Shown here piece by piece: positions 1 to 64,000 of a stretch of 64,000 bases of DNA. Origin of the DNA: Patescibacteria group bacterium (lineage in GTDB: Bacteria; Patescibacteriota; Patescibacteriia; UBA2591; JAQUPP01); contig JAQUPP010000001.1 of assembly GCA_028716665.1 (NCBI GenBank), positions 37,313 through 101,312 of the forward strand. Reading direction: 5' to 3'. A model generated the notes under the pieces. It did no database searches. It was not told where the DNA came from and was given only the letters and a program-made list of their open reading frames with translations. Numbering within the stretch: the stretch's first letter is position 1; every line of letters starts with the position of its first letter. The position numbers were made by a program, and so were the translations under genes.

Positions 1-1
1 T

Positions 2-178
2 TTAATCGGCAGAATGAAAGTAAAAGGGGTAACGCTTGTTCCTCTCAAAGCTTATACCAAAGGCGGCCTCGTAAAAATAGAATGCGGCTTGGCGAGAGGA
101 AAAAAACAATGGGATAAGCGCGAAGCCATCAAAGAGCGGGATTACAAAAGACGAGAACAAAAAGACCTTGACATTTAA
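2..178 (+). CDS. smpB: SsrA-binding protein SmpB, C-terminal fragment (5' end outside window)
   Basis: Frame 2 translates ...[48 protein letters not shown]..., stop at 176-178. Typical SmpB C-terminus, and it is immediately followed by tmRNA. Confidence 0.8.
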
Positions 179-261
179 TTTAAAAGGTATATAATATTAC
201 TATTGATCTTTAAAAAGATATCCATCACAAATTCTACCTGTCGGTAGACAGGATATTTTAT

Positions 262-639
262 GGGGATGCTCAAAAATTGACGGTTGATTTGGATAAAAAT
301 TACCTTCCGTACATTCCTATTTTTTAATAGGAAATAAATCAGAAATACGTTAATTTTCTACGGCAGATATAAATGCCAACACAAATTTAAACTTTGCTAT
401 AGCTTAACGCTGTAGCCGTTAGGATTTACAGTGCCGATGCTCGAATCATGACGTATTATATTATCGGATAAGTTAATCCAGTCGCTTGTCTGGATTTTCC
501 GAAAACCAAAATCAAGCTCTGATTAAAAAGGTTTCGTTCAGTTATCACTTTTTAATCAAGAAAATAACTGAAAAATGAAGGTAAACGTTTTTATCTAAAA
601 TTTTCCCGGACGCGGGGGAGGTACCCGCCATCTCCACCA
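262..639 (+). ncRNA. ssrA: tmRNA (ssrA), standard one-piece form
   Basis: 5' GGGGAUG pairs with 3' CAUCUCC-ACCA, including a G3.U70 wobble (the alanine identity element). The D-loop analog UUGACGG is present. The 3' end GGACGCGGGGGAGGUACCCGCCAUCUCCACCA resembles the E. coli tmRNA T-arm and acceptor. An internal tag reading frame at 375-407 (gcc aac aca aat tta aac ttt gct ata gct taa) gives ANTNLNFAIA*. Confidence 0.85.
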
Positions 640-819
640 ATTTTCTTCCCGCTGAAGCGGGACCAGAAAATTGAGTATCCCGTATCAAATCTATAAATAA
701 ATTTTATAATAAGATGAAATAAGCCGCAGGCGAGCACTGTGCTTCCAGCCTTATTTTATCACAACATTTATTCGGATTTCGGTACTGGGACACCATAACA
801 AACATAACAATTTAAAATC

Positions 820-1329
820 GTGAAATTTTATCGCACAAATAAACAAATAACTGCCCTCAAAGTTCGCCTAATCGATGAAAACGGCGTAAATGTCGGCACT
901 TTAGAAACTTCAAAAGCCCTTGAATCAGCCCGTGAAAAAGGGTTGGATTTAATGGAACTTGATCCGACGGCCGATCCCCCGATTGCCAAGATTGTAGATT
1001 TCAGTCAGTTTAAATACAATTTGCTTAAAAAACAAAAGAAAGAAAGAAAATTGCAAAAATCAGGCGGCGTTAAAGGTATCAGATTAAGCTCTCGCATTGG
1101 CCAACATGACTTGGAACTTAAAGTTGAAAAAGCCAAAGAATTCATAGCTGAAGGCCATAAGGTTCAAGCAGAATTATTTCTGCGCGGCCGAGAAAAATTA
1201 CACGCTGATTTGGCTGAAAAATTAATCAAACAATTTATTGAACTTTTAGGAGAAAATATTATAATAGAACAACCACTTAAAAGACAGGGCGGCAGACTTA
1301 GCGCCTTAGTCGTTAAAAAAAATATATGA
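820..1329 (+). CDS. infC: translation initiation factor IF-3
   Basis: The 169-aa product has an IF-3 N-terminal and C-terminal domain pattern. Start appears to be GTG at 820 (non-AUG starts are typical for infC). The stop overlaps the rpmI start as ATGA. Confidence 0.9.
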   Translation: MKFYRTNKQITALKVRLIDENGVNVGTLETSKALESAREKGLDLMELDPTADPPIAKIVDFSQFKYNLLKKQKKERKLQKSGGVKGIRLSSRIGQHDLELKVEKAKEFIAEGHKVQAELFLRGREKLHADLAEKLIKQFIELLGENIIIEQPLKRQGGRLSALVVKKNI

Positions 1330-1505
1330 AAACAAATAAAGCAATTGTCAAAAGATTCAGATTAACGAAAACGGGCAAGGTCGTGCATAAAACTTGCGGG
1401 CAGGATCATTTTAATGCTCGAGAAAAAGGCAGTAAGACTAAAAGTAAAAGAGCTGATAAGTCTGTTTATAAAACTTACGCCAAAACTGTAAAAAGTTATA
1501 TTTAA
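1326..1505 (+). CDS. rpmI: 50S ribosomal protein L35
   Basis: 59-aa basic protein MKTNKAIVKRFRLTKTGKVVHKTCGQDHFNAREKGSKTKSKRADKSVYKTYAKTVKSYI. It sits between infC and rplT, the canonical operon order. It was not in the ORF track because it is under 60 aa. Confidence 0.85.
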   Translation: MKTNKAIVKRFRLTKTGKVVHKTCGQDHFNAREKGSKTKSKRADKSVYKTYAKTVKSYI

Positions 1506-1524
1506 AAAATAATTTAAAAAAAAT

Positions 1525-1872
1525 ATGCCTAGAGTAAAACGCGGTTTAGCCCATCTTAAAAGAAGAAAAAATGTCCTTAAAGAAGCAAAGGGTTTTAAAT
1601 GGGGCCGAAAAAATAAATTTAAATTAGCTAAAATCGCTCTTTGGAGAGCCGGTAATTTTGCTTATCAAGGCAGAAAAGTCAAAAAAAGAACAGCTCGATC
1701 TTTATGGCTGATCAAAATCAATGCCGGTTGCCGAGAGAATGGAACTGTTTATTCTAAATTTATTGACGGCTTGAAAAAGAATAAAATAGAATTGGACAGA
1801 AAAACTTTGGCTAATTTGGCTTGCAATTATCCGAAAGTTTTCACCGAATTGGTTAAATCCATAAAAAAATAA
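1525..1872 (+). CDS. rplT: 50S ribosomal protein L20
   Basis: MPRVKRG...ARSLWLIKINAG... is the L20 signature, and it is the third gene of the infC-rpmI-rplT operon. Confidence 0.9.
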   Translation: MPRVKRGLAHLKRRKNVLKEAKGFKWGRKNKFKLAKIALWRAGNFAYQGRKVKKRTARSLWLIKINAGCRENGTVYSKFIDGLKKNKIELDRKTLANLACNYPKVFTELVKSIKK

Positions 1873-1880
1873 TACCTTAA

Positions 1881-1926
1881 AAACAAATACTGCTTCCTTT
1901 TTATAAGAGCAGTATTTGTTTTTGGG
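1881..1926 (+). terminator. rho-independent terminator after rplT
   Basis: 14-bp stem aaacaaatactgct / agcagtatttgttt with a T-rich tail. Confidence 0.6.
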
Positions 1927-1929
1927 GGC

Positions 1930-1957
1930 TTGTCAGAAAATAAAAATTTGATATAAT
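1930..1957 (+). promoter_or_regulatory. sigma70-like promoter for tRNA-Asp
   Basis: TTGTCA, 16-nt spacer, TATAAT, located 9 nt upstream of the tRNA 5' end. Confidence 0.45.
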
Positions 1958-1966
1958 AATTTTAAT

Positions 1967-2040
1967 GGTCCGGTAGATCAACTGGTTAGATCGCATCCCT
2001 GTCACGGATGAGGTTGCGGGTTCGAGCCCCGTCCGGACCG
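1967..2040 (+). tRNA. tRNA-Asp (GTC)
   Basis: Cloverleaf with acceptor ggtccgg/ccggacc, anticodon loop ctGTCac and T-loop ttcgagc. CCA is not encoded. Confidence 0.85.
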
Positions 2041-2074
2041 TATTTTATTTAAAATAAATAATTAAATAAAAATT

Positions 2075-2911
2075 ATGAACAAAACATCCGCTTTATCTAT
2101 TCTTTTAGTTTTAATAATAGCAGGAGGTTTAACATATTATTTATTCACACTGCAAACGTCAGTTGACAATCTTCAAGAAAGAATTTACCAAATAGAAACA
2201 AAAAATCAAGTTCAACAAAGCATGGATCAATTAAAAACAGACATTGTTAAAGAATTTAAAAAAGGTGATGAAAATGAAGTTATACGTCGCTTGCAATATA
2301 TTTTAAGCCAATATCCTCAGATTTATCCCGAAGGTCAGGTCACGGGAGTTTATGACGATAAAACTGTTCTGGCAGTTCAAAAATTTCAAGAAAAAAATGA
2401 TTTAAAAATATCCGGTGTTTTAGACGAACCGACACAAAATAAACTTGTAGAAACAACTTGTACTCCAACCTCTATCCCTGAAGAATTATCTCAACCGCGA
2501 GATGGCAATGAAAATGAAATTCTTTTACTTCTCAATGATGAAGGGAAAAGGTTCTATGCCCAGTCAAAGGCTGTCCGCGATACTTATCCGGGAAATCATC
2601 CTTATAAACATTTCTTACTTATAGGTTTTTCGGTGGATTATATGGATCAAGAAGGTTATTTTCACCCGCCAGCCGGCAGAAATTGTTTTGTGCCCAATCC
2701 TGATTTATATTCTGATATTCCCTCTGTTATCCCCGACAAATTTTATCGATATGTCAAAGATTGCGCAAATAAAACAACCATTCAGCGCCAAGTACTCGAC
2801 ACCACTGGTGGCTATATGAATTATATTGGCCGCGATCGTTATCAAGAACAATGCATTGATGATGGCAGTTTTGACAATTATTACGTAGAAAGCACCAAGA
2901 AATTAGAATAA
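2075..2911 (+). CDS. membrane-anchored protein with a putative peptidoglycan-binding domain
   Basis: N-terminal transmembrane helix. The segment GVYDDKTVLAVQKFQEKNDLKISGVLDEPTQNKL resembles PG_binding_1 repeats. Confidence 0.45.
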   Translation: MNKTSALSILLVLIIAGGLTYYLFTLQTSVDNLQERIYQIETKNQVQQSMDQLKTDIVKEFKKGDENEVIRRLQYILSQYPQIYPEGQVTGVYDDKTVLAVQKFQEKNDLKISGVLDEPTQNKLVETTCTPTSIPEELSQPRDGNENEILLLLNDEGKRFYAQSKAVRDTYPGNHPYKHFLLIGFSVDYMDQEGYFHPPAGRNCFVPNPDLYSDIPSVIPDKFYRYVKDCANKTTIQRQVLDTTGGYMNYIGRDRYQEQCIDDGSFDNYYVESTKKLE

Positions 2912-2929
2912 TAAAATTTACTTTAAATA

Positions 2930-2970
2930 AAAAATCGGCAATTATAAAATGTAATTGCCGATTTTTTATT
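2930..2970. terminator. bidirectional terminator hairpin between convergent genes
   Basis: aatcggcaatta / taattgccgatt stem flanked by A and T runs. Confidence 0.55.
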
Positions 2971-2976
2971 TTCTTA

Positions 2977-3699
2977 TTAAGAACGAGAGATTTTTTCAAA
3001 ATATTTCAAACCATTTTCGTCTTTACCGGCTTCCACAAAATCTTCAAAAACAACCGGAATAATCATTTTAACTTCTTCCAATAATTTACCCATTACTTCT
3101 CTGATTTCCCAATGAGCCGGTCGAGCAGTTCTCATTTTAAAAATATGCCGCCATTCACGAAAATTCGCTGAAACAACAATTTGAGATTTAATCGCCGTGG
3201 GCAGAATTTGTCTGGCATCTTGCGGCAACCAACCTGCCTTTCTTAATCCTCGATAAAATTCTTCCGTTTCTTGAAGCATTTCGGCCATGGACATTTCTCG
3301 GCCGTCAGCCAATTTAACTTTTTCATTTTCATCTTTATGAGCCGGAACAACGCATTTTAATTCAAATTTTTCCAAGTCCACTTCCGCGCCCGGTTTGGCA
3401 TAATCCACATAACGGGTTGATTCTTGAGAAATACCCATTATACGATGGCGAACCAATTCATGAGTCAAGCCGCGGGAACAATCATTAAATTGAACAATCA
3501 TCAAACTGTGCTCCATTACGCTTTCGTGCCCGAGTTTTAAAATCATTTTAACGAATTTTTCCGCGGTTTCCTGAGTTATTTCTTGAGCAACTGATTGATA
3601 ACAAGTCCTCCCCGCTTTTTCAATGGTTAACAACTGCGATTTTAAATTTTCTTTAGGCGTTAAAATAACAAAATTTCCGGCACTTTTAAGTATTTTCAT
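2977..3699 (-). CDS. thyX: flavin-dependent thymidylate synthase ThyX
   Basis: ThyX signature RHR...S motif (VRHRIMGISQESTRY) and length 240 aa. Confidence 0.8.
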   Translation of the reverse strand: MKILKSAGNFVILTPKENLKSQLLTIEKAGRTCYQSVAQEITQETAEKFVKMILKLGHESVMEHSLMIVQFNDCSRGLTHELVRHRIMGISQESTRYVDYAKPGAEVDLEKFELKCVVPAHKDENEKVKLADGREMSMAEMLQETEEFYRGLRKAGWLPQDARQILPTAIKSQIVVSANFREWRHIFKMRTARPAHWEIREVMGKLLEEVKMIIPVVFEDFVEAGKDENGLKYFEKISRS

Positions 3700-3921
3700 A
3701 CCAGGTAGTAGAACTTTGACAATTTTTGTCCAATCATCAAAGTTTTAAATTAATTAATTAATTAAATTATTTTAGAAAACCTTTGTTTGTTATATGAATT
3801 TTTTGTCCGACCAAAAATCAACAAAATTAAAGCTTTCAAACAGATTAAGTACGCAATATAGATATTACCAGGTAAAACTTTTTAGCTGCGAAGGACAAGT
3901 CAAAGTCCACTACCTGGCATA
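3698..3921 (-). repeat. structured repeat element copy 1 (about 224 bp) forming the thyX 5' leader
   Basis: Near-perfect terminal inverted repeats ccaggtagtagaactttgac ... gtcaaagtccactacctggcata. The thyX ATG (revcomp of 3697-3699) abuts the arm. About 90% identical to copy 2. Confidence 0.75.
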
Positions 3922-3925
3922 TTTT

Positions 3926-5044
3926 TTAAATTATATTTTTAAATGTTTTAAAAGTTTTTTCAGCGCATTTTTGCCAAGAAAATTCTTTTACCCTTTCTAA
4001 CCCTTTTTCTATCAGCACTTTTCTCAAATCTTGCTCATTAATTATTCTTTTAATCGCTTCAATCATTTGCAATGAATTTTCGGGGTTAAAATACAGAGCT
4101 GCGTCTTGAGCGACTTCGGGCAAAGAACCTTGATTTGAGGCGACAATCGGACAACCGGAGGCCATTGCTTCAAGTAAAGGGATACCGAATCCTTCATAAA
4201 AAGAAGGAAAAACAAACGCTTCTGCTCCGGCGTATAAATAAACCAAGTCTTTCGGTTCAACATAATTAATTTGACGAATTTTTTCTCCCAAAGATTTAAT
4301 TTGTGATTTCGCTTCTTGATAACCGAATCCCGGGCTTCCGGCCAAAACCAAATTTAGAATTTGGAATTTAGAATTTAGAATTTGGAGCTGCTGATAGGCG
4401 TTAATCAATCCTTTGATATTTTTCTTTTTCTCCAGCCGGCCGACAAAAAAAAGATAAGGCTTTTTAATCTGATATTTAATCAAAATTTCTTCTATTTTAT
4501 TTTTATCTTCAATCAAATTATAATTTTCACTGTATCCCAAAGGGATGACGATTATTTTATTCGGATCTGTTTTATATAAATTTATTATTTCCGTTTTTGT
4601 AAATTCCGACGGAGTGATAATTTTATCGGCATATTTGGCGGCAAAAGAATGAACCAGTGAGTAATAAATTCTCTGCCCAAAAGTATAAGCTTTTGGGAAA
4701 CGCTTGAATCCAAGATCGTGAATGGTCATTATTTTTTTAGCTCGGCAAAAAATAGGCAAACAATGAGCCGGAACAAATAAAATATCCGGCGGATTAATCA
4801 ACATTTCCCAAGATAATCTCTTCTGAGTCCAAAAATATTTCAAGGGCCAAGATAAAATTTTAGTTTTCCAGCCGGCCGGCATAATTCCCAAATCTCCTTT
4901 TAATTCTTCCGACGCGTATAAAATAAATTTATCCCCCTGAGACAGAGGGATTTTTTTTAATTCTTGAATCAAATGGTAGGAATACCATTCAACGCCTGTT
5001 TTTTGCGGGCGATTTGCCCTCGAAGCATCAATGCCGATAATCAT
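3926..5044 (-). CDS. glycosyltransferase family 4 (GT-B)
   Basis: C-terminal EX7E-like motif ...FYEGFGIPLLEAMASGCPIVASNQGSLPEV. Confidence 0.75.
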   Translation of the reverse strand: MIIGIDASRANRPQKTGVEWYSYHLIQELKKIPLSQGDKFILYASEELKGDLGIMPAGWKTKILSWPLKYFWTQKRLSWEMLINPPDILFVPAHCLPIFCRAKKIMTIHDLGFKRFPKAYTFGQRIYYSLVHSFAAKYADKIITPSEFTKTEIINLYKTDPNKIIVIPLGYSENYNLIEDKNKIEEILIKYQIKKPYLFFVGRLEKKKNIKGLINAYQQLQILNSKFQILNLVLAGSPGFGYQEAKSQIKSLGEKIRQINYVEPKDLVYLYAGAEAFVFPSFYEGFGIPLLEAMASGCPIVASNQGSLPEVAQDAALYFNPENSLQMIEAIKRIINEQDLRKVLIEKGLERVKEFSWQKCAEKTFKTFKNII

Positions 5045-5047
5045 AAA

Positions 5048-6055
5048 TTATTTCATTGCCATAAGACTCTTTTTATAAGAATCCAAATTTTCCAAAGCTA
5101 TACCTGTTCCTCGAGCTACGCAAAGTAACGGTTCTTCGGCTACATAAGCCGGCACGCCGGTAACTTGAGTGAAAAGTTTATCTAAATTTCTGATTAAAGC
5201 CGTACCTCCGGATAAAACCATGCCTTTTTCCATAATATCAGCCGCCAATTCGGGCGGAGTTTCATAAAGCACGGATTTTATCGCCGAAACAATAGCATTA
5301 AGTTCATCTTGAATGGCTTCTGTTATATCATCAGAATCAATGGTAATAATTTTAGGTAAACCGGTAATCATGTCTCTGCCCTTAATATCCATTTTCAATT
5401 TTTTTTCTAACGGCAAGGCCGAACCGATTCTGATTTTAATATCTTCGGCCGTTCTTTCACCAATCGCCAAATTATATTTTTTTCGGATGAAAACCATAAT
5501 CGCCGCATCTAATTTATTTCCAGCCACCCTGATGGAAGTTGAAGCAACAATTCCGCCCAAAGATATAACCGCTGATTCGGTTGTTCCTCCACCCATATCA
5601 ACAATCATATGTCCCGAAGCCGAACCAATGGGAATATTCGCGCCAATAGCCGAAGCAATCGGTTCTTTAATAATATAAGCCGCTCGAGCTCCGGCCGCCA
5701 TCGTCGCATCAATTACTGCTCTTCTTTCAGTTGAAGTAATGCCACCCGGCACTGCCACCATAACTTCCGGTCTGAAAAGACGAAAACGTCCGATCGCTTT
5801 ACCGATAAAATATCTTAACATGGCTTCAGTTGTTTTGTAATCCGCAATAACGCCATCTTTCAATGGTTTTTTTGCCACAATTGAATCAGGGGTTCGTCCG
5901 ATCATGGCCTTGGCTTCATCGCCAACAGCCAAGACGCTATTATCTGCCGTAGAAATTGCCACCACCGAAGGTTCATCGGTAACAATTCCTCGCCCTTGCA
6001 CATAAACCAAGATATTGGCCGTCCCTAAATCTATACCAATTTTTTTAGAAAACAT
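5048..6055 (-). CDS. mreB: rod shape-determining protein MreB
   Basis: [14 protein letters not shown]..., actin-like ATPase motifs, 335 aa. Confidence 0.9.
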
Positions 6056-6067
6056 AATAAATAATAT

Positions 6068-7126
6068 TTACGCTTTTAAATTTTTTTCCTCAAGTTCAAC
6101 TTCTCTTTTTTCTTTAAAATAATCACGGATCAAAATACTGATAACTGTGGCAATCGGAACAGAAATTAACATTCCGATCGGGCCGGCCAATCTTCCGCCA
6201 ATTAATAAAACGATCAAAGCCAAGGCCGGATTAAGTCCGACAACTTTATACATTATATTTGGAGAAATTATAAGATGCCCAATTTCTTGAATAATAATAT
6301 AGAGAATTATCACCAATAAACCTAAAAGCGGTGATTGAACAAAAGCGATAATTACCGCCGGAATAGCTCCTAAAGCAAAACCTATAAATGGAATCATCTC
6401 TCCGAAGCCGGTAATAATGGCTAAAATTAAAGCGAATTTAACTTTTAAAAAGAATAAGCCGATATAAGTTAGAATACCTATAATCAAGCAAATTAAGAAT
6501 TGACCTATCGCCCATCCGCTGACTTCTTTCTGGGATAATCTCATAAAATGCTCAAAAAAATGGCGATATTTTATCGGAATTATTAAATTCAAATAATTAT
6601 AGAAAGTGTGTTTCTGAATAGACAAATAAAAAGATATTATTAGAACCATGAATAAGGAAACAATCTGACCAATAGTATTTCCCAATAAAGAAAACATATT
6701 TGTGTCTCCCAGAACTTTCTGATTTAACCATTGATTTCCTAATTTTAAAAATTGTTCTTGGACACCTGCTGGTATTTTTACTACAATTGATTGAAAAACA
6801 TTCGGAATTTGATCAATAAAAATTTTCCCTTGTTCTACAATAGTCGGCCAAACGGCAAAACTGATACCGGTTAAAATCAATAGAATAAACAAGTAGACAA
6901 TTAATGCTCCCAGCCAACGGGGTAATTTTTTTCTTTCAAAAAAATTAACCGTGGGGTTAATAATCACGGCCAAAAAAACCGCGATTAAAACCATAAAAAT
7001 AATGTCGCGGATAAAATACAAAAACCAAAAACCCAAAAGAACTAAAACAACTTTAACAACTGATAAAAAATCTATACTAAAAACATTTGTATTTTTTGAA
7101 CTTGAATTATTTTGATTTTCAAACAT
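6068..7126 (-). CDS. AI-2E family (PerM/UPF0118-like) polytopic membrane transporter
   Basis: About 8 predicted transmembrane segments, about 350 aa, Gly/Pro-rich C-terminal helices typical of AI-2E permeases. Confidence 0.5.
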   Translation of the reverse strand: MFENQNNSSSKNTNVFSIDFLSVVKVVLVLLGFWFLYFIRDIIFMVLIAVFLAVIINPTVNFFERKKLPRWLGALIVYLFILLILTGISFAVWPTIVEQGKIFIDQIPNVFQSIVVKIPAGVQEQFLKLGNQWLNQKVLGDTNMFSLLGNTIGQIVSLFMVLIISFYLSIQKHTFYNYLNLIIPIKYRHFFEHFMRLSQKEVSGWAIGQFLICLIIGILTYIGLFFLKVKFALILAIITGFGEMIPFIGFALGAIPAVIIAFVQSPLLGLLVIILYIIIQEIGHLIISPNIMYKVVGLNPALALIVLLIGGRLAGPIGMLISVPIATVISILIRDYFKEKREVELEEKNLKA

Positions 7127-7340
7127 ACCAGGTAGTAGAACTTTGACAATTTTTGTGAAATTACCAAAGTTTTAAATTATTAATTAAATTATTTTAGGAA
7201 ACCTTTTTTATTTTATGAATTTTTTGTCCGACCAAAAATCAACAAATTAAATCTTCAACGATATGTTAGATGCGCAAAATATATACCAGATAAAACTTTT
7301 TAGTTGTGAGAGGACAAGTCAAAGTCCACTACCTGGCATA
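7125..7340 (-). repeat. structured repeat element copy 2 (about 216 bp) forming the leader of the AI-2E-like gene
   Basis: Same terminal inverted repeats and internal sequence as copy 1. The gene start codon (7124-7126, revcomp) directly abuts the arm. Confidence 0.75.
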
Positions 7341-7366
7341 AATTTTGATTTATATTTATACTTTAA

Positions 7367-8647
7367 TTATATCTCATCTTGCAAAATCCGCAAGAATTGG
7401 CGATTTTCTTTAAATGGCCCGATCATGGCCAAACTTAAATTTTTGTTTTTAAAAAGCTGGTTGGCTATTCTTTGAATATCAGATTGGCTGACCATTTTTA
7501 TCTTTTTTAATTTTTCTTTCGGTTCAATAATCTTGCCAACCAATAATAATTGCCTGCCGTACCATGAAGCCAAAGTGGCCGATTCTTCAAAAGAAAGCTT
7601 CATTGTCCCTTCAATGTAATCTTTAGCCCGAGTCAGTTCTTCTTTGCTTACGCCTTGTTTTTTAATTTTATTTAATTCTTCCAAAATAACTTTTAACGTT
7701 TCTTCCGTTCTGTTTTTATCAACACCGGCTCGAATTTCAAAACTGCCCGTATCTTGATAAACGCCCAATTCCATTTCCACGAAATAAGCCAGTCCTCTTT
7801 TTACTCTTATCTCGGTGAAAAGCCGCGAACTCATATTACCGCCCAAAATAAGGCTTAAAACACTAGCCGCTTCCAAATCGGGATGATGATAAGAATAGGC
7901 CAGGCCGCCTAAAGCGATTTGAACCTGATTGGTATCTTTGAATAAAATATTCGCTTTGGGCCAAGATTTTTTTTCTTCATTTTTAAAAAGCGAAAAATCA
8001 GTTTTATTTTTTTTGCCCTGATAAGCACCGAAGTATTTTTTAACCAATTTAATGGCTTCTTGATTTTTGATATTGCCCGCCACCACCACGATCATCTGAT
8101 TCGGCTGATAAAATTTTTCTTTATAAGCCATTAATTTTTGCTGGCTCATTTTTTGAACAGTCGGCATATCCCCGCTTACCAACCAACTTAAAGGATGATT
8201 TCCGAATAATACTTTTTCAAACATATCTTCAATATGAAGCAAAGGATTTTCTTCATACATTTTAACTTCCTCCAAAATAACTTTTTTTTCTCTTTCAAAT
8301 TCTTCTTTGTCAAAAACCGAATTAAAAACCATATCGGATAAAATATCAAAAGCTTTTTCCGTTTTATTATCAACCGCTTTTATCCAATAACCGGTATGAT
8401 CTTTGGAAGTAAACGCATTATATCTTGCTCCCAAACTGTCCAATTCTTTCGCCACCAATAAAGAAGACGGCCGACGCTTTGTGCCTTTGAACATCATGTG
8501 TTCAATAAAATGAGAGGCGCCGTTTAAATCCTTGGTTTCATAACGCGAACCAACCGGCAAGAGCACCTCAATCGTTACTGACTCGGCATTTTTAACCGGT
8601 ACTGTAATCAAGCGAAGGCCTTGAGATAATTTTGTTTGAAAGTACAT
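7367..8647 (-). CDS. M16 family zinc peptidase (pitrilysin/insulinase-like)
   Basis: Inverted zinc-binding motif HFIEH (HxxEH) near the N-terminus, 426 aa. Confidence 0.75.
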   Translation of the reverse strand: MYFQTKLSQGLRLITVPVKNAESVTIEVLLPVGSRYETKDLNGASHFIEHMMFKGTKRRPSSLLVAKELDSLGARYNAFTSKDHTGYWIKAVDNKTEKAFDILSDMVFNSVFDKEEFEREKKVILEEVKMYEENPLLHIEDMFEKVLFGNHPLSWLVSGDMPTVQKMSQQKLMAYKEKFYQPNQMIVVVAGNIKNQEAIKLVKKYFGAYQGKKNKTDFSLFKNEEKKSWPKANILFKDTNQVQIALGGLAYSYHHPDLEAASVLSLILGGNMSSRLFTEIRVKRGLAYFVEMELGVYQDTGSFEIRAGVDKNRTEETLKVILEELNKIKKQGVSKEELTRAKDYIEGTMKLSFEESATLASWYGRQLLLVGKIIEPKEKLKKIKMVSQSDIQRIANQLFKNKNLSLAMIGPFKENRQFLRILQDEI

Positions 8648-8648
8648 A

Positions 8649-9980
8649 TTAATTTTCTAATTTATCTTTTAACCAACCGGTTAATTCTGAAATTAAAATT
8701 CTTTCCTGTTTCATGGTGTCGCGGTCGCGAACCGTCACTTTTTTATCTTCCAAACTTTCAAAATCAACAGTCACGCAATAAGGCGTGCCGATTTCATCTT
8801 GGCGGCGATAACGTTTTCCGATAGAAGCCGTTTCGTCATATTGGCACATAAAATATTTTTGCAAATCGTGATAAATTTCTTTGGCCGGTTGAGATAATTC
8901 TTCTTTTTTTGATAAAGGCAAAATTGCCACCTTAATCGGGGCTAAATTTTTATGAAGGCGTAAAACTATTTCCGTTTCATGAACTGCATTTTCGCCGCCG
9001 GATCTGGTTTCAACTTCATCATAAGCATCAATTAAAAACAAAAGAACAGCTCGATCCGCGCCCATGGAAACTTCGTCAACGTAAGGAATGAATTTTTCTT
9101 TTGTTTCTTCGTTTGTGTAATTCATGTCCACGCCGCTGTATTTTCCGTGCCGCGACAAATCCCAATCCCCGCGATTATGAATGCCGGCGAATTCGCTCCA
9201 ATCGTCAAACGGTGTTTTGTATTCCACGTCCCAGGCCTCTTTGGCGTAATGCGCCAATTCGTCTTTTTCATGCTGGCGCAAACGCAAATTTTCCGGACGA
9301 TAAACCAAATTTTTATACCAATCAAAAGTCCAATCCTTCCATTCTTGATAATATTCATTCGCTTCTTTGGGCGAAACAAAATATTGCATTTCCATTTGTT
9401 CAAACTCGCGCGTTCTGAAAATAAAATTTCCGGGGGTTATTTCGTTTCTAAATGCCTTGCCGACTTGAGCAACGCCAAACGGCAATTTTTTTCTCATTGA
9501 TTCTTTAACATTTAAATAATTCAAATAAATTCCTTGGCAAGTTTCACCACGCATATAAGCTTCGTCTTGAGAACCTTCAACCGCGCCTAAATGAGTTTTC
9601 ATTAAGAGATTGAATTTCTTGCCTTCGGTGAGTTCGCCGCCGCAATCCGGGCATTTTTTGCCTTCAATTTTATCAGACCTGAATCTCTGATGGCACTTTT
9701 TACATTCCACCAACGGATCGGTAAAATTTTCCAAATGTCCCGACGCTTCCCAAACAATTTTGGGCGTTAAAATAGAGCTGTCCAATCCCACCACGTCATC
9801 TCTTTTTTGAACTATTTCTTTCCACCAAGTTCGCTTGATGTTATTTTTCAATTCAACGCCAAGAGGGCCAAAATCCCAAGAATTGGCCAATCCGCCGTAT
9901 ATTTCAGAACCGGGGAAGATAAATCCTCGGCGTTTGCACAACGAAATTATTTTATCCATTTTTGTTAGTTCTTTTGCCAT
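8649..9980 (-). CDS. glyQS: glycine--tRNA ligase (alpha2 type)
   Basis: N-terminal ...RRGFIFPGSEIYGG...WDFGPLG..., class II aaRS motifs, 443 aa. Confidence 0.9.
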   Translation of the reverse strand: MAKELTKMDKIISLCKRRGFIFPGSEIYGGLANSWDFGPLGVELKNNIKRTWWKEIVQKRDDVVGLDSSILTPKIVWEASGHLENFTDPLVECKKCHQRFRSDKIEGKKCPDCGGELTEGKKFNLLMKTHLGAVEGSQDEAYMRGETCQGIYLNYLNVKESMRKKLPFGVAQVGKAFRNEITPGNFIFRTREFEQMEMQYFVSPKEANEYYQEWKDWTFDWYKNLVYRPENLRLRQHEKDELAHYAKEAWDVEYKTPFDDWSEFAGIHNRGDWDLSRHGKYSGVDMNYTNEETKEKFIPYVDEVSMGADRAVLLFLIDAYDEVETRSGGENAVHETEIVLRLHKNLAPIKVAILPLSKKEELSQPAKEIYHDLQKYFMCQYDETASIGKRYRRQDEIGTPYCVTVDFESLEDKKVTVRDRDTMKQERILISELTGWLKDKLEN

Positions 9981-10011
9981 ATGACATTATTATAACGCTT
10001 TTTTAAAAAAA

Positions 10012-10052
10012 GAAAAGAGGGGCACGTCTGACCGACGGCCCCTTTTTTTATT
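10012..10052. terminator. bidirectional terminator hairpin
   Basis: ggggc-acgtctgaccgac-gcccc stem flanked by an A-run and a T-run. Confidence 0.55.
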
Positions 10053-10056
10053 TCAA

Positions 10057-10461
10057 TTAACATGGCAAATACTCTCCCTTTTCTATCTCATCTTTACTTA
10101 ATGCCTTCAAATGCTTATTCCATTCTTTATAAAAAGTTTCTTTCCCGCTTTTATCCTTAACTAACACAGACACAATCGGCCAGCCCTCTTCATCAGGATA
10201 ACTTATCTTTATGTCTTTTACTTTTGGACAAACATTCTGACAGCACTTAGTATGTTTCCATACACTGCCGGGAAACAATCCGCTTTCGTAACAAGCACAC
10301 CATTTAAGTTTAGTGTCTGAATCTGAAACCATAAGTCCTTGCAGAGTTGCACAATGCTCACAGATCCCCCTAATTAACAAATATTTGAAATCCTCCTTTA
10401 CTTGTACTTTTATAAGCCTGCAATCCTCCTTTACTTTTTTAAACCATTGAAGTATTTTCAT
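10057..10461 (-). CDS. hypothetical Cys-rich protein (12 Cys in 134 aa)
   Basis: ORF with a strong SD (aaaaaaaggaggaaaaATG) that is atypical for this genome. CxxC and CC motifs are present. No confident homology. Confidence 0.45.
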   Translation of the reverse strand: MKILQWFKKVKEDCRLIKVQVKEDFKYLLIRGICEHCATLQGLMVSDSDTKLKWCACYESGLFPGSVWKHTKCCQNVCPKVKDIKISYPDEEGWPIVSVLVKDKSGKETFYKEWNKHLKALSKDEIEKGEYLPC

Positions 10462-10561
10462 TTTTCCTCCTTTTTTTATTGAACTAATCTTAGATTATCA
10501 AAAATTAAGAATTTGTCAAGTCCCAAGATTGCCAACAAATTTTAAATAGGTATAATAAAGA

Positions 10562-10700
10562 TATGCCAGGTAGTGAAACTTTGACTTAGTCTTTTAAGGG
10601 GTTCTACCAAGCATATAAAGTAAAATTTTAATAATAAATTAACTATTTTTATAACTTTGACAGGAATAAATAACCGGTCAAAGTTCTACTACCTGGTATG
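10562..10700 (+). repeat. structured repeat element copy 3 (short form, 139 bp) forming the leader of the RmlD-like gene
   Basis: 5' arm tatgccaggtagtgaaactttgac, 3' arm gtcaaagttctactacctggtATG ending with the start codon. A TTGCCA-17-TATAAT promoter lies just upstream (10530-10554). Confidence 0.7.
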
Positions 10701-11549
10701 AAAAATAATAAACCAAGTTTTTATATTTTAGGGGCAAGCGGATTTATGGGCGGAAAATTCGTGGAATATCTAAAACAAAATAATTTTGAAGTTTCCAACG
10801 AAAGAATTGATATTACTGATTTGCCGGCTTTAAAGAAAAAATTTAAAGAAATCAAACCTGATGTGGTGATTAATTTTGCCGGCGTCAGAGCTTATCCGAA
10901 TATTGACTGGTGCGAAACTCACAAACAAGAAACAATTGCCGTAAATGTCGCGGGCGCGATTAACGTCGCTTTAGCCGCTCTGGAAGCGTCAAGTTTTATG
11001 ATTCAAATCGCTTCGGGCTGTATTTATTCCGGCACGCCGGAAACGCCTTTTAGCGAAGAAGATGAACCGAATTTTTTCGGCAGTTTTTATTCCAGAATGA
11101 GAGTCGCAATGCAAATGGCGCTTAAAGAATTGCCCGTTCTTCAATTGAGAATCAGAATGCCGATTTCCATGTATTCTCATCCGCGCAATCTGCTTAATAA
11201 AATAATTTCTTACAAAAAAGTTATTTCTTTGCCTAATTCCGTAACTTTAATTGAAGATATGTTTCCGGCTTTGGTTAAATTGGCGGAAATCAAACCGACC
11301 GGAATTTTAAATTTAGTGAATGACAATTATCTGACTCACGAACAAATGCTTAAAGCTTATCAAGAAATAGTCAATCCAAATCATCAATATGAATTAATTT
11401 CTTTGAATGAACTTTATAATATTACCAGCGCCAAACGAAGCAATTGCATTTTGTCCAATCAAAAAGCGAAAGATTTGGGAATAGAAATGCCGGCAATTGA
11501 CGAAAAACGGCTGAGAGAAATCATGGAAGTCTACAAAAAATCTTTGTAA
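10698..11549 (+). CDS. NAD(P)-dependent sugar epimerase/reductase (RmlD-like short-chain fold)
   Basis: N-terminal Rossmann motif ILGASGFMGG, 283 aa. Confidence 0.5.
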   Translation: MKNNKPSFYILGASGFMGGKFVEYLKQNNFEVSNERIDITDLPALKKKFKEIKPDVVINFAGVRAYPNIDWCETHKQETIAVNVAGAINVALAALEASSFMIQIASGCIYSGTPETPFSEEDEPNFFGSFYSRMRVAMQMALKELPVLQLRIRMPISMYSHPRNLLNKIISYKKVISLPNSVTLIEDMFPALVKLAEIKPTGILNLVNDNYLTHEQMLKAYQEIVNPNHQYELISLNELYNITSAKRSNCILSNQKAKDLGIEMPAIDEKRLREIMEVYKKSL

Positions 11550-11572
11550 ATTTTAGAAAATATAAAATATTA

Positions 11573-11600
11573 AAAGACCGTAGAAATCTACGGTCTTTTA
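11573..11600. terminator. terminator hairpin
   Basis: aaagaccgtag-aaat-ctacggtcttt followed by T-rich sequence. Confidence 0.55.
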
Positions 11601-11603
11601 ATA

Positions 11604-11675
11604 TGCCAGGGGGCAGAATCGGACTGCCAACGCAAGGATTTTCAGTCCTTCGCTCTACCACTGAGCTACCCTGGC
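11604..11675 (-). tRNA. tRNA-Phe (GAA)
   Basis: The revcomp folds as a cloverleaf with acceptor gccaggg/ccctggc, anticodon loop ctGAAaa and discriminator A. Confidence 0.85.
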
Positions 11676-11704
11676 GTAAAATTTAAACATCTTAAATATT
11701 AATA

Positions 11705-11790
11705 GTCCTTCGCTCTACCACTCCGACGCCTTTACAGGGACCGGAGTCCAGACTTTTACGTCGGGGCTGAGCTACCCTGGCGTAAATCAT
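11705..11790 (-). pseudogene. duplicated 5' half of tRNA-Phe carrying a 46-nt hairpin insertion in the D-loop
   Basis: The revcomp reads gccagggtagctcag[46-nt insert ccccgacg...cgtcggag]tggtagagcgaaggact and then stops. There is no anticodon loop or 3' half. It lies 29 nt upstream of the intact tRNA-Phe. Confidence 0.55.
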
Positions 11791-11823
11791 TTCAATATTA
11801 AAACATTGTAACATTTTAACAAG

Positions 11824-11894
11824 TGGGCGACCAAGGAATCGGACCTTGTACTCTTCCGTGTAAAGGAAACGTTTTACCATTAAACTAGTCGCCC
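11824..11894 (-). tRNA. tRNA-Val (TAC)
   Basis: Acceptor gggcgac/gtcgccc, anticodon loop ttTACac, T-arm caagg-tccgatt-ccttg. Confidence 0.8.
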
Positions 11895-11913
11895 CTTGAT
11901 GCCCTTTAAATTT

Positions 11914-13413
11914 TTATTCGAGAGAATAATTCGGTGGTTCTTTTGTAATAATAATATCGTGAGGGTGAGATTCGGTTTTGCCCGCCTGTGTGATTCTAAT
12001 GAAATCTGCTTTTTCGTGAAGTTCAGAAATATTTGCCGCGCCGACATATCCCATTCCACGTTTCAGTCCGCCCAAATATTGAAAAATTACTTGTTCCAAT
12101 TCTCCTTTGTAAGGTTTTAATCCTTCAACGCCTTCGGCAATAAGTTCTTTTTTTCCTGTATCCACTTGTCTATACCTTTCTCGACTGCCTTTGTTAACTT
12201 CCATTGCCCCGATAGAACCCATTCCTCTGTAGACTTTCCATTGTCTGCCATCTTTAAAAACTATTTCACCTGGCGCCTCTTTTGTTCCTGCCAGCATGCC
12301 GCCCATCATCACAGAACACGCACCTGCACCAATAGCGATAGGAATGTCTCCTGAATTATGCAACCCGCCGTCCGCGCAAACAGGAATATCAAACGCGCCA
12401 ATAGCCTTTGCGCATTTGTAAACAGCACTTACTTGAGGCGAGCCGATTCCCGCGATAACTCTTGTAGTGCAAATTGAACCCGGTCCCTGACCTACTTTTA
12501 CTCCGTCAGCACCCGCCTTGGCGAGTCGACAGGCCGATTCCGGTTCTGAGACATTACCGACTACAACATCAATTTTATAATTTCTTTTTATTTCTTTAAG
12601 TGTTTCAATAACTGATTTTGTATCTGCGTGCGCCGTACTGATTACCAACACATTAACTTTATTTTTTACCAATAAATCAATCCGTTCAAAATCATTCACG
12701 CCCACTGCCGCGGCCACGATTAACTGTCCATTTTTATCCACATTGCATCCGGTAGGATTTTTCATTATTATTCTTTGAACATCTTTAAAAACATACATCC
12801 CTGCGATTTTACCATTTTTATCCAACAACGGCAAAATCTTCTTTTTTGTTGCCATCATTATTTTATGCGCTTCTTTTAGAGAGGTCCCTTTTGGCGCCGT
12901 GATGATTTTTTTACTCATGACTTTTGCGACCGGAAGAGAAAAATCTTGGCAAAAATCAAAATCGGTCTTACTTAATATACCGATGAGTCGATTAGCTCTA
13001 TTAATAACAGGAAAGGTGCAGAAATCATATTTCTTTTCCTCTTTTTTCATGAGAATTTCCCTTACGGATTCATTTTCGTACGCGCAAATTGGTTCGTCTA
13101 TAAAGCCATTCAGATAATATTTTACCCTAGCCACTTCATCCGCTTGGTCTTTAGGAGAAAGATTTTTATGAATTACGCCAAGTCCGCCCAACAAAGCCAT
13201 TCCTATTGCCATACCGCTTTCTGTCACCGTATCCATGTCAGCGCTAACGAGAGGAATTTTTAAAAAAATATTTTTCGAAAATTTTGATTCAAGATTTACG
13301 TTGTCCGGCATAACTTCGGAATGACCCGATTTTAGGCGAACATCATCAAAAGTCAGCGCCAATCCCAGTGCTTCCATCTTCTCAAAAAATGCATCTTTTG
13401 GGAATTTTTTCAT
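11914..13413 (-). CDS. guaB: IMP dehydrogenase
   Basis: Catalytic loop [18 protein letters not shown] pair insert, 499 aa. Confidence 0.9.
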
Positions 13414-13451
13414 AAGTTTAATTTACTAAATCCTCAACGCTAATTTCAAGA

Positions 13452-13526
13452 ATCTTATTTTTGGTGGACCCGAGGGGAATCGAACCCCTTACTCTTCCAT
13501 GCCATGGAAGCGTGTTACCGGTATAC
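13452..13526 (-). tRNA. tRNA-Ala (GGC), CCA encoded
   Basis: Acceptor gggcccg with G3.U70, anticodon loop atGGCat, 3' ...tccacca. Confidence 0.85.
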
Positions 13527-13544
13527 CACGGGCCCATAAAATTA

Positions 13545-13638
13545 TTAATTAAAGTGCGGACGGAGGGATTCGAACCCTCGCAGGATTGCTCCCACATGCA
13601 CCTCAAGCATGCGCGTATACCAGTTCCGCCACGTCCGC
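13545..13638 (-). tRNA. tRNA-Leu (GAG), long variable arm
   Basis: Acceptor gcggacg/cgtccgc, anticodon stem catgc/gcatg with loop ttGAGgt, long variable arm, T-loop ttcgaat. Confidence 0.85.
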
Positions 13639-13640
13639 AA

Positions 13641-13910
13641 TTATTTTATCAATGTTTTTAAATATTCTTTACCACAACCAGATTTAAAATATTTTTCTCT
13701 TTGTCTCGCTTGATATCTAGAACCAACAAATTCTGTAAATATAATTTTAAAAGGGATATATCGTTTATTTGATTTAGTTTTTCCAATATTATGTTCTTTT
13801 AATCTTTTCTCCGGATTTTCTGACATCCCAACATAAATATAATTATATTTAATACTTTTTATAGCATAAACATAATAACTTTCCATAATTTTAAAATTGT
13901 AATATAACAA
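13641..13910 (-). CDS. small GIY-YIG nuclease family protein (YhbQ/UPF0213-like)
   Basis: YYVYAIKS...YIYVGMSENPEKRLKEHN matches the GIY-YIG core with conserved R, E and N. 89 aa; the real start may be the internal Met at residue 9. Confidence 0.7.
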   Translation of the reverse strand: MLYYNFKIMESYYVYAIKSIKYNYIYVGMSENPEKRLKEHNIGKTKSNKRYIPFKIIFTEFVGSRYQARQREKYFKSGCGKEYLKTLIK

Positions 13911-13966
13911 TTACATGCGCGTATACCAGTTCCGCCCTGCCTGCCGGCAGGCAGGCACGTCCGCCT
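13911..13966 (-). pseudogene. duplicated 5' fragment of tRNA-Leu (nt 1-31) with a 20-nt perfect palindrome inserted after position 9
   Basis: The revcomp reads gcggacgtg[cctgcctgccggcaggcagg]gcggaactggtatacgcgcatg. The 24 nt catgcgcgtataccagttccgcc are identical to 13607-13630. Together with the intact tRNA it flanks the GIY-YIG gene. Confidence 0.6.
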
Positions 13967-13976
13967 AAAATAACAA

Positions 13977-14321
13977 TTATTTTATTTCCTTTAATTTTTT
14001 TGAATGATCTTTTAAGAAATTCAATTTGGCTCTTCTGACTTTAAACTTTTTCACTATTTCTATTTTTGAAATCGTCGGTGAATACAAAGGATAAATTTTT
14101 TCCACGCCGATATTGTCAGCCGCTTTTCTGCTAACGGTAAAAGTGGCGCCTGCTGTATTTCCACCATGGCGAGAAATGACCATGCCTTCAAAAATTTGGA
14201 TTCTTTCTTTCATATTTCCTTTCGCATCCGGTTCTTTGATTTTTTGAAAAATTTTAATCATCATTCCCGGTTTAATGTCCGTAACGTTGGTTTCTTTTTT
14301 TTCTTTTTTTATATCTTCCAT
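13977..14321 (-). CDS. rplS: 50S ribosomal protein L19
   Basis: ...KIEIVKKFKVRRAKLNFLKD... L19 C-terminal signature, 114 aa. Confidence 0.85.
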   Translation of the reverse strand: MEDIKKEKKETNVTDIKPGMMIKIFQKIKEPDAKGNMKERIQIFEGMVISRHGGNTAGATFTVSRKAADNIGVEKIYPLYSPTISKIEIVKKFKVRRAKLNFLKDHSKKLKEIK

Positions 14322-14367
14322 ATTAAATTTTAATTTTGATTAATATATTAAGGCTAATAACATGTTT

Positions 14368-14402
14368 AGGAGAAGAGGCTCTAGGCAGGAGCCTCTTCTA
14401 AA
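14368..14402. terminator. bidirectional terminator hairpin
   Basis: agaagaggctc-taggcag-gagcctcttct. Confidence 0.55.
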
Positions 14403-14944
14403 ATAATTTTCTTTATTTTTTCAACAGTTTCTTCCAGCTTCCCTTCTTCATTGGTGATAACATAATCCCAGTTATCAAGGGTGGCCAATTCTTTTTGTGT
14501 TTCAGCCAAACGTTCTTGAATTACTTCTTCCGAATCTTGTCCGCGGCTGCGCAATCGCTTTTCCAAAATTTCAATTGATGGAGGAATAATGAAAATCACT
14601 TTTGCCTCCGGGAATTTAATTTTGATTGTCTTTGCGCCTTGGCAATCAATTTTAAAGAGAATTGCTTTATTCAACTGCATTAATTGCTCCACATCCTTTT
14701 TCTGCGGACCGTAATAATTACCGTAAACCAAAGCGTGTTCAATTAATTCGTCATTTTTTATCATTTGTTCAAATTTTTCTTCTGAAACAAAATGATAAGG
14801 ATGGCCCTCTGATTCGCCTTGTCTCATCGGACGCGTGGTGGTAGTAACTACCCAATTAAAATCAAGATTCTCTTTTTTAAGACCTTCAATCACACTGTCT
14901 TTGCCTGCTCCGGAAAGTCCGGAAATTACGAATAATTTACTCAT
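14381..14944 (-). CDS. gmk: guanylate kinase
   Basis: P-loop GLSGAGKDS, GMP-binding TTRPMRQGE...YHF, 187 aa. Confidence 0.9.
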   Translation of the reverse strand: MSKLFVISGLSGAGKDSVIEGLKKENLDFNWVVTTTTRPMRQGESEGHPYHFVSEEKFEQMIKNDELIEHALVYGNYYGPQKKDVEQLMQLNKAILFKIDCQGAKTIKIKFPEAKVIFIIPPSIEILEKRLRSRGQDSEEVIQERLAETQKELATLDNWDYVITNEEGKLEETVEKIKKIILEEAPA

Positions 14945-15707
14945 TTTTACCTCCCTGTCTGCCTGATAGGCAGACTTTTTTATTTAAAAAATCCTTTAAT
15001 TCTTTTGGCAAATCGCTTTTAAATTCTTGCCATTGATTATTTAGATCGTAAAAACCCAGATAACCGGCGTGAAGAAAAATTCTATCTAAATCGGTTTTTG
15101 CTTTGCTGTGCTGCTTGTCTCCGACAATCGGACAGCCGATTGATTGCAGATGAAGACGAATTTGATGCGTTCGACCGGTAAACGGCCTGAGTTTTAATAA
15201 AGTAAATTTTGGAAATTCTTGAACAACCTCGTATTCGGTTATCGCCGGCTTGGAAATTTTAATATTTTTTTTAGATTGAACAACGACTAATTTTCCTTTT
15301 TTTGTTCGGCCAATTGGTAATTCAATTGTTCCTTTTTTTTGCGAAGGCCGGCCGCAAACCAAAGCCAAATATTCTTTTTTTACCCGGCTATTTTTAAACT
15401 GATCAATAAAATATTCAAATGATTTTTGATTTCTGGCAATTATCATCAATCCGGAAACGTTTTGGTCCAAGCGATGAACAATCCCCGGTCTTTCACTCTC
15501 ATTAATATCTTTTATTTCAGGATAATTTTCAATTAACCAATTCGCTAAAGTATTTTCTTTTTGATGTTTGGTAGGATGCACCAATAATCCGCTCGGTTTT
15601 TCAATAATCAAATAATCCTTATCTTTAAAGATTATATTCGGTTTTAAAAAAAAGTCAACCCCCATACCAAACGGCGATATATTTTTAAAATGCGATGAAT
15701 TATTCAT
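14937..15707 (-). CDS. RluA-family pseudouridine synthase
   Basis: Catalytic motif HRLDQNVSGLMIIA and GRTHQIRLHL. Confidence 0.8.
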   Translation of the reverse strand: MNNSSHFKNISPFGMGVDFFLKPNIIFKDKDYLIIEKPSGLLVHPTKHQKENTLANWLIENYPEIKDINESERPGIVHRLDQNVSGLMIIARNQKSFEYFIDQFKNSRVKKEYLALVCGRPSQKKGTIELPIGRTKKGKLVVVQSKKNIKISKPAITEYEVVQEFPKFTLLKLRPFTGRTHQIRLHLQSIGCPIVGDKQHSKAKTDLDRIFLHAGYLGFYDLNNQWQEFKSDLPKELKDFLNKKVCLSGRQGGKNE

Positions 15708-15854
15708 TATATTTGATTAATCTGTTCTAAATTTTAAAATTTATTCTATTTTAAAAAAAGTTTAAAAATATATTACTGAGCATTTTATCACCGTTCAGGT
15801 GCGGGGGTCAATCCCCATAAAAATCATTCTAGCTAAAAAACTAATTTTTGTCAA

Positions 15855-15895
15855 AAAAATCCCCCGCTCTTTTATAAGCGGGGGCTGTTTTTATT
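15855..15895 (-). terminator. terminator hairpin downstream of the 672-aa island gene
   Basis: cccccgct-cttttataa-agcggggg flanked by an A-run and a T-run. Confidence 0.55.
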
Positions 15896-17909
15896 CACTT
15901 TTTATCTCTTCCTCAAAAGAGATGTATTTGGGCCGGACACGCGTCACATTGTTCTTTCTGTCTAAGGTTATTTCAGTAATCCACATTCCAAGCCATGGAA
16001 CCATACCTCTTTCTTTTAAATAAGAGGTACTTCCTTCGAGACAAGGAACCAGGAATGAAGAGATTCCCTTATAATGCATGAATATCGACACATGAAGATG
16101 TCCCAGTAATAATACCCTTACTCCATCCTCAGAATTACTTTGTTCTTCCACAAGAGTTTCTATAAATCGTTGCGAACGATACGATTTTCCGTAAGGAATT
16201 CCTCCTTTAGGATGGACTAAACGTATGGTTACCCCATTAATGGTTGTCGTCCCTTCCACGATGAATTCTCCACCAATATATTCAACATTCTTCTGTAACC
16301 GAGCAAACATTTTGACGATATTGTAACCGGCAAGAACCGAATAGGCTTTTTCATGGGAAGATCCTCCAATTACTTTGAGAGGAATTTTAGAGTCAGGCCA
16401 AATTTTCTGTGCTCTTTCAAGTTGTTCATCCGCACCATGATATTTTAAATCAAATTGCTGTCCTTTATAAGCATTGGTTCCGGTAAAAACATCGCCGGAA
16501 TGAGTCATCACATCAGCCTTGGCCAGTTTAGCTTCTTGGTAGGCTCTCTCAATTAAATCCTCTCTTGCCGTTTTATCACCAATATGGGTATCGGAGATGG
16601 AAGCAATAATCAATTTCTTGGCATGAACGCCTGTTAAAGAAATTGGTTCAAATCTCCTTGAAGTCCAATCATACTTTAAAACGTATTTTTTGGCAGCTTC
16701 ATCATGCGCTATTCTATACTTCTTTTTCTGCAAACTCTGAATCACTTCCACCACATTGCCCTTATCAAGATTAAGTTTTCGAGATAATTCTCCAAGTCGT
16801 TTTGGTCTTTCCTGTAATTCTCTGAGAATGTCTCTCTCCGCCTCGTTTAAAGGAATGTTAGTATGATCACCCGAAGATTGAGGAGTATAATAGCATTGTT
16901 CCACCTGTTCATAAGCGGTCAGGATATTGAATTCCCATTCCACATCAATCGGATTGCCACCTTTATCAAGTTTAATTGTAACAATGGTGTAACCCAATTC
17001 CGGTACATTACCTTTCTTAATTTCTGCTTCTTGAGAAGGAGGCGTGGCGCAAAGACCCGGTAAAGCGATATTAATCATATCACCAGGTTTTTTTGCCGGA
17101 ATTACCAAAGGTGTAGAAAGACCTCCTAAAATTAAGAGATTTGGCCGATGAGATTTTCTCAGCATATACCGAATCGCTGCCGTAAAATTCTCTTTCACCT
17201 TTTGCGTAGGATAAGAAACCGTGTAAGGAGAACCCTTTTTAAGATGCATGACTTTAATTTTCCATTCCCCTTTTGATCCGGTGATATAAAAATTAGCTTC
17301 CAAATCTCCTTCTTTCCGCCAATTTTTTCTATCCTGACAGAGAACATGCGCTACATCCTGAGCATGAGTCAAATCACGAGGTCCATTTAAAAAATAAATT
17401 TTAAATGGCATTTTGGGTATCTCCGAAGTGAAATCAATTTGTTCGTCAAATCCTCCGCCTAAAAAATCCTGACCGTTGCTTTTAGTTGGCTTACCGCCGA
17501 CAATATTTCCGCAATGGATAACAAAACCCATTTTGCGTCTCTTGAATTCTTTCAAAGCCAAGGCTAAAAGTTCCGGCTGGTGAGTTTTAAGACCGAAACA
17601 AGTATCAGAAATAAATCCAATCTTTATTTCTGTTCGACCGGTAGATTCTAAACGAATTGACGGTCCAACTTGAGGTTCGTCAAAAAACTTAACCTCATAG
17701 ATAAATTCTCCCTTTTCCGTTCTTTGGGTTACTTTAATGTCATAACCCTGTTCTCTGAGAGAATCCACCATTTGGACAATTTTGTCCTGCGATTTCTTAA
17801 AAATCTTCGCCAAATCAGAAAGTAAATTTGGTCCTTTCTTCACCCTTTTCAGAAGTTGTTGTTCTAATTCTTCCGGGGTAAATACTTTCAAAGCTTTTTT
17901 CGACTTCAT
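15891..17909 (-). CDS. multidomain protein with two winged-helix-like segments and two calcineurin-like metallophosphoesterase domains (first degenerate, second intact)
   Basis: The second domain has the motifs ISDTHIGDK / HSGDVFTG / GGSSHE / LLGHLHV. The first has degenerate versions ISDTCFG / HCGNIVGG / GPRD. Segments ERDILRELQERPKRLGELSRKLNL and the N-terminal LLSDLAKIFKKSQDKIVQMVDSLREQGY look like winged helix-turn-helix. Strong SD aaaaaaaggaggaaaaaATG plus a TTGACA-16-TATAAT promoter. Confidence 0.5.
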   Translation of the reverse strand: MKSKKALKVFTPEELEQQLLKRVKKGPNLLSDLAKIFKKSQDKIVQMVDSLREQGYDIKVTQRTEKGEFIYEVKFFDEPQVGPSIRLESTGRTEIKIGFISDTCFGLKTHQPELLALALKEFKRRKMGFVIHCGNIVGGKPTKSNGQDFLGGGFDEQIDFTSEIPKMPFKIYFLNGPRDLTHAQDVAHVLCQDRKNWRKEGDLEANFYITGSKGEWKIKVMHLKKGSPYTVSYPTQKVKENFTAAIRYMLRKSHRPNLLILGGLSTPLVIPAKKPGDMINIALPGLCATPPSQEAEIKKGNVPELGYTIVTIKLDKGGNPIDVEWEFNILTAYEQVEQCYYTPQSSGDHTNIPLNEAERDILRELQERPKRLGELSRKLNLDKGNVVEVIQSLQKKKYRIAHDEAAKKYVLKYDWTSRRFEPISLTGVHAKKLIIASISDTHIGDKTAREDLIERAYQEAKLAKADVMTHSGDVFTGTNAYKGQQFDLKYHGADEQLERAQKIWPDSKIPLKVIGGSSHEKAYSVLAGYNIVKMFARLQKNVEYIGGEFIVEGTTTINGVTIRLVHPKGGIPYGKSYRSQRFIETLVEEQSNSEDGVRVLLLGHLHVSIFMHYKGISSFLVPCLEGSTSYLKERGMVPWLGMWITEITLDRKNNVTRVRPKYISFEEEIKSE

Positions 17910-17994
17910 TTTTTCCTCCTTTTTTTAATGAACTGAATCTATTTATAATTATATGTAAATTCGAAAAAGTGTCAATAGTCCGATAAATATACTT

Positions 17995-18025
17995 TATAAA
18001 AAAGGCGGTCATTTAGACCGCCCTG
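17995..18025 (-). terminator. terminator hairpin downstream of the 139-aa gene
   Basis: ggcggtc-attta-gaccgcc with a T-run on the minus strand. Confidence 0.5.
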
Positions 18026-18033
18026 ATTAATTC

Positions 18034-18453
18034 TCAGCAATAAGGAAGAAAATTGCCATTTTTATCACGAATACGCGCTCTGGTTTCTTTAATGCTTAAA
18101 TGCTTAACCAGATTAAATTTTATGTTGTCAATTGTCCCCTTTTCATCAATTTTATAAATTATTCCACCGCGTTTGGCGATATTTTTCGCTTCCTTGAATA
18201 TTCCCGCCCCCCATTTATTATCTTTAAAGGGAAGAAATATCCCCACCTCGCAATCAGAAATCAATTTTATAAAATAATCCATTGCCGCCGCACTGCCTCT
18301 TTTTTGCTTTAAACGTTTCGCTTCTTCCTGATGGCATTTTTCCGCCGGATTTATAATTTCCCATTTCGGAAAATAAAAATCGATTTTTTCGAGCAATCGT
18401 TTTTCTAAATCCGTATTATAGACATTTTGCGGATGTCCAAAATATATTTTCAT
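18034..18453 (-). CDS. hypothetical protein, possibly nucleoside 2-deoxyribosyltransferase-like fold
   Basis: MKIYFGHP... N-terminus and ...GAGIFKEAKNIAKRGGII... loosely resemble NDT-like Rossmann folds. Strong SD aaaaaggaggtgaggaATG. Weak call. Confidence 0.3.
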   Translation of the reverse strand: MKIYFGHPQNVYNTDLEKRLLEKIDFYFPKWEIINPAEKCHQEEAKRLKQKRGSAAAMDYFIKLISDCEVGIFLPFKDNKWGAGIFKEAKNIAKRGGIIYKIDEKGTIDNIKFNLVKHLSIKETRARIRDKNGNFLPYC

Positions 18454-18555
18454 TCCTCACCTCCTTTTTAATATACTAAATATTTATTTAATTATACATA
18501 AATTTTAAAAAAATAAAAGGTGCTTGCTAATATGCAAGCACCTGATTATTTTTTA

Positions 18556-19125
18556 TTATCCCCCTAAATTCAAGTTGAGACCTGATTTAATGCTTCCCTT
18601 TGGAATCCTGATTGTTATTTTGTTTGGCTTTTTCCATGTGCGAATTTTAGTTGTTTTAACAGAACCAAAGCATATCATTTTTTTCCAAAAAGTATTGGGA
18701 ATAAAAATTTTCTTATTGACAATTTCTTGCATCTCAATCACCCCGTCATTACGATCTTCTTCATAGATTGTAACCCCCGAATCAACACTTACTTTCCCGA
18801 ATTTTATGCCGCCATCAGAAGTCCGATAATAATAGTAATAAAACATTTTATTGTCAGTCTCTATGTTTCCTGTCCCAATAAAAAAATCTCCTCTTGTTTC
18901 AGAACCACTTTTATCTCTCAGAGCTACTAAACTTTGTGTTGTTAACCGACCGGATTCTTTTTTAAAAGCCCAAAATAAATCCACGCTGTCATACACAATG
19001 CTATCAATGAACAACATAATGACAAAGGTAACTATTCCTGCAATAATAGTGCTGGAAATTTTTTCTTCAATAGCAACTTTCCATAAAATTGCTATTACAA
19101 CTGCAACGGCTATCGCCAATAACAT
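18556..19125 (-). CDS. hypothetical membrane protein (2 N-terminal TM helices plus a soluble domain)
   Basis: Strong SD aaaaaggaggttaaaATG, YYYYY stretch, no recognisable homology. Confidence 0.4.
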   Translation of the reverse strand: MLLAIAVAVVIAILWKVAIEEKISSTIIAGIVTFVIMLFIDSIVYDSVDLFWAFKKESGRLTTQSLVALRDKSGSETRGDFFIGTGNIETDNKMFYYYYYRTSDGGIKFGKVSVDSGVTIYEEDRNDGVIEMQEIVNKKIFIPNTFWKKMICFGSVKTTKIRTWKKPNKITIRIPKGSIKSGLNLNLGG

Positions 19126-19161
19126 TTTAACCTCCTTTTTAAATTTACTATTTAATGTTCA

Positions 19162-20718
19162 TTAAAACACATTTTTCATTTTTGTCAACCCTCTTAAAAA
19201 TTTTATTGCTGATTTTTTATCTTTAATTTTTCCTTCGAGCTGTTTTTCTCTTAAAATCTCCAATAATTCGCCTATTCTGGGTCCCGGTTTTATTTTAAAC
19301 TCTTTCATAATTTCATTGCCGTTTAAAATCGGTTGGGGCAATTCTTTTTTATTAGCGCTTAATTTTTTTAATTCTTTGATTCTTTTCAGCATATTTTTGA
19401 AATCGCCAAAATCAGAATGGCCTTTTTCCAAAATCGTGGCTGAAATATCCGCGAATGAAAGTTTTAACAAATTTTCGCCCGGCAAATTTTGATTAAAAAA
19501 ATATTTTTCAATGGTTTGCGGCCGCATTTTAAGAGCATTGCCGTGAACCAAAAGCATGTGATTTTTAATCAACCAGGCGATTTTTTCCGGATCAACGCCG
19601 AAATTTTCCCTTCGGGGCTGAGAATCTCCCTCTGGGGCGAAGCCCGGACTTGAAAATTTTAATCGCTCGCAAATTTTTTTGGTTTTTTCCGCGCCCACCA
19701 CGTCATGCTCATTAAAACGAATGCGGTCAGTGTGATTTTTCTCCGGAGTTTGAATGGTCGGCGGCTTGCCCAAATCATGGAAAAGAGTGGCGATAATCAA
19801 TTCTGTGTTCGGGCGCTCACTATTGAATTGCTTTTTAAATTGCGGAGAAAATAATTTTTCCAAAGCCAAACGCGTATGTACCCAAACATCTCCTTCGGAA
19901 TGAAAATTTTTCGGCTGCGGACATTTTTTCATTTTTAAAATTTCCGGCATTATTGCTTCAAAAAATCCACTCTGATCAAATAAATCAAGAGCTTTAACCG
20001 GATTAAAATAAAAAGATTTCAAAAATTCCCGGGCAATAATTTCGTAAGGCACTGTCTTGGCGATCAATTTGATTTTAGATTTAATGACTTGCCATGTCAT
20101 TTTTTCAATTTGCCAATCATTATCCAACTGACAATTAAATCTTATCGCTCGCAACATTCTGGAATAATCTTCTTTAAATCTGTCTTCCGGCTTGCCAACG
20201 GTTTTAATAATTTTATTTTTAAGGTCTTTTAGGCCGTTAAATGGATCAATAATATTTGACGCCATCCCTTCGACTATGCTCAGGGCAAGTGCGTTAATCG
20301 TGAAATCGCGGCGAGACAGATCCTCTTCAATTGGCAAATCGGGATTAGTTAAAACTTTTACATCGCGATAACCGCCGGTATTAAAAGAAAAATCGCGGCG
20401 AGGCAAAGCAATATCAAAAGGATTATGCTTGTCGCCGCCTTTTGGGGTGAATTTAAAAACACCAAAACTTTTGCCGACAAATTCCACTTGTCCTAAATTC
20501 GCCAAAAACTTTTCCAAATCAGACACTTTAACCTTACAAACAACAAAATCATAGTCCTTGGTTGTTTTTTTTAAAAACAAATCTCTGACCGCGCCGCCAA
20601 CCAAATAAATTTCAGCTTTGGGAAATTTCTTTTGTAATTTTTTTAAAAAATCAAAATTTTTATCCTTATTCAGGAAGTCTAAATTAAGTTTAAAACTGTT
20701 CTTTTTTTTAGATAACAT
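19162..20718 (-). CDS. cca: CCA-adding tRNA nucleotidyltransferase with HD domain
   Basis: Pol-beta-like motif LVGGAVRDLFL...DYDF and HD motif TLFHDLGKP, 518 aa. Confidence 0.7.
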   Translation of the reverse strand: MLSKKKNSFKLNLDFLNKDKNFDFLKKLQKKFPKAEIYLVGGAVRDLFLKKTTKDYDFVVCKVKVSDLEKFLANLGQVEFVGKSFGVFKFTPKGGDKHNPFDIALPRRDFSFNTGGYRDVKVLTNPDLPIEEDLSRRDFTINALALSIVEGMASNIIDPFNGLKDLKNKIIKTVGKPEDRFKEDYSRMLRAIRFNCQLDNDWQIEKMTWQVIKSKIKLIAKTVPYEIIAREFLKSFYFNPVKALDLFDQSGFFEAIMPEILKMKKCPQPKNFHSEGDVWVHTRLALEKLFSPQFKKQFNSERPNTELIIATLFHDLGKPPTIQTPEKNHTDRIRFNEHDVVGAEKTKKICERLKFSSPGFAPEGDSQPRRENFGVDPEKIAWLIKNHMLLVHGNALKMRPQTIEKYFFNQNLPGENLLKLSFADISATILEKGHSDFGDFKNMLKRIKELKKLSANKKELPQPILNGNEIMKEFKIKPGPRIGELLEILREKQLEGKIKDKKSAIKFLRGLTKMKNVF

Positions 20719-20723
20719 AAAAA

Positions 20724-21191
20724 TTATTTGTCCAATTTTTTATGCCAAAACACGGCGGTAATTTGACGATAAGACTTATCTCCTCTTGGACCAAAAGTAT
20801 AATGATGGATTATCGGTTGTTTTTTAATTGGATTATTGCTGATTGCTTTATTATTCCCAATATAAAAACCCAGATGGGAATGATCATCTTTTGTTTCCCA
20901 CAAAATAATCGCTCCTTTTTTTAATTTTTTTATTTTACTCCAGCCCATTTTTTGCATATCTTCCAAGGTGCTTTTAACCGTTAAATGAGGCTGTTTGATC
21001 AAATTGAAATTATTTAAAATCGTGGAAACAAAAAAAGCGCAGGAAAGTTTGCCGCCCTGAACCGCGTCTTGCTTTTTATCTCCTTGCCGGATATAAAAAT
21101 TACGAAAAAGATTGGATCCCACGCCATTTTCTATCATTTTAAAATATGACTGACTCAAAGCAACTTCAATTTTAGAAAATTTTTTTGCCAT
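20724..21191 (-). CDS. hypothetical protein, possible papain-like (NlpC/P60 or CHAP-like) Cys/His fold
   Basis: Candidate catalytic Cys (LSCAFFVS) and His (HSHLGFYIG). Weak. Confidence 0.3.
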   Translation of the reverse strand: MAKKFSKIEVALSQSYFKMIENGVGSNLFRNFYIRQGDKKQDAVQGGKLSCAFFVSTILNNFNLIKQPHLTVKSTLEDMQKMGWSKIKKLKKGAIILWETKDDHSHLGFYIGNNKAISNNPIKKQPIIHHYTFGPRGDKSYRQITAVFWHKKLDK

Positions 21192-21205
21192 TTTATCTTT
21201 GATTA

Positions 21206-21448
21206 TTATTTTGAATCTGATTTTTTTGGAGGATATAAATCTAAAATTATATCCAAAATTCTATCTAATATTTTTTCCGGCTCATCTGGCAATTTATGAT
21301 ATAACCCACTGACCAATCCCTTAACTGATTCTAGAAATCTGCCTCCTTGATTTTGAACGCAATCTTTACTTAAAAAAAGTTTTAAATCATTTTCTAATTG
21401 CAATAAAACCTTGGTAAATCCTTCCGGATTTTGAAAAGCTAAAAACAT
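21206..21448 (-). CDS. hypothetical small protein
   Basis: 80-aa ORF with no recognisable homology. Confidence 0.25.
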   Translation of the reverse strand: MFLAFQNPEGFTKVLLQLENDLKLFLSKDCVQNQGGRFLESVKGLVSGLYHKLPDEPEKILDRILDIILDLYPPKKSDSK

Positions 21449-21756
21449 TACGCCTTCCTCTTCTATTTTCCATAATAATATAAATTAACATTAACTCATT
21501 TTAACAAATTCCGCAACATAAAAAATTTATCAGTTAAAATAAAATGAGAGATAAATCTCTGATTTTTCCCTCACTTTATATAGTATCCTCATTATACCAA
21601 CCTTACGCCTATTTTCAAAGTCACTAAATAAAAATAATTTCGCAAGTGTGTAAATTTGGAAAGTTTTTTAAAGGAAAAAATAATTGAATTATCAGTGGCA
21701 ATCTTTAAATCTTGTCTAGCTTTGATAAAAATTATAATTTAAAAAAGATCACTTAA

Positions 21757-22884
21757 TCACAAACTTTTATTATAAATATATTCATTGATTCTCTTTATTA
21801 CAGAGTTACAAAGATCATCTTCTGATCCAGATGAATCAACAATAACAGCTCTGCCTTTTAATTTTTTAGCAACTTTAATAAATTTTTCTCTATAATACTT
21901 TAAATCTCCAACAGTATGATATTTTTCATCTAAAACTCGACCGGCTTTTTCTAATCTTTTTCTACAAACTTCGACAGAAGCATCAAGAATAATATAAAAT
22001 TCATTCTCTGCCGGGAGGATGTTTTCATCATCAGTTAATTTTGTTGGTATCCCTCTATCTTTAACAATATATCCTCTATTTTTTAGTTGATTTACTAGAG
22101 TGGTTTTTCCTGTCCCGTCATTACCGTCTACCACAATTATAATATTAGAATTTGTTATTTTTTTAATTTGGGTGGCAAGCCACATTGTGAAATCTTGAAG
22201 AGCTTTTCGACGGTGACTTATAAGATTTTTTCTCATTGAATCTATTTCTGCCCATGTTTTACCGAACGAAGTGTCACTAATAAAAATAGGATCATATCCA
22301 AAACCATTTTTGCCGATTGATTGATCGGTAATCCATCCATGTGCTTCACCATATGAACTAAATATTATATCACCATTTAAATCTGCAACCTTTAAGGACA
22401 CAACAAATTTTGCTGATCGATAGGGCTGTTTGATATTTTTCATTAATTCCAGAACCTTTTTATTATTTAATAAATCAATTTCATTTCTCAATATACCACT
22501 TGCCTTATAGCCTGATAATATGCCCTCAGAAATATTTACATCAGAAAAATCAGAGAACCGGGCCGACCAAGGACCAGGGAGGCCTCCTAAAATTGGGATA
22601 ATCAATCCTGAATCTTCACTAATAGTCAACACATCACTTAATAATAAAAAATCTTTTGCTCTTCTGTCGCTTATTTTCTTCTTTTTCTTTAGATTTTCAA
22701 CCAAAGTTTTACATACATGCCTTGCATATTCTCTAGCTTTGATTTCTGCATTGCCATCAAAGGTGTTGGCCATTTCTTCTGGTTCAATAGAATCTGTTAC
22801 ATCAAGATCTATTTCTAAAGGACGCAAAATACTAGCCAGTTCTCTTACCTTATATGGATTGCTTGTGCCTATGTAAAATTTCAT
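21757..22884 (-). CDS. fusion of a Ham1/RdgB-type non-canonical NTP pyrophosphatase with a C-terminal P-loop (d)NMP kinase-like domain
   Basis: N-terminal MKFYIGTSNPYKVRE, the middle ...SEDSGL...LGGLPGPWSARF and ...FGYDPIF are ITPase motifs. C-terminal IIIVVDGNDGTGKTTLVNQL is a thymidylate-kinase-like P-loop. Confidence 0.6.
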   Translation of the reverse strand: MKFYIGTSNPYKVRELASILRPLEIDLDVTDSIEPEEMANTFDGNAEIKAREYARHVCKTLVENLKKKKKISDRRAKDFLLLSDVLTISEDSGLIIPILGGLPGPWSARFSDFSDVNISEGILSGYKASGILRNEIDLLNNKKVLELMKNIKQPYRSAKFVVSLKVADLNGDIIFSSYGEAHGWITDQSIGKNGFGYDPIFISDTSFGKTWAEIDSMRKNLISHRRKALQDFTMWLATQIKKITNSNIIIVVDGNDGTGKTTLVNQLKNRGYIVKDRGIPTKLTDDENILPAENEFYIILDASVEVCRKRLEKAGRVLDEKYHTVGDLKYYREKFIKVAKKLKGRAVIVDSSGSEDDLCNSVIKRINEYIYNKSL

Positions 22885-22897
22885 AAATTTAATAACA

Positions 22898-23866
22898 TTA
22901 TTTACTTATTAAATCAACCAATAATTCCCATTTTTTAATTATATCATTGCTACTACCGCCTGTTCTCCACACATCTTTATCCAAAGATCCTAAATCTAGA
23001 TGCCTGTATCTACCACAATCCGGAGATATTTCTCCATACACAAGATTCCCATCTTCTGATATAAACATACATAAATCATAAAAAACAATGTTTTTTAATG
23101 CTAAGAACTCCTCAATGCATTTAGCGGTAAGAAAGGCTGTCCGCTGTGCTTCTTTTGTGTCTATAAACCAATCCGCAATTTGTAGAGGTAACGCCACATC
23201 TGCAACTCTATTCCCCCATTCTTCAATTTTTAATTTTATTTGATTCACATATTTATTATCTGAATCAAAGTCTTCCCCTAAAATTTGTTTAGCTATATTT
23301 AAACCCTTACCTTTTTGAATAAGAGGATTGCGCCAATCGAATCTGACAACTATTTCCGGGAAAGCATCATCTGGCCCAAGTTTTATTCCACTATAAAACG
23401 AATGAGATTTTCTAATCAATGAATCTGATAAGCCCACGCAGCTATGTTTTGTTGTCCCGGTCAAATATCTCTTGGCGACAATTTCTATTGGAGGTGCTTT
23501 TGGCAATTTTTCTTTCTCTTCTGTTGTTAAATCAGGAGGAATAAATTTATTAAAACCATATTTTTTAAACTCAACCTCACTCGGCATAACCAAGAGAGAG
23601 AGAACAAAATCGTCAGTTATCTCCTTGTATGAATGTTCAATGCCATTCTTTTTTAAAAGATCAACAAAAATTTTAGACGCTCTAAGTCTAGGAATATGTG
23701 ACCCCGGAACCTCGGCACATCTATTTTCCGTGAAAGAATAAATAGTAGGTTTAAATCTTATCACCACCATCCCTTCACCTGCATATCTTACTTCCTTGCT
23801 TTCTCCTTCGATTACCAAAGGTAATTTTTTAAAACCTTCTAAGTCCAACTTTTTTATATCAATCAT
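22898..23866 (-). CDS. purC: SAICAR synthetase-like protein (PurC family)
   Basis: Alignment-like matches to PurC: ...KEVRY.GEG..., ...YSFTE..., PIEIVAKRYLTGT, and a C-terminal D..LEFG...GE.SPD motif. Confidence 0.5.
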   Translation of the reverse strand: MIDIKKLDLEGFKKLPLVIEGESKEVRYAGEGMVVIRFKPTIYSFTENRCAEVPGSHIPRLRASKIFVDLLKKNGIEHSYKEITDDFVLSLLVMPSEVEFKKYGFNKFIPPDLTTEEKEKLPKAPPIEIVAKRYLTGTTKHSCVGLSDSLIRKSHSFYSGIKLGPDDAFPEIVVRFDWRNPLIQKGKGLNIAKQILGEDFDSDNKYVNQIKLKIEEWGNRVADVALPLQIADWFIDTKEAQRTAFLTAKCIEEFLALKNIVFYDLCMFISEDGNLVYGEISPDCGRYRHLDLGSLDKDVWRTGGSSNDIIKKWELLVDLISK

Positions 23867-23871
23867 AAATA

Positions 23872-25308
23872 TTACATTAAAATAAATTGATCTCTTTTTG
23901 GGCCCACACCGATACCTGAAACAGTTAAGCCAGTCTCATTTTCAACAAATTTAATAAAAAATAAAACTTCCTTAGGCAATTTATTTTTTAATTTTATTTC
24001 TGAAAGATCTTGTTTTATGAATGGTAAATATTTTATTACCGGTTTAGTTTTTCTAAGTTCTTCTTCGGATGAAGGGAAAAAATCTATAATCTTTTTACCT
24101 AGTTTATATGCTACCACAACAGGAATCCCTGGTAGTTTAGTATGATTAAAATATTCTAGACAATCTATTTTGTTTATGAATATTTCATCAACACCACTCA
24201 ATCTGGCATTATGTTTGATCATCACTAAATCAAAAATACCGATACGACGTGGTCTTTTTGTAGTAGCTCCATATTCACCTCCAAGTATTCTCAAAGCAAC
24301 CCCGATTTCAAACTCACTTTTAGAAAGTAATCTCTTGGGATCAGAATATTGAATATTTTCCTCTTCTTTTGTATGAGACATCCCTCCGTCTTCAGCACAA
24401 TATATTTCACTCTTGCTACCGCCAAATTCAGAAACAAAAGGGCCATTGCCGACTCGCGACATAATAGCTTTAACCACCGCCACGGTTTTTTGATGAAATT
24501 TATTAGACAAATCTCCGCCCACATAAGCTGCGCCGGCTACAGTTCTACTAGAAGTTACATAAGGCACTGTTCCATAAATCGGGTCGAGCATAATCGAATT
24601 TGCCCCTTCAAAAAATATATTTTTTCCACCCTCTGCCATTTTTTGAAGAACAAGTGGATCTTTTGAAACAAATTTTTTAAGTTTCTTTACCCCATAATCA
24701 AAATCGTCAACAGCTTTTTGGATGTTCATATCTTTAATTTGACTCCATTTAATAGCATTAATCAACAATTTATTGATTATATTTTTAAATTTCAATGGAT
24801 TAGATAAATAATCTCCAATTCTAATATTCCTAATTATGTCTGACTCCATTCTAAGTGCCACATCTGCATATGCTGGCCCTATACCATTGCCGGTTGTCCC
24901 TATTTTGGCGCCATATATTTTATCATAAATAATATCAGAAGGTTTAACTAATGGCACGTTAGGTGATATTATAAGTCTATTATTAATATTTAAACCATGA
25001 GAATTTATTTCTTTTATTTCCCTATTAAATTTAATAGGTTCAAGCACGCAGCCTGAACCGTAATACAAAATCATTTTTTTATAAAAAATTCCAGAGGGTA
25101 CCTGATGCAGAGCAATTCTAATACCATTCGCCTCCAGTGTATGCCCAGCATTTGCGCCGCCATTAAACCTCGCTACAACATCATATTTCGTATGCTTCAA
25201 GAGATAATCTAAAACCCTGGCCTTACCCTCATCACCATACTGGATACCCACTAAAACAGTTGCTTTGCCAGATTTTTTATTACCAAAGCTTACTTTGTTA
25301 TTTTTCAT
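23872..25308 (-). CDS. purA: adenylosuccinate synthetase
   Basis: GIQYGDEGKARVLD (P-loop GDEGKG analog) and RFNGGANAGHTL (matching RFQGGHNAGHT). 478 aa, longer than typical. Confidence 0.75.
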   Translation of the reverse strand: MKNNKVSFGNKKSGKATVLVGIQYGDEGKARVLDYLLKHTKYDVVARFNGGANAGHTLEANGIRIALHQVPSGIFYKKMILYYGSGCVLEPIKFNREIKEINSHGLNINNRLIISPNVPLVKPSDIIYDKIYGAKIGTTGNGIGPAYADVALRMESDIIRNIRIGDYLSNPLKFKNIINKLLINAIKWSQIKDMNIQKAVDDFDYGVKKLKKFVSKDPLVLQKMAEGGKNIFFEGANSIMLDPIYGTVPYVTSSRTVAGAAYVGGDLSNKFHQKTVAVVKAIMSRVGNGPFVSEFGGSKSEIYCAEDGGMSHTKEEENIQYSDPKRLLSKSEFEIGVALRILGGEYGATTKRPRRIGIFDLVMIKHNARLSGVDEIFINKIDCLEYFNHTKLPGIPVVVAYKLGKKIIDFFPSSEEELRKTKPVIKYLPFIKQDLSEIKLKNKLPKEVLFFIKFVENETGLTVSGIGVGPKRDQFILM

Positions 25309-25963
25309 TTTTTTTTATATCATTTAATTTAATAATCATTTCATTAATTTTTTCTTTAATAAATCCATTTTTGTAATTTTCTTTATTTATCACCAGATAA
25401 GTCGAACTTCTCATTATTTCGTCTACTACAATAAGATTATTTGCAGCCATCGTTTCCCCAGTATCAATATTATCAAAAACAATATCAGCATCATCTGGAG
25501 CATATGCTTCGGTTGATCCCCAAGTTTGAATAATTATATGTGCTAAATTTTTATCAAATGCCCAATTTCCAGCAATATTCTCATATTCAGTCGCAATAAG
25601 CAGCGGCCTCTTTGGGGGGTTAACTATGATATCTTTTTGACTTTTATGGACTGCGGCGACCAATCTCACTTGGTTTAATTTCAAATCAAAAATTGGTTCA
25701 ATCTCACTATAACCAGATTCTTTTATTAAATCAAGTCCGACAAAACCCGCATTAAATTGACCAAGTGCTAATAATTGAGGAATGGCACGAACCTTGACAA
25801 GCTTAGCTTTTATATTTAAATCATTACAAATAGGATTATAGTCTCTGTTATTTTTAAATTTAAATTTGATATCAATTTTTTCCAAAAGACTAAGAACATT
25901 TGACAATAATATTCCTTTAGGCAACGCAAGTCTCATTATATTATTTATTTTCTTCTTCTCCAT
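25298..25963 (-). CDS. hisG: ATP phosphoribosyltransferase (short form)
   Basis: LRLALPKG..., ...DTGETMAANNL... HisG motifs, 221 aa. Confidence 0.7.
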   Translation of the reverse strand: MEKKKINNIMRLALPKGILLSNVLSLLEKIDIKFKFKNNRDYNPICNDLNIKAKLVKVRAIPQLLALGQFNAGFVGLDLIKESGYSEIEPIFDLKLNQVRLVAAVHKSQKDIIVNPPKRPLLIATEYENIAGNWAFDKNLAHIIIQTWGSTEAYAPDDADIVFDNIDTGETMAANNLIVVDEIMRSSTYLVINKENYKNGFIKEKINEMIIKLNDIKKNEK

Positions 25964-27234
25964 AATTCATTTTCTATATCTCTGATTGTAATATGATGTT
26001 TTGCCATAAACATCATTATAAAAAAAACTGAATCTGCAACTTCCCAAATTAAATTATCTCTATCTTTATAATTAATCATTTCATCTATTTCTTCTAAAAT
26101 CTTACCCTTAATTTTTATTTCATTCTTAGCTAAGTTTGAAACAAAAGAATCAGCTTTTGGATTTTTAATCCGATCACAAATAATATTATAGACATCTTCA
26201 AGGGAAAAATATTTATCACCAAAACAAGAATAAGATCCCGTGTGACATGCGCATCCTTTTTGTTTTACTACAAAAATAATAGCATCTTTGTCACAATCAT
26301 ATCTAGCTTTTAAAAGAAATTGTTTATTACCAGAAGTTTCACCTTTTTGCCAAAGATCCTTTCTTGAACGACTATAATATGTAGCAAAATTAGTAGCAAA
26401 AGTTTTTTTAAGCGATTCATGAGAAGAATAAGCTAGCATTAAAACCCCTCCTTTAGTATCTTGAACAATTGTCGGGATTAATCCTTTTACTTTTTTAAAA
26501 TCGAGCACAGAAATAAAAGCTTCGGATAGTTTAATTTTCCCAGTATATAAAGCCATACCGATCTGGGAATTAACATTTAGTTTCTCGAGGTTTTTTATAT
26601 CCTTATATGTAGTTATTCCGCCTGCAATTGTAAATTTATTTGAAGTTAAATTTAAAAATTTTTTAAAAATATTAAAATCTAGACCATTCATTAAACCTTC
26701 TTTATCTACATTGGTAAAAAGAAATTCACTACAATATTCAGACAACTCCTCAATAACCTGTGAGGGAGTTTTTGTTGTTAGATTGGTCCACCCATGATCA
26801 ACTATTTTACCTCCTTTTGTATCAATGGCGACAATAATTCTATCCTTCGGCAATTCTTTTAAAAATTCTTTAGTTGCTTTTGTCCCAATTATTATCTTTT
26901 TTGCTCCTGCAGCTAATAATTCATTGGCCTTTTCTAAATTTCTTATCCCGCCACCAACCCTACATTCTGCTAACTTACAGATTTTTTTTATTAATTTCAA
27001 ATTATTACCCTTATCCATCGCAGCATCAAGGTCAACAACCGCAATTTCTCCATATTTTTTAAAATCTTCAACTAAACTAAAAATGTCAGATCTTTCTAAA
27101 ACCTTAGTTTTTCCTTGCTGCAATTGTACTGCTTTACCTCTTATAATATCAATACTTGGGATTATCATAGATACTTTTATTATATAGCATAAAATAATTT
27201 TCGTCAAAATTAAACGAAACCTATAAATCGTCAC
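25945..27234 (-). CDS. hisA-hisIE: fusion HisA-HisI-HisE (ProFAR isomerase + PR-AMP cyclohydrolase + PR-ATP pyrophosphohydrolase)
   Basis: N-terminal IIPSIDIIRGKAVQLQQG is HisA-like. Middle PTIVQD...YSRSR.DLW.KGETSG...DCD.D...V.Q.G.ACHTG.SCF is HisI. The C-terminal MazG-like segment is HisE. The true start is probably the internal Met near 27168. Confidence 0.7.
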   Translation of the reverse strand: MTIYRFRLILTKIILCYIIKVSMIIPSIDIIRGKAVQLQQGKTKVLERSDIFSLVEDFKKYGEIAVVDLDAAMDKGNNLKLIKKICKLAECRVGGGIRNLEKANELLAAGAKKIIIGTKATKEFLKELPKDRIIVAIDTKGGKIVDHGWTNLTTKTPSQVIEELSEYCSEFLFTNVDKEGLMNGLDFNIFKKFLNLTSNKFTIAGGITTYKDIKNLEKLNVNSQIGMALYTGKIKLSEAFISVLDFKKVKGLIPTIVQDTKGGVLMLAYSSHESLKKTFATNFATYYSRSRKDLWQKGETSGNKQFLLKARYDCDKDAIIFVVKQKGCACHTGSYSCFGDKYFSLEDVYNIICDRIKNPKADSFVSNLAKNEIKIKGKILEEIDEMINYKDRDNLIWEVADSVFFIMMFMAKHHITIRDIENELWRRRK

Positions 27235-27353
27235 TAAAATTTCCTAGTTTTCATGCGCGTGAGATTATCTTCATTCAGCAATTTTAAAAATAAGTGCATG
27301 ATTGTTATAATAAATAAAGTGAGGAATAAATCTCTGATTTTTCCCTCACTTTA

Positions 27354-27429
27354 TGGTGGGCACTAGAGGACTCGAACCTCTGACCTTCACAATGTCAATG
27401 TGACGCGCTACCAACTGCGCCAAGTGCCC
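27354..27429 (-). tRNA. tRNA-Val (GAC), CCA encoded
   Basis: Acceptor gggcact/agtgccc, anticodon stem tcaca/tgtga with loop ttGACat, T-loop ttcgagt, 3' ...cccacca. Confidence 0.85.
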
Positions 27430-27643
27430 CTCACATGAAAATTATTAGAAATATTTTGATTCTTTTTTAAATGTATATACGACCCAGAATATCTTTTAAG
27501 TATGTTTTTTATATTTTGGTGCCTTTTTTAGGAGCACCTGTTTTATACACAGACTAAATCAAATGGAAATTAATGTTTTATAAATTCTACTAATTCTTAA
27601 ACATATAATTTTCATGTGAGGGACCAAGTGCCCATTTAATATA

Positions 27644-27718
27644 TGGTGCGCGAGGAAGGAATCGAACCTTCAACCTCGTCTTTATCAGAGACGCGTTCTA
27701 CCATTGAACTACTCGCGC
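27644..27718 (-). tRNA. tRNA-Ile (GAT), CCA encoded
   Basis: Acceptor gcgcgag/ctcgcgc, anticodon loop ctGATaa, T-loop ttcgatt, 3' ...gcgcacca. Confidence 0.85.
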
Positions 27719-27843
27719 ATTGAATAATAAAGGGTTTTTACCCTGTGTTTGTTTCACTCACTCGGAAAAGCAAATTAATTTGCTTTTCTCTCGCTCGCTC
27801 ACAAATAAAATAATATAATATTTTAAGAATTAGTCAACCCCAT

Positions 27844-28158
27844 TTAATATCCTTGTTTGTGGCGTTTGATAATTTTTCTTTTTGATTTTAAAAAAGATTG
27901 TTCCAAATCAACGCCATAACGATTAGCCAAGGTCAATAAGCTGATTAAAATATCTCCCATTTCTTTGCCTAAATCAACTTTAATATTTTTTCTTTCTTTC
28001 TTGCCGGCTTGTTTTCTGATCATTTCCGCCATTTCACCAAGTTCTTCCATTAAAAATAAAATTTCCAGATGTTCGTCAACTGTTTGAGATTTTGTTTTCC
28101 AATCTTCGTCAACCCATTGCTGAGCTTTTTTTATTTCCATAATAAATAATTGTAACAA
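27844..28158 (-). CDS. MazG-like nucleotide pyrophosphohydrolase
   Basis: EExxE-type motif LMEELGEMAEMIRK, 104 aa. Confidence 0.7.
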   Translation of the reverse strand: MLQLFIMEIKKAQQWVDEDWKTKSQTVDEHLEILFLMEELGEMAEMIRKQAGKKERKNIKVDLGKEMGDILISLLTLANRYGVDLEQSFLKSKRKIIKRHKQGY

Positions 28159-28197
28159 AAAAACCAGTTAAGTCAACTGGTTTTCTTGCTCTAAAAA

Positions 28198-28218
28198 CGC
28201 AAATCAAAGCGGGTAAAC
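28198..28218. repeat. 3' half of the 16S processing stem (21-bp inverted repeat partner of 29845-29865)
   Basis: aaacgcaaatcaaagcgggta is the exact reverse complement of tacccgctttgatttgcgttt at 29845-29865, bracketing the 16S gene like an RNase III processing helix. Confidence 0.6.
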
Positions 28219-28276
28219 TAACCTTCGACCTTAATTTTTCTATTACTCGAAAGTAATAGAAAAAATATAAGTCCTC

Positions 28277-29802
<1,526 letters not shown>

Positions 29803-29844
29803 GATTATTTGATCCAAAATTTATAATTAAGAAACAGATTAGCT

Positions 29845-29865
29845 ACCCGCTTTGATTTGCGTTTG
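29845..29865. repeat. 5' half of the 16S processing stem
   Basis: See the partner at 28198-28218. Confidence 0.6.
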
Positions 29866-29925
29866 AATAGACTAATGTTTTTAGATTAATAGGCTTCTAA
29901 TATCTAAATTGTCAACGTACTCTTA

Positions 29926-30600
29926 TTAATTGCCGAAATGTTTTTGTCTCCATTTCTCTATTTTTTGATGATTGCCTGAAAGCAATTCTTTCGGCACAAT
30001 AAGTTTTTTAATTTTACTAAATTTATCTTTAAATGTAAAGACTTCCGGACGGGTGTATTGTGGATATTCTGTGGTTAACTCTGAATCGCCAAATGACTCT
30101 TCTTTTAGGGATTCCTGTCTGATAACCCCTGGAATCAATCTGGTAATGGCATCCACCAAAATCATAGCCGGCAATTCTCCTCCGGTTAAGACATAATCGC
30201 CAATAGAAATTTTCTCATCAATAAATTTATCAATTCTGGCATCCACGCCTTCGTATCGTCCGCAGATCAAAATTATTCTTTCCAATTTTGATAAACGTCT
30301 TGCCATTTTTTGATCAAATTTTTTTCCTTCCGGAGTAAATAAAATAATTTTCTGATTTTTCGTTTTTGAAAAAAATTTTAATTTTGTAAGAGCGTTATAT
30401 AATGGTTCTATTTTTAAAATCATCCCCGGACCGCCACCGTAGGGTTTGTCATCCACTTTTTTATGCTTGTCGGCGGTGAAAGAACGAAAATTATGAACCT
30501 TAATTTTAATTAATTTTTTTTCTCGAGCTCGTTTGATAATCGAAGCGTTGAAATAATTTTCAAAAATATCAGGGAAGATTGTCAGAATGTCAAATTTCAT
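29926..30600 (-). CDS. trmD: tRNA (guanine37-N1)-methyltransferase
   Basis: MKFDILTIFPDIF...PYGGGPGMIL... The start is probably at MKFDIL (30600) rather than the upstream ORF-track Met. Confidence 0.85.
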   Translation of the reverse strand: MKFDILTIFPDIFENYFNASIIKRAREKKLIKIKVHNFRSFTADKHKKVDDKPYGGGPGMILKIEPLYNALTKLKFFSKTKNQKIILFTPEGKKFDQKMARRLSKLERIILICGRYEGVDARIDKFIDEKISIGDYVLTGGELPAMILVDAITRLIPGVIRQESLKEESFGDSELTTEYPQYTRPEVFTFKDKFSKIKKLIVPKELLSGNHQKIEKWRQKHFGN

Positions 30601-30663
30601 AATAAAATAAAATAAAATCACCACCCAAAAGGGTAGTGATTTTATTTCCCTATTGAGTAAAAA

Positions 30664-30972
30664 TTATAATTTTAAATCGTCTACCGCGCTGGAAGTGCTT
30701 CTCACTCCGCGTGTAGATCCTTCTGGTTCTTCGATTTTAAGATTAATGCGCGCATTATTTCTTAAGCCGATAATGCGGATAAGAGTTCTAATTGCTCGAG
30801 CGGTTGAACCTTCTCGACCAATTATTTGTCCCATATCTTCCGGATTAAGCCTTAAAGAAAGAAGAACACCCATTTCGTCTACTGTGCGAACGACTTTAAC
30901 ATCGTCTGGGTGGACTACAAGCGCCTTGACAACGTACTCTATAAATTCTTGATCTTTTGCTTTTACTGCCAT
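30664..30972 (-). CDS. KH-domain RNA-binding protein (YlqC/UPF0109-like)
   Basis: GQIIGREGSTARAIRTL KH motif. It sits in the conserved rpsP-KH-(rimM)-trmD-rplS neighbourhood. Confidence 0.7.
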   Translation of the reverse strand: MAVKAKDQEFIEYVVKALVVHPDDVKVVRTVDEMGVLLSLRLNPEDMGQIIGREGSTARAIRTLIRIIGLRNNARINLKIEEPEGSTRGVRSTSSAVDDLKL

Positions 30973-31151
30973 ATTGGTATTTTATAGTTTGCTTGATTCC
31001 TGCACCTTCTAAGTCAGGACATCAATACTTGCTACCTTTTAAATCATCCAGCCTTCCGACCTTTTTCCAAATGTTTTTTAAAATTTACAAACATTTGAGA
31101 CTGGCACTTTTACTTTATATACTATAACAAAAAATAAAAAATCTGTCAAGC

Positions 31152-31478
31152 CTATTTCTCAGCCTTTTCTCCTTCTTTTATATCGGCTTGCTTTTTGGCT
31201 TCCTGATTTTTCATGGTTACTTTTGTTACCTTAACCTTTTTGCCGGTAATAACTTGCAGATTAACCAACAAATTATGAACCGTCTTGGTCGGTTGAGCGC
31301 CTTTGGAAATCCAATAATTTATCCGTTCATTGTTAAGAGACGATTTTTTGGTCAGAGGATTATAATATCCCAGGTCTTCCAAAAAATTTCCCCACGGATC
31401 TTTGGACTTTTCTAAAACCAGCAGTCTGAAAGACGGCTGATGTTTTTTTCCTATTCTTGATAGTTTGATTGCTAACAT
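31152..31478 (-). CDS. rpsP: 30S ribosomal protein S16
   Basis: MLAIKLSRIGKKHQPSFRLLV... S16 N-terminal signature. Confidence 0.85.
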   Translation of the reverse strand: MLAIKLSRIGKKHQPSFRLLVLEKSKDPWGNFLEDLGYYNPLTKKSSLNNERINYWISKGAQPTKTVHNLLVNLQVITGKKVKVTKVTMKNQEAKKQADIKEGEKAEK

Positions 31479-31532
31479 AGAGATTAATATAACACTCCTT
31501 AAAAATTAGTCAATCCTGTTTATTAACAATGA

Positions 31533-32792
31533 TTAATTTTCTGTACGTTTAATGTCTGCGCCCAAAAGAGACAATCTTTCTTCCATTTTTTCATATCCCC
31601 GGTCAACAATTTCAACTTGATTAATAATAGTTTGTCCTTTGGCCAAAAGACCGGCAATAATCAAAGTGGCGCCGGCGCGCAAATCAAAACTTTTTATTTC
31701 TTGTCCGTACAAAGGCGTCGGACCGGTGATAATTACGCGATGCGGATCGGCAACAACCGCGTTGGCTCCCATTTTAATCAATTCTCCAACATAACTCATT
31801 CGACTTTCAAAAAGCGGATCTTGAATCAAACTGACTCCGTCGCATTGAGTCGCTAAAAGCGCGAAAGGAGCCTGCAAATCAGTGGGGAAACCCGGATAAG
31901 GCAAGGCCTGCAATTTAAAAGCTTTTAAATTATACGAAGGATAAATGTCCAACTGATTTTCTTTTAATTCAAATTTAACACCGATTTCCGCTAATTTTAA
32001 AAGAATTAAATCCAGGTGTTCGGGAATAATATTTTTAATATGCAGCTCCGAATGAGTGACTGCGGCCAAAACAATAAAAGTTCCGATTTCTATTTGATCA
32101 GGAATAATTTTATATTGAACACCCTTTAATTTTTCTACCCCGTCAATGATTAAATTATGAGTGCCAATGCCGGAAATTTTCGCGCCCATTTTATTTAAAA
32201 AATTGCATAAATCCTGAACATGGGGTTCTTCAGCGGCTAATTTGATAGTTGTTTGGCCCTGAGCTTTGACTGCGGCCATTAAGATATTCTCTGTTGCGGT
32301 AACGGAAAATTCTGGTAGAATAATCTTGCTGCCAATCAACTTATCGGCCTTAAGATGATAGAACCCGTTATCTTCAATAATCTGAGCGCCCAAACTTTTC
32401 AAGGCAGACAGATGAACATCAATCGGACGCTTGCCGATAATGCAGCCGCCCGGTTCAGGCAAATCAACTTTGCCGCATCTGGCCAATAAAGGACCAAGAA
32501 ATAAAATTGAAGAACGCAAACTTTTGACCGCTTTCTGATCCAATGTTTTTAAAGAAATATTTTTATTGCAAATTGTCAGTTGATGATCGCCAGTCCAAGA
32601 TATTTCACTGCCCAAACTCTTTAAAATATCAATCATTTTATCAACATCGGAAATTTTTGGGACATTATCAATAACGCTAGTTTCCTCGGTTAAAAGAGTC
32701 GCCGCAATAATGGGAGTCGCCGCGTTTTTCATTCCTTTTATTTCTACTTCTCCTTTCAAATGTTTCCCGCCCTCAATAATGAATTTAGACAT
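31533..32792 (-). CDS. murA: UDP-N-acetylglucosamine 1-carboxyvinyltransferase
   Basis: EPSP-synthase fold, KNAATPIIAA and catalytic Cys region ...GGCIIG..., 419 aa. Confidence 0.9.
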   Translation of the reverse strand: MSKFIIEGGKHLKGEVEIKGMKNAATPIIAATLLTEETSVIDNVPKISDVDKMIDILKSLGSEISWTGDHQLTICNKNISLKTLDQKAVKSLRSSILFLGPLLARCGKVDLPEPGGCIIGKRPIDVHLSALKSLGAQIIEDNGFYHLKADKLIGSKIILPEFSVTATENILMAAVKAQGQTTIKLAAEEPHVQDLCNFLNKMGAKISGIGTHNLIIDGVEKLKGVQYKIIPDQIEIGTFIVLAAVTHSELHIKNIIPEHLDLILLKLAEIGVKFELKENQLDIYPSYNLKAFKLQALPYPGFPTDLQAPFALLATQCDGVSLIQDPLFESRMSYVGELIKMGANAVVADPHRVIITGPTPLYGQEIKSFDLRAGATLIIAGLLAKGQTIINQVEIVDRGYEKMEERLSLLGADIKRTEN

Positions 32793-32804
32793 ATTATTTA
32801 ATTT

Positions 32805-34322
32805 ATGCCGAAAAAATTTAGAATTTTTTTAATTATATTTTTTACTCTTGCTTTTATTATTACCGCCCCGCCCTTGATATTTTACGCCAAAGGGTATCAA
32901 TTTGATTTTAGAACGCATCGGCTGACCAAAACCGGCAATTTATTCGTTGATTCGTATCCGCGAGATGCTTTAGTGGTAGTTGATGGTAAGACCTCCATTG
33001 AACACCATTGGTATGATTCTCTTTTGTTTTATAAAGATATTTTTGGTATGGTTAAACGACAAGGAACGACTGCTTCTCTGATTTCCAATATTTTGCCCGG
33101 CCAATATTCAGTGGAAGTTCAAAAAAACGGTTATCATTCTTGGAATAAAAAAGTTGAAATCCTGCCCAATCAAACCACCTCTTTTCAATTTATTCAATTA
33201 TTTTTAAATTCTCCTCAACCGATTTGGTTGGATGAAGGAAAAATTGTCAATAAATGGACCAACCCCAATAAAGATAAAATTATCTATCAGATCAGTTCTG
33301 AGTCCCCTAAATCTAGTCAACAATTTAAATTATTTACAACGGAAAAAGAAAGTTTGATTTCTTTGGAAAAATTAACCGATATCGGAAAAATTAATTTCAT
33401 CTCCTTTGCTCCAAATGCAAAAAATATTTTATTTTCAGCTGAACGCGATAAAAAAAATACTTATTTTATTTTTGATTGGACTGAAAAAAAACTTATTAAT
33501 CTGAATCAAGAATTTACGAAGTTTAACTTTGCCGCTTTTGACAAACAAAAAGGTGCTGTTAATATCAAATGGGCGAAAAATTTACAAAATACTATTCTGA
33601 TCAGATTAGACAACACTGTTTACTCTATAAATTTATCTGATAATAAAATGTCTGTTTTCTTCCAAATTAATAATCCTTTTACGGATTGGCTGGAATCTTC
33701 TGAAACTATTGAAATTTTAACAATACGACAAAAAAAATTATTTTTGGAAAAATATTGGTTAAATAAAAAAAATAATGGACAAAATATATTAATTGCCCAG
33801 CAGGAATTGCCGAATCTTCCGTTTGTTTTTTCTGAAATTCAGCCCTCAAGTGATTCAAGATTTTTAACCAACAACGGTAAAAAAGAATTTATGATTCTCT
33901 CTCCTGATTCGCTTGGACAATTAAGCGCTTCCACAAATGTTCAAGCCTCAGAACTTCTGCCCTTTACATCTAAAAATAATTATTTCTATTATAACGATCA
34001 CGAGCTTCAAATATTGGACATTTCCGGCGACAATCCGGAACAAAATCCGTTTAAAAGAGAAATTATAAATCGTCTCAGTCCGATAATTTCAGATGCCTCT
34101 CTGTATCCGACTCAAAATTATCTTTTATATATCATGACTGATGCGTCTTCCCAACAAAATCAAATTTTTCTTCTTGAAATAGATAACCGTGGCGGATTTA
34201 ATAATCATCTTATTTTTTCAAGCGAACAAATTTCCACTTGTTTAGTGGATTCTAACTCATATCTATTTTGTCTTGGCAAAGTTGGAGACAAAGAAGGATT
34301 TTTCAAATTAAGAATTCAGTAA
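32805..34322 (+). CDS. hypothetical membrane-anchored/secreted protein
   Basis: N-terminal TM helix. A PEGA-like segment (LFVDSYPRDALVVVDGKTS) is followed by a large extracytoplasmic region. Confidence 0.4.
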   Translation: MPKKFRIFLIIFFTLAFIITAPPLIFYAKGYQFDFRTHRLTKTGNLFVDSYPRDALVVVDGKTSIEHHWYDSLLFYKDIFGMVKRQGTTASLISNILPGQYSVEVQKNGYHSWNKKVEILPNQTTSFQFIQLFLNSPQPIWLDEGKIVNKWTNPNKDKIIYQISSESPKSSQQFKLFTTEKESLISLEKLTDIGKINFISFAPNAKNILFSAERDKKNTYFIFDWTEKKLINLNQEFTKFNFAAFDKQKGAVNIKWAKNLQNTILIRLDNTVYSINLSDNKMSVFFQINNPFTDWLESSETIEILTIRQKKLFLEKYWLNKKNNGQNILIAQQELPNLPFVFSEIQPSSDSRFLTNNGKKEFMILSPDSLGQLSASTNVQASELLPFTSKNNYFYYNDHELQILDISGDNPEQNPFKREIINRLSPIISDASLYPTQNYLLYIMTDASSQQNQIFLLEIDNRGGFNNHLIFSSEQISTCLVDSNSYLFCLGKVGDKEGFFKLRIQ

Positions 34323-35039
34323 TTATCTTGATTGCGCCACCAAATTCGCCGATTTCAAAAGCGAAGAAAATGTTCCGGCGTCAGACCAAAATCCTTTAAC
34401 AATTTCCGAACTGGCCGTACCCTGTTTGATGTAAAAATTATTAACGTCAGTAATTTCAAGCTCTCCCCTTTGGGAGGGCTTGATATTTTTTATAATATCA
34501 AAAACTTGCGAATCATACATATAAAGTCCGGTTACGGCATATTTGCTTTTAGGATTAGTTGGTTTTTCTTCAATATTAATGACTTTATTATTTTTGAGTT
34601 CCGCCACGCCAAAACGTTGAGGATCTTGAACTTCTTTCAAAAAAAGCTTGGCGCCTTTTACCTGAGATTTAAAATCTTTCACTGCTTGAGAAAAATCATC
34701 TTCAAAAATATTATCTCCCAAAATAACGGCAATCGGTTCGTTGTCGGCGAAATCTTCAGCCAAACCCAATGCTTCGGCAATTCCACCCGCGCCTTCCTGA
34801 TAAGCATAATGCATTTCTTTAATTCCCCATTCTTTGCCGCTACCCAATAATTTTAAAAAATCACCGGGATTATTACCACCGGTAACCAAAAGAATTTCTT
34901 TTATATCAGCTTTAACCAAGGTTTCTAAAGGATAATAAATCATCGGCTTATCATAAACATTCAAGAGATGCTTATTGATGACTTTGGTACACGGCAATAA
35001 TCTGCTGCCGTTGCCGCCGGCTAAAATAATTCCTTTCAT
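34323..35039 (-). CDS. sugar-phosphate nucleotidyltransferase (RmlA/GalU-like)
   Basis: MKGIILAGGNGSRLLPCTKVINKHLL signature. Confidence 0.7.
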   Translation of the reverse strand: MKGIILAGGNGSRLLPCTKVINKHLLNVYDKPMIYYPLETLVKADIKEILLVTGGNNPGDFLKLLGSGKEWGIKEMHYAYQEGAGGIAEALGLAEDFADNEPIAVILGDNIFEDDFSQAVKDFKSQVKGAKLFLKEVQDPQRFGVAELKNNKVINIEEKPTNPKSKYAVTGLYMYDSQVFDIIKNIKPSQRGELEITDVNNFYIKQGTASSEIVKGFWSDAGTFSSLLKSANLVAQSR

Positions 35040-35249
35040 ATTATTTATAAAAAAATAATTAACACACTATGAACGAAATTTGCCTGAACGATATCGCGGA
35101 AAAGCCTTAGAAAATTAAGGAGTTTTATTGAAAAATTCATCTATTTGACGATCCCACTATAGTCGGGAGAGGAGTTATGAATTTTTCAGAATAAAACGAG
35201 TATAATTTTCAAGGGTTTGGAGCGCTGAGTGAAGACGAATTTTGTAAAA

Positions 35250-37298
35250 CTAAACTATAAATTTCTTTTCTTTTTTAATTTCGCGATAAGTTTCCAAAAA
35301 ATCTCCGACTACAACTTCGGCTGAACCGACGAGTTTTAATCCGCATTCTGTGCCGAGTTTTGCTTCGGCCGCATCTTGATGATGGACTTGAAGCTCAACA
35401 ATTCTACCTTCGCCTTTCAATTCTTGATTTACCCCCCAAACTCGAGCGATATTATCTTTGAATATTTTACCGGTTACAACCCGGCCGCCCAAGATAGTTT
35501 CCTTGCCCGCGGTTCTGAAAATCGCCAAAACCTCCAATTTACCGGTTTTTTCTTCTATAATTTCTATGGAGAAAGATTTATTCATTTCATCTTTGACATT
35601 CTGCAGCAAGTCGTAAATAATCTGATAAATATTTATTTTAATTCCCATATCCGAAGCCGCTTGCTTTGCCTGATTGGTCATATCAACGTTAAAACCGATC
35701 AGCCAAGCATTGGCATTTTTGGCCAGCTCCACATCAATCTCGGTCAAATTGCCTAAATCCTTTTTTAAAATATTAATTTTTACTTCCGGATGATTTATTT
35801 TTTCCAAAGCATGAATAACGGCCTCAAGTGATCCGGAAACATCAGCTCTCAAAATAAGATTAAGAGATTTTCGTGTTGTCTTTTTGTCTTTTACTCCTTG
35901 CGTTTGATTACTGTCTCCTCTTTTTTGATAAGACAAATCAATTTCTTTAATTTTCTTTTTAAATTCCTTGTTGTCTTTTATTTCTTCAACAATGTCCCCG
36001 ACTTTCACCACTCCCTTAAGACCGAAAATTTGAACCGGCATGCCGCTTGGCGCTTTTTCCACTTCTTTATTCGCCCGATTCTTGATTAATTTAACTCTTC
36101 CATAACCATGACCGGCGATTAAATTAGTTCCTTTTTCCAAAAGTCCGTTAAAAATAATCAGACTTGCCACTTCGCCCGCGCCCGGATCGCGATGAGTTTC
36201 AATAATCGTTCCCACCAGTATTCCTTTCGGATTGGCCATCAATTTATCTTTTTTCATATCTGCCAAAAGAAGTATCATTTCCAATAATTCATCAATTCCT
36301 TGTTTTGTTTTACCGGAAACCGGTACACAAATAACCGAGCCTCCCCAATCTTCGGGTATTAAATTAATTTCCGACAAACCTTTCTTGACTCTTTCAACGT
36401 CTGCTTCGGGTTTGTCTATTTTATTAATTGCCACTATGAACGGCAAATTTTCTTGTTGAATAATTTTTATTGATTCAATGGTTTGGGGTTGAATTTTATC
36501 ATCAGCGGCCACTACCAAAACAGCGATATCAGCTGCTTCTCCGCCTCTTGATCGCATGGCTTGAAAAGTTTCATGGCCGGGCGTGTCTATAAAAGTAATT
36601 GTGCGTGACGCAGCTGCCCCTTTCTTCGCTCGGGGTGATGATTCTTTTTCCTTTGAAGGAATCATCACTTGATAGGCGCCGATTTTTTGAGTAATACCTC
36701 CCACTTCTTTGTCAGCAACATGAGTTTGGCGAATAGCATCCAAAATAGTGGTTTTACCATGATCAACATGACCCATCACCACCACTACCGGCGGACGAAT
36801 TATCAAATCATTTTTATCTTCCTGTGCCAGAACTTCTTCCAATCTTTCTTTAATCATTTTTTTCTTTATTATTTCTTCTCCTCCTTCCCCTCTTGTGGCT
36901 TTAAATCCAAAATTTTCAGAAACAATTGCCGCAACTTCATAATCCAAATTTTCATTAATACTGGCCAGAACTCCATTTTTAATCAACTCTCCCATTAATT
37001 TGGTAATAGGCATTTTTAATTTTTCGGCTAGACGATAAACCTGAATTGTCGGCGGAATGGAGATGGAATTGGTTTTAACTGTTTCTTCTTCGTCTGCCAC
37101 ACGCGACATTTTATCTTTAATTTTTTGAAGCAAGGCTGATTTTTTTTCCGCTTCATGCCAAGCTTCTATTACTTTATTAGCCTGATCGTCCGGAATTTGA
37201 ATCGCCCTTAAACCAATATGAAAACCGAGCTCGGGTAATTTTTCCTTAAGCTCTTGCGGCGTAACTTTTAATTGTCTGGCTAATTCAGTTATATTCAT
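35250..37298 (-). CDS. infB: translation initiation factor IF-2
   Basis: G-domain VVVVMGHVDHGKTTILD, DTPGH, NKID, 682 aa. Confidence 0.9.
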   Translation of the reverse strand: MNITELARQLKVTPQELKEKLPELGFHIGLRAIQIPDDQANKVIEAWHEAEKKSALLQKIKDKMSRVADEEETVKTNSISIPPTIQVYRLAEKLKMPITKLMGELIKNGVLASINENLDYEVAAIVSENFGFKATRGEGGEEIIKKKMIKERLEEVLAQEDKNDLIIRPPVVVVMGHVDHGKTTILDAIRQTHVADKEVGGITQKIGAYQVMIPSKEKESSPRAKKGAAASRTITFIDTPGHETFQAMRSRGGEAADIAVLVVAADDKIQPQTIESIKIIQQENLPFIVAINKIDKPEADVERVKKGLSEINLIPEDWGGSVICVPVSGKTKQGIDELLEMILLLADMKKDKLMANPKGILVGTIIETHRDPGAGEVASLIIFNGLLEKGTNLIAGHGYGRVKLIKNRANKEVEKAPSGMPVQIFGLKGVVKVGDIVEEIKDNKEFKKKIKEIDLSYQKRGDSNQTQGVKDKKTTRKSLNLILRADVSGSLEAVIHALEKINHPEVKINILKKDLGNLTEIDVELAKNANAWLIGFNVDMTNQAKQAASDMGIKINIYQIIYDLLQNVKDEMNKSFSIEIIEEKTGKLEVLAIFRTAGKETILGGRVVTGKIFKDNIARVWGVNQELKGEGRIVELQVHHQDAAEAKLGTECGLKLVGSAEVVVGDFLETYREIKKEKKFIV

Positions 37299-37312
37299 TT
37301 TTTTTCAATTTT

Positions 37313-39202
37313 TTAATTTGTTGGTTGATTAATTTGAGGTTCCGGCACTATTGTTGTTTCCTTGCCGATCAGCCAAACTTCAGGCCAAGGTTTATAATGA
37401 CTTTTCCAAACATCTTCTCTGATGGTGCCATTTGAAAAAGTAATAATATTTTTAAATTCCGCGTCAGCCCCTTGATGAGCTGATTCAACTTTCTTTTTTA
37501 CGCCCGGCGCCAGGGTATCTGTCTCAATATATCTAATCGGACCCGGCTTGGTGATGTTAAAAATTTTAGGCTTGGTGGTTTCAATTTTTCGGCCGTCCGG
37601 TGTGCCATATAATTCAAAAATCAAATTATTTCCTTCTATTTTTGTCTGAATTAAAAGATAGTGTTCTGTGTCATTGATAAATCTTAAATCCGGTTGAGGT
37701 GAATATATAGTAGCATCCATACCGGCCGGTTCATAGTAAACAACCCGATAAGAATGAGGGGAGCGCTGAGTGATAGACACACCTGCATTAAGAGCCACCC
37801 TAAACATAGTTGTCCCTAATTGACAAAGACCGCCTCCATATTCCGGCACTGTCCGATCTCCTTTAATGACCAATTCCGGAAGAAAACCGGCTTCTTTATC
37901 AACCGGGCCGATCGCATTAATAGTAGAAAATTCTTCTTCGGGTTTAATCAGAATGCCATTTAATTTTTGAGCTCCGACTTTAATGTTAACGCGACGATTT
38001 TGCGGGCTGCCGCTAAAATCGGAAACTCCTCGACCGACCAATTCTTTAATACCCAAGTCATTAATGTTTTCAACAATTTGGGTCGGCTTAGTTTCTTCGA
38101 CAATTAATTTGATTTCTTTATTTTTCTGAATTTCTTCGCCAGTTTTATTTTGCGACAAATCATCTGAGAATGATTGAATAATTGCCTGAGCAGAAGCATC
38201 AAAATTCATCTTCATGCCTGATTGACCGGCAGAGAACTCAACCACTTTATCATTTTCTATTTTAAATTGAGCATCAATCGATTCAACATCAATTTCCGCG
38301 GCCAGTGGTTTTAAAAATTCTTTAATTTTTTCCTGATTAAGAGTCAAACTTATTTGATTGCTGCCATCTTTGGTAAATTCCAGCCATTCAGCCCATTTGG
38401 TTGAAGGCAATTTTTTCTCTTTTTTGCCGTATTGCAAAATATAAGATGCCGAATTAAATAAATCTTGAGCTTGATTGAAAATTTTTGAACATTCACTAAT
38501 TTTTATTTGAGGTTCTAACTCCTTAACCGGAATCTGCACTTCAATATTTTGGAAAAATCGCAAATTGGTTTCCATTTGTTTGATTCCATTTTCATAGTCC
38601 AAAATAAACCCCGGTTTTTCTTCCAATAAAACCAATTCTTGCTTATTTAATTCAATTCTGGCGTTTTGAACCGGTTTTTCCAATGATTTAAAATTTTCTT
38701 CCAAAATTTGCTGAAGCCCTGATTTATCTATTTGAACTTCCGGATAAATTGTTTTGCCTTGAATAATTTCCAAAAATCTTTGAAAAATATTACCTTGACG
38801 TCCGATGGCAAAAGCTTTTTCCGCGGTTAAATCAGTGTTAAAATTGATAATTGAACGGCTTAAATCCGGATCGGCCAAGCCGATTGAATTAGTTTCCGTA
38901 TTTATTCTTTTCTCCCCCAAATCAGTTTTGGCATAAAAAGAAAAACCTTGAGATTCCATTTGATCAACTGTTTCACTTAATAAATCCTTGGCTTCTTGCA
39001 ATTTCAAACCGCCCAAATCCAGGCCATTGCAATAAAATTTCGGATAAATGGCCAAGGCGTATTTTTTTTGAAACATGAGACAATAACCACTCAGAGCAAG
39101 TAAAATAACAATAATAAATAAAAAGAAAAATATTATTTTTTTATGATTCGGCCTGCGCACAAGATTATGATTTTGTTTGGTTAAATTTAAACGAGGAGCC
39201 AT
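37313..39202 (-). CDS. VanW-domain cell-wall protein
   Basis: C-terminal GGGLCQLGTTMFRVALNAG...YEPAGMDATIY VanW-like motif. N-terminal TM helix. Confidence 0.6.
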   Translation of the reverse strand: MAPRLNLTKQNHNLVRRPNHKKIIFFFLFIIVILLALSGYCLMFQKKYALAIYPKFYCNGLDLGGLKLQEAKDLLSETVDQMESQGFSFYAKTDLGEKRINTETNSIGLADPDLSRSIINFNTDLTAEKAFAIGRQGNIFQRFLEIIQGKTIYPEVQIDKSGLQQILEENFKSLEKPVQNARIELNKQELVLLEEKPGFILDYENGIKQMETNLRFFQNIEVQIPVKELEPQIKISECSKIFNQAQDLFNSASYILQYGKKEKKLPSTKWAEWLEFTKDGSNQISLTLNQEKIKEFLKPLAAEIDVESIDAQFKIENDKVVEFSAGQSGMKMNFDASAQAIIQSFSDDLSQNKTGEEIQKNKEIKLIVEETKPTQIVENINDLGIKELVGRGVSDFSGSPQNRRVNIKVGAQKLNGILIKPEEEFSTINAIGPVDKEAGFLPELVIKGDRTVPEYGGGLCQLGTTMFRVALNAGVSITQRSPHSYRVVYYEPAGMDATIYSPQPDLRFINDTEHYLLIQTKIEGNNLIFELYGTPDGRKIETTKPKIFNITKPGPIRYIETDTLAPGVKKKVESAHQGADAEFKNIITFSNGTIREDVWKSHYKPWPEVWLIGKETTIVPEPQINQPTN

Positions 39203-39204
39203 AA

Positions 39205-39708
39205 TTATTCAACTTCAATATTTTGATCTTTGTCTTCGGTTTTTGGCAAAATAACGGTTAAAATTCCATTTTTTAAATTCGCTTTTACTTTGTCGGATTT
39301 TACCGGATATGGCAAAACCAAGGTCCGGGAAAATTTCCCCCAAAAACATTCTTGCAAATAATAATTTTTTGTTTCATCTTCTGTTTCCTGCCTTCTTTCA
39401 CCCCTGATAACAATCAAGTCAGATTCAACCGTAATATCAATGTCTTCTTTGTTAATGCCGGCAATCGTGGATTCAACGATAATGTTATTGTCTCTTTCAA
39501 AAATATCAACCACCAATTGACCTTGTCCTGAATCAGGCAGCCATTTTTTTATTTCGCTTTCTTCAGGTTTCTTTTTGGCCATAAACGGCTTTTTTTCTTT
39601 TACTTTTTTCTTTATCGGCGCCTCGGAAGTCGTATTCACTTCCTCGGTTTCTTTTTCCAAAACATCCTTGGGCAGACCGGTTATTTTTGACCAAATAATT
39701 TTTGTCAT
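39205..39708 (-). CDS. Hsp20/alpha-crystallin small heat shock protein
   Basis: Alpha-crystallin domain ...VDIFERDNNIIVESTIAGINKEDIDITVE...GILTVILPK. Confidence 0.8.
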   Translation of the reverse strand: MTKIIWSKITGLPKDVLEKETEEVNTTSEAPIKKKVKEKKPFMAKKKPEESEIKKWLPDSGQGQLVVDIFERDNNIIVESTIAGINKEDIDITVESDLIVIRGERRQETEDETKNYYLQECFWGKFSRTLVLPYPVKSDKVKANLKNGILTVILPKTEDKDQNIEVE

Positions 39709-39770
39709 AAACGAATATTTAGATTAAACTATTCTTTTATTGTAACAGAAAAGAATAAAAAAACAACCCC

Positions 39771-39798
39771 TTGACAAAAAATAAAAAAATGTTATTAT
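39771..39798 (+). promoter_or_regulatory. sigma70-like promoter
   Basis: TTGACA-16-TATTAT upstream of the 39839 ORF. Confidence 0.45.
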
Positions 39799-39838
39799 AT
39801 TTATATATAAATCAGTTCTTTATAAAAAAGGGGGCAAG

Positions 39839-40294
39839 ATGAGTGAAAGAAGAAAATTTGGAATTATGGCTATTGTCTCTTTCTGGAGCACAGTCATAAT
39901 GGCTATAACTTTATGTATAGTCAGTCATTTCGGACCAGTCTCAACCCAAGAAATTCCATGGATTAAATTAACTCTCTCCCGCTGGTGGGATGTTCTTTTT
40001 CTACCTGCTTATTCCTGGATTCTGTTTTTAATGTGGATGCTGGATACAGCAGAAAAAAAAGTGTTTTCAGGAGCAAAAACAATCACAATCTCAATTCTTG
40101 ACGCATTCGCTTATGGAGTCGTTATAGGACTTTTGGTTGGATTCTCTTGCGGGCTCTTTGAAGGATTAGGAGCTGGATTCGTTGCCGGGCTGGGAGTTGG
40201 AGTAATATTTGGAATCTGTTTCGCATTTATTATCTTATTTGTCTTGTTGGTTAAAGTAGTGGTTAATATCCATAAGTGGCTTCTAAAAAATTGA
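39839..40294 (+). CDS. hypothetical small polytopic membrane protein
   Basis: 151 aa, 4 hydrophobic helices, SD aaggggg. Confidence 0.4.
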   Translation: MSERRKFGIMAIVSFWSTVIMAITLCIVSHFGPVSTQEIPWIKLTLSRWWDVLFLPAYSWILFLMWMLDTAEKKVFSGAKTITISILDAFAYGVVIGLLVGFSCGLFEGLGAGFVAGLGVGVIFGICFAFIILFVLLVKVVVNIHKWLLKN

Positions 40295-40300
40295 AAATAA

Positions 40301-40338
40301 AAAAGACCGTTGAAAAAATCAACGGTCTTTTTCTTTTT
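40301..40338. terminator. bidirectional terminator hairpin
   Basis: agaccgttga-aaaaa-tcaacggtct followed by a T-run. Confidence 0.6.
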
Positions 40339-40387
40339 AAAAAATTATTTTCTCGAATAAGCAGCGGCTTTTCCCTAAAGAGTAAAA

Positions 40388-42613
40388 TTAATATCCTCTT
40401 GTTTTTAACACGGCAATACTTGTTCCGCCCTTAAATTGTTTAGTATAAGCATAAAACTGACTAAGCTGCTTGCTGGAAAAACTGAAAACATTAACCTGGG
40501 GTTCCATGCCTTTTTTGGGACCGGTAATAATTTCCGCCTTTTGATCACCGTCAAAATCAGCCGTGACAAGATTAATTCCTCCATAAAATTCGCGAGAGTA
40601 AGCCAAAAATTGAAGTCTGAGTTGGAGAAATTCACTGGAAAAAACTCTCACATAAGGAGAAGCGCCCGAGGCCACACTGGCTAAAATTTCATCTTTCCCA
40701 TCACCGTCAACATCGCCTGAAGCGACATTCACGCCGCCCAAAAAAGTTTTATTAAAAGCGAAGAAATTTAATTCCATAACTCCCTGACCGTCTAAAACCC
40801 TGACATGAGGACCGCCTCCAAGACCTGCGCCGGTGATAATTTCGTCTTGACCGTCAGCATCAATATCTCCTGAAGCAATATTCACCCCGCCTTTAAAACT
40901 GGATTGATAAGCAAAAAATTCATTTTTTAAATTACCGGAAAAATCAAAAATTTTAATTTGAGTATTACTGGTCATTCCACTGGTGATAATTTCGTCTTTC
41001 CCATCACCGTCAACATCACCCGAAGCGACATTCACGCCGCCGGTAAAAGTTTTTGCATAAGCGAAAAATCCACTTTTCGGCTGGCCGTAAAGATCAAATA
41101 TTCTGACATGAGGTCCGCCGCCCGGACCTGCGCCGGTGATAATTTCGTCTTTCCCATCACCGTCAACATCACCCGAAGCGACATTCACGCCGCCGGTAAA
41201 AGTTTTTGCATAAGCGAAAAATCCACTTTTCGGCTGGCCGTAAAGATCAAATATTCTGACATGAGGTCCGCCGCCCGGACCTGCGCCGGTGATAATATAA
41301 TAAGATTGGGGCAATTCTCCGGCCTGATTAAAAGTACGTTCTATGGTTTTATAAGCATTAACCCGACCGCTGCCCAACTGACCGACTAAATTGGAATTTA
41401 AAGAATCAATATTGTCAGCCTGACTGATAATAAAACTTTGAACTTGTTTTTGAGTCAGTAGCGGGTTAACAGACCAAACTAATGCCGCCAACCCGGAAAT
41501 GACCGGCGCGGCAATGGAAGTGCCGGACCAATAACCTCCGTAATATTCTTTAAAATTTTCGTAATTTGAATTATAAACCAGCGGGCCATAAATGCGCGTT
41601 CCCGGCGCCGAGATATCAATACATTTTGAACCATAATTGGAAAAAGACGCTTTTTTATCAGCGCTGTCCGTAGCTGCTACGCCAATAATAAAATTTTCAT
41701 CATCTTCGTCCAAACAGACCGGATAATTAGGCGTGTTATTGAGATTCACCGGCTCGCCTGTTGTTTCGTTGCCACCGGCTGCCACGACAATCACTCCTCT
41801 TTGCCAAGCATTTTTTAGAGCTTCAGCTAAAAAATAACTTTTATTGGTGCCGACAAAACTTAAATTGATAACTTTTACTCCATTGTCAACCGCGTATTTA
41901 ACCGCTTGAATAACATGCTCTACTGTTCCCGACCCTTCACTGTTTAAAACTCTTAAAGACATAATTTTACTTTTAAAAGCTATACCGGCCGTACCCGCGG
42001 AATTATCTCCTGTTGCGGCAATAATGCCCGCGATTAAGGTGCCGTGATGAATGCCATTGGCGTCAAAAACTTCATCAAATTTAGGCTTTGGGTTTGGCAC
42101 ATTATTTATGAAATCCCATCCATTTATATCATCAATGTAACCGTTATGATCATTATCAATACCATCTCCTTTGATTTCATCTTTATTGGACCAAATATTA
42201 TTTTTTAAATCAGGATGATCAATGTCCACGCCTGTGTCTAAAACCGCCACCGTGATATCAGTGTTCCCTCCATGGGTTAAATCCCATGCCTGCGGTATTT
42301 GAATTTTATCCAAATACCATTGTTCAAAATAAAGCGGATCATTGGGAATATAAGCGATTTTAAATGAATAATTCGGTTCAGCCCATTCTATTTCCGATCG
42401 TTCAAGAATAATTTTTTGAAATTCTTCAATTGGCAAATCATTTGATTCGACATTATAAATTTTTGAAGAATCTTTCAATTTAATTAAAAGTTCTCCTGTT
42501 TCCGGAATAGTGGAAGAATGAGCTATTTTAGGGAAATTGAAAAAAGTTGTCATACTCAAAATAACAACTAAAAAAATAACAAATATATTTTTTTGATTAA
42601 TCAATTTCATCAA
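40388..42613 (-). CDS. secreted subtilisin-like serine protease (S8) with C-terminal FG-GAP/beta-propeller repeats
   Basis: Catalytic triad VAVLDTGVD / HGTLIAG / GTSIAAPVISG. Repeated ASGDVDGDGKDEIITGAGPGGGPHVRIFD FG-GAP-like units. Signal peptide present. Confidence 0.8.
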   Translation of the reverse strand: MMKLINQKNIFVIFLVVILSMTTFFNFPKIAHSSTIPETGELLIKLKDSSKIYNVESNDLPIEEFQKIILERSEIEWAEPNYSFKIAYIPNDPLYFEQWYLDKIQIPQAWDLTHGGNTDITVAVLDTGVDIDHPDLKNNIWSNKDEIKGDGIDNDHNGYIDDINGWDFINNVPNPKPKFDEVFDANGIHHGTLIAGIIAATGDNSAGTAGIAFKSKIMSLRVLNSEGSGTVEHVIQAVKYAVDNGVKVINLSFVGTNKSYFLAEALKNAWQRGVIVVAAGGNETTGEPVNLNNTPNYPVCLDEDDENFIIGVAATDSADKKASFSNYGSKCIDISAPGTRIYGPLVYNSNYENFKEYYGGYWSGTSIAAPVISGLAALVWSVNPLLTQKQVQSFIISQADNIDSLNSNLVGQLGSGRVNAYKTIERTFNQAGELPQSYYIITGAGPGGGPHVRIFDLYGQPKSGFFAYAKTFTGGVNVASGDVDGDGKDEIITGAGPGGGPHVRIFDLYGQPKSGFFAYAKTFTGGVNVASGDVDGDGKDEIITSGMTSNTQIKIFDFSGNLKNEFFAYQSSFKGGVNIASGDIDADGQDEIITGAGLGGGPHVRVLDGQGVMELNFFAFNKTFLGGVNVASGDVDGDGKDEILASVASGASPYVRVFSSEFLQLRLQFLAYSREFYGGINLVTADFDGDQKAEIITGPKKGMEPQVNVFSFSSKQLSQFYAYTKQFKGGTSIAVLKTRGY
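40982..41287. repeat. perfect 153-bp x 2 tandem duplication inside the subtilase FG-GAP region
   Basis: 40982-41134 is identical to 41135-41287, with a further diverged unit at about 40830-40980. It encodes a duplicated 51-aa FG-GAP unit. Confidence 0.8.
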
Positions 42614-42776
42614 AATTTTTTAAAACTAATCTAAGATAATGATTTATTGCCAAGCGAGCAAGAGAAAAGAAAGTTTTATTTTCTTTTCCGATCCCGCTGT
42701 TAGCGGGAGCAGATAAAAAAGAGTTTAATACCCGACTGGCGAATGTAAAATAAGAAGTCAGAACTTGCTCTGAAAT

Positions 42777-43412
42777 CTAATACCCTTTATTTTCTTCGAT
42801 CAAGGGAACAAAACTAAAACCCGGAAATCTTTTTTTACTATATTCATCTTTACTGATTCTTTCCACTAAAACTATGTCTTGCGTGTCTTGACCCTCAGGA
42901 ATAACCAATTTGCCGCCAATCGCCAATTGCTCGAGCAATTCATCGGGAATTCTGAAAGCGGCCGCGCCAACATGTATGCGATCGAATGGAGCTTGTTCGG
43001 GTAATCCTTTTGACCCATCCCCAATTTTAACAGTCATTCGGCCGGATTTAATAAAACTATATTTTTTAATATTGTTAATGCCGAATTCCGCCAATTCAGG
43101 AATTCTTTCAATACTGAAAACCTTACCGGTTTTACCAACAATTTCCGCCAAAAGAGCTGAAGCCCACCCCGAGCCAAAACCGATATCTAAAACTTTTTGA
43201 CCTGGTTTAAGATCCAATAATTCCATCATAAAAGCGACGGTCAATGGCTGAGAAATGGTTTGTCCGAAACCGATAGCCAGAGGCGCGTTGCATTCCGCCA
43301 CTTCTTCATTTTCATCAAGAATAAAATCTTTGCGCTTAATTGCCTGGAAGGCCTTGATAATATTGGGATCTTTAAGATATTTTGTATTAATCAATTGTTG
43401 GATTAAATCCAT
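42777..43412 (-). CDS. pcm: protein-L-isoaspartate O-methyltransferase
   Basis: QTISQPLTVAFMMELL and SAM-binding VLDIGFGSGW. Confidence 0.8.
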   Translation of the reverse strand: MDLIQQLINTKYLKDPNIIKAFQAIKRKDFILDENEEVAECNAPLAIGFGQTISQPLTVAFMMELLDLKPGQKVLDIGFGSGWASALLAEIVGKTGKVFSIERIPELAEFGINNIKKYSFIKSGRMTVKIGDGSKGLPEQAPFDRIHVGAAAFRIPDELLEQLAIGGKLVIPEGQDTQDIVLVERISKDEYSKKRFPGFSFVPLIEENKGY

Positions 43413-43428
43413 AGAAACTTTTTATTAT

Positions 43429-45939
43429 TTAAATTAGAGTGCAAGAAACAACAATATCTTTGGTGTTAAATCTCATTAATCTCACTCCTTGAGTCGCCCG
43501 GCCGGTGGTAGAAACGCTTTTAAGCGGCAAACGTATAACTTGGCCCAGATGAGAAATCAAAAGCAAGTCTTTGTCTGAAATTTTATCATCCACCACAATC
43601 GCTCCGATAATTTTCCCGATTTTATCAGTAACCTTGGCGGTTTTGATTCCGCTGCCGCCCCGGCGCTGCAAACGATATTCTTTAAGGGGCGTCATTTTGC
43701 CAAAACCGTTTTCCGCCACGATTAATAATTTTTTATTGGCTATTTCTTTGGTGTCAATTACCCCCATTCCAACGATATAATCATCTTTCTTAAGTTTCAT
43801 TCCTCTGACGCCGCTCGCCACCCGTCCCAACGGTTTTAAATCTTTTTCTTTGAATCTAACCGCTTGCCCGTGAGCGGAAACCAAAACAATTTCATCATTA
43901 GGAGCGACCAACTCAGTCCAATCCAAAGAATCATCATTTTTTAATTTAATGGCAATTAATCCTGATCTGCGAACATTATCAAAAGCGCTTATTTCCAATT
44001 TTTTAATTGTTCCCTGTTTTGTCACCATTACTATCCAGCGGGAATTTTTCAAATTGGAAGAAGGCAAAACCACGGAAACTTTTTCCTGATCGCTCACTTC
44101 CAAAAAATTAACCAAAGCCTGGCCCTTGGCCGCTCGGCCGGTTTGCGGAATCTCGTGAGCTTTTAATTGAAAAGCTCTGCCCTTGGTCGTAAAGAATAAT
44201 AAATTGGTGTGAGTGGTAGTGGAAATTAATTGCTTCACTTGATCTTCATCTTTCACTTCCAGTCCAACCACGCCCTTGCCTCCGCGGCTCTGTGATTTAA
44301 AGCTTTCTGAAGCCAATCTTTTAATATAACCGTCTCGGGTAATAACCACCAAGGTCGGTTCATCAGGAATTAAATCTTCATCGCTGAATTTCCCTACTTC
44401 CGTGGCCACTACTTGTGTTCGGCGATCATCACCGTATTTTTCTTTTAATTCTTTTAAATCTTTTTTGACAATTTCCAAAATCATTTTTGGAGAAGCCAAT
44501 AATTTTTCCAATTCTTTAGCAAAGGCTAATTTTTCTTTCAACTCATCCTTAACCTTACTTCTTTCCAAATTCGCCAATTGATGAAGTTTCATTTCCAAAA
44601 TGGCATCCGCCTGAAGATCACTTAGGCGATATTTTTTCATCAAATTAATTTTGGCTTCATTCTTGTCTTGAGATTTTTTAATCAATTTAATAATTTCATC
44701 AATATGATCAATGGCGATTTCCAATCCTTTTAAAATATGAATTCTGTCTTGAGTCTGTCTTAAAATATATTCCGTGCGCTTGCGAATGATAATTTGGCGA
44801 TGATCAATATATTCTTCCAAGATTTCTTTAAGACCGAAAACTTTCGGTTGAATACCCTCGGAAAGCGCCACCATGTTAACATAAAAAACCGTTTGCAAAG
44901 AAGTCATTTGAAATAATTTATTCAATACTTTTTGCGGGAAAGTTCCTTTTTTAAGCTCAATCATCACTCTTATTCCTTCTTTACCTGATTCATCGCGAAT
45001 ATCCCTGATATCATCTATTTTCTTATCTTTAACCAACTCTGCCATTTTTTGAAGCAAGTCGGATTTATTGACTCCGTAAGGAATTTCATGGACGAGAATT
45101 TGAAAATATCCCTGTTTTGTTTCAACAATTTCTGTTTTTGCTCTGACCACAATCGGTCCTTTGCCGATCGCGTAAGCTTGCTTTATTTGATTGACGTCAA
45201 AAATAAGACCGCCGGTCGGGAAATCAGGTCCTTTCACAAGTTTAAAAATTTCATCAATTTCAGCATGGGGATGATCTATTAATAAACCGATTGCATCGCA
45301 CAATTCCCCTAAATTATGCGGTGGAATATTTGTGGCCATACCAACGGCAATGCCCATTGAACCATTTAAAAGTAAGTTGGGTAATCTGGCCGGTAAAACT
45401 TGCGGCTCAGTTAAAGTACCGTCGTAGTTTGGCGTAAAATTAACTGTTTCTTTATCAATATCCAAAAGCATTTCATCAGCAATAGCGGAAAGTCTGGCTT
45501 CAGTGTAACGATGAGCCGCTGCTCCGTCGCCGTCAATTGAACCGAAGTTTCCTTGACCGTCAATCAAAGGATAACGCAAAGAAAAATCTTGAGCCATTCT
45601 GACCATTGAATCATAAACCGCCATATCGCCGTGCGGATGATAATGACCAAGCACTTCACCGACAACCGTAGCTGATTTTCTGTATTTAACCGAATGTTTC
45701 AAACCCATAGAATGCATGGCGTAAAGAATGCGGCGATGAACCGGTTTTAAACCATCTCTGACATCAGGCAAGGCACGAGCGACGATTACACTCATAGCAT
45801 AGTCAAGATAAGAAGTTTTCACTTCGTCTTCCAAAGATTGTGTATCTATTCTCCCCGTTATTATCTCATCTGAAGGTTCTGGCTTGACTTTTGACTCTTT
45901 ATGGGGTAATCGATAAATTTTTTTGTGTTTGTTCTTCAT
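43429..45939 (-). CDS. gyrA: DNA gyrase subunit A
   Basis: [32 protein letters not shown], 836 aa. Confidence 0.9.
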
Positions 45940-46216
45940 ATTCTTCTAAAACTTTTTTCTTTAAACGATCAACTTCTTCATTGGTCATTAAATCTTTTTG
46001 AAGAAGCGGAGACTGTTTTATTCCAAGACGCGCTTCTTTAAATGATTTATTAACTTCAGAATATGTCTTTTTAATAATAGAAATAAAGGAATCTTTTTTG
46101 TCAATAATTTGAAAACTGTATTTTAAACTGAAAATCCAGCCTATGAAAATAAGAACTGTAAGTGAAATTACCATAGTCCATAATTCCACTGTCTTATTTT
46201 GAGGAGCTTTTTTCAT
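45899..46216 (-). CDS. hypothetical small membrane protein (FtsB/DivIC-like topology?)
   Basis: One N-terminal TM helix followed by a charged/coiled segment. Overlaps the gyrA start by 41 nt. Confidence 0.3.
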
Positions 46217-46228
46217 AATCGCTTGTTA

Positions 46229-46852
46229 TTATTTCGGCTCCAAAATAATAACTTTATTTTCTATCAGTTCCAAATCTTTTTTATGTAAAGATAACTTTTC
46301 CATGGTTTCTGGATTTTTAGCGCCCGCTTCTTTTAAAAAGTTATCAAGAGGATCTAAAGATACCTTAAGTCCTTTAATTTTATAACAGCAAGGAATGGTA
46401 ATTCTGGGTTCAATCTGATGAACGACTTTTACCGCTTTTTCCGCATCAAGCATGCCTTTTCCGCCAATCGGTATCAATAGAATATCAATGCCGTCTAATT
46501 TTTCCAACTGACCGTCTGTTAATGTTTTATTAATTTCTCCCAGAACTCCAATTCTGATATTATCAACAATAATCTGATAAATGGTTAATGATTTTTTATC
46601 ATCACTGGCATCCGTGCCGTAAACAAATATATTTTTTGATTCATACTCTCCCGGGCCGGAAATTAAAAAACATTCATCTTTTGAATCTTTCTGGGCGATT
46701 TTTTCTTCTTCCGGATTTGTTAATACCAAAATTGTGGCCTTATAATTAGGTCCTCTTAATCCCGCGTTTCTCGGGCTATAAGGATCAATTAAAACAACCT
46801 TCTCTCCTGTTTGAATTTTAAAACAAAATTGTCCGTACCAACTGATAATCAT
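46229..46852 (-). CDS. metallo-beta-lactamase-fold hydrolase (UPF0173-like)
   Basis: MIISWYGQFCFKIQTGEKVVLIDPY... resembles the MBL-fold N-terminus. Weak. Confidence 0.45.
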   Translation of the reverse strand: MIISWYGQFCFKIQTGEKVVLIDPYSPRNAGLRGPNYKATILVLTNPEEEKIAQKDSKDECFLISGPGEYESKNIFVYGTDASDDKKSLTIYQIIVDNIRIGVLGEINKTLTDGQLEKLDGIDILLIPIGGKGMLDAEKAVKVVHQIEPRITIPCCYKIKGLKVSLDPLDNFLKEAGAKNPETMEKLSLHKKDLELIENKVIILEPK

Positions 46853-47073
46853 TTTATTGTAAATAATTTATTATATAATTTTAAATATTTTTTCGCCGAT
46901 TGATGCCAAGAAATTTGGCTTATGGCGTTAATTTGGATTTTTCGCCAAATTTTTTTATTTTGATAAAATTTAGAGATTTTATCCTTTTGTTAAGACCTGA
47001 CAAATCATTGTTTAATTTTACATTTTTTACAGTATCGCGCAAGCCTCCTGTCGCCCTAATAATGGGGATTGTT

Positions 47074-47940
47074 TCAGAAGCGGCAAATAAAATTTTCATT
47101 GTTGATTTTAAAATAATCCCAAACTGAATTTATATCAAATCCCCATTCTTTGGGTAAAATACCATGGAAATCCGAACCGACGGTAATGGTTAAATTTAAT
47201 TCCTTGGCTACTTTCTGCCAATGTTCGTTACTCCCCCATGAATGATGACTGGAAATCGCCTCCAGGCCGTCTAATCCCATTTTTTTAAGATCTTTAATTA
47301 TATCTTGATCATGCCAAGCGAGCTGCTGCCCAGGATGAGCTAAAACCGCCTTACCATGGGCCTGCTTGATTAATTTAATGGCTTGTTTAATATCCAATTC
47401 GGTTTCCGGGCAAAGAGAAACGCCATTTTTAAAAAAATATTTTTCAATAATATCAGTCAGAGAAATAATTTTTTTAGGAGTCCAATTAAAATTTTTTCTG
47501 ATTCTATTTTGATTTTGGGGATATTTTTGAAAAACTCCGGCCAAGTTTGCCACGCCGATATATGGAGCTTTTATTTTAAAAACTTCTCTCTCGTCCATTT
47601 GCCATCCGTCTTTTTGAAGAATTCTGATTATTTTTTTAATTTTTAAAAGATGAGATGCTTGCAATTCTTTTAAAACCGAATTGAATTTTTTATTTTTCAA
47701 ATCAAATCCGTAACCCAAAAGATGAAGATGCTTGTCTTTAAAATGAGTGTAAATTTCCACGCCGGTTATGACTTTAATTTTTAACTTTTTGCCTTCTTCT
47801 TGAAACTCTTTTATTCCGTCAATTCCATTATGATCAGTTAAAGATAAAAAATTAAAACCTGCCTGCTTGGCTTTTTTCATTAAATCTTGAGGCGAATAAA
47901 CGCCATCCGAATAATAAGAATGCAAATGTAAATCAATCAT
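47074..47940 (-). CDS. PHP-domain phosphoesterase
   Basis: MIDLHLHSYYSDG...LTDHN PHP motifs. Confidence 0.7.
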   Translation of the reverse strand: MIDLHLHSYYSDGVYSPQDLMKKAKQAGFNFLSLTDHNGIDGIKEFQEEGKKLKIKVITGVEIYTHFKDKHLHLLGYGFDLKNKKFNSVLKELQASHLLKIKKIIRILQKDGWQMDEREVFKIKAPYIGVANLAGVFQKYPQNQNRIRKNFNWTPKKIISLTDIIEKYFFKNGVSLCPETELDIKQAIKLIKQAHGKAVLAHPGQQLAWHDQDIIKDLKKMGLDGLEAISSHHSWGSNEHWQKVAKELNLTITVGSDFHGILPKEWGFDINSVWDYFKINNENFICRF

Positions 47941-47957
47941 ATAAATTAGTTTATTAG

Positions 47958-48989
47958 TTATTCGTTTTTTGTTATTAGTTTTTCTCCTGCTTGTTTTAAT
48001 AAAATTTCAATCCCCTTGGCCTTATTCTCTTTGTTTGATTCAACTAAGGCTAAAATCGCCGCCATTTCCAAAATTTTTCTTATTTCAAAATAGAGCAAAC
48101 GAGTTTTAATTTTTTTATCTTCCAGCTCCTGTTTTGTAAAATAATTTTTAAAAAATAAATTTCTTATTTCTCGCGATTGTTTTTTAAATTTTGGCGCATA
48201 ATAACGGAACATTGAATCATTCTGGGCTAAAAATCCGCCTACATCTTCCAAGGGGTCCCCCCAAAAAGCATAACTGAAATCTATGATTTTAAATTTCTTA
48301 TCTTGAGAAATGATATTTCCCCAATGCAGGTCCCCATGGACTAAACCGAAATTATTTTTAAAAATTTCTTTATGTTTTCGCCTGAATTGCCAAAGTTGCT
48401 TAAGTAAAGAACTGAATTTTGGATAAAAATCTTTGGCGCATTTCTTAACCAAAAAATACCAGTGCCGATATTCCCACTTTTCGCGTTTTAAAGTTTTAAT
48501 CGGCAAAAAATCCGGCTTTTTGGACGAGATATTATGCATTTTTCTCAGACAACGAATAATCGGCTTGATTAAATTTATTTGATTATTAATTTTTCCTTGA
48601 GCCATTGAATTCTCCAATGAGAAGCCGGGCGTTTCCAAATAAAAATATATATTTAGAGACGGGTCATAATCTAAAAAATGAGGAATATTCTGTTTAAAAC
48701 CTTTGCTTTTCAACCAGTTTAAAGTTCTCCACTCCCGATACGGTATGTCCTGCCGACGATGAATTTTAGCTCTGATATTTTTTGCCCCGCGGCTTGTTGC
48801 CAGCGTATATTTTAAGCTCATATTGCGGTATTTTCCGCAAAAATTTCTGACTAATTCTATTTGAAGATCCAATAGTTTCTCGCCCTTAGTTAAAAAATTT
48901 TTTCTTCTTTTCTGAAAAAGAAGAAGCATGTGTTTTTTATTCAAAGATTTTTTGGTGCTGAAAGTGCGAGGTAATTTGATAAAAATCAT
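47958..48989 (-). CDS. APH/ChoK-family kinase (aminoglycoside phosphotransferase fold)
   Basis: Catalytic HGDLHWGNII and DFSYAFWGDPLED motifs. Confidence 0.6.
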   Translation of the reverse strand: MIFIKLPRTFSTKKSLNKKHMLLLFQKRRKNFLTKGEKLLDLQIELVRNFCGKYRNMSLKYTLATSRGAKNIRAKIHRRQDIPYREWRTLNWLKSKGFKQNIPHFLDYDPSLNIYFYLETPGFSLENSMAQGKINNQINLIKPIIRCLRKMHNISSKKPDFLPIKTLKREKWEYRHWYFLVKKCAKDFYPKFSSLLKQLWQFRRKHKEIFKNNFGLVHGDLHWGNIISQDKKFKIIDFSYAFWGDPLEDVGGFLAQNDSMFRYYAPKFKKQSREIRNLFFKNYFTKQELEDKKIKTRLLYFEIRKILEMAAILALVESNKENKAKGIEILLKQAGEKLITKNE

Positions 48990-49054
48990 AGATTAGCTTA
49001 TTAGGAATTAGCTTTTTAGCTTATTAGGAAATTATTTTCTAATGCCTAAGAAGC

Positions 49055-51034
49055 TTATTTTGATGTATAACCGGAAATTTTAAATTTAAAACCAAATCCT
49101 TCCGCGGTTGGTTTATATGGAATCTCAACAAATAATTGCCCTGCTTTATTCTTCTTGAAAAAAATCGGCGACCATCGATTGGCTTCCGCCAAAAGCGCTA
49201 ATTTTAAATATTTGCCATTTGCAGAATCCGATTGTTTTAAAAGCTGCAAAAAATCATTAATCAAACTTCCCGACTTAACGATTATTTTCAGTTTTCCTTT
49301 TTTATGTTGATAGTCGCATTGTCCTTTTTGTTGATAATCGCCGAATTTGGAGAAACGCAGTAAGCTCATGGCGTCCCAACCGAATTCTCCCAGCCAATAT
49401 TCTATATATATGGAAGGCAATTCGCAAAGATAAAAATTATTATATTCATCAAAAGAAAAACCCAGGGGATGAGTATTTTTATTTCTTTTTTTAAAAGCGA
49501 TTTTAATCAATTTGAAAAGTTCTTGCGGCTGTTTTTTTAAAAATTCTTTATCTTTGTGATTTTCAAAATATTCTTTGGCGAATTTTGAAAACTCTCCCGG
49601 CGCATATTCCCAGTAACCTTTTAAAGAAGGCAATAATCGGGTGGTTCCCAAATCGTCAACCACGTGCATAACATCATAAATATCCATTCCGTTTTTCAAT
49701 TTAAAAATAGCGTCGCGCCATTTTATCGCTTTTTCCAATTCTCTCAATTTAATCGCCTTATTCATCTCGTCTTCAAACTCCAAAACCATCGAGCTGAAAT
49801 CAGCAGCCATAACTCTCTCTTTGTAGGGTCTTAATTTTACTGTTTTAAAAGCCTGGCGATGCGCTTGCCTGATTAATCCGGATCTTTGATATTCAAAAGC
49901 CAAATCAATAATTGCGCGATAATAATTTTCCGATTTTTCTTTTATTTTATGGCTTATTTTAGGAATCAAAAAAACAATCTTTTTTAAATTAAAAGCGCTT
50001 TGCTCTATCATTTCCAAACTCCACCAAGGCTTGGCCGAAGCCCACCAATATTGATCACTAGACAATGCCTTATCCAATTTATCTCTGATTTCTTTATAAT
50101 TAGCGACATTTTTATCCAATTTTGAGACTAAATCAATTACAAAATAAGTAAGTTCCCACTGATGGCAATGAATCGGATTCCCCGGATTTTGCCAAAGAGT
50201 GAATGGGTGTTGTTTTTCTTTTTCCAGCCAAAAATCCTGCTCCTCAGAGCTCCAAGTGCAATCCCGAGGAATAATTTTTTCATTATTTGTTGAAAAATTT
50301 TTAATCAATTCCGAAATAAAAACTTTTTCAATTTTTTGATCCTGATAAATTTCGAAAAGTAAATTCTCCAAACCCGGACGATGATGACCAAATGTTTCGC
50401 CGTCCATTACCGTCAAAAGATAACGGTCTTTTTTAATTTCATCTCCGATTTCGCTGGTCAAAGATTTAAAATTTCGGCAAATGGCCGAGAGAATCAAATT
50501 GCTGATTCTTTTATCGCGAAAAATAATTTTCAAATGATTCAATTTTTGAATCGGATAAATTTTTTTAAAATCCGGTTTTTGCGGCGAAGCCAATTCTTCA
50601 GCGACAATCCATTTAAAACCGCATTCTTCCACAACTTTTGCCACTTTTTCGCTGTAAGCCAATTCGGGTGAAAAAAATCCTTTTGGCTGCCAATATTTTC
50701 CGAAATATTTTTTATTGGTTTCATTATTCAAAAGAATTTGCCTTTTAATTTCTTCTTTCGGCAATAAAGGCAAAAAGGGGTGATATTTAACCCCTCCGGT
50801 GAATTCAATTTGTCCGCGCTTGGCAAAATCTTTTATTTGCTCAATCACGTCTTGATAGCCGTTTTTCGCCAATAATTCTGTTAATCCGGCGCTGATATTA
50901 ATGGTAATTTTCGCCCGGGGATTAAGAGCCAAACCGCTGATTATTTTACGATAACTTTCATTGACTATTCGCTCTAAAATATCCAATTGCTGGCTTGATG
51001 GTTGATAAAAATGTAGAAAAATAGCCCATTTCAT
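49055..51034 (-). CDS. glycoside hydrolase family 57 protein (alpha-glucan branching / amylase-like)
   Basis: N-terminal FLHFYQP and DGETFGHH motifs typical of GH57. Adjacent to glgA. Confidence 0.6.
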   Translation of the reverse strand: MKWAIFLHFYQPSSQQLDILERIVNESYRKIISGLALNPRAKITINISAGLTELLAKNGYQDVIEQIKDFAKRGQIEFTGGVKYHPFLPLLPKEEIKRQILLNNETNKKYFGKYWQPKGFFSPELAYSEKVAKVVEECGFKWIVAEELASPQKPDFKKIYPIQKLNHLKIIFRDKRISNLILSAICRNFKSLTSEIGDEIKKDRYLLTVMDGETFGHHRPGLENLLFEIYQDQKIEKVFISELIKNFSTNNEKIIPRDCTWSSEEQDFWLEKEKQHPFTLWQNPGNPIHCHQWELTYFVIDLVSKLDKNVANYKEIRDKLDKALSSDQYWWASAKPWWSLEMIEQSAFNLKKIVFLIPKISHKIKEKSENYYRAIIDLAFEYQRSGLIRQAHRQAFKTVKLRPYKERVMAADFSSMVLEFEDEMNKAIKLRELEKAIKWRDAIFKLKNGMDIYDVMHVVDDLGTTRLLPSLKGYWEYAPGEFSKFAKEYFENHKDKEFLKKQPQELFKLIKIAFKKRNKNTHPLGFSFDEYNNFYLCELPSIYIEYWLGEFGWDAMSLLRFSKFGDYQQKGQCDYQHKKGKLKIIVKSGSLINDFLQLLKQSDSANGKYLKLALLAEANRWSPIFFKKNKAGQLFVEIPYKPTAEGFGFKFKISGYTSK

Positions 51035-51114
51035 ATCAATATTATATCACTATTTTAAAAAATATAAAAGCCAAGAACTGATTAAATATCAACTCTTGAC
51101 TTTTATATAAAAAT

Positions 51115-52587
51115 TTATTTTCTCAATTTTTTAACTATTTTACGATATAAAATCACGTATTTTTTAGCCGGTAATTTCCAAGAATATGACTCTCTCATCG
51201 CTTGGCGGACTATTTTTTGCCAAATATTTTTTCTTTTATAATTTTCCAAGGCCCTGGCGATGGTAAACAATAAATCCTGAGGATGATAAGTGGAGAGGAC
51301 AAAACCATTGCCGCGTAATGTTTGCGGATTGTAGTCAACAATCGTGTCGGAGAGCCCGCCCACTTCGTGAACAATCGGGATTGAACCGTAGCGCAAACTG
51401 ATCAATTGCGAGATTCCGCAAGGTTCAAATCGCGACGGCATTAAATAAAAATCCGAAGCGGCATAAATTTTCCTTTCCATGTCTTCTTTAAACGGATAAA
51501 AGAATAATAATTTCTTCGGGTGTTTCTTGGCTTTTTTTCTGAAAAACTCCGTATAATTTTCATCTCCACTGCCGACAATGGCTATCTGAAGATTTAATTT
51601 CAAAAGAAAATCCAAAATTTGGATAATCAATTCAAATCCTTTCTGTTCGGATAAACGATTTGCCAACCCGATTAAAGGAATTCTCGGATCAATTTTCAGA
51701 CCAAACTTTTTTTGGAGAATAATTTTATTTTCCACTTTTTTTTCCAAAGAATTGGCGCGATAATTTACATAAAGAGCCGGATCAAAACGAGGATTGAAAA
51801 CCGTATAGTCTATGCCATTAATAATGCCATAAATATCTTTTAATCTTTGCTTTAAAAAGAAATCCAATTCACAACCGAATTGCGGGGTTAAAATTTCTTG
51901 AGCATAACGCTCACTGACTGTATTGATAACATCAGCATAAATAATCCCCCTCTTCATGAAATTTATATTTTGCAATTCCTCTACGGTGTTGGGTAGTGGA
52001 TTTTTCCCATTATCTCTTTGTTCTTTGGGAATTTTCCACCAATCAGTTGGCGATTGCCAATTTAAATTATGAATCGTCAGCAGTGTACCGACATTTTTCA
52101 AATCAGGATCTTTTTTATATTTTGTTTTCAATAAATAAGGAACCAATCCGGTATGCCAGTCGTGAACATGAAAAATCTGCGGATCAAATTTTAAAATTTT
52201 AACCAATTCTATGGCCGCTAAATTAAACAGATAAAATCTCAAGCCGTTATCCGGATAGTCGTAAATTTTTTCTTTATATCTGGAACCGAATAATTTTTCC
52301 TGGCAGACAAAAAAAACCGGATATTTATCCGGAGAAATGATTTTTTTAAAACCAACTTGATAATTTCGGCCAGCCAATTTAATGGATATTTTATACGGCA
52401 AATTTTCAATCGGCCAATTATTTTTTTTAATTATGCCGTAATAAGGGGTGATAACAATTACTTTGTACCCCAAGCGATAGAGAGAGCGCGGTAAATATCT
52501 GATTACTTCGCCCAACCCGCCGGTTTTTGAATAAGGCGATACCTCAGCGCTGATATGAACAATTTTAAGGTTTTTTTTCATATTCAC
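51115..52587 (-). CDS. glgA: glycogen synthase
   Basis: VHISAEVSPYSKTGGLGEV (KTGGL motif), GT5 fold, 490 aa. Confidence 0.8.
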   Translation of the reverse strand: MNMKKNLKIVHISAEVSPYSKTGGLGEVIRYLPRSLYRLGYKVIVITPYYGIIKKNNWPIENLPYKISIKLAGRNYQVGFKKIISPDKYPVFFVCQEKLFGSRYKEKIYDYPDNGLRFYLFNLAAIELVKILKFDPQIFHVHDWHTGLVPYLLKTKYKKDPDLKNVGTLLTIHNLNWQSPTDWWKIPKEQRDNGKNPLPNTVEELQNINFMKRGIIYADVINTVSERYAQEILTPQFGCELDFFLKQRLKDIYGIINGIDYTVFNPRFDPALYVNYRANSLEKKVENKIILQKKFGLKIDPRIPLIGLANRLSEQKGFELIIQILDFLLKLNLQIAIVGSGDENYTEFFRKKAKKHPKKLLFFYPFKEDMERKIYAASDFYLMPSRFEPCGISQLISLRYGSIPIVHEVGGLSDTIVDYNPQTLRGNGFVLSTYHPQDLLFTIARALENYKRKNIWQKIVRQAMRESYSWKLPAKKYVILYRKIVKKLRK

Positions 52588-52596
52588 CTGCTAAAA

Positions 52597-53079
52597 TTAA
52601 TCCAAGAAATTCTTCATTTGCGCTCCGGCAATAGCGATTGCTAAAGCGTCAGCCGCATCGTCGGGCCTGGGAATTTCCTTGAGCCTAAGCACCAATTTGA
52701 CCATTTTCTGAATTTGCTGTTTTGAGGCCTGTCCATAACCTGTTAGGGCTTGTTTAACTTGCAATGGTGTCAGTTCGCAAACCGGGACGTCATTTAAATC
52801 CGCACTCAAAACTATCACCCCTCTCGCTTCCCCGACTTGAAAGGCTGTTTTAACGTTTTTGGCAAAATAAATTTTTTCTACAACAATTTTTTCAGGTTTG
52901 TATTTTTTAATCAAAATTTTCAGTTCATTGAAAATTTTAGACAATCTTTTTGCAAAAACGGTTTTAGACGAAGTAAGAATACACCCGTAATCTATGGCTG
53001 ACCATTTATTATTGCCTTCTGTTTTAATCACGCCGTAGCCGGTAGTGGCCACGCCAGGATCTATACCTAAAATAATCAT
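52597..53079 (-). CDS. ruvC: Holliday junction resolvase RuvC
   Basis: MIILGIDPGVATTGYGVI... RNase-H fold with catalytic D/E, 160 aa. Confidence 0.85.
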   Translation of the reverse strand: MIILGIDPGVATTGYGVIKTEGNNKWSAIDYGCILTSSKTVFAKRLSKIFNELKILIKKYKPEKIVVEKIYFAKNVKTAFQVGEARGVIVLSADLNDVPVCELTPLQVKQALTGYGQASKQQIQKMVKLVLRLKEIPRPDDAADALAIAIAGAQMKNFLD

Positions 53080-53158
53080 AAGCTAAATGCTAATCACTAT
53101 AAATTATGAGTTTGTAAAAATTTGTATGGAATTATTATTTGTAACGATTCGCATTTAA

Positions 53159-53884
53159 TTACTCAACATTAGAATAACACTCTTCAACATCCTGATCGTC
53201 TTCAATTTCTTCAATAATAGTTTCCAATTTTTTTTGAATTGATTCATCCACTTTAATCGGGTCTTTGGCAACCCATTCTATATCGGCATAATCTATTTTT
53301 ATATTTTCTTTTTCCAGACCTTCTTTAATTTTTTGCAAATTTTCTGACTTGCAATAAATCATTAATCCGTCATCTTCGGGTTTAACATCATCAACCCCTA
53401 AATCAATAATTTTTAATTCCAAATCATCTAATTTTATGCTGCTTTCCGGTGAAACAGAAGCTCGAATCACTCCCTTTCTTTCAAACATCCATAAAACAGA
53501 ATTTTGACCGCCCAAAGAACCGTTATATTTATTAAAAATGCGCCTTAAGCTGCCGGTAGTTCGATTTTTATTATCAGTTAAAGCCTTAATTACAATCATT
53601 ATTCCTTCAGGGCCAAAAGCTTCATAAATAACTTCTTCAATTTGTTCTCCTCCCAATTCGCCTGTTCCTTTTTTAACGGCCCTCTCAATGTTGTCTTTTG
53701 GCACATTAGCCTGTCTGGCTTTTTCCATAGCCAGGCGAAGCTTAAAATTAGAGACAGGATCGCCGCCGCCTTCCCGGGCGGCAATAGTAACCGCATGCGC
53801 CATTTTAGTGAAAATATTGCTTTTTTTAATATCTAAAGCCCCTTTAAAATGTTTTAATTTTGCCCATTTGCTATGTCCACTCAT
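53159..53884 (-). CDS. yebC: YebC/PmpR-family transcriptional regulatory protein
   Basis: MSGHSKWAKLKH... is a highly conserved N-terminus. Confidence 0.85.
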   Translation of the reverse strand: MSGHSKWAKLKHFKGALDIKKSNIFTKMAHAVTIAAREGGGDPVSNFKLRLAMEKARQANVPKDNIERAVKKGTGELGGEQIEEVIYEAFGPEGIMIVIKALTDNKNRTTGSLRRIFNKYNGSLGGQNSVLWMFERKGVIRASVSPESSIKLDDLELKIIDLGVDDVKPEDDGLMIYCKSENLQKIKEGLEKENIKIDYADIEWVAKDPIKVDESIQKKLETIIEEIEDDQDVEECYSNVE

Positions 53885-53998
53885 ATTAATTTATTTTAAT
53901 ATTTAATATTACAATATTATAGCATAATTTAAATTATAGACAATATTCATTACCCGTGTTAAAATGATACCATGTTAACATGCTAAAATAATATCATT

Positions 53999-55048
53999 AT
54001 GACTATTTTAGACGATTTGAAACAAATTAGAAAAATAGACAAATTAAAAATGGCTGACTTCATTTCTGAACTGCCGGAACAATGTTTGGCGGCTTATGAG
54101 CAAGCTCTAAAAATATCTCTGCCCAAAGATTGTCATGAAGTGAAAAATATCATTATCTGCGGCATGGGTGGATCGGCTATTGGCGGTGAATTGGCTAAAG
54201 ATTTGGTCCAAAATAAAATTACTGTTCCGATTATCATCAATCGTGATTTTAATTTACCGATTTTGGTTGATGAAAAAAGCTTGGTGATTCTAGTCAGTTA
54301 TTCCGGCAATACTCAAGAAACCATAAACTGCTTTAAACAATCCTTAAAAACAAAAGCAAAAAAATTTGTCATTACCGGCGGCGGTGAATTGGAAAAAATG
54401 GCAAAAAAAGAAAATTGCCCTATTTTTAAATTTAAATATTCGGCGCCTCCTCGGGCTTCTCTGGCCTATTTGTTTATACCAATCTTGGTTATTTTTGAAA
54501 AAATGGGTCTGGTAAATTTAAAATCATGGCAAATTACCGAATCTTTAAAAGAACTTCAAAAAATCAATAAAAATTTTAAACCTGAAACATTGACGGAAAA
54601 AAATAAAGCCAAATTCTTGGCTTATTCTGTTTTTGATCGCCTGCCGATTATTATCGCTCCATCTCATTTTTCTTCTTTGGCTAATCGTCTGAAAAATCAA
54701 TTGGCGGAAAACGGTAAAAATTTCGCTTTTTCCGAAACCTGGCCGGAAATTTTTCATAATTTCATTGAAAGTCGTCTACCCTTACGAATGGAAGACGATC
54801 TTATTTATTTATTTTTGGACGATTTAAATCAAGATAAAGAAATTAAAAAATCTTTAATATCTTTTCAAGATTTATTGGATAAAAAAAGAAATTACAAAGA
54901 AACAATTTCTCCTTTTGGCGAAAATTATTTCACTCAATTTTTATCTTTTATTTTAATAAGCGATTGGTTAAGCTTTTATTTGGCTATTTTGAATCAATCT
55001 GACCCCACCCCGGTTGAAAACATTAATTGGTTAAAAAAACAATTATAA
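53999..55048 (+). CDS. bifunctional phosphoglucose/phosphomannose isomerase (SIS domain)
   Basis: SIS motif IICGMGGSAIGGE, 349 aa, archaeal-type PGI/PMI architecture. Confidence 0.6.
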   Translation: MTILDDLKQIRKIDKLKMADFISELPEQCLAAYEQALKISLPKDCHEVKNIIICGMGGSAIGGELAKDLVQNKITVPIIINRDFNLPILVDEKSLVILVSYSGNTQETINCFKQSLKTKAKKFVITGGGELEKMAKKENCPIFKFKYSAPPRASLAYLFIPILVIFEKMGLVNLKSWQITESLKELQKINKNFKPETLTEKNKAKFLAYSVFDRLPIIIAPSHFSSLANRLKNQLAENGKNFAFSETWPEIFHNFIESRLPLRMEDDLIYLFLDDLNQDKEIKKSLISFQDLLDKKRNYKETISPFGENYFTQFLSFILISDWLSFYLAILNQSDPTPVENINWLKKQL

Positions 55049-56760
55049 TGCGAGCGCTGAGAATTGTATATTCTTATATAATAAAAAATTGGTCCTGGCT
55101 CAGTTACTGGGTCATTTTTAGTCTTGGCTTTATTGTATTCCTTTACATCAATATGGCTCCTCCTTGCATTTTAGATGGAGATGGATTTTATCACGTCAAA
55201 ATAGCTTTAATGTTGAAGGAAGGTAAAATAATCCAAGATTTTCCTTGGACGCAATTTACAACTTATAAAGACCTTTTTGTTGACCACCATCTTGGTTATC
55301 ACTGGCTATTGGTTCCATTTTTATCTTTGCCAACGCCGAGCAACTTAGACGCTTTTTCGGCCGAAATTGATCCTTTAATTAAGGCAAAATTAGCCACAAC
55401 TTTCTTTGCCGCCCTGATATTTGTGATAATTTATTGGTTTTTTCGCTTTCTTAAAACAAAAAAATCCTTGATTTGGACACTGCTCTGTTTCTTGGTTCCT
55501 GTTTTTTTAGTCAGACTTTCTTTTGTTAGAGCGCCGGCAATCTCAGTCGGTATTTTAATTTTGGGATATTATTTGATTTTAAAGAAAAAATATTTACTTC
55601 TATTTTTGCTTTCTTATTTATATGTTTTAACTCACGGCGCTTGGCCTCTAATTATTGTAGTAACCGTTATTTACGGCCTTGCCGGTTCTTTAAAATATTT
55701 GATTAATCATCTTTATATTTTAAAACTGAAATCTGAAAATAAAAAAATAAATATTTTTACTTTTTGTTTTTCGCATTTATGGCGAGGATTTTTCAAAAAG
55801 AATAATTTAAAACTGATTTTTTCTTGTATTCTGGGATCGACTGCCGGACTGATTTTAAATCCTTATTTCCCTAAAACTCTTCCTTTTTATTGGTTCCAAA
55901 CCGTCAAAATAGCAATTTTAAATTATCAAAGTAAAATCGGTGTCGGAGCTGAATGGTATCCCTACCCCATGGACAGCTTGGTTTTTTTCAATTTACCAAT
56001 TTTTATTCCTTTGGTAATTTCCATCGCCTGGTTTCTCACTTTTATAAAAAAACAAAGGAGGACGGTTTGGTTTTTCTTTTTACTTTCTGTTTTTTTCTTT
56101 TTATATACTTTGAAATCCAGAAGAAATGTAGAATATTTTATCCCGGTGGCTATTTTTTTCAGCGCCCTTATATTCAACCAAATAATTAAAAAAATAAACT
56201 GGCTGAAAATTAAAACCCAAATTAAAAAAAATTTTCAAGGATCTAATAATATATTTTATTTTATCTTTACGGTATTTTTCATTATTTTAAGCGGTTATTT
56301 TTTAATAAATTATATTGATCAAAGTATCTATCAATTGCGGAGATCTGAGCTCGACGACCCGTCTATTAATCACCTTCAAAGAGCTTCTGGGTGGTTAAAA
56401 CAAAACAGCCAACCGCAAGAAATAGTTTTTCAAAGTAACTGGGATATTTTTCCCCAATTATTTTATTTTAATAATCAAAATTATTACATTAATGGGCTGG
56501 ACCAAACCTTCATGTACGAGAAAGATAAAGATCTATATAAAATATGGTTGAATTTGGTTTCCGGCCGCGCTGATCCTCAAACTGCTGCTCAAATTATCAA
56601 AGAAAAATTTCATGCCTCTTATATTCTTTTGGACAAACAAGACAAAGAATTCGCCAATTTGCTGAAAAAATCAAAATTAGAAAAAACTTACGAAGACGAC
56701 GAGGCGATTATTTATAGAGTAGGGGTAATTTCTCCTACTATGCAATCTCCCTCGTTGTGA
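55048..56760 (+). CDS. polytopic membrane protein, putative GT-C family glycosyltransferase
   Basis: At least 12 TM helices with an extracytoplasmic C-terminal domain. Start probably ATG at 55048, overlapping the PGI/PMI stop. Confidence 0.45.
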   Translation: MRALRIVYSYIIKNWSWLSYWVIFSLGFIVFLYINMAPPCILDGDGFYHVKIALMLKEGKIIQDFPWTQFTTYKDLFVDHHLGYHWLLVPFLSLPTPSNLDAFSAEIDPLIKAKLATTFFAALIFVIIYWFFRFLKTKKSLIWTLLCFLVPVFLVRLSFVRAPAISVGILILGYYLILKKKYLLLFLLSYLYVLTHGAWPLIIVVTVIYGLAGSLKYLINHLYILKLKSENKKINIFTFCFSHLWRGFFKKNNLKLIFSCILGSTAGLILNPYFPKTLPFYWFQTVKIAILNYQSKIGVGAEWYPYPMDSLVFFNLPIFIPLVISIAWFLTFIKKQRRTVWFFFLLSVFFFLYTLKSRRNVEYFIPVAIFFSALIFNQIIKKINWLKIKTQIKKNFQGSNNIFYFIFTVFFIILSGYFLINYIDQSIYQLRRSELDDPSINHLQRASGWLKQNSQPQEIVFQSNWDIFPQLFYFNNQNYYINGLDQTFMYEKDKDLYKIWLNLVSGRADPQTAAQIIKEKFHASYILLDKQDKEFANLLKKSKLEKTYEDDEAIIYRVGVISPTMQSPSL

Positions 56761-56781
56761 TTATAAATTAGAAGAATAGAG

Positions 56782-58089
56782 TTGTTTATATTTATGCCAA
56801 AAGTTAATGTTTCAAAACAATTTTTTATATTTGGATTATTAACTGAAATAATTTATTTGTCCTTTTATTTTATTGAACCATTAAGAAAATATTTAGGCGA
56901 TCAATGCATTACTCTCTGCAATGATCGCCTATTTTTATTAATAGTTGGATTATTAATTCTGGCATTAATTTTTTACATTTTTGGTTACAAACAAGTAATT
57001 AAAAAGAATGTTAATTTAAAAACAATTATCATTTTTTTTATTATTTTTAATTTGACCTTATTGTTTATTTGGCCAATCGGTTCAACCGATATATTCACTT
57101 ATATTTATCAATCCAGGGTTTTATCAGTACATCACGCCAACCCATATTTAACGCCTTATAGCGCATTTCCTAACGACAGTTTCTATCATTTGATCAAAAA
57201 TTCATGGTCAACAAACACAACGCCGTATGGGCCGTTTTGGACGATTATCAGTAGCATATTAAGTTTTATCGGGAAAAATAGTTTATTGTTTTCCCTGCTG
57301 ATTTTCAAGCTCTTTTTTATCTTGATTAATTTTTTAAATCTTTTTTTAATTTATAAAATTTCAAATAGCGCCAAAGCTGTTTTTCTTTATGCATGGAATC
57401 CTTTAATTTTATACGAGTTCGCTCTTAACGGACATAATGACGTCTTAATTATTTTTTTCGTCTTACTTGGTTTGCTTTTCTTTTTACGCCAAGATAAAAT
57501 AAAAAATTATGTTTTATCTTGGATTTTTTTAATGTTTTCTGTGTTAATTAAATTCTATACAATTATATTCTTGCCGATATTCTTTTTAATCTCTTTGTTT
57601 AATCTTAAAACAAAAAAAGAAAAACTGTATTTTTCCTTAACGGCCGTTTTAACAACCATAATAATTGCAATACTTTGCTTTTTACCTTTTTGGGGCGGCT
57701 TAAAAGGTTTCTCCGGGGTCAAAACACAGCTTCTAAAAACAGAAATGATATTTTCATCAATTGCAATATTAATACTTTCATTGCTGTTTTATTTCTTGCA
57801 TCTAAACAACTATTTCAATTTAGCCAATATAATCGGCAAAATAATATTTTTAACTTCTTATTGCGCAATAACAGTAAAAATATTTTTTGATCACTGTAAA
57901 TTAATTAAAAATGATATTTTAAAATACTGTTTTTTTGTTTATTTTATTTTTATCATAACCGCGGTCAGTTGGTTAATGCCCTGGTACCTTGTTTTATTGA
58001 TAGTTCTATTGATTTTAAATTTAAAAAACAATACTCTTCTTTATTTTATCACTCTCTATGGTATATTATATTACACTATTCTCAGATAA
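56782..58089 (+). CDS. polytopic membrane protein, putative GT-C (DUF2029-like) mannosyltransferase
   Basis: Many TM helices. Loop motif YQSRVLSVHHANPYLTPY...TPYGPFW. Confidence 0.45.
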   Translation: MFIFMPKVNVSKQFFIFGLLTEIIYLSFYFIEPLRKYLGDQCITLCNDRLFLLIVGLLILALIFYIFGYKQVIKKNVNLKTIIIFFIIFNLTLLFIWPIGSTDIFTYIYQSRVLSVHHANPYLTPYSAFPNDSFYHLIKNSWSTNTTPYGPFWTIISSILSFIGKNSLLFSLLIFKLFFILINFLNLFLIYKISNSAKAVFLYAWNPLILYEFALNGHNDVLIIFFVLLGLLFFLRQDKIKNYVLSWIFLMFSVLIKFYTIIFLPIFFLISLFNLKTKKEKLYFSLTAVLTTIIIAILCFLPFWGGLKGFSGVKTQLLKTEMIFSSIAILILSLLFYFLHLNNYFNLANIIGKIIFLTSYCAITVKIFFDHCKLIKNDILKYCFFVYFIFIITAVSWLMPWYLVLLIVLLILNLKNNTLLYFITLYGILYYTILR

Positions 58090-58093
58090 TTAA

Positions 58094-59491
58094 ATGAAAA
58101 ATATATATAAAAATTTATTATTGACAATAAAAGACAAACTGGCAGTTAACAGCTGGTGGCTGTTTTTATTTTTAATTTTATTATTTTTCCATTGGGCTCG
58201 CCTCCCCAGCAGTGACGAAGGGGTTGTCACAAACGGTGCGTGGAATTTAATAAATCACAAGCAATTATATATTGATTTTTTTGAATTTATCTCTCCGGGC
58301 AGCTTTTATTTAATTTTTTGGTTTTGGGAAATCTTTGGTATTCATTATTTTATAGCTAATTTTTTGGCTATTTTAATCGTTTTTTTGAGCTCAATAGGCA
58401 TATACAGAATCACTCAAACAATCTCCAAAAACAAATTCAATCGTTTTTTTCCTCTTGTTTTTATCATCGCTTCCATTTATTGGCCGATTATCAATCATAA
58501 TACCTTTAACATATTTTTCGTCATTTGGGCTGTTTATTTTTTTCTCAAAGGATTATCTGATTATTCAAAAAATAATTTTATCATCAGCGGATTATTATCC
58601 GGCTTGTCTGTCTTATTTCTACAGCAAAGAGGAATTGCCTTGCTTCTGGCTTTATCGTCATTTTTAATCATATTTTTAATTAAAGAGAGAAAATATTTAT
58701 TATTAAAATTAAATTTTTATTTTCTCATTTTTTCCTTTCTCCCGCTTCTACTTTTACTGAAATGGCCTTTAAAAATATTATACGAAAATTTAATTATCTT
58801 TCCTCTCCTCAATTATACGGAAACGAATAAATACCCTTATTATTTATTCTTGTTTTTCTTGGTCATTTTATTTTTAGTGATCTGGTTTTTAAAAAATGAG
58901 AAATCCAAAAAAATTTGGTTGTTATTTTATGTTCAGTTTTTTCTGCTCCTATCTGTTTTGCCACGGCCTGATTTTTATCATATTTCTTTAATTATATTCC
59001 CCCTTTATTCCATTTTCCCCGTATTATTGGGGGAAATAAAAGGAACCAATCTCTTGGGAAAAACCGTTTATTTTATAATATCATTGGTCGTCTTATTAAT
59101 TATTTATCCTTCAATACTGATTATATGCTCCCAGTCCCTTTTCTATTCGGTAAAAAATGATAAAATTATCTCTTATATAAGGGATAATTGCCCGGGCACT
59201 TATTTGTATGCCGGCCCCTTTATGCCTGATATTTATTTTGAAACAAAAAAAATAAACCCTACCCCATATTCTGTTTTGATAACCAATCAGCAAACTAAAG
59301 AACAATTTCTGGAAGCGAAAAAAATGCTCGAAAAATACCAGCCAACTTGCGCCGTGTTGAACTATAATATAGTGGCTAAATTTAATTATGATAAAAATAA
59401 CCCGGTTGACAATTATATTTTAAATAATTATAAACCGAGTTTTCAAGATGGGGACACTTATGTTTATAGAATTTTGCCTGCCAATTTATAA
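58094..59491 (+). CDS. polytopic membrane protein, putative GT-C glycosyltransferase paralog
   Basis: Many TM helices and a soluble C-terminal domain. Third consecutive paralog. Confidence 0.4.
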   Translation: MKNIYKNLLLTIKDKLAVNSWWLFLFLILLFFHWARLPSSDEGVVTNGAWNLINHKQLYIDFFEFISPGSFYLIFWFWEIFGIHYFIANFLAILIVFLSSIGIYRITQTISKNKFNRFFPLVFIIASIYWPIINHNTFNIFFVIWAVYFFLKGLSDYSKNNFIISGLLSGLSVLFLQQRGIALLLALSSFLIIFLIKERKYLLLKLNFYFLIFSFLPLLLLLKWPLKILYENLIIFPLLNYTETNKYPYYLFLFFLVILFLVIWFLKNEKSKKIWLLFYVQFFLLLSVLPRPDFYHISLIIFPLYSIFPVLLGEIKGTNLLGKTVYFIISLVVLLIIYPSILIICSQSLFYSVKNDKIISYIRDNCPGTYLYAGPFMPDIYFETKKINPTPYSVLITNQQTKEQFLEAKKMLEKYQPTCAVLNYNIVAKFNYDKNNPVDNYILNNYKPSFQDGDTYVYRILPANL

Positions 59492-60188
59492 CGAAGAAAA
59501 AATATTAAAAAATAACATTTTAAAGCTATTGAATTATTGCAATAGTCAAAATTTTAATTTTGACTGGCAAATAATTATTCTTAATAATGGCTCGACGGAT
59601 AATTCTGAAAAAATTTTACGAGAATTGAATAAAGAATATCCTCAAAAAATAAAGATAGATAACATCCAACAACCGGGCAAAGGACGAGCTATAAAGTTAT
59701 ATTGCCTAAAAAGCCAAGCTGATATTATTGTTTATATGGATATTGATTTGGCTGTTTCTTTAAAGAATATCCCTGACTTGATTGATCCAATTATTAAAGA
59801 AAGATATGACTTGGTGGTTGGATCCAGATTGTTGTCGACTTCAAAAATAGAAAGATCTTTTATCAGAAGTTTAAGTTCAAAAGTTTATAATTGGTTGTCA
59901 AAAATATTGTTTAATCATAATCTCTCCGACCTGCAATGTGGATTTAAAGCGATTAAAGCCGATATTTTTAAAAAAATTATCCCTTATATTAATGACAATA
60001 AATGGTTTTTTGACACGGAATTAATTATTTTTACCAAATATTTTGGTTATAAAATAAAAGAGATACCGGTTGATTGGCAAGAAAACAGGTATGATCAAAG
60101 AAAAACCAAGGTTCGCTTATTGAAAGATAGTTTTAATTTTATCTTGAATTTAGTAAAATTAAAAATGCGGCTTTATAAAGGGTTTTAA
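59448..60188 (+). CDS. GT2 polyprenol-phosphate sugar synthase (DPM1-like)
   Basis: CLPIYNEE...NNGSTD...DIDL(DAD-like)...QCGFK motifs. Start probably the Met at 59460. Confidence 0.7.
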   Translation: MGTLMFIEFCLPIYNEEKILKNNILKLLNYCNSQNFNFDWQIIILNNGSTDNSEKILRELNKEYPQKIKIDNIQQPGKGRAIKLYCLKSQADIIVYMDIDLAVSLKNIPDLIDPIIKERYDLVVGSRLLSTSKIERSFIRSLSSKVYNWLSKILFNHNLSDLQCGFKAIKADIFKKIIPYINDNKWFFDTELIIFTKYFGYKIKEIPVDWQENRYDQRKTKVRLLKDSFNFILNLVKLKMRLYKGF

Positions 60189-60258
60189 ACCCTTTACTTT
60201 TCGCTCGCTTGATAATAAAATCCGCAAATAAAAAATATCCAAAAAATCAATAAAAAAT

Positions 60259-60295
60259 CTAAAACCCTCTCATAACGAGAGGGTTTTAGATTTTA
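60259..60295. terminator. bidirectional terminator hairpin
   Basis: ctaaaaccctctc-ataacg-agagggttttag. Confidence 0.6.
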
Positions 60296-60312
60296 AACCT
60301 AAATTCTTTACT

Positions 60313-60747
60313 TTAAGATCCCAAACCAATTTTTTGCGGCGGGTTTAATGAATTAATAACAAAAGTGGCAATCGCGTAGGATAAGAGAATAATCACTAAT
60401 CCTACTATTGCGCTAAGCATCAAGGCCTTAGCCTGACTAATTTGTTTTTCCTGACCACCGGAAATCATCCACATTACTCCGCCAACTATCAATAAAATTG
60501 TCAGAATTAATCCGCTTAATCCGAGGATAATCTTAACAATTCTACCTATAGAAGTCGGTAAGTCAGTGTTGGATTTAAGATTGGCTTGCTGACCGGTTTG
60601 ATTCAAAAGTTGTAAAGAATCTGGCTCCTCGGCTAAAACATTCGGTCTAACCATATTCGGTAACCAGATACTGATTAAGAACACGGCTATCAACAAGATA
60701 TAAAAGACCTTCTGCTTTTGGTCGAGTTTTTTCATATTCAATTTCAC
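60313..60747 (-). CDS. secreted two-helix small membrane protein, VirB2/TrbC-pilin-like paralog 4
   Basis: Signal/TM helix, then ...IVGGVMWMISGGQEKQISQAKALM... and a second hydrophobic helix. Shares the GGxxWMxSxG...K...K motif with its three neighbours. Confidence 0.45.
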   Translation of the reverse strand: MKLNMKKLDQKQKVFYILLIAVFLISIWLPNMVRPNVLAEEPDSLQLLNQTGQQANLKSNTDLPTSIGRIVKIILGLSGLILTILLIVGGVMWMISGGQEKQISQAKALMLSAIVGLVIILLSYAIATFVINSLNPPQKIGLGS

Positions 60748-60753
60748 TTATTA

Positions 60754-61119
60754 TTAATTCGTAACATCTTGTATTCTTGCAGTAAGATAACTGGCAACAG
60801 CATAGGCTAAGACAACGATAATAATACCAATTACACCAGCAGCCATTAATTTCTTGGCTTCAGCAATTTTAGTTTCATCGCCACTTGAAGTCATCCATTT
60901 AAAACCACCGGAGATAATGATGACTGCGCAGACTAAACCTAAAAAGCCCAAGACAATGCTCATAATTCTACCCATGGCGGTAGGGAGGTCGGTATTACCA
61001 TAATTCGCGGCGCTGCGGAAGTTCTCTAAACCATTGTTCATTTCTTGCGCATTAGCGACTAATGGCATAACTAAACCCACCACTAAGACCAAAGTCATTG
61101 CTAATAAACATTTTTTCAT
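60754..61119 (-). CDS. secreted two-helix small membrane protein, VirB2/TrbC-pilin-like paralog 3
   Basis: Signal peptide ...PLVANA|QE, then ...ISGGFKWMTSSGDETKIAEAKKLM... and a second helix. Confidence 0.45.
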   Translation of the reverse strand: MKKCLLAMTLVLVVGLVMPLVANAQEMNNGLENFRSAANYGNTDLPTAMGRIMSIVLGFLGLVCAVIIISGGFKWMTSSGDETKIAEAKKLMAAGVIGIIIVVLAYAVASYLTARIQDVTN

Positions 61120-61285
61120 TTTATTTTTCCTCTTTCGTCCAACCTTTTAAGTAGGACGATTTATTAAAAAAACGACCTTGAAAGTTAATATTTAATTAAA
61201 GACTAACTATAATATTATTAAATCACCTTAAAAGCTCTTTGTCAATTTGGATTTGTGGATAAAGTTTATCCATAATCACAACTAT

Positions 61286-61720
61286 TTATTTATTTGCGAA
61301 AGCTTTTAAAAGAAATTCGACTATGGCGTAGCTTAAAAATATGAAAGCCATACCCAGAATTGCCCAAACAATAGCGTTCTTGCCGGTCTTTATTTTATCC
61401 GCATTACCACCTGAAGTCATCCAAGTAAAACCTCCATAAATAAACATTACTAGAGCGATAACACCAACAAATCCCAAAATATATTTTAAAACATCACCAA
61501 TAATAACAGGGATGGATCGATGACCCAATGGTTGAGGTAGCTCTAACTCTTCTTCGGACACAACTGTATTGGCAGTATTAGCAGCATTCTGTGCCATACA
61601 AGGATGAATCAATAATAAAGAGCCAACTACCAAACAATTTAAAATTAAAAGAAAGTAAAATTTTTTAGTCATAAAGTTGTATATTTTATCGCAAACCACT
61701 AAAGAATTCACGATAATCAT
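61286..61720 (-). CDS. secreted two-helix small membrane protein, VirB2/TrbC-pilin-like paralog 2
   Basis: ...IYGGFTWMTSGGNADKIKTGKNAIVWAILG... Same architecture. Confidence 0.45.
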   Translation of the reverse strand: MIIVNSLVVCDKIYNFMTKKFYFLLILNCLVVGSLLLIHPCMAQNAANTANTVVSEEELELPQPLGHRSIPVIIGDVLKYILGFVGVIALVMFIYGGFTWMTSGGNADKIKTGKNAIVWAILGMAFIFLSYAIVEFLLKAFANK

Positions 61721-61755
61721 ATACCCTTTAGTGGTATATGATTTTAATTAATTTT

Positions 61756-62433
61756 CTATTTTGTTTCTTTACAGCAGATGGTTGTTGTGCCTGAACATTT
61801 ACCTGCACTGCATTTAAAACCTTCCACTTTATTGTCTTTATAATCATTATATCTGGATCCCGCTTCAATACATGAACCATCGTCAACTTGATCAACCTGA
61901 CATTTTTCTTGCGATAAATAACTTTCCGTGTGGAGGGCCTGCATTAATGCTTGGACTATAACATAGGCGCTTAGAACTATAACCATTCCAACAACCGCTC
62001 CCATAATAATAGCCTTGCCTTTTTTAACTTTTTCTTCAGAACCGGCAGAGGTCATCCATGATATTCCGCCAAAAATAAACAGAACCAAAGCAATCACTCC
62101 TAAATATTTTAAAATTATATTGGCAAGATTTAAATACAACCTTTCGAAATCATTAACCGTACAATCGCCGCAACAAGCGCAAATCGGTTGATTAATTAAT
62201 CCACCCACATGACAATTCGTTACATTATTGGTTCCCTGACAGAAACAATCACATTTTTTCCCTTCGTCTTCGACGCCACAAGTACAACTGGAAATTATAT
62301 TTTGAGTTTTTAATACACCGTTTTCAGTAATATTTTTTGTGCCGATAATTCTTTCGTATTTTTGAGCATTAGCAAAGCTGCCGATTGAAATTAAAAAAAT
62401 GGCGATAAAAATTATAAAAATTATTTTTTTCAT
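61756..62433 (-). CDS. pilin-like paralog 1 with extra N- and C-terminal Cys-rich modules
   Basis: Core ...IFGGISWMTSAGSEEKVKKGKAIIMG... flanked by CTCGVEDEGKKCDCFCQG...CACCGDC and a C-terminal KCQVD...CSAGKCSGTTTICC. Confidence 0.45.
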   Translation of the reverse strand: MKKIIFIIFIAIFLISIGSFANAQKYERIIGTKNITENGVLKTQNIISSCTCGVEDEGKKCDCFCQGTNNVTNCHVGGLINQPICACCGDCTVNDFERLYLNLANIILKYLGVIALVLFIFGGISWMTSAGSEEKVKKGKAIIMGAVVGMVIVLSAYVIVQALMQALHTESYLSQEKCQVDQVDDGSCIEAGSRYNDYKDNKVEGFKCSAGKCSGTTTICCKETK

Positions 62434-62677
62434 ACCAAAATTATTTTAAAATTTAAGTTTGAGCGGAGCGAAAACGCAAAATTTTTAACTATAATTTTGA
62501 GTACCCCCTCCTTTATCTCAACGACAAACTTTCAATAATCGTTAATGCAAAAGGCGAAGCCGCTCCGCTTATGGCGTATCTTAAAAAGGTAAACTTTCGA
62601 TGGAGTAAAGGAGGGGGTAAAGGTTTTCTAGTCAAATTTTATTCGTCCTCTGGACTCCAAAATTTGAAGAAAGCCCT

Positions 62678-64000
62678 TTATAAAGTTAAATTTACTTTTT
62701 GAACGCAATAATCAAGGGCTTGTTTAATTTCTTTTGTGCCGGTTAAAACATTTCTTACCATCTCCTTAAAAGATTCTTCCACTAAGGAATAATTTTTCCC
62801 TTGATACCAAGTTTGAGCCGTTAGCACGCCTTTGACAAACGGAGCTAAATCAAAATCTTCCAATTGAAATTGAATTAAAGAACGAATCGCGGTCGGATGC
62901 TTGGTTTTTTCCAAGAAAGTTTTATTATTCGCTTCTTCAGTGGCATATAAAAGAAACGCCCAAGATTCATCAGGGTGAGTATTTTTTTTGGAAATTGTTT
63001 CTATCGGATAACTGGCAAAATTAACCTCTTTTAATGATCCGGTAATTTGCGGGGCTTTAATAATATCAAAATTTAATTTTGGCGCTTTTTCTTTAATGGT
63101 CGGCAAGAAATCAGAATAGCCGAACAAGAAAGCTGTTTTTCCTTGAATAAAAGCGTCTAAAGAATTTGTCATTTTTTCATTCCAGCAATAAATTTCTTTG
63201 CCCGGTGTGGCAAAATCAGTATAAAATCTTAAAGCTTCTTCGCCCGGGAAATAACTTGCGTCATCAACCGCCGGACGATTAAAAGATGCTTGGCCGCTCT
63301 CGCTAATCATGGTTGTGCCATTTTGCAGCATTAAAAGAGATAAAATATCCGACAAATTGGCGACATTATCAATTCCGCCTAGAGCTGTTCCTGATTGCAC
63401 AAAATTACCATCTTTATCTTTGAATGTCAAAAGCCTGACGTCATCGGCAAATTCCTGCCAATTAGCCGGCGGATTAACAATACCGGCATTATTTAAAAGT
63501 TCTTTATTATAATAGAGAACTAAAATATCAAGGGATAAAGGCAAACCGTAAAGTTTATTATCAATAATCACATCCTTTGGCACCGTATCAACATATTTTT
63601 CTTGCAGTTCTCTTAAAACAGGGGTTTTCTTTTTTTCTTCAACCACTTTTGTTTCTTTTTTGAAAGTTCCGGTGGTCACTTTTCTGGCCAAGGACAATTC
63701 ATCAGGAATATTCAACGGTGAAATCTTGGTTTGATATTTTCTTAGCCAAGTATTGGGAATGGAAAAAATATCCGGCCCCTTATCTTCCGCCCAAGCTTCA
63801 AGTAATGTTTGCTCATATTCTTCCGGTCTGATTAATCTGTAAGTAATGGAAACATGAGGATATTTCGCGTGAAATCCATTGATAATACTGTCAAAAGCGC
63901 CTTGATCATCAGTTGTTCGCCAATAAACTAAATTAATCGGCTGAATTTTTTCTGCCAATTTTTTAGGAGTACCCGCGCAACCAAAACCGGTGGTTATCAA
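62678..64000 (-). CDS. ABC transporter extracellular solute-binding protein (family 1, sugar type), N-terminus outside window
   Basis: SBP_bac_1-like sequence, with a lipobox-like GFGCAG near the window edge. Confidence 0.7.
   Translation of the reverse strand: MITTGFGCAGTPKKLAEKIQPINLVYWRTTDDQGAFDSIINGFHAKYPHVSITYRLIRPEEYEQTLLEAWAEDKGPDIFSIPNTWLRKYQTKISPLNIPDELSLARKVTTGTFKKETKVVEEKKKTPVLRELQEKYVDTVPKDVIIDNKLYGLPLSLDILVLYYNKELLNNAGIVNPPANWQEFADDVRLLTFKDKDGNFVQSGTALGGIDNVANLSDILSLLMLQNGTTMISESGQASFNRPAVDDASYFPGEEALRFYTDFATPGKEIYCWNEKMTNSLDAFIQGKTAFLFGYSDFLPTIKEKAPKLNFDIIKAPQITGSLKEVNFASYPIETISKKNTHPDESWAFLLYATEEANNKTFLEKTKHPTAIRSLIQFQLEDFDLAPFVKGVLTAQTWYQGKNYSLVEESFKEMVRNVLTGTKEIKQALDYCVQKVNLTL

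Follow-up and report, generated by a model that had tools for sequence, protein, structure and literature searches.

Results

The window, by which we mean the whole stretch of 64,000 nucleotides analysed from a Patescibacteria group bacterium, contains three repeats that abut the genes for ThyX, an AI-2E permease and an RmlD-like protein (Table 1). An earlier note had described three copies in the same orientation before unrelated genes, with 24 nt identical among them. Indeed, we find that the 24-mer GTCAAAGTTCTACTACCTGGTATG occurs exactly three times in the window, each time ending on the ATG of one of these Pfam-confirmed genes, and shuffled sequences are expected to contain none. The 5′ arm sequences given in that note agree with our reading of the copies, but copies 1 and 2 share 83% rather than about 90% identity in their interiors, and the arms do not reach through the ATG: the element proper ends before it, and the TATG on each side is duplicated target. 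Searches with nhmmer profiles of both short and long forms of the repeat matched these three copies and nothing else in the window, neither additional copies nor decayed relics.

The three host genes were correctly described as having no SD sequence, and most other genes in the window have none either; the host genome appears to be SD-poor and rich in leaderless genes, in which TATAAT lies 6–9 nt before the ATG. A promoter-like site does precede copy 3, to which a promoter of its own (TTGCCA-17-TATAAT) had been credited, but its spacer is 16 nt and it belongs to the host gene, being also present at the empty site, where 6 nt separate its end from the ATG, as would suit a leaderless gene.

Table 1. 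Repeats, host genes and related sites in the window
Feature	Position	Strand	Remarks
thyX (Thy1 domain)	2977..3699	-	Pfam; host gene of copy 1
Copy 1 with flanking TATG	3697-3921	-	
GTCAAAGTTCTACTACCTGGTATG, copy 1	3697-3720	-	
MITE-like copy 1, upstream of thyX	3701..3917	-	217 nt, long form, family a
Copy 1, 5′ arm	3899-3917	-	19 nt, GTGGAC variant
Copy 1, 3′ arm	3701-3720	-	
Copy 1, downstream TATG	3697..3700	-	Duplicated target; holds thyX start codon (ATG = 3699..3697)
Copy 1, upstream TATG	3918..3921	-	Duplicated target; ATG opens 6-codon uORF MPGSGL* (3900-3920), running into 5′ arm
AI-2E family transporter gene (AI-2E_transport)	6068..7126	-	Pfam; host gene of copy 2
Copy 2 with flanking TATG	7124-7340	-	
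GTCAAAGTTCTACTACCTGGTATG, copy 2	7124-7147	-	
MITE-like copy 2, upstream of AI-2E permease gene	7128..7336	-	209 nt, long form, family a
Copy 2, 5′ arm	7318-7336	-	
Copy 2, 3′ arm	7128-7147	-	
Copy 2, downstream TATG	7124..7127	-	Duplicated target; holds AI-2E start codon (7126..7124)
Copy 2, upstream TATG	7337..7340	-	Duplicated target; uORF MPGSGL* (7319-7339)
Unoccupied TATG, start of class II aminoacyl-tRNA synthetase gene (8649-9980)	9978..9981	-	Orthologous site in L015: 121-nt family member
Host promoter-like site TTGCCA-16-TATAAT	10529..10556	+	Outside element; present at empty site in L015
Copy 3 with flanking TATG	10562-10700	+	
MITE-like copy 3, upstream of RmlD-like gene	10566..10696	+	131 nt, long form, family b
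Copy 3, 5′ arm	10566-10585	+	
Copy 3, 3′ arm	10677-10696	+	
GTCAAAGTTCTACTACCTGGTATG, copy 3	10677-10700	+	
Copy 3, upstream TATG	10562..10565	+	Duplicated target; uORF MPGSETLT* (10563-10589)
Copy 3, downstream TATG	10697..10700	+	Duplicated target; holds RmlD-like start codon (10698-10700)
RmlD-like / NAD-dependent epimerase gene (RmlD_sub_bind/Epimerase)	10698..11549	+	Pfam; host gene of copy 3
Unoccupied TATG, start of MazG-like ORF downstream of 16S rRNA gene	28138..28141	-	Orthologous site in L026: 134-nt family member
Unoccupied TATG, start of GH57 gene (49055-51034)	51032..51035	-	Ortholog in L061: 160-nt family member

The repeats belong to a family for which we count 57 distinct sites of insertion, spread over 51 loci in Patescibacteria MAGs and metagenomes, all with paired arms. 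Both ends of the 57 copies carry 20-bp terminal inverted repeats (TIRs), CCAGGTAGTGAAACTTTGAC ... GTCAAAGTTCTACTACCTGG. These are near-invariant, one terminus reading CCAGGTAGTG(A/G)AACTTTGAC and the opposite one GTCAAAGTTCTACTACCTGG; 47 copies have the consensus 3′ arm and 37 the consensus 5′ arm. The interiors, in contrast, are variable, non-coding and rich in hairpins, with only 55–95% identity, orthologous sites included, and the inner hairpins differ in sequence among members and remain hairpins. Near-invariant arms with divergent interiors fit the need for recognition by a transposase. Element lengths run from 61 to 217 nt, divided between long forms (121–217 nt, n = 29) and short forms (61–88 nt). 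The only ORFs inside the elements are variable uORFs of 6–37 codons, with no transposase gene among them, and a search of ~400 kb of loci for arm pairs 0.4–4 kb apart with at most 5 mismatches returned no autonomous copy with a transposase, only noise and pairs of separate MITEs. The arm pattern had no match in viral contigs, the elements had no Rfam match at either the gathering threshold or E ≤ 1, and we found no description of this repeat family in the literature on leaderless translation or MITEs in Patescibacteria/CPR.

Insertion is marked by a direct duplication of the target, of 3–5 bp and mostly 4 bp. The 4-nt flanks are identical at 39 of the 57 sites, compared to 11.5 expected from shuffled pairing (maximum 18), and another 8 sites share 3 nt of flank. 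For all three sites in the window there are close relatives in which the site is empty and carries a single TATG, against an exact TATG duplication where it is filled. At the RmlD site the window and L004 carry the element and L015 does not; at the thyX site it is present in the window, L001 and L002 and absent from L070 (thyX 97% identical); and at the AI-2E site the window has it and L076 and L077 do not (AI-2E 78–89% identical). Conversely, three start-codon TATG sites that are unoccupied in the window hold family members in relatives (Table 1). Six orthologous sites are thus seen in both the filled and the empty state, and the presence of the element varies between strains in which the flanking genes are 78–97% identical; the comparison fits equally a true duplication or an element ending in TATG that inserted 3′ of a TATG.

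Because the empty sites read a single TATG and the lengths of the homologs are unchanged (239–241 aa with 98–100% coverage for thyX, 352 aa for AI-2E), the sequence comparisons indicate that the ATG is native to each host gene, duplicated within the TATG target on insertion and not supplied by the element. The leader and ATG common to the three genes are what insertion leaves behind, rather than a switch built for translational control. The idea of a MITE that donates a leader and a start codon therefore stands with respect to the MITE, given the TIRs, the target duplications, the filled and empty sites and the dozens of copies elsewhere, but fails with respect to the start codon. We conclude that the repeats very probably form a small, mobile, non-autonomous MITE-like family that is widespread in Patescibacteria.

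Long and short forms land at different sites. NATG is duplicated in all 29 long forms, and in 28 of them its ATG begins an ORF of 76 codons or more, the remaining one being truncated at a contig end. The interior has the same polarity in 29 of 29 long forms, including two (L007 and L008) in which the GA/AG asymmetry of the arms is swapped, and the long-form profile scores 77–83 bits on the sense strand versus about 10–30 bits on the antisense strand. Short forms lie at the TTGA of −35 boxes or just before SD sequences, in both orientations relative to genes; start codons in the 57-site set host only long forms, never short forms. The target tetranucleotides differ by subfamily (TATG, TTGA, TAAG), and the orientation of an element is correlated with the strand of its target (27:2 for TATG, 6:1 for TTGA). 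About 55% of the TATG sites outside coding sequence in the window are start codons, and a simple preference for a 4-bp target explains only in part why every long form occupies a start codon with a single polarity. A preference for leaderless promoters over any TATG start was rejected, as a −10-like box lies 5–9 nt upstream at 16 of the 29 insertions and, among 30 TATG-start genes of the window that are unoccupied, at 16, which amounts to no enrichment. The host genes are functionally unrelated (thyX, permease, epimerase, aaRS, MazG, GH57, PNP and HlyD).

Some elements carry promoter-like sequences: TTCATA-17/18-TAAAAT is conserved in copies 1 and 2, and in some families TATAAT lies 8 nt upstream of the 3′ arm. 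Promoter-like matches in the elements are, however, no more frequent than in shuffled sequence, and none is common to all four subfamilies. We rejected an outward promoter in the 3′ arm, where the hexamers at the right distance (TCTACT and TACTAC) are without the key −11A or −7T and promoter-like counts equal those of shuffled sequence. Also rejected was an in-frame N-terminal extension or conserved uORF peptide: the uORFs stop within their 6–37 codons, their frames vary, and only the arm-encoded MPGSETLT is conserved.

Minimum free energy (MFE) folds of all three leaders pair both arms and place the AUG inside the helix, as had been proposed, with energies of −63.7, −49.4 and −37.8 kcal/mol for copies 1–3 (z-scores −6.8, −4.0 and −4.4). 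The further argument, that G•U pairs form only in the mRNA sense and so imply function at the RNA level, is not borne out. The internal GA/AG difference between the arms gives one G•U and one A•C on either strand, while the terminal G•U pairs and the AUG–UAU pairing arise because TATG is a wobble-self-complementary direct repeat that flanks the element. Sense and antisense MFE do not differ significantly among the 29 long forms, either for the full element (p = 0.09) or for the interior (p = 0.40), and no covariation of the internal arm copy with variant 5′ arms or duplicated targets was seen. The co-transcribed hairpin may still have a secondary effect on regulation.

Discussion

We propose that a transposase supplied in trans, probably DDE-like given the TIRs and the 3–5 bp target duplication, would bind the terminal repeats and make a staggered cut, mostly of 4 bp, that is repaired into the direct duplication; in the lineage of the window, the target would be the (T)ATG of a gene start codon. 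After insertion one TATG would remain next to the upstream gene or native promoter, and the second would serve as the start codon directly after the 3′ arm, which would account for the identical 21 nt plus ATG before three unrelated genes. The element would probably be co-transcribed from the native promoter as a 5′ hairpin, with the upstream ATG copy founding a short uORF through the 5′ arm, and the host gene presumably stays expressed, whether by ribosomes at the upstream ATG that melt the stem, by internal decoy arms or, in long forms, by an internal promoter. There are essential genes among the hosts, such as the class II aaRS gene in L015, so ribosomes must still be able to use an AUG that abuts a 20-bp stem and lacks an SD; this suggests that the element is more than inert.

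The very stable helix around the AUG, the three host genes with no SD, the fixed polarity of long forms relative to the gene and the maintenance of inner hairpins despite sequence differences would all be expected of a dedicated cis-regulatory RNA leader (an AUG-sequestering hairpin, a thermosensor or a helicase-dependent leader), with the repeats marking a regulon. Nonetheless, we consider the dedicated control element that the earlier note had entertained to be very unlikely, since presence varies among closely related strains at all three sites, the unrelated host genes make up no defined gene set, the flanking direct repeats are a hallmark of transposition, the sense strand has no folding advantage, the G•U pairs are explained by the target duplication, and no Rfam family matches. 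Moreover, short members occur in both orientations and also upstream of −35 boxes, where they would fall outside the mRNA. A different kind of mobility, in which a Y1/HUH transposase moves a single-stranded DNA hairpin of the REP/REPIN-RAYT or IS200/IS605 (PATE) type, inserting it 3′ of a guide-specified tetranucleotide so that the apparent duplication is the target plus the element end, accommodates the empty-site comparisons as well as transposition by a DDE-type enzyme does. It would also suit the fold of the whole element as one long imperfect hairpin, the subfamily-specific tetranucleotides, the tracking of target strand by orientation and the GTAG in each arm, a motif conserved in REPs. 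We regard it as very unlikely, because the flanking repeats are exact and of 3, 4 or 5 nt, as expected of staggered DDE-type cuts, IS200/IS605 elements end in two separate subterminal hairpins on a single strand rather than in terminal inverted repeats, REPs typically lie at gene 3′ ends, and unsystematic inspection saw no RAYT or TnpA gene beside any copy.

The behaviour of the long forms might instead reflect exaptation of the MITE, such that they act as mobile leader or promoter cassettes in which a polar interior preserves expression of the gene once its start codon has received the insertion. That interior holds a degenerate internal copy of the 3′ arm, an AT-rich segment and an internal 5′-arm copy resembling AACTTTGAC, and expression could be maintained either by an internal outward promoter that leaves the 5′ arm out of the mRNA or by decoy pairing that frees the outer 3′ arm and the AUG. 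The restriction of start codons to long forms, the shared polarity even where GA/AG is swapped, the strand bias of the profile scores, the two promoter-like motifs and the tolerance of an insertion by an essential aaRS gene all point this way. We nevertheless hold exaptation to be somewhat unlikely: the promoter-like matches occur at shuffled frequency and in no case across all four subfamilies, the internal arm copies show no compensatory changes to variant 5′ arms, the thermodynamic fold still favours the terminal stem, and the long forms could owe their polarity to a shared ancestor, combined with orientation-specific insertion into a target that is asymmetric. Still less probable, in our judgement, is that long forms have become adapted to the start codons of genes that are SD-less or leaderless, perhaps integrating via promoter-bound or melted DNA and with an architecture that keeps the gene translatable. 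A perfect terminal helix flanked by two AUG copies, with a polar interior, would then allow a ribosome loaded at the native 5′ end or at an upstream stop, on the upstream AUG, to melt or bypass the hairpin and reach the downstream AUG, a bacterial analogue of ribosome shunting or uORF-driven unmasking; short relatives at −35 TTGA and at TSS/SD-proximal sites would share the promoter-seeking behaviour.

The explanation of an apparent shared regulatory leader as a transposon footprint prevents its misannotation as a riboregulator. The MITE-like family appears to be a previously undescribed, currently mobile repeat family of Patescibacteria with unusually precise landing sites, and its members are natural experiments on translation start in CPR bacteria that may also serve as markers of strain-level variation. 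If the start-codon bias is due to targeting, not selection, the family would offer one of the rare bacterial examples in which integration is aimed at the starts of genes.

Among known bacterial MITEs, the Correia/NEMIS elements of Neisseria are non-coding, ~100–200 bp long, with TIRs of roughly 20–26 bp, target duplications, many copies and filled and empty sites, and when co-transcribed they form long stem-loops able to affect the expression of neighbouring genes (PMC3184786). The Patescibacteria family is likewise short and non-coding with TIRs, target duplications and filled and empty sites, but its sequence is unrelated, and it duplicates 3–5 bp (TATG, TTGA and others) rather than the TA of scattered intergenic Correia sites. 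Correia elements have a family-specific 26-bp TIR and TA duplication, and their hairpins are processed by RNase III. Confinement of long forms to NATG starts in one polarity, with short forms at −35 TTGA or before SD sequences, further distinguishes the Patescibacteria elements, as does a host lineage that is SD-poor and appears rich in leaderless genes. The Neisseria REP2 and Borrelia IR repeats directly precede many genes unrelated to one another, have stem-loops in their interior, and either stop at the ATG or contain it (PMC3184786). They resemble our elements in adjoining the ATG of unrelated genes, but have no TIRs and bring their own promoter, RBS and ATG, whereas the present elements lack an RBS, adjoin an ATG that is duplicated host sequence and, at copy 3, lie downstream of a promoter that is the host's.

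RAYT-mobilised REPs and REPINs are also hairpin-forming intergenic repeats with two inverted arms and conserved stem asymmetries, but they do not duplicate a target and show no link to start codons, unlike the present family with its 3–5 nt direct repeats. Termini that begin with CC and an A/T-rich duplication of 4–5 bp (TTAA for piggyBac) make IS1380 or piggyBac-type elements a tentative lead, as a likeness rather than a sign of membership, although TATG and TTGA are not strict palindromes. Mycobacterial MIRUs are polar intergenic repeats placed precisely at flanking stop and start codons, with small ORFs; they share polarity, exact start-codon positioning and small ORFs with the Patescibacteria family, but are built of tandem direct-repeat units with neither TIRs nor target duplications.

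A family of inverted-repeat elements at start codons

The 24-mer GTCAAAGTTCTACTACCTGGTATG occurs three times in the window, with a chance expectation of none, and as the earlier note had described, each occurrence terminates on the ATG of an ORF identified by Pfam (see Table). The partner arms of 19-20 nt read CCAGGTAGTGGACTTTGAC in copies 1 and 2 and CCAGGTAGTGAAACTTTGAC in copy 3. Predicted RNA folds of copies 1, 2 and 3 (-63.7, -49.4 and -37.8 kcal/mol; z-scores -6.8, -4.0 and -4.4) pair arm with arm in all three leaders and include the AUG in the pairing, in agreement with the helix proposed there. No Rfam family matched the elements at the gathering score or at E ≤1. The window belongs to a Patescibacteria MAG; identical thyX loci are present in GCA_028690995.1 and GCA_028713475.1. 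All three copies lie within 7 kb (3701-10696), with none in the remaining 57 kb and 30 other T-ATG start codons unoccupied; this clustering may reflect local hopping or chance.

Table. Coordinates of elements, host genes and other features; L numbers are loci fetched from other Patescibacteria MAGs or metagenomes
Feature	Locus	Position (strand)	Remark
thyX	window	2977-3699		Pfam Thy1; ORF behind copy 1
24-mer, copy 1	window	3697-3720 (-)	
Element, copy 1	window	3701-3917 (-)	
AI-2E family transporter	window	6068-7126	Pfam; ORF behind copy 2
24-mer, copy 2	window	7124-7147 (-)	
Element, copy 2	window	7128-7336 (-)	
Class II aaRS start codon	window	9978-9981	Single unoccupied TATG; family member in L015
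TATG-start regions, examples	window	9981-10000, 51035-51052, 10529-10565	
Element, copy 3	window	10566-10696 (+)	
Inner 13 nt of 5' arm, example	window	10574-10586	Near-palindrome
24-mer, copy 3	window	10677-10700 (+)	
RmlD/epimerase-like protein	window	10698-11549	Pfam; ORF behind copy 3
Second repeat	window	21537-21586, 27307-27354	43-48 nt
MazG-like ORF start codon	window	28138-28141	Single unoccupied TATG; family member in L026
16S rRNA 3' tail	window	28278-28300 (-)	
741-aa ORF	window	40388-42613	
Tandem copies in 741-aa ORF	window	40521-41287	Period 150-156 nt
GH57 start codon	window	51032-51035	Single unoccupied TATG; family member in L061
Tandem 15-nt units	L061	2650-2720 (-)	
Family member	L008	2395-2541	147 nt; at TATG start codon
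Short element	L020	2954-3019	Inverted relative to L042
Short element	L042	571-638	Inverted relative to L020

Scanning species-representative genomes with an arm pattern identified copies in other Patescibacteria MAGs, and a metagenome scan with an arm-only pattern, from which the ATG was deliberately left out, yielded 59 loci. Pairing of the arms gave about 70 elements of 61-217 nt, which reduce to 57 distinct sites spread over 51 loci. Arm sequences hardly vary, with GTCAAAGTTCTACTACCTGG as the 3' arm in 47 and CCAGGTAGTGAAACTTTGAC as the 5' arm in 37 of the 57 distinct sites, counts in which one arm is fixed by the search pattern and the other is free. The interiors are unrelated across subfamilies and 55-95% identical inside a subfamily, orthologous sites included. 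We found identical 4-nt flanks at 39 of the 57 sites, compared to 11.5 expected by shuffled pairing (maximum 18), and at 12 of 28 short forms alone, compared to 1.4 expected; eight further sites match over 3 nt and a few over 5 nt. No autonomous copy of the element was found in the fetched loci. One member (L008) lies on a contig, CAYYDP010000008.1, that is binned as 'Gammaproteobacteria'; the contig is probably mis-binned Patescibacteria, or else a sign of wider host range.

Filled and empty sites

Orthologous sites were located by BLAST of the element flanks against all fetched DNA. The RmlD site is filled in the window and in L004 and empty in L015, where it reads TTGCCA-N17-TATAAT-aaaga-TATG-aaaaataat. 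The thyX site, filled in the window, is empty in L070 (...TATAATttaaaaaaTATGaaaatactt), which has a 97% identical thyX and an upstream glycosyltransferase gene that ends 5 nt before the ATG. Similarly, the AI-2E site is filled in the window and empty in L076 and L077 (...aaatcaaaattTATGtttgaaaa), and L076 belongs to the same MAG as the one with the RmlD insertion. Three other start codons occupied in fetched loci are unoccupied in the window (see Table). At every site compared, adding the element and a second TATG to the empty allele gives the filled one, and the window proteins are as long as their thyX (239-241 aa) and AI-2E permease (352 aa) homologs. Thus, each ATG is native to its gene as the start codon, and the sequence that the three genes share is the footprint of an insertion.

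The upstream TATG copy at filled sites stays in place with respect to the native promoter or the upstream stop codon, and opens a uORF across the 5' arm (MPGSGL* for copies 1 and 2, MPGSETLT* for copy 3). These uORFs show no conservation beyond the arm, and none reads through in frame into the gene. Upstream of the insertion in L061 are about four tandem 15-nt units (GTTATAATGTTACTAT), each with a TATAAT, so that a repeated -10 box precedes the GH57 gene.

Landing sites of long and short forms

Long forms (121-217 nt) occupy 29 distinct sites, the three window copies included, all of which have an NATG duplication. It reads TATG in 25; the others have AATG, ATG or, with the arms in reverse orientation, CATA/CATG. 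In 28 of the 29, an ORF of 76 codons or more begins at the ATG; the last is cut by a contig end. The polarity of the interior with respect to the gene is identical in all, including L007 and L008, in which the arm asymmetry is swapped. From the 5' arm, the layout runs through an often present GC-rich hairpin, a degenerate copy of the outer half of the 3' arm and then CATA/TAT to an AT-rich stretch and, often, a AACTTTGAC-like internal copy of the 5' arm 12-21 nt before the 3' arm. With a profile of the long forms, sense-strand scores are 77-83 bits, compared to about 10-30 for the antisense strand.

None of the short forms (61-88 nt, 28 sites) is at a start codon; about 19 of the 28 lie 5-21 nt upstream of one, often directly before AAGGAGG, on either side. 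Seven short or odd members (L012, L025, L031, L037, L040, L063 and L069) have a TTGA duplication that coincides with bases 1-4 of -35-like hexamers, and the downstream sequence fits TTGACx-16/17-TAnnnT promoters; as judged by this fit, the insertions are at promoter -35 elements. In the 5' arm, the inner 13 nt (GTGAAACTTTGAC) form a near-palindrome (GTNAAANTTTNAC) that contains TTGAC, similar to the -35 hexamers targeted by short forms, and could be bound by a dimeric protein.

The window holds 403 TATG/CATA sites, with the T outside coding sequence in 60, of which 33 are start codons; much of the start-codon bias is therefore due to selection against gene disruption. Such selection does not account for 29 of 29 sites (0.55^29 ∼3e-8) or for the single polarity. 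Since -10-like boxes are not enriched at insertion sites (16/29 versus 16/30 for other TATG-start genes), insertion seems to follow the TATG start codon and not the leaderless promoter. The specificity for start codons, the single polarity and the fact that essential genes tolerate the element are all real features.

A recognisable SD precedes only about 7 of the 59 window ORFs, and 33 of the 59 have a TATG start. A -10-like (TATAAT-like) hexamer lies 5-9 nt upstream of about half of the TATG-start genes, compared to 2 of 25 other genes, which suggests, from sequence, many leaderless mRNAs in this genome. The 16S rRNA tail (...CACCUCAUUU / ...GGAUGGAACACCUCAUUU) has CCUCA as anti-SD core where CCUCC would be usual. 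Behind the 16S gene lie the MazG-like ORF and tRNAs, and not a 23S gene.

RNA element or mobile element

The earlier note had weighed a dedicated translational switch against a MITE. It placed the AUG within the helix, opposite UAU; this pairing and the terminal G·U pairs follow from the duplicated TATG, which as a direct repeat flanking a hairpin happens to be wobble self-complementary (U·G, A-U, U-A, G·U). It also took G·U pairs confined to the mRNA sense as a sign of RNA-level function. However, the internal difference conserved between the arms, GTGAAAC against the complement of GTTCTAC, produces one G·U and one A·C on top and bottom strand alike, so neither strand is favoured. Sense and antisense MFEs are not significantly different among the 29 long forms: the sense strand is the more stable in 20 for the full element (MFE, p = 0.09) and in 16 for the interior (p = 0.40). 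Short forms near genes are seen in both orientations, and L020 and L042 carry a short element in opposite orientations at one orthologous site, immediately ahead of AAGGAGG-N3-ATG, which implies independent insertions at one hotspot or in situ inversion between the arms. With no significant sense MFE advantage, both orientations among short forms and this inversion, a purpose-built sense-strand RNA element is disfavoured, and the dedicated switch is without support.

The MITE alternative was right. Bacterial MITEs are defined as small, non-coding, multicopy elements that have terminal inverted repeats (TIRs) and a target duplication and occur at sites seen both filled and empty (PMC3184786), and the family has all of these features. 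It differs from Correia/NEMIS elements in sequence and in duplication, and also from REPINs, which are not known to make a duplication. Neisseria REP2 and Borrelia IR repeats, from which it is likewise distinct, have their own promoter, RBS and ATG without TIRs (PMC3184786). We found no account of such a family in Patescibacteria/CPR in the literature. The family consists of MITEs with start-codon (long) and promoter/SD-proximal (short) landing sites, in an SD-poor and apparently leaderless-rich lineage.

The comparisons show a non-coding TIR element with start codons as landing sites, a duplication of 3-5 bp (mostly 4 bp), and presence that varies among close strains. It would be mobilised in trans by a DDE-type transposase; its termini, which begin with CC, and its A/T-rich 4-5 bp duplication suggest a possible resemblance to IS1380/piggyBac. 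Once inserted, it would be co-transcribed as a 5' hairpin. There are several candidate routes by which an AUG that abuts a 20-bp helix with no SD would be used, even in an essential aaRS gene. Ribosomes loaded on the upstream AUG copy might melt the stem, or kinetic folding into two local domains via the internal arm copies might leave CUACUACCUGGUAUG single-stranded. Other candidates are RNase III processing, which occurs in Correia elements, and an internal promoter (e.g. TTCATA-17/18-TAAAAT in copies 1 and 2), for which matches within the elements were not above shuffled expectation.

Other repeats in the window

A second, unrelated repeat (93% identical) forms a hairpin, AAAGTGAGG...CCCTCACTTT. 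One copy borders the 3' end of a tRNA gene, and the second is flanked by two minus-strand genes; a terminator-like role is possible. The 741-aa ORF contains about five tandem copies, 63-100% identical, which are probably a repeated protein domain.

Follow-up and report, generated by a model that had tools for sequence, protein, structure and literature searches.

A cysteine-rich orphan gene in a strain-variable expression slot of a Patescibacteria genome, with a recurrent motif beside its ribosome-binding site and a neighbouring MITE family

Integron gene cassettes are interchangeable ORFs that stand behind a fixed promoter, and moron-like autonomous accessory genes, together with mosaic junctions at gene borders, occur in phage and bacterial variable loci. 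At the level of the mRNA leader, the 'epsilon' motif UUAACUUUA of the T7 gene 10 leader is a translational enhancer located next to the Shine-Dalgarno (SD) sequence. Among proteins, zinc-ribbon knuckles consist of two CxxC (or CPxC) motifs spaced 10–30 residues apart. Among short non-coding elements, the properties described for the Correia elements (CREE) of Neisseria include the ability to create promoters and to bind, or be cleaved by, RNase III (PMC2649163).

Here, we compare with these systems a small cysteine-rich gene, Cys134, and its surroundings in a 64,000-nucleotide stretch of DNA, the whole of which we refer to as the window. With a GC content of 35%, the window contains housekeeping genes as well as those for a bacterial 16S rRNA and a tmRNA, and comes from a Patescibacteria (CPR) genome in which SD-bearing genes are few; the NCBI proteins PHE59_00885 and PHE59_00940, from a 640-kb contig of a Patescibacteria group bacterium MAG, are identical to proteins encoded in it. 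Matches to Rfam 15 in the window are limited to rRNA, tmRNA and tRNA, and no credible RNA family was detected between positions 10440 and 10720 at E values up to 10. The reading we favour, with somewhat better than even confidence, is that Cys134 is an orphan gene of ordinary accessory character occupying an expression slot whose contents vary between strains, that the likeness of its leader to that of a distant 672-codon gene reflects a recurrent motif close to the ribosome-binding site and not a mobile cassette, and that the 672-codon gene is not foreign. The features of the Cys134 unit and of the adjacent intergenic region are as follows.

10005–10042, minus strand: intrinsic terminator GGGGCCGTCGGTCAGACGTGCCCC followed by a T-run (fold of -21.2 kcal/mol)
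10057–10461, minus strand: coding sequence of a 134-residue Cys/His-rich orphan protein (ORF call, homologue alignment, dN/dS)
10462–10490, minus strand: leader AGATTAGTTCAATAAAAAAAGGAGGAAAA, found before a different ORF in loci L011 and L056
10492–10500, minus strand: extended -10 element TGaTAATCT, 16-nt spacer from the -35 hexamer; hexamer weak (3/6), conserved in L011 and L056
10514–10519, minus strand: -35 hexamer TTGACA of the Cys134 promoter, read directly and identical in L011 and L056
10529–10556, plus strand: divergent promoter TTGCCA-16-TATAAT of an RmlD-like gene (11/12 matches), about 10 nt from the Cys134 -35 hexamer

A slot with exchangeable contents

Cys134 has its own promoter-like site, SD leader and terminator, so that it reads as a monocistronic unit holding an accessory gene. 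The leader consists of the motif AGTTCAAT (10478–10485), a run of seven A residues and the SD sequence GGAGG (10466–10470). The promoter, TTGACA-16-TAATCT with an upstream TG, falls below the threshold of a scan for consensus promoters; it would be of the sigma-70 type, with transcription starting near position 10485, giving a transcript made up of a 5′ UTR of about 24–30 nt that holds a strong SD, the 134 codons and an intrinsic terminator.

The behaviour of the locus becomes apparent from its relatives. In the closely related locus L011, which has the same layout and whose glyS and RmlD-like genes are 95.5% and 90.5% identical to those of the window, the match to the window runs from the RmlD-like start through the promoter and leader up to ATGAAA, and resumes at the stop codon, continuing across the terminator into glyS, while the space between the two matching stretches is occupied by an unrelated ORF of 180 codons (ORF180). 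A second locus, L056, which comes from a different sample than L011, has the same leader, ORF180 and terminator, and its upstream neighbour is a 123-residue CxxC...CxxC ORF in place of the RmlD-like gene. The same leader thus precedes different ORFs in sister strains, which marks the leader as the resident and the ORF as the visitor. In two further loci, L001 and L002, the Cys134 gene and its terminator are kept, and identity to the window ends just upstream of the SD, at the point where another ORF on the same strand comes to its end. Hence, the slot is occupied by Cys134 in the window and by ORF180 in both L011 and L056; in L001 and L002, Cys134 is accompanied by another ORF. The terminator is retained behind both Cys134 and ORF180 in L001, L011 and L056. 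The form of the SD travels with the ORF, GGAGG-AAAA with Cys134 (in L001 too) and GGGGG-TAAAA with ORF180, which places the 5′ exchange junction inside the A-run and SD, and the 3′ junction at the stop codon and its A-run. Judged by these alignments, the Cys134 locus is a strain-variable accessory slot between conserved flanks.

By its N-terminal domain, ORF180 is placed in a family that counts more than 150 small proteins. The two relatives sampled, P0018 and P0023, are embedded in arrays of short, overlapping ORFs alongside Pyr_excise, PDDEXK and SAM-lyase genes. By this gene content, the layout around both is phage-like and the ORF180 family is one associated with phages.

Compared with moron-like genes, the Cys134 slot likewise holds a small ORF flanked by a promoter and a terminator of its own, this ORF is replaced in some strains, the exchange boundaries coincide with ORF borders as in mosaic loci, and one of the slot's occupants, ORF180, belongs to a phage-associated family. 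Unlike morons, however, it lies in a chromosomal housekeeping neighbourhood, between the RmlD-like gene and glyS, with no prophage and no adjacent phage genes, and no viral relative of the Cys134 protein was found in IMG/VR. With integrons, it has in common a fixed promoter and leader behind which the downstream ORFs are interchangeable; it differs in that no attC-like imperfect palindrome, integrase or array was seen, with integrase absent from the window neighbourhood of the gene, in that the junctions fall in plain A-runs, and in that each slot has a terminator of its own. The original prediction had proposed a transposable expression cassette; the locus does behave like a site for expression cassettes, but defined ends and target duplications are missing and it is the leader that stays while the ORF is swapped. 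Nor does the leader turn up as a module at new sites, since L011 and L056 have the same site with another ORF, and L001 has the same ORF with another leader.

The leader match and the motif beside the Shine-Dalgarno sequence

The leader of Cys134 was singled out for its likeness to that of a gene further along the window, whose features, together with a third instance of the same motif, are listed here.

15891–17909, minus strand: gene for a 672-residue protein with winged-helix and calcineurin-like metallophosphoesterase domains (Pfam and PHROG matches; orthologues and synteny)
17910–17940, minus strand: leader AGATTCAGTTCATTAAAAAAAGGAGGAAAAA, read from the sequence, with AGTTCATT at 17927–17934 and the SD at 17915–17919
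17948–17975, minus strand: consensus promoter TTGACA-16-TATAAT of the 672-codon gene (12/12 matches)
39813–39834, plus strand: third instance of the motif in the window, CAGTTCTTTATAAAAAAGGGGG, found by sequence scan before orf151, an orphan ORF of 151 codons at 39839–40294

The likeness is real. The two ORFs are 7448 nt apart. When AGATTAGTTCAATAAAAAAAGGAGGAAAA-ATG is aligned with AGATTCAGTTCATTAAAAAAAGGAGGAAAAA-ATG, 28 of 30 columns agree; the differences are a single gap, a single mismatch and an additional A in the spacer, this A being carried by the leader of the 672-codon gene ahead of its ATG (AGATT-AGTTCAATAAAAAAAGGAGGAAAA for Cys134 against AGATTCAGTTCATTAAAAAAAGGAGGAAAA for the 672-codon gene). 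The match exceeds the generic A-run and GGAGG, with about 13 nt of identity beyond them (12 of 14 nt matching), but the flanks do not take part in it: the sequences further upstream are dissimilar, and the promoter spacers bear no relation to each other. Both genes have the TTGACA hexamer, as had been claimed, yet only the 672-codon gene has the full promoter consensus. When all 100-nt upstream regions of the window are compared, the pair ranks fourth of 1485 with a score of 24, only just above other SD-bearing pairs (22 and 21), and it drops to 815th when the last 22 nt are removed; the three pairs that score higher belong to a different and much stronger repeat, the MITE leaders described below. 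Neither leader is flanked by inverted or direct repeats, target duplications or a recombinase, and a repeat search returns only the 30–35-nt leader itself.

To place the match in a wider context, we performed a census of every AAGG[AG]GG with a start codon 3–9 nt downstream that opens an ORF of 45 codons or more, in the window and all fetched Patescibacteria loci; these span 360 kb, or 726 kb over both strands, and most were fetched for another reason. AGTTC lies 7–9 nt before the SD in the Cys134/ORF180 slot, the 672-codon gene, orf151 and a small ORF on L007. For about 26 SD-bearing genes, the background of 7.5e-4 per position predicts 0.06 cases, against four independent cases observed (P of about 4e-7, post hoc); the two cases beyond the defining pair have an estimated probability of about 1e-3, which is the fairer figure since the first two defined the motif. 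A motif search added one more instance, from L003, another Patescibacteria MAG. The distance from the motif to the SD is fixed and that to the -10 element is variable, pointing to a role at the RNA level near the ribosome-binding site.

The likeness of the two leaders would then represent two instances of a recurrent motif, AGTTCWWT–A6-7–GGRGG–N4-6–start, that in this lineage appears to accompany a minority of genes with their own promoter and a strong SD, and the block of AGTTCWWT, A-run and SD probably promotes translation initiation at the RNA level. In this respect it resembles the epsilon motif of T7, which is likewise short, U/A-rich and conserved, and keeps a constant spacing to a strong SD on its 3′ side, before unrelated genes; it differs in that AGUUCWWU has no complementarity that we could find to the 16S rRNA of this genome, its effect on translation being putative. 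No consistent hairpin or other RNA structure explaining AGTTCWWT was found. A hairpin that would sequester the start codon, pairing UUCAUU with AAUGAA, was considered and rejected: it is present in the minimum-energy fold of one leader only, it is weak and it shows no covariation. In viral contigs, the leader motif occurs at one phage locus, repeated in six related contigs, and at one other, with no enrichment.

By a crude census of longest ORFs, GGAGG lies upstream of 5 of 55 ORFs, four of the five being hypothetical genes that carry AAAGGAGG, and the SD-bearing genes are mostly orphans; in several genes, the -10 box stands 6–9 nt from the ATG, so that the layout is leaderless or nearly so. 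The 16S rRNA ends in ...GGAACACCUCAUUU, which makes the anti-SD CCUCA and not CCUCC. Against this tail (in the form CACCUCAUUU), the GGAGG of the Cys134 and 672-codon leaders forms only 4 bp (-6.2 kcal/mol), and the same leaders pair more strongly with a canonical 16S tail (-11.6 kcal/mol); the anti-SD of this lineage appears degenerate. Our search of the literature on SD use and leaderless mRNAs in CPR found nothing.

A chance resemblance, in which AT-rich leaders built around the same strong ribosome-binding site (A-run, GGAGG, A-rich spacer and ATG AA) happen to have about 12 more bases in common, strikes us as unlikely, although several observations speak for it. The A-run and SD make up more than half of the match, the score barely stands out from those of other SD-bearing pairs, the pair was picked from 64 kb scanned for anything striking, and the extra bases are absent from the orthologous Cys134 locus in L001. 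The 14-mer also recurs within two edits at five other places in the 128 kb of both strands of the window; this same frequency, however, puts the chance of an in-register match at about 1e-4 per pair and at about 2e-3 over the 15 SD-bearing pairs, and an AGTTC with the same spacing precedes additional, unrelated genes (orf151, the small ORF of L007 and the L003 instance), which argues against coincidence.

We find it distinctly improbable that about 30 nt of leader were recently duplicated or converted between the two loci within this genome, an account under which the likeness is one of common descent with no function implied. Such copying would explain the high identity over 30 nt, including AGATT, which lies outside the wider motif; it would also fit a young slot leader, and the leader does look young, being common to the window, L011 and L056 but not to L001. 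The orthologues of the 672-codon gene have only a loose version of the motif, GTTNTTTAC. Against it stand two indels and one mismatch in 33 nt, the absence of flanking identity and the independent motif instances in other genomes, and the 672-codon locus has no closer relative by which its leader could be dated.

The original prediction explained the match by a promoter/RBS cassette, transposable or acquired horizontally, that would reveal the foreign origin of both genes; in our judgement this is very unlikely, and for the 672-codon gene it is largely refuted. This gene had been placed in an island. However, it has ten relatives at 23–65% identity, and in four other Patescibacteria contigs (L004, L005, L006 and L007) its syntenic orthologues, 46–65% identical, stand in the same gene order of cca, 672-codon gene, rluD, gmk and rplS; with synteny conserved in four relatives, it is not an island gene, and by this evidence it is vertically inherited and lineage-conserved, neither island nor foreign. 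Each of these orthologues has its own TTGACA promoter and AAGGAGG, with a leader between them that differs outside the SD and retains at most the loose GTTNTTTAC. The composition of both genes is ordinary, GC and GC3 being within 1 s.d. of the window mean (z of +0.2 and +1.0 for GC, +0.6 and +0.3 for GC3, and -1.35 and -1.2 for codon use), and neither TIRs, target duplications nor a recombinase accompany the leaders, whose promoter spacers differ. Support for a foreign origin could be seen in the variability of the slot, which elsewhere holds a gene of a phage-associated family, in the fact that the SD-bearing genes of the window are mostly orphans, and in the better fit of their SD to a canonical anti-SD than to that of the host; but it is the ORF that is exchanged behind a stable leader, and viral contigs contain no relative of the Cys134 protein and no excess of the motif.

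As a separate observation, the window differs from L004–L007 by two extra small ORFs between cca and the 672-codon gene, at 18034–18453 and 18556–19125, the latter matching phrog_8077.

A more speculative extension of the reading we favour, to which we give little credence, would treat the conserved promoter, the AGTTCWWT/A-run leader and the A-run with terminator as a fixed 'expression socket', into which promoterless SD-ORF units, some of them phage-derived, may be swapped between strains of Patescibacteria, with recombination taking place at the two A-tract junctions, in a manner that would be integron-like without attC or a known integrase; AGTTCWWT might then be a lineage-specific translation enhancer that compensates for the degenerate anti-SD (CCUCA).

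The cysteine-rich protein

The coding status of the 134-codon ORF, expected from the outset, is borne out by its homologues, of which there are three: the NCBI copy and two full-length sequences at 85% and 75% identity (overall range 75–100%). Start and SD are the same and the frame is intact in all three, despite two in-frame insertions in one of them. Compared with the L001 DNA, dS is 0.33 and dN is 0.072, giving a dN/dS of 0.22; for the adjacent glyS, dN/dS is 0.006 at similar dS. On these substitution patterns, the ORF is a genuine coding gene under selection, a fast-evolving orphan. That it is no functional protein gene, or that only its last 91 codons are, is scarcely credible: NCBI does annotate only 91 residues from M44, relatives are limited to three near-identical sequences and structure models are poor, but codons 1–43, which NCBI omits, have a dN/dS of 0.32 against L001, GGAGG lies 4 nt before the first ATG with nothing comparable before M44, and C34 and C37, within the omitted part, are invariant.

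The protein contains nine cysteines (C14, C34, C37, C55, C57, C73, C74, C78 and C134), not the twelve first counted, and all of these except C14 are invariant across the homologues, as are H70 and H117. Together they make up CxxC, CxC and HxxCCxxxCP motifs and a Cys at the C-terminus. The protein lacks a signal peptide, and its N-terminus is charged rather than hydrophobic. From the Cys/His pattern, the protein is most likely cytoplasmic and metal-binding (Zn or Fe-S), with an accessory, dispensable role.

As originally noted, the protein has no obvious family: no match was found in Pfam (E values up to 10), PHROGs, PADLOC or a PDB profile search. A word-indexed search of 5.8 billion clusters gave no further homologues, and an exhaustive HMM profile search against 1.84 billion representatives yielded, besides the cluster of the protein itself, only P0004, a 2769-residue repeat protein with eight weak matching stretches lacking the common Cys pattern, which we judged spurious. 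No relatives were found among viral contigs (IMG/VR), and no paralogues in the window or the fetched loci; the 123-residue ORF of L056 and the upstream ORF of L001 were compared with Cys134 and are unrelated to it. AlphaFold2 gave a pLDDT of 35 with the three-sequence alignment and of 52 with the single sequence, with conflicting secondary structures, and both models are unreliable.

Like Cys4 zinc-ribbon and treble-clef proteins, Cys134 is small and, by inference, cytoplasmic, with a CxxC knuckle (C34/C37) followed 17 residues later by a second Cys pair. In contrast to the two CxxC (or CPxC) knuckles of zinc ribbons, however, this second pair is a CxC, and the protein has an additional HxxCCxxxCP cluster and an invariant C-terminal Cys; no zinc-ribbon profile, Pfam or PDB match was obtained.

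The neighbouring MITE family

The three pairs of upstream regions that outscore the Cys134 pair have a common leader ending in ...GTCAAAGTTCTACTACCTGGTATG, which precedes thyX (2977–3699), an AI-2E transporter gene (6068–7126) and the RmlD-like gene (10698–11549). The copy next to Cys134 makes up the whole 5′ UTR of the RmlD-like gene and is separate from the Cys134 unit.

10566–10696, plus strand: MITE copy of 131 nt between duplicated TATG (10562–10565 and 10697–10700), found by repeat analysis and by the empty site in L011

Each of these leaders is bounded by 20-nt inverted ends, CCAGGTAGTGrAACTTTGAC ... GTCAAAGTTCTACTACCTGG (end sequence CCAGGTAGTGAAACTTTGAC), which form 19 pairs plus a constant A·C mismatch and are flanked by duplicated TATG. 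As RNA, the copy of the RmlD-like gene would fold into a structure closed by a 24-bp stem, the end of which falls on the start codon (-38.3 kcal/mol, z-score -4.4).

The exact 20-mer end occurs in 48 metagenome contigs and was not found in viral contigs. Among two-ended copies, 43 of 49 have a target duplication of 3–5 bp, and their sizes, from 61 to 217 nt, fall into two classes. Short copies (n = 25, 61–88 nt) lie before -35 boxes (duplication TTGA), before SD sequences (duplication AAG or AGGA) or elsewhere; long copies (n = 24, 121–217 nt) mostly stand between duplicated TATG, and the 21 with this duplication lie directly before real ORFs. Empty sites are found in both directions: the RmlD-like start carries the element in the window and is empty in L011, where TATAAT-aaaga-TATG leaves the promoter 6 nt before the ATG in a leaderless layout, and the glyS start carries it in L011, with a nearly identical interior, and is empty in the window. 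With inverted ends, target duplications, small size, non-coding content, multiple copies and empty sites, the element at 10566–10696 is a member of a MITE family. No autonomous partner with the same ends and a transposase was found among the fetched loci, our searches returned no Rfam family, paper or sequence match for the element and nothing in the literature on MITEs in CPR, and the family is apparently undescribed so far.

Correia elements are the closest analogue. Like the MITE, they are short and non-coding, with inverted ends and a target duplication, lie in 5′ regions, are co-transcribed and form long hairpins. The MITE differs in sequence and phylum, in its target duplication of 4 bp as against TA, and in that its long form lands exactly on TATG start codons. 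By analogy, we conjecture that processing of the stem, in an RNase III-like manner, may allow long copies to persist on start codons or, as a further conjecture, that translation from the duplicated ATG, which opens a mini-ORF encoding MPGSETLT or MPGSGL, might open the stem.

Taken by itself, the finding is modest, adding one more lineage-restricted orphan in a variable locus. Nevertheless, the slot is a case of precise ORF exchange between a retained leader and a retained terminator in CPR, and Cys134 adds a new conserved Cys8His2 protein family, a candidate for metal-binding tests. A MITE that lands on start codons may be of more interest than the Cys134 gene to specialists in mobile elements and translation initiation, and the recurrent motif next to the SD, together with an apparently degenerate anti-SD and mostly SD-less genes, bears on how the reduced ribosomes of CPR bacteria may choose their start sites.

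A MITE family at start codons

Three copies of a miniature element, apparently a MITE family new to description, are present in the window:

3701-3917 (-), MITE copy
7128-7336 (-), MITE copy
10566-10696 (+), MITE copy

Further copies are carried by metagenome loci L008-L055, and the family is defined by 20-nt inverted ends (CCAGGTAGTGAAACTTTGAC / GTCAAAGTTCTACTACCTGG), 4-bp target duplications and two size forms, a short one of 61–88 nt and a long one of 121–217 nt. The long form is enclosed by a duplicated TATG and is placed exactly on start codons, namely those of thyX, the AI-2E transporter gene and the RmlD-like gene in the window, and that of glyS in the close relative L011. Comparison of the window with L011 showed filled and empty sites that are reciprocal between the two. 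RNA folding of the element predicted a closing stem of ~24 bp that terminates at the AUG, and a mini-ORF (MPGSETLT/MPGSGL) begins at the duplicated ATG.

Translation start sites and the 16S rRNA tail

28278-28295 (-), 3′ end of the 16S rRNA, reading ...GGAACACCUCAUUU

This 3′ end therefore carries the anti-Shine-Dalgarno (anti-SD) sequence CCUCA instead of CCUCC, with which GGAGG leaders pair over 4 bp only. By a crude census, GGAGG lies upstream of only 5 of the 55 ORFs in the window, and a partial SD (GAGG) precedes a type IV secretion pilin-like gene:

60754-61119 (-), TrbC/VirB2 pilin-like gene, 121 aa

Several window genes have a −10 box 6–9 nt 5′ of the ATG (for example at 9978-9994, at 10551-10565 and upstream of 49055-51034), a leaderless or near-leaderless arrangement.

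Occupants upstream of glyS and beside cca

8649-9980 (-), glycyl-tRNA synthetase gene (glyS)
10057-10461 (-), Cys-rich orphan gene
18034-19125 (-), pair of short ORFs of 139 aa and 189 aa, located between cca and the gene for the 672-aa phosphoesterase

Public annotation (PHE59_00940) places the start of the Cys-rich gene at M44, giving 91 aa. The start favoured by conservation, by dN/dS and by the SD is that of the 134-aa form. In sister strains, the variable region 5′ of glyS has other occupants. In L056 (80-451) it holds a protein of 123 aa that has two CxxC pairs and a weak rubredoxin-like zinc-ribbon match, and in L001 (2-124) the C-terminal end, which includes Cys, of an unknown ORF; both carry or adjoin the SD AAAGGAGGAAAAATG. 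The synthetase itself contains a Cys4 zinc-ribbon-like insertion (residues ~89–123), to which DUF7129 and HypA matches were sub-threshold.

The 139-aa and 189-aa ORFs each have AAAAAGGAGG and their own terminator, and the latter matches phrog_8077 (function unknown). Both are missing from the cca/672-aa-gene position in four contigs of other Patescibacteria (L004-L007).

A GIY-YIG ORF beside tRNA-Leu(GAG)

13554-13950 (-), GIY-YIG/tRNA-Leu(GAG) region

Directly 5′ of tRNA-Leu(GAG) lies an 81-aa GIY-YIG nuclease ORF (13641-13886; Pfam E = 1e-14), upstream of which we found a second copy of the tRNA 5′ half, split by a GC-rich palindrome. The duplication includes an exact 23-nt repeat (13608-13630 and 13914-13936). 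Together, the ORF and the tRNA-half duplication resemble a small insertion of the homing type, by which the tRNA gene was rebuilt.

What the first reader, a model, noticed from the sequence alone, without database searches (positions are those of the whole stretch)
11604..11790. Second tRNA 5'-half duplication: tRNA-Phe fragment with a 46-nt hairpin insert in the D-loop
29 nt upstream of the intact tRNA-Phe (minus strand) lies gccagggtagctcag[ccccgacgtaaaagtctggactccggtccctgtaaaggcgtcggag]tggtagagcgaaggact. This is tRNA-Phe nt 1-31 with a 46-nt insert whose ends pair (ccgacg/cgtcgg). It stops at the anticodon stem.

The event has the same anatomy as the tRNA-Leu case (5' fragment copy plus palindromic or hairpin insert near the D-arm) but no cargo gene remains. 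That suggests a recurring tRNA-targeting insertion and decay process in this genome.

A weaker third instance is a 10-nt copy of the tRNA-Val 5' end (27625-27634) next to tRNA-Ile, flanked by a 15-bp inverted copy of the tRNA-Val leader (aattttcatgtgagg).
Basis: seen in the sequence. Interest (0 to 1): 0.55.

Follow-up and report, generated by a model that had tools for sequence, protein, structure and literature searches.

The report
Relic tRNA-Phe fragment from mobile insertion
A dead copy of the first 32 bases of a tRNA-Phe gene, interrupted by a hairpin, sits 28 bases upstream of the working gene; it is most likely the scar of small mobile insertions that repeatedly hit tRNA genes in these tiny-genome bacteria, and following it up exposed a widespread nuclease-plus-palindrome cassette that I could not find described.

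Summary
On the minus strand, nt 1-15 and 16-32 of tRNA-Phe(GAA) are repeated exactly, split in the D-loop by a 46-nt GC-rich insert. This copy lies 28 nt upstream of the intact gene, and no tRNA or Rfam family is called in it.

Comparative data show it is a dispensable relic. Two sister Patescibacteria genomes have a clean empty site. A third has the same fragment, insert and spacer, and there the insert and spacer have drifted (about 87% identity, fold not conserved).

The anatomy matches a family of small GIY-YIG cassettes I retrieved from metagenomes. In 71 of 80 loci the ORF sits beside a same-strand tRNA. In 67 of those 71 a partial tRNA copy is present. That copy is usually interrupted in the D-arm by one ultra-conserved 20-bp palindrome, CCTGCCTGCCGGCAGGCAGG, as at the window's own tRNA-Leu. 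ORF-less versions with 19-27-nt spacers also exist.

The Phe insert itself is an orphan sequence, and no nuclease gene was found beside any tRNA-Phe. The link to the cassette therefore rests on architecture only. The relic alone is ordinary decay. The cassette and palindrome system behind it appears undescribed.

The parts
11604..11675 (-). Intact tRNA-Phe(GAA), 72 nt, no encoded CCA
   Evidence: ARAGORN. Rfam tRNA 67.4 bits. 100% identical in L015, L016 and L018.
11676..11703 (-). 28-nt AT-rich spacer between the relic and the intact gene (ATTAATATTTAAGATGTTTAAATTTTAC)
   Evidence: 23 of 27 aligned bases match L018, plus one indel. No promoter-like site found.
11704..11720 (-). Relic, tRNA-Phe nt 16-32 (TGGTAGAGCGAAGGACT); ends after the second base of the anticodon loop
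   Evidence: Exact 19-nt repeat including 2 boundary bases, E = 1.3e-5. Identical in L018.
11721..11766 (-). 46-nt GC-rich insert in the D-loop of the relic; folds as a 7-bp + 4-bp hairpin; orphan sequence
   Evidence: Unique in the window. Fold -19 kcal/mol, z = -3.5. 89% identical to the 49-nt L018 version, plus indels, and the L018 version folds differently. No similarity to the other hairpin inserts. No Rfam hit. No viral-contig hit.
11767..11786 (-). Relic, tRNA-Phe nt 1-15 (11767-11781) plus 5 duplicated leader bases TTTAC (11782-11786)
   Evidence: 20-nt exact direct repeat D14. blastn-short E = 0.003 for the 15-mer.
11567..11604 (-). Intrinsic terminator that closes the tRNA-Val/tRNA-Phe transcription unit
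   Evidence: Terminator scan: 17-pair stem followed by a T run. Stem changes relative to L018 are compensatory.
11823..11894 (-). tRNA-Val(TAC), upstream neighbour. In the sister genomes this allele survives only as a 3' fragment interrupted by a palindrome.
13936..13955 (.). 20-bp perfect palindrome CCTGCCTGCCGGCAGGCAGG, splitting the tRNA-Leu 5' relic (nt 1-9 at 13956-13964; nt 10-31 at 13914-13935)
   Evidence: The same 20-mer is present in 74 of 80 GIY-YIG loci.
13641..13886 (-). 81-aa GIY-YIG nuclease gene between the tRNA-Leu relic and intact tRNA-Leu(GAG) (13554-13638); the cargo-bearing counterpart of the Phe relic
   Evidence: Pfam PF01541, E = 1.1e-14. Model pLDDT 94, nearest solved fold Slx1/UPF0213. 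97.6% nt identity to the sister genomes, against 85-95% for neighbouring genes.
27430..27633 (-). ~204-nt ORF-less insertion between tRNA-Ile and tRNA-Val(GAC), with 17-18-bp terminal inverted repeats and a 10-bp duplication of the tRNA-Val 5' end
   Evidence: Absent from L015 and L016, where the two tRNAs are 10 nt apart. Single copy, no ORF.

Best explanation
The 11704-11786 segment is a non-functional relic. An insertion or recombination event at the tRNA-Phe gene duplicated its first 32 nt and regenerated a complete gene 28 nt downstream. The old 5' part was left stranded behind its original upstream flank. That stranded copy carries a GC-rich hairpin-forming insert in the D-loop.

By architecture this is the ORF-less end state of a class of small cassettes that target tRNA genes. 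In these cassettes a minimal Slx1/YhbQ-like GIY-YIG nuclease gene sits immediately next to a tRNA, a partial tRNA copy lies on its other side, and a GC palindrome interrupts that copy. The window's own tRNA-Leu locus is the intact example.

Shown:
- the duplication;
- its dispensability (empty site in sister genomes);
- drift of the insert and spacer;
- the generality of the architecture, including ORF-less forms.

Inferred:
- that a nuclease ORF once lay at tRNA-Phe and was deleted;
- that the nuclease finds tRNA genes through DNA structure (cloverleaf, cruciform or hairpin) rather than sequence;
- that splitting the 32-nt direct repeat into 15- and 17-nt blocks slows loss by recombination, with final loss being a precise deletion between the repeats, as in L015 and L016.

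Today the relic is probably only co-transcribed spacer RNA in the tRNA-Val/tRNA-Phe operon.
For: (1) The repeats are exact and colinear, and no tRNA is called in the relic.

(2) Presence/absence polymorphism. L015 and L016 have ...AAAATCTTGG|GCCAGGG, i.e. the intact tRNA-Phe with no relic. L018 has the same upstream flank followed by the relic, a 49-nt insert, a 27-nt spacer and the intact gene. The tree is ((L015,L016),L018) with the window outside. The filled state is therefore probably ancestral, and the empty one a precise deletion.

(3) Decay. Insert: 41 of 46 bases match, plus 3 gap columns. Spacer: 23 of 27 match. The L018 insert has a different minimum-energy fold.

(4) Same anatomy with cargo at tRNA-Leu in all four genomes.

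(5) General pattern in the 80 metagenome loci:
- 71 of 80 GIY-YIG loci have a tRNA within 400 nt, always on the same strand;
- 59 are downstream, with a median gap of 10 nt;
- away from the ORFs there are only 4 tRNAs in 182 kb;
- 67 of the 71 have a partial tRNA copy;
- 29 of 37 interrupting inserts lie in the D-arm;
- fragments end around nt 27-48.
The Phe relic (insert at 15/16, end at 32) falls inside these ranges.

(6) ORF-less analogues with the same spacing:
- L023, 22-nt spacer;
- L027, 24 nt;
- L028, 27 nt;
- L065, 19 nt;
- L006, fetched through IMPDH and so unbiased, has two tRNA-Ala 5' fragments with 21-nt D-loop hairpins and no ORF.

(7) Other relics in the same tRNA cluster: a tRNA-Val(tac) 3' fragment with a T-loop palindrome in L015, L016 and L018.

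(8) The nuclease fold is Slx1/UPF0213-like, with no DNA-binding domain.
Against: - No GIY-YIG or other ORF lies beside tRNA-Phe in any of the four genomes. None of the 80 cassette loci involves tRNA-Phe.
- The 46-nt insert is not the conserved 20-bp palindrome. It has no significant similarity to any other hairpin insert (all p > 0.06) and no second copy anywhere I could search.
- The spacer shows no convincing similarity to the ends of the cassette ORF (by eye).
- The tRNA-derived 32 nt show 0 changes between the window and L018, although the neighbouring sequence differs by about 12% (P about 0.015). This could reflect gene conversion from the adjacent gene, but it could also reflect constraint.
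- Insertion versus deletion polarity rests on parsimony over only four genomes.
Confidence: 0.6

Rival explanations
1. Purely local accident. Replication slippage or a repair error tandemly duplicated about 60 nt (leader plus tRNA nt 1-32), and an unrelated piece of filler DNA later landed in the non-functional copy. No mobile element or nuclease was involved.
For: - No ORF is associated with tRNA-Phe.
- The insert is an orphan with no family.
- In the window the repeat extends 5 nt into the leader, as a simple tandem duplication would.
Against: - In L018 the relic keeps the native upstream flank, while the intact copy has a different, new leader. The event is therefore not a clean tandem duplication.
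- The combination of a D-loop insert, a fragment ending at the anticodon loop and a spacer of 20-30 nt recurs at many unrelated tRNAs.
- At least three other insertion events lie at tRNA genes within the same few kilobases of these genomes.
Confidence: 0.22
2. The relic is functional. One version is an RNA leader element that affects processing, stability or folding of the tRNA-Val/tRNA-Phe precursor. Another is a DNA structure (the D-stem extended by the hairpin) kept for regulation or as a recombination barrier.
For: - The 32 tRNA-derived bases are unchanged between the window and L018, while their neighbours drift.
- The window insert folds better than all 200 shuffles and stacks on the D-stem.
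- The relic lies inside an operon closed by a covarying terminator.
Against: - It is absent from L015 and L016, whose tRNA-Phe is identical.
- The fold is not conserved in L018: the outer stem is broken by an indel.
- No Rfam family matches.
- Identity of the tRNA-derived blocks is readily explained by gene conversion from the intact gene 28 nt away.
Confidence: 0.08
3. Remnant att-type repeat of an integrase-mediated genomic island that integrated into tRNA-Phe and was later almost entirely deleted.
For: - A partial tRNA duplication that regenerates an intact gene is the hallmark of such integration.
- The break at the anticodon loop is a known crossover sublocation for some integrase subfamilies (from my own knowledge of the tRNA integration-site literature).
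Against: - It is the 5' part, not the 3' part, that is duplicated.
- Only 28 nt lie between the repeats, and no integrase gene is adjacent.
- This model does not explain the D-loop insert.
- The parallel loci carry GIY-YIG genes, not integrases.
Confidence: 0.05
4. An unusual functional tRNA: intron-containing, split or permuted, using the upstream 5' piece.
For: Patescibacteria do carry tRNA introns, which are group I introns in the anticodon loop (PMC13011429).
Against: - ARAGORN, which allows introns, and Rfam call nothing in the relic.
- The window has no group I intron hit.
- No 3' half other than that of the already complete gene exists.
- 46 nt is far too short for a group I intron.
Confidence: 0.01

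Closest known systems
Free-standing GIY-YIG homing endonuclease genes in tRNA clusters (phage T4 SegB; PMC2330249)
   Same: A GIY-YIG nuclease gene is embedded among tRNA genes, and its activity drives preferential inheritance of the tRNA region. This gives a precedent for tRNA genes as landing sites for selfish nuclease genes.
   Different: - SegB is a larger, phage-borne protein, and its paper describes it as a site-specific endonuclease.
- No partial tRNA duplication or conserved palindrome is described for it.
- The proteins here are 78-91-aa catalytic domains only, chromosomal, and closer in fold to Slx1/UPF0213 than to I-TevI.
- No match in GenBank phage records.
Mobile endonuclease ORFs in fungal and chytrid mitochondrial genomes that bring a replacement gene end and strand the old one; also mobile GC clusters and double-hairpin elements in AT-rich mitochondrial DNA (from my own knowledge; fungal mitogenome papers surfaced)
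   Same: - A compact AT-rich genome.
- An endonuclease ORF insertion accompanied by partial duplication of the target gene.
- Short GC-rich palindromic mini-inserts that are polymorphic between close relatives.
   Different: - Those are organellar, usually hit protein genes and 3' ends, and have different endonuclease architectures.
- Here the targets are bacterial tRNA genes.
- One exact 20-mer is shared across phyla.
tRNA-targeting integrative elements (tyrosine-integrase islands and prophages)
   Same: Insertion into a tRNA gene with a duplicated tRNA segment, so that a functional gene is regenerated and a fragment is left at the other end.
   Different: - Those normally duplicate the 3' part, need an integrase and carry kilobases of cargo.
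- Here the 5' part is duplicated, the 'island' is 28 nt (or a 246-nt ORF at tRNA-Leu), and there is no integrase.
Slx1 / UPF0213 (YhbQ, BH0048) structure-specific GIY-YIG nucleases
   Same: Best structural matches of the 81-aa protein: 7cq2_A, E = 8.6e-4, TM 0.70; and 1zg2. This is a minimal GIY-YIG core with no separate DNA-binding domain.
   Different: Slx1 works with Slx4 in eukaryotic DNA repair. No mobile behaviour, tRNA association or cognate palindrome is known for these proteins.
REP/REPIN and MITE-type short palindromic repeats
   Same: Short hairpin-forming DNA that inserts at many sites and is polymorphic between strains. The 204-nt element at tRNA-Val(gac) has classic MITE features (terminal inverted repeats plus a 10-bp target duplication).
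   Different: - The Phe insert is single-copy with no detectable family.
- The 20-bp palindrome is far shorter than typical REP or MITE elements, shows no target duplication at tRNA sites, and is conserved across phyla rather than being species-specific.

Membership tests
Functional tRNA gene (including intron-containing) | A complete cloverleaf detectable by tRNA finders or covariance models | tested here: not met
   ARAGORN and Rfam RF00005 call only 11604-11675. Nothing is called in 11704-11786, even at E <= 10.
Functional tRNA gene (including intron-containing) | A 3' half (anticodon 3' strand, T-arm, acceptor 3' strand) available to the 5' piece | tested here: not met
   The only match to tRNA-Phe nt 33-72 in the window, L015 and L018 is the intact gene itself.
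Group I intron in tRNA (as described for Patescibacteria, PMC13011429) | Group I ribozyme core inserted in the anticodon loop | tested here: not met
   No group I intron hit in the window or locally. The insert is 46 nt long and lies in the D-loop of a truncated copy.
Small GIY-YIG / tRNA cassette (family defined here from L023-L102 and window tRNA-Leu) | Partial copy of the 5' part of the tRNA, ending near the anticodon arm, on the same strand upstream of an intact copy | tested here: met
   The relic covers nt 1-32. Family fragments end at about nt 27-48.
Small GIY-YIG / tRNA cassette (family defined here from L023-L102 and window tRNA-Leu) | A hairpin-forming GC-rich insert interrupting the stranded copy, typically in the D-arm | tested here: met
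   The insert lies at 15/16 in the D-loop. 29 of 37 family inserts lie at position 26 or lower.
Small GIY-YIG / tRNA cassette (family defined here from L023-L102 and window tRNA-Leu) | The insert is the conserved 20-bp palindrome CCTGCCTGCCGGCAGGCAGG or a tandem of it | tested here: not met
   No significant similarity (p = 0.93-0.96 against shuffles).
Small GIY-YIG / tRNA cassette (family defined here from L023-L102 and window tRNA-Leu) | A 78-91-aa GIY-YIG ORF adjacent to the tRNA | tested here: not met
   No such ORF lies next to tRNA-Phe in the window, L015, L016 or L018. ORF-less fragment-plus-tRNA units do occur within family loci.
Integrase-mediated island in a tRNA gene | An integrase gene and cargo between direct repeats of the tRNA 3' part | tested here: not met
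   The repeats are of the 5' part and are 28 nt apart, with no ORF between them.
MITE / IS-type transposon insertion | Terminal inverted repeats and a short target-site duplication flanking the insert; multiple copies in the genome | tested here: inconclusive
   - The Phe insert has subterminal pairing (CCGACG/CGTCGG) and a 2-nt AG boundary ambiguity, but it is single-copy in everything I could search.
- The whole genome was not available.
- The separate 204-nt element at 27430-27633 does meet the TIR and target-duplication criteria.
GIY-YIG nuclease superfamily (for the tRNA-Leu cargo ORF used as the comparator) | GIY-YIG catalytic domain by profile and by fold | tested here: met
   PF01541, E = 1.1e-14. 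AlphaFold pLDDT 94. Foldseek hits to Slx1, UPF0213, UvrC N-terminal domain and I-TevI catalytic domains. Nuclease activity was not tested.

The most novel reading that the evidence does not exclude
Hairpin-interrupted tRNA fragments such as this one are footprints of an undescribed, widespread class of selfish elements in Patescibacteria and the Bacteroidota/Ignavibacteria group.

In this reading, a minimal Slx1-like GIY-YIG nuclease with no sequence-reading domain targets tRNA genes through the branched or hairpin DNA structures they can adopt. It travels with a replacement tRNA segment, so the host gene is regenerated. It is coupled to an ultra-conserved 20-bp palindrome, which also occurs free-standing in high-GC viral contigs and acts as its cleavage or recombination site. 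The tRNA-Phe relic would be a decayed member carrying a different hairpin.
Probability: 0.35. Interest if true: 0.8.

Novelty: new variant of a known kind. Interest (0 to 1): 0.6.

Why it matters
On its own the relic is a pseudogene scar. It still matters for annotation: such fragments, and spurious ORFs such as 11692-11880, should not be called genes.

Its wider value is as an entry point. It shows that tRNA clusters in these minimal genomes are hot spots of insertion, allele replacement and decay.

It also led to a compact and very regular system: a GIY-YIG gene of about 80 aa, an exact 20-bp palindrome, and a partial tRNA duplication. I found no description of this system in the searchable literature.

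If the nuclease recognises DNA structure rather than sequence, this would be a new way for a selfish gene to home to universally conserved targets. It would also offer a simple, testable system: one small protein and one 20-bp site.

Tried and rejected
- **Intron-containing or split tRNA:** rejected.
- **Assembly artefact:** rejected, because the relic is present in independent assemblies and, in diverged form, in L018.
- **IMPDH-based search of the genome collection for synteny:** It did supply two unbiased examples, L004 and L006.
- **Epimerase homologue at 81% identity (L019-L022):** no synteny. The 97% homologue had no DNA on file.
- **The insert as a member of a repeat family:** no other copy in the window, in 167 fetched loci or in viral contigs. 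No similarity to pal, pal2, or the L004 and L006 hairpins.
- **'Each GIY-YIG subfamily has its own cognate palindrome':** rejected for TCCGCCAGCTGGCGGA. Family #2 loci elsewhere lack it, and L018 has the cassette without it.
- **'The palindrome always travels with GIY-YIG':** rejected. Of 42 exact copies in viral contigs, only 1 has a GIY-YIG gene nearby.
- **The spacer as a remnant of the ORF's 3' end:** only a shared AT-rich 9-mer, which is not convincing (inspection).
- **A promoter in the spacer:** none found by the consensus scan.
- **Literature:** no paper contains the 20-mer, and none describes GIY-YIG with partial tRNA duplication in bacteria.
- **GenBank phages and plasmids:** no homologue of the 81-aa protein at E <= 1e-6.
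- **NCBIfam:** no specific family.
Full report
**1. The observation**

On the minus strand the window reads, 5' to 3': tRNA-Val(TAC) at 11894-11823; a 42-nt spacer; GCCAGGGTAGCTCAG; a 46-nt insert; TGGTAGAGCGAAGGACT; a 28-nt AT-rich spacer; the complete tRNA-Phe(GAA) at 11675-11604; then a strong terminator hairpin.

The two flanking blocks are exact copies of gene nt 1-15 and 16-32. Five leader bases (TTTAC) are repeated as well. The copy stops after the second base of the anticodon loop, just before the anticodon. The spacer is 28 nt, not 29.

The insert is GC-rich in a genome of 35% GC. As a single strand it folds into a 7-bp outer stem and a 4-bp inner stem (-19 kcal/mol, z = -3.5), which stack on the D-stem. 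It is not a true DNA palindrome.

ARAGORN and Rfam see no tRNA or any other RNA family in the fragment, even at permissive thresholds.

The sequence is identical in an NCBI MAG contig and in a Logan contig from a separate run, so it is not an assembly artefact.

**2. Source and relatives**

The window matches a Patescibacteria MAG, GCA_028690995.1. Homologues of the adjacent epimerase led to three sister loci:
- L015 and L016, which are 99.7% identical to each other;
- L018, which is 92-97% identical to L015.

All three are about 90% identical to the window.

In the sisters the four tRNAs Leu, Ala, Val and Phe form one contiguous cluster followed by a Lactamase_B_2 gene. In the window an IMPDH gene sits between tRNA-Ala and tRNA-Val, and the lactamase gene is absent.

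**3. The relic is polymorphic and decaying**

L015 and L016 carry a clean empty site: the upstream flank AAAATCTTGG runs straight into an intact tRNA-Phe. L018 has that same flank followed by the fragment, a 49-nt version of the insert, a 27-nt spacer and the intact gene.

With the window as outgroup, the filled state is most simply ancestral. The empty state is then a precise deletion between the direct repeats.

Between the window and L018:
- the insert differs at 5 of 46 aligned positions, plus 3 gap columns;
- the spacer differs at 4 of 27 positions, plus one gap;
- the L018 insert has lost the outer stem and folds differently;
- the 32 tRNA-derived bases are unchanged, which has P of about 0.015 at the local rate of about 12%.

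I attribute the unchanged 32 bases to gene conversion from the intact gene 28 nt away. Constraint is not excluded.

Loss of the relic in two genomes whose tRNA-Phe is identical argues against an essential function.

**4. The neighbourhood shows the same process again and again**

(a) *tRNA-Leu(GAG).* In all four genomes, nt 1-9 are followed by the perfect 20-bp palindrome CCTGCCTGCCGGCAGGCAGG, then nt 10-31, a 27-nt leader, an 81-aa GIY-YIG ORF, and 2 nt later the intact tRNA. The ORF is 97.6% identical between genomes, whereas neighbouring genes are 85-95% identical. This hints at recent exchange or gene conversion.

(b) *tRNA-Val(TAC) in the sisters.* The sisters carry a different tRNA-Val(TAC) allele. 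It is followed by a 3' fragment of the window-type allele, whose T-loop is replaced by the palindrome TCCGCCAGCTGGCGGA.

(c) *A second GIY-YIG gene (89 aa).* In the sisters it is inserted into the 5' end of the pseudouridine-synthase gene, stranding about 26 original codons. The window holds the empty site. L015 has a GC palindrome at the new gene start that L018 lacks.

(d) *The 'third instance'.* This is a real ~204-nt insertion in the window between tRNA-Ile and tRNA-Val(GAC). It has 17-18-bp terminal inverted repeats and a 10-bp duplication of the tRNA 5' end. It is absent from L015 and L016. This is a MITE-like event and differs in kind from the Phe and Leu cases.

**5. A general architecture**

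Using an alignment of homologues of the 81-aa protein, I fetched 80 metagenome loci with 31-54% GC.

- 71 of the 80 have a tRNA within 400 nt, always on the same strand.
- 59 of these tRNAs are downstream, at a median of 10 nt from the stop codon.
- 5 of the 9 exceptions are contigs that end within about 100 nt after the ORF.
- Away from the ORFs there are only 4 tRNAs in 182 kb.
- 67 of the 71 have a partial copy of that tRNA on the other side of the ORF.

Of the 37 inserts that interrupt these copies:
- 32 are exactly 20 nt, and the rest are 22-44 nt;
- nearly all are the same palindrome as in the window, or tandem copies of it;
- they occur in tRNA-Leu, tRNA-Arg and tRNA-Asn at varying positions;
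- 29 of the 37 lie in the D-arm;
- none has a target duplication.

The palindrome occurs 95 times in 74 of the loci, 48 times exactly. Of these copies, 56 lie within 50 nt upstream of the ORF start, and only 2 lie more than 500 nt away.

The protein model is confident (pLDDT 94). It is closest to the Slx1 nuclease domain and to UPF0213/YhbQ rather than to I-TevI. That makes it a bare catalytic core of the structure-specific type.

**6. Direct analogues of the Phe relic**

Several loci contain a palindrome-interrupted 5' fragment a short distance upstream of an intact tRNA, with no ORF between them: L023 (22 nt), L027 (24 nt), L028 (27 nt) and L065 (19 nt).

L027 shows the fullest picture. The resident tRNA-Arg is split into a 5' piece (nt 1-43, two palindromes) and a 3' piece (nt 27-73, palindrome in the T-loop). 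These flank an inserted unit that carries an intact tRNA-Arg plus the nuclease gene.

Two loci were fetched through IMPDH and are therefore unbiased with respect to GIY-YIG:
- L004 has a related GIY-YIG ORF, two tRNA-Leu 5' fragments separated by GC-rich hairpin inserts of other sequences, and a 3' fragment preceded by a 42-nt hairpin.
- L006 has two tRNA-Ala 5' fragments, each with a 21-nt D-loop hairpin whose arms differ but still pair, and no ORF at all.

Hairpins of several sequences and sizes therefore occupy stranded tRNA pieces. A 46-nt orphan hairpin is within the range seen.

**7. What the relic most likely is and how it arose**

Best reading (confidence about 0.6): an insertion or recombination event at tRNA-Phe brought, or created, a second copy of nt 1-32 behind a new AT-rich leader. 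This regenerated the gene and stranded the old 5' part. The stranded part acquired a GC-rich hairpin in its D-loop. Any cargo ORF was later deleted. The insert and spacer have since drifted. In one lineage, recombination between the repeats removed the whole relic.

- Shown: the duplication, the polymorphism, the decay, and the architectural match.
- Inferred: the former presence of a nuclease gene, the targeting mechanism, and any role for the hairpin.

My preferred mechanistic hypothesis has three parts. First, the Slx1-like nucleases recognise branched or hairpin DNA, either tDNA cloverleaves or a cruciform extruded from the palindrome. Second, the resulting breaks are repaired from cassette copies through tRNA homology. 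Third, splitting a repeat of about 30 nt into two blocks of about 15 nt lowers the rate of recombinational loss. None of this has been tested.

**8. Against, and rivals**

Against the best reading:
- No ORF is found at any tRNA-Phe, and none of the 80 loci involves tRNA-Phe.
- The insert is unrelated to the conserved palindrome and has no other copy.

A purely local duplication followed by a filler insertion therefore remains plausible (about 0.2).

A functional leader is unlikely, given the loss in sister genomes and the non-conserved fold (about 0.08). An integrase att remnant (about 0.05) and an unusual functional tRNA (about 0.01) fit poorly.

**9. Two hypotheses about the palindromes were tested and failed**

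- The palindrome TCCGCCAGCTGGCGGA is not a cognate site of the 89-aa family. Other members of that family sit upstream of mraZ, murJ-like and prgI-like genes without it. Instead they share a conserved 5' UTR whose ACCCTGTTAAATAA is the inverted repeat of the ORF's 3' end.
- The 20-bp palindrome does not always travel with GIY-YIG. Of 42 exact copies in viral contigs of mostly 60-68% GC, only one is next to a GIY-YIG gene (L134, a tRNA-Lys fragment) and one interrupts a tRNA-Met (L127). Several of the others are flanked by 7-14-bp direct repeats.

**10. Novelty**

Nuclease genes in tRNA clusters are known (T4 SegB, PMC2330249). From my own knowledge, so are endonuclease ORFs that duplicate part of their target, and mobile GC hairpins in AT-rich mitochondrial genomes.

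I found no paper that contains the 20-mer or describes this bacterial arrangement. There is no specific NCBIfam model and no homologue in GenBank phages or plasmids.

The Phe relic itself is an ordinary decay product. The system it points to is a new variant of free-standing nuclease cassettes and possibly something more.

Scores: interest 0.6; novelty, new variant of a known kind.

Noticed in passing
L023-L102 (80 metagenome loci); window 13554-13964: A very regular cassette: a 78-81-aa GIY-YIG ORF immediately next to a same-strand tRNA (71 of 80 loci), a partial copy of that tRNA on the other side (67 of 71), and the exact 20-bp palindrome CCTGCCTGCCGGCAGGCAGG interrupting the copy (present in 74 of 80 loci). 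It is found in contigs of 31-54% GC. Sources name the homologues as Patescibacteria, Bacteroidota, Ignavibacteriales and Chlorobi. No paper contains the 20-mer.
   Followed up: yes
L103-L137 (viral contigs), e.g. L105:1660, L111:8396, L121:3391, L127:2284, L134:515: The same exact 20-bp palindrome occurs 42 times in IMG/VR contigs of mostly 60-68% GC, and all but one copy have no GIY-YIG gene within 600 nt (only two have either a GIY-YIG gene or a tRNA). There are up to 4 copies per stretch of DNA (L123; 6 on the contig it comes from). Some copies are flanked by 7-14-bp direct repeats or sit within iteron-like repeats. In L127 it interrupts the variable loop of a tRNA-Met. What spreads or maintains it there is unexplained.
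   Followed up: partly
L015:8136-8203, also L016 and L018 (between tRNA-Val(tac) and tRNA-Phe): The sister genomes carry a different tRNA-Val(TAC) allele, about 70% identical to the window's. Behind it lies a 3' fragment of the window-type allele whose T-loop is replaced by the palindrome TCCGCCAGCTGGCGGA. This is a tRNA allele replacement that left a relic.
   Followed up: partly
L015:10470-11075 and L018:4640-5232; empty site in the window near 15690-15710: A second GIY-YIG gene (89 aa) is inserted inside the 5' end of the pseudouridine-synthase gene in the sister genomes, stranding about 26 original codons and supplying a new start. The window lacks it. L015 has a GC palindrome (TCCGCCATCTGGCGGA) in the new N-terminal coding region that L018 lacks.
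   Followed up: yes
L138-L167: The 89-aa GIY-YIG family is very large (2874 homologues at E <= 1e-8, mostly 75-90% identical). It sits directly upstream, on the same strand, of unrelated protein genes (prgI-like, mraZ, murJ-like). It has a conserved 5' UTR of about 100 nt, and the UTR's ACCCTGTTAAATAA is the inverted repeat of TTATTTAACAGGGT at the ORF's 3' end.
   Followed up: partly
window 27430-27633: An ORF-less insertion of about 204 nt between tRNA-Ile and tRNA-Val(GAC), with 17-18-bp terminal inverted repeats (CCTCACATGAAAATTAT) and a 10-bp duplication of the tRNA-Val 5' end. It is absent from L015 and L016 and single-copy in the window.
   Followed up: yes
window 11914-13413, compared with L015:6967-7938: The tRNA cluster is a rearrangement point. 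The window has IMPDH between tRNA-Ala and tRNA-Val and no Lactamase_B_2 gene. The sisters have a contiguous Leu-Ala-Val-Phe cluster followed by Lactamase_B_2 and no IMPDH there.
   Followed up: no
window 13641-13886: The GIY-YIG ORF is 97.6% identical in nucleotides to the sister genomes, whereas adjacent genes are 85-95% identical (rplS 92%, gmk 85-89%). This suggests recent exchange or gene conversion, or unusual constraint.
   Followed up: partly
window 14957-14975: A GC hairpin, GTCTGCCTGATAGGCAGAC, shares the CTGCCT/AGGCAG arms of the 20-bp palindrome. It lies in the last codons of the pseudouridine-synthase gene, just upstream of the gmk ribosome-binding site. It may be a decayed palindrome copy inside coding sequence.
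   Followed up: no
L004:4800-5570 and L006:6300-6680: Other Patescibacteria loci, fetched through IMPDH, show the same theme with different hairpins. L004 has a 91-aa GIY-YIG ORF, two tRNA-Leu 5' fragments with CCTGCCCGCC-type inserts, and a 3' fragment behind a 42-nt hairpin. L006 has two tRNA-Ala 5' fragments, each with a 21-nt D-loop hairpin (AGATGCTCTGGGAGAGCATCT and GAGTCCTCTGGGAGAGGACTC) whose arms covary, and no ORF.
   Followed up: partly
window 3686-3938, 7124-7217, 10539-10716: A dispersed intergenic repeat of about 100-240 nt (75-86% identity) shows up in BLAST comparisons between the window and the related loci. Its nature was not examined.
   Followed up: no
window 41111-41129 and 41264-41282: Two identical 19-nt GC hairpins (AGGTCCGCCGCCCGGACCT) lie 153 nt apart. 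Their context was not examined.
   Followed up: no
window 11692-11880: A 62-aa ORF runs through tRNA-Val, the relic and the insert. It is almost certainly spurious and should not be annotated as a gene.
   Followed up: no
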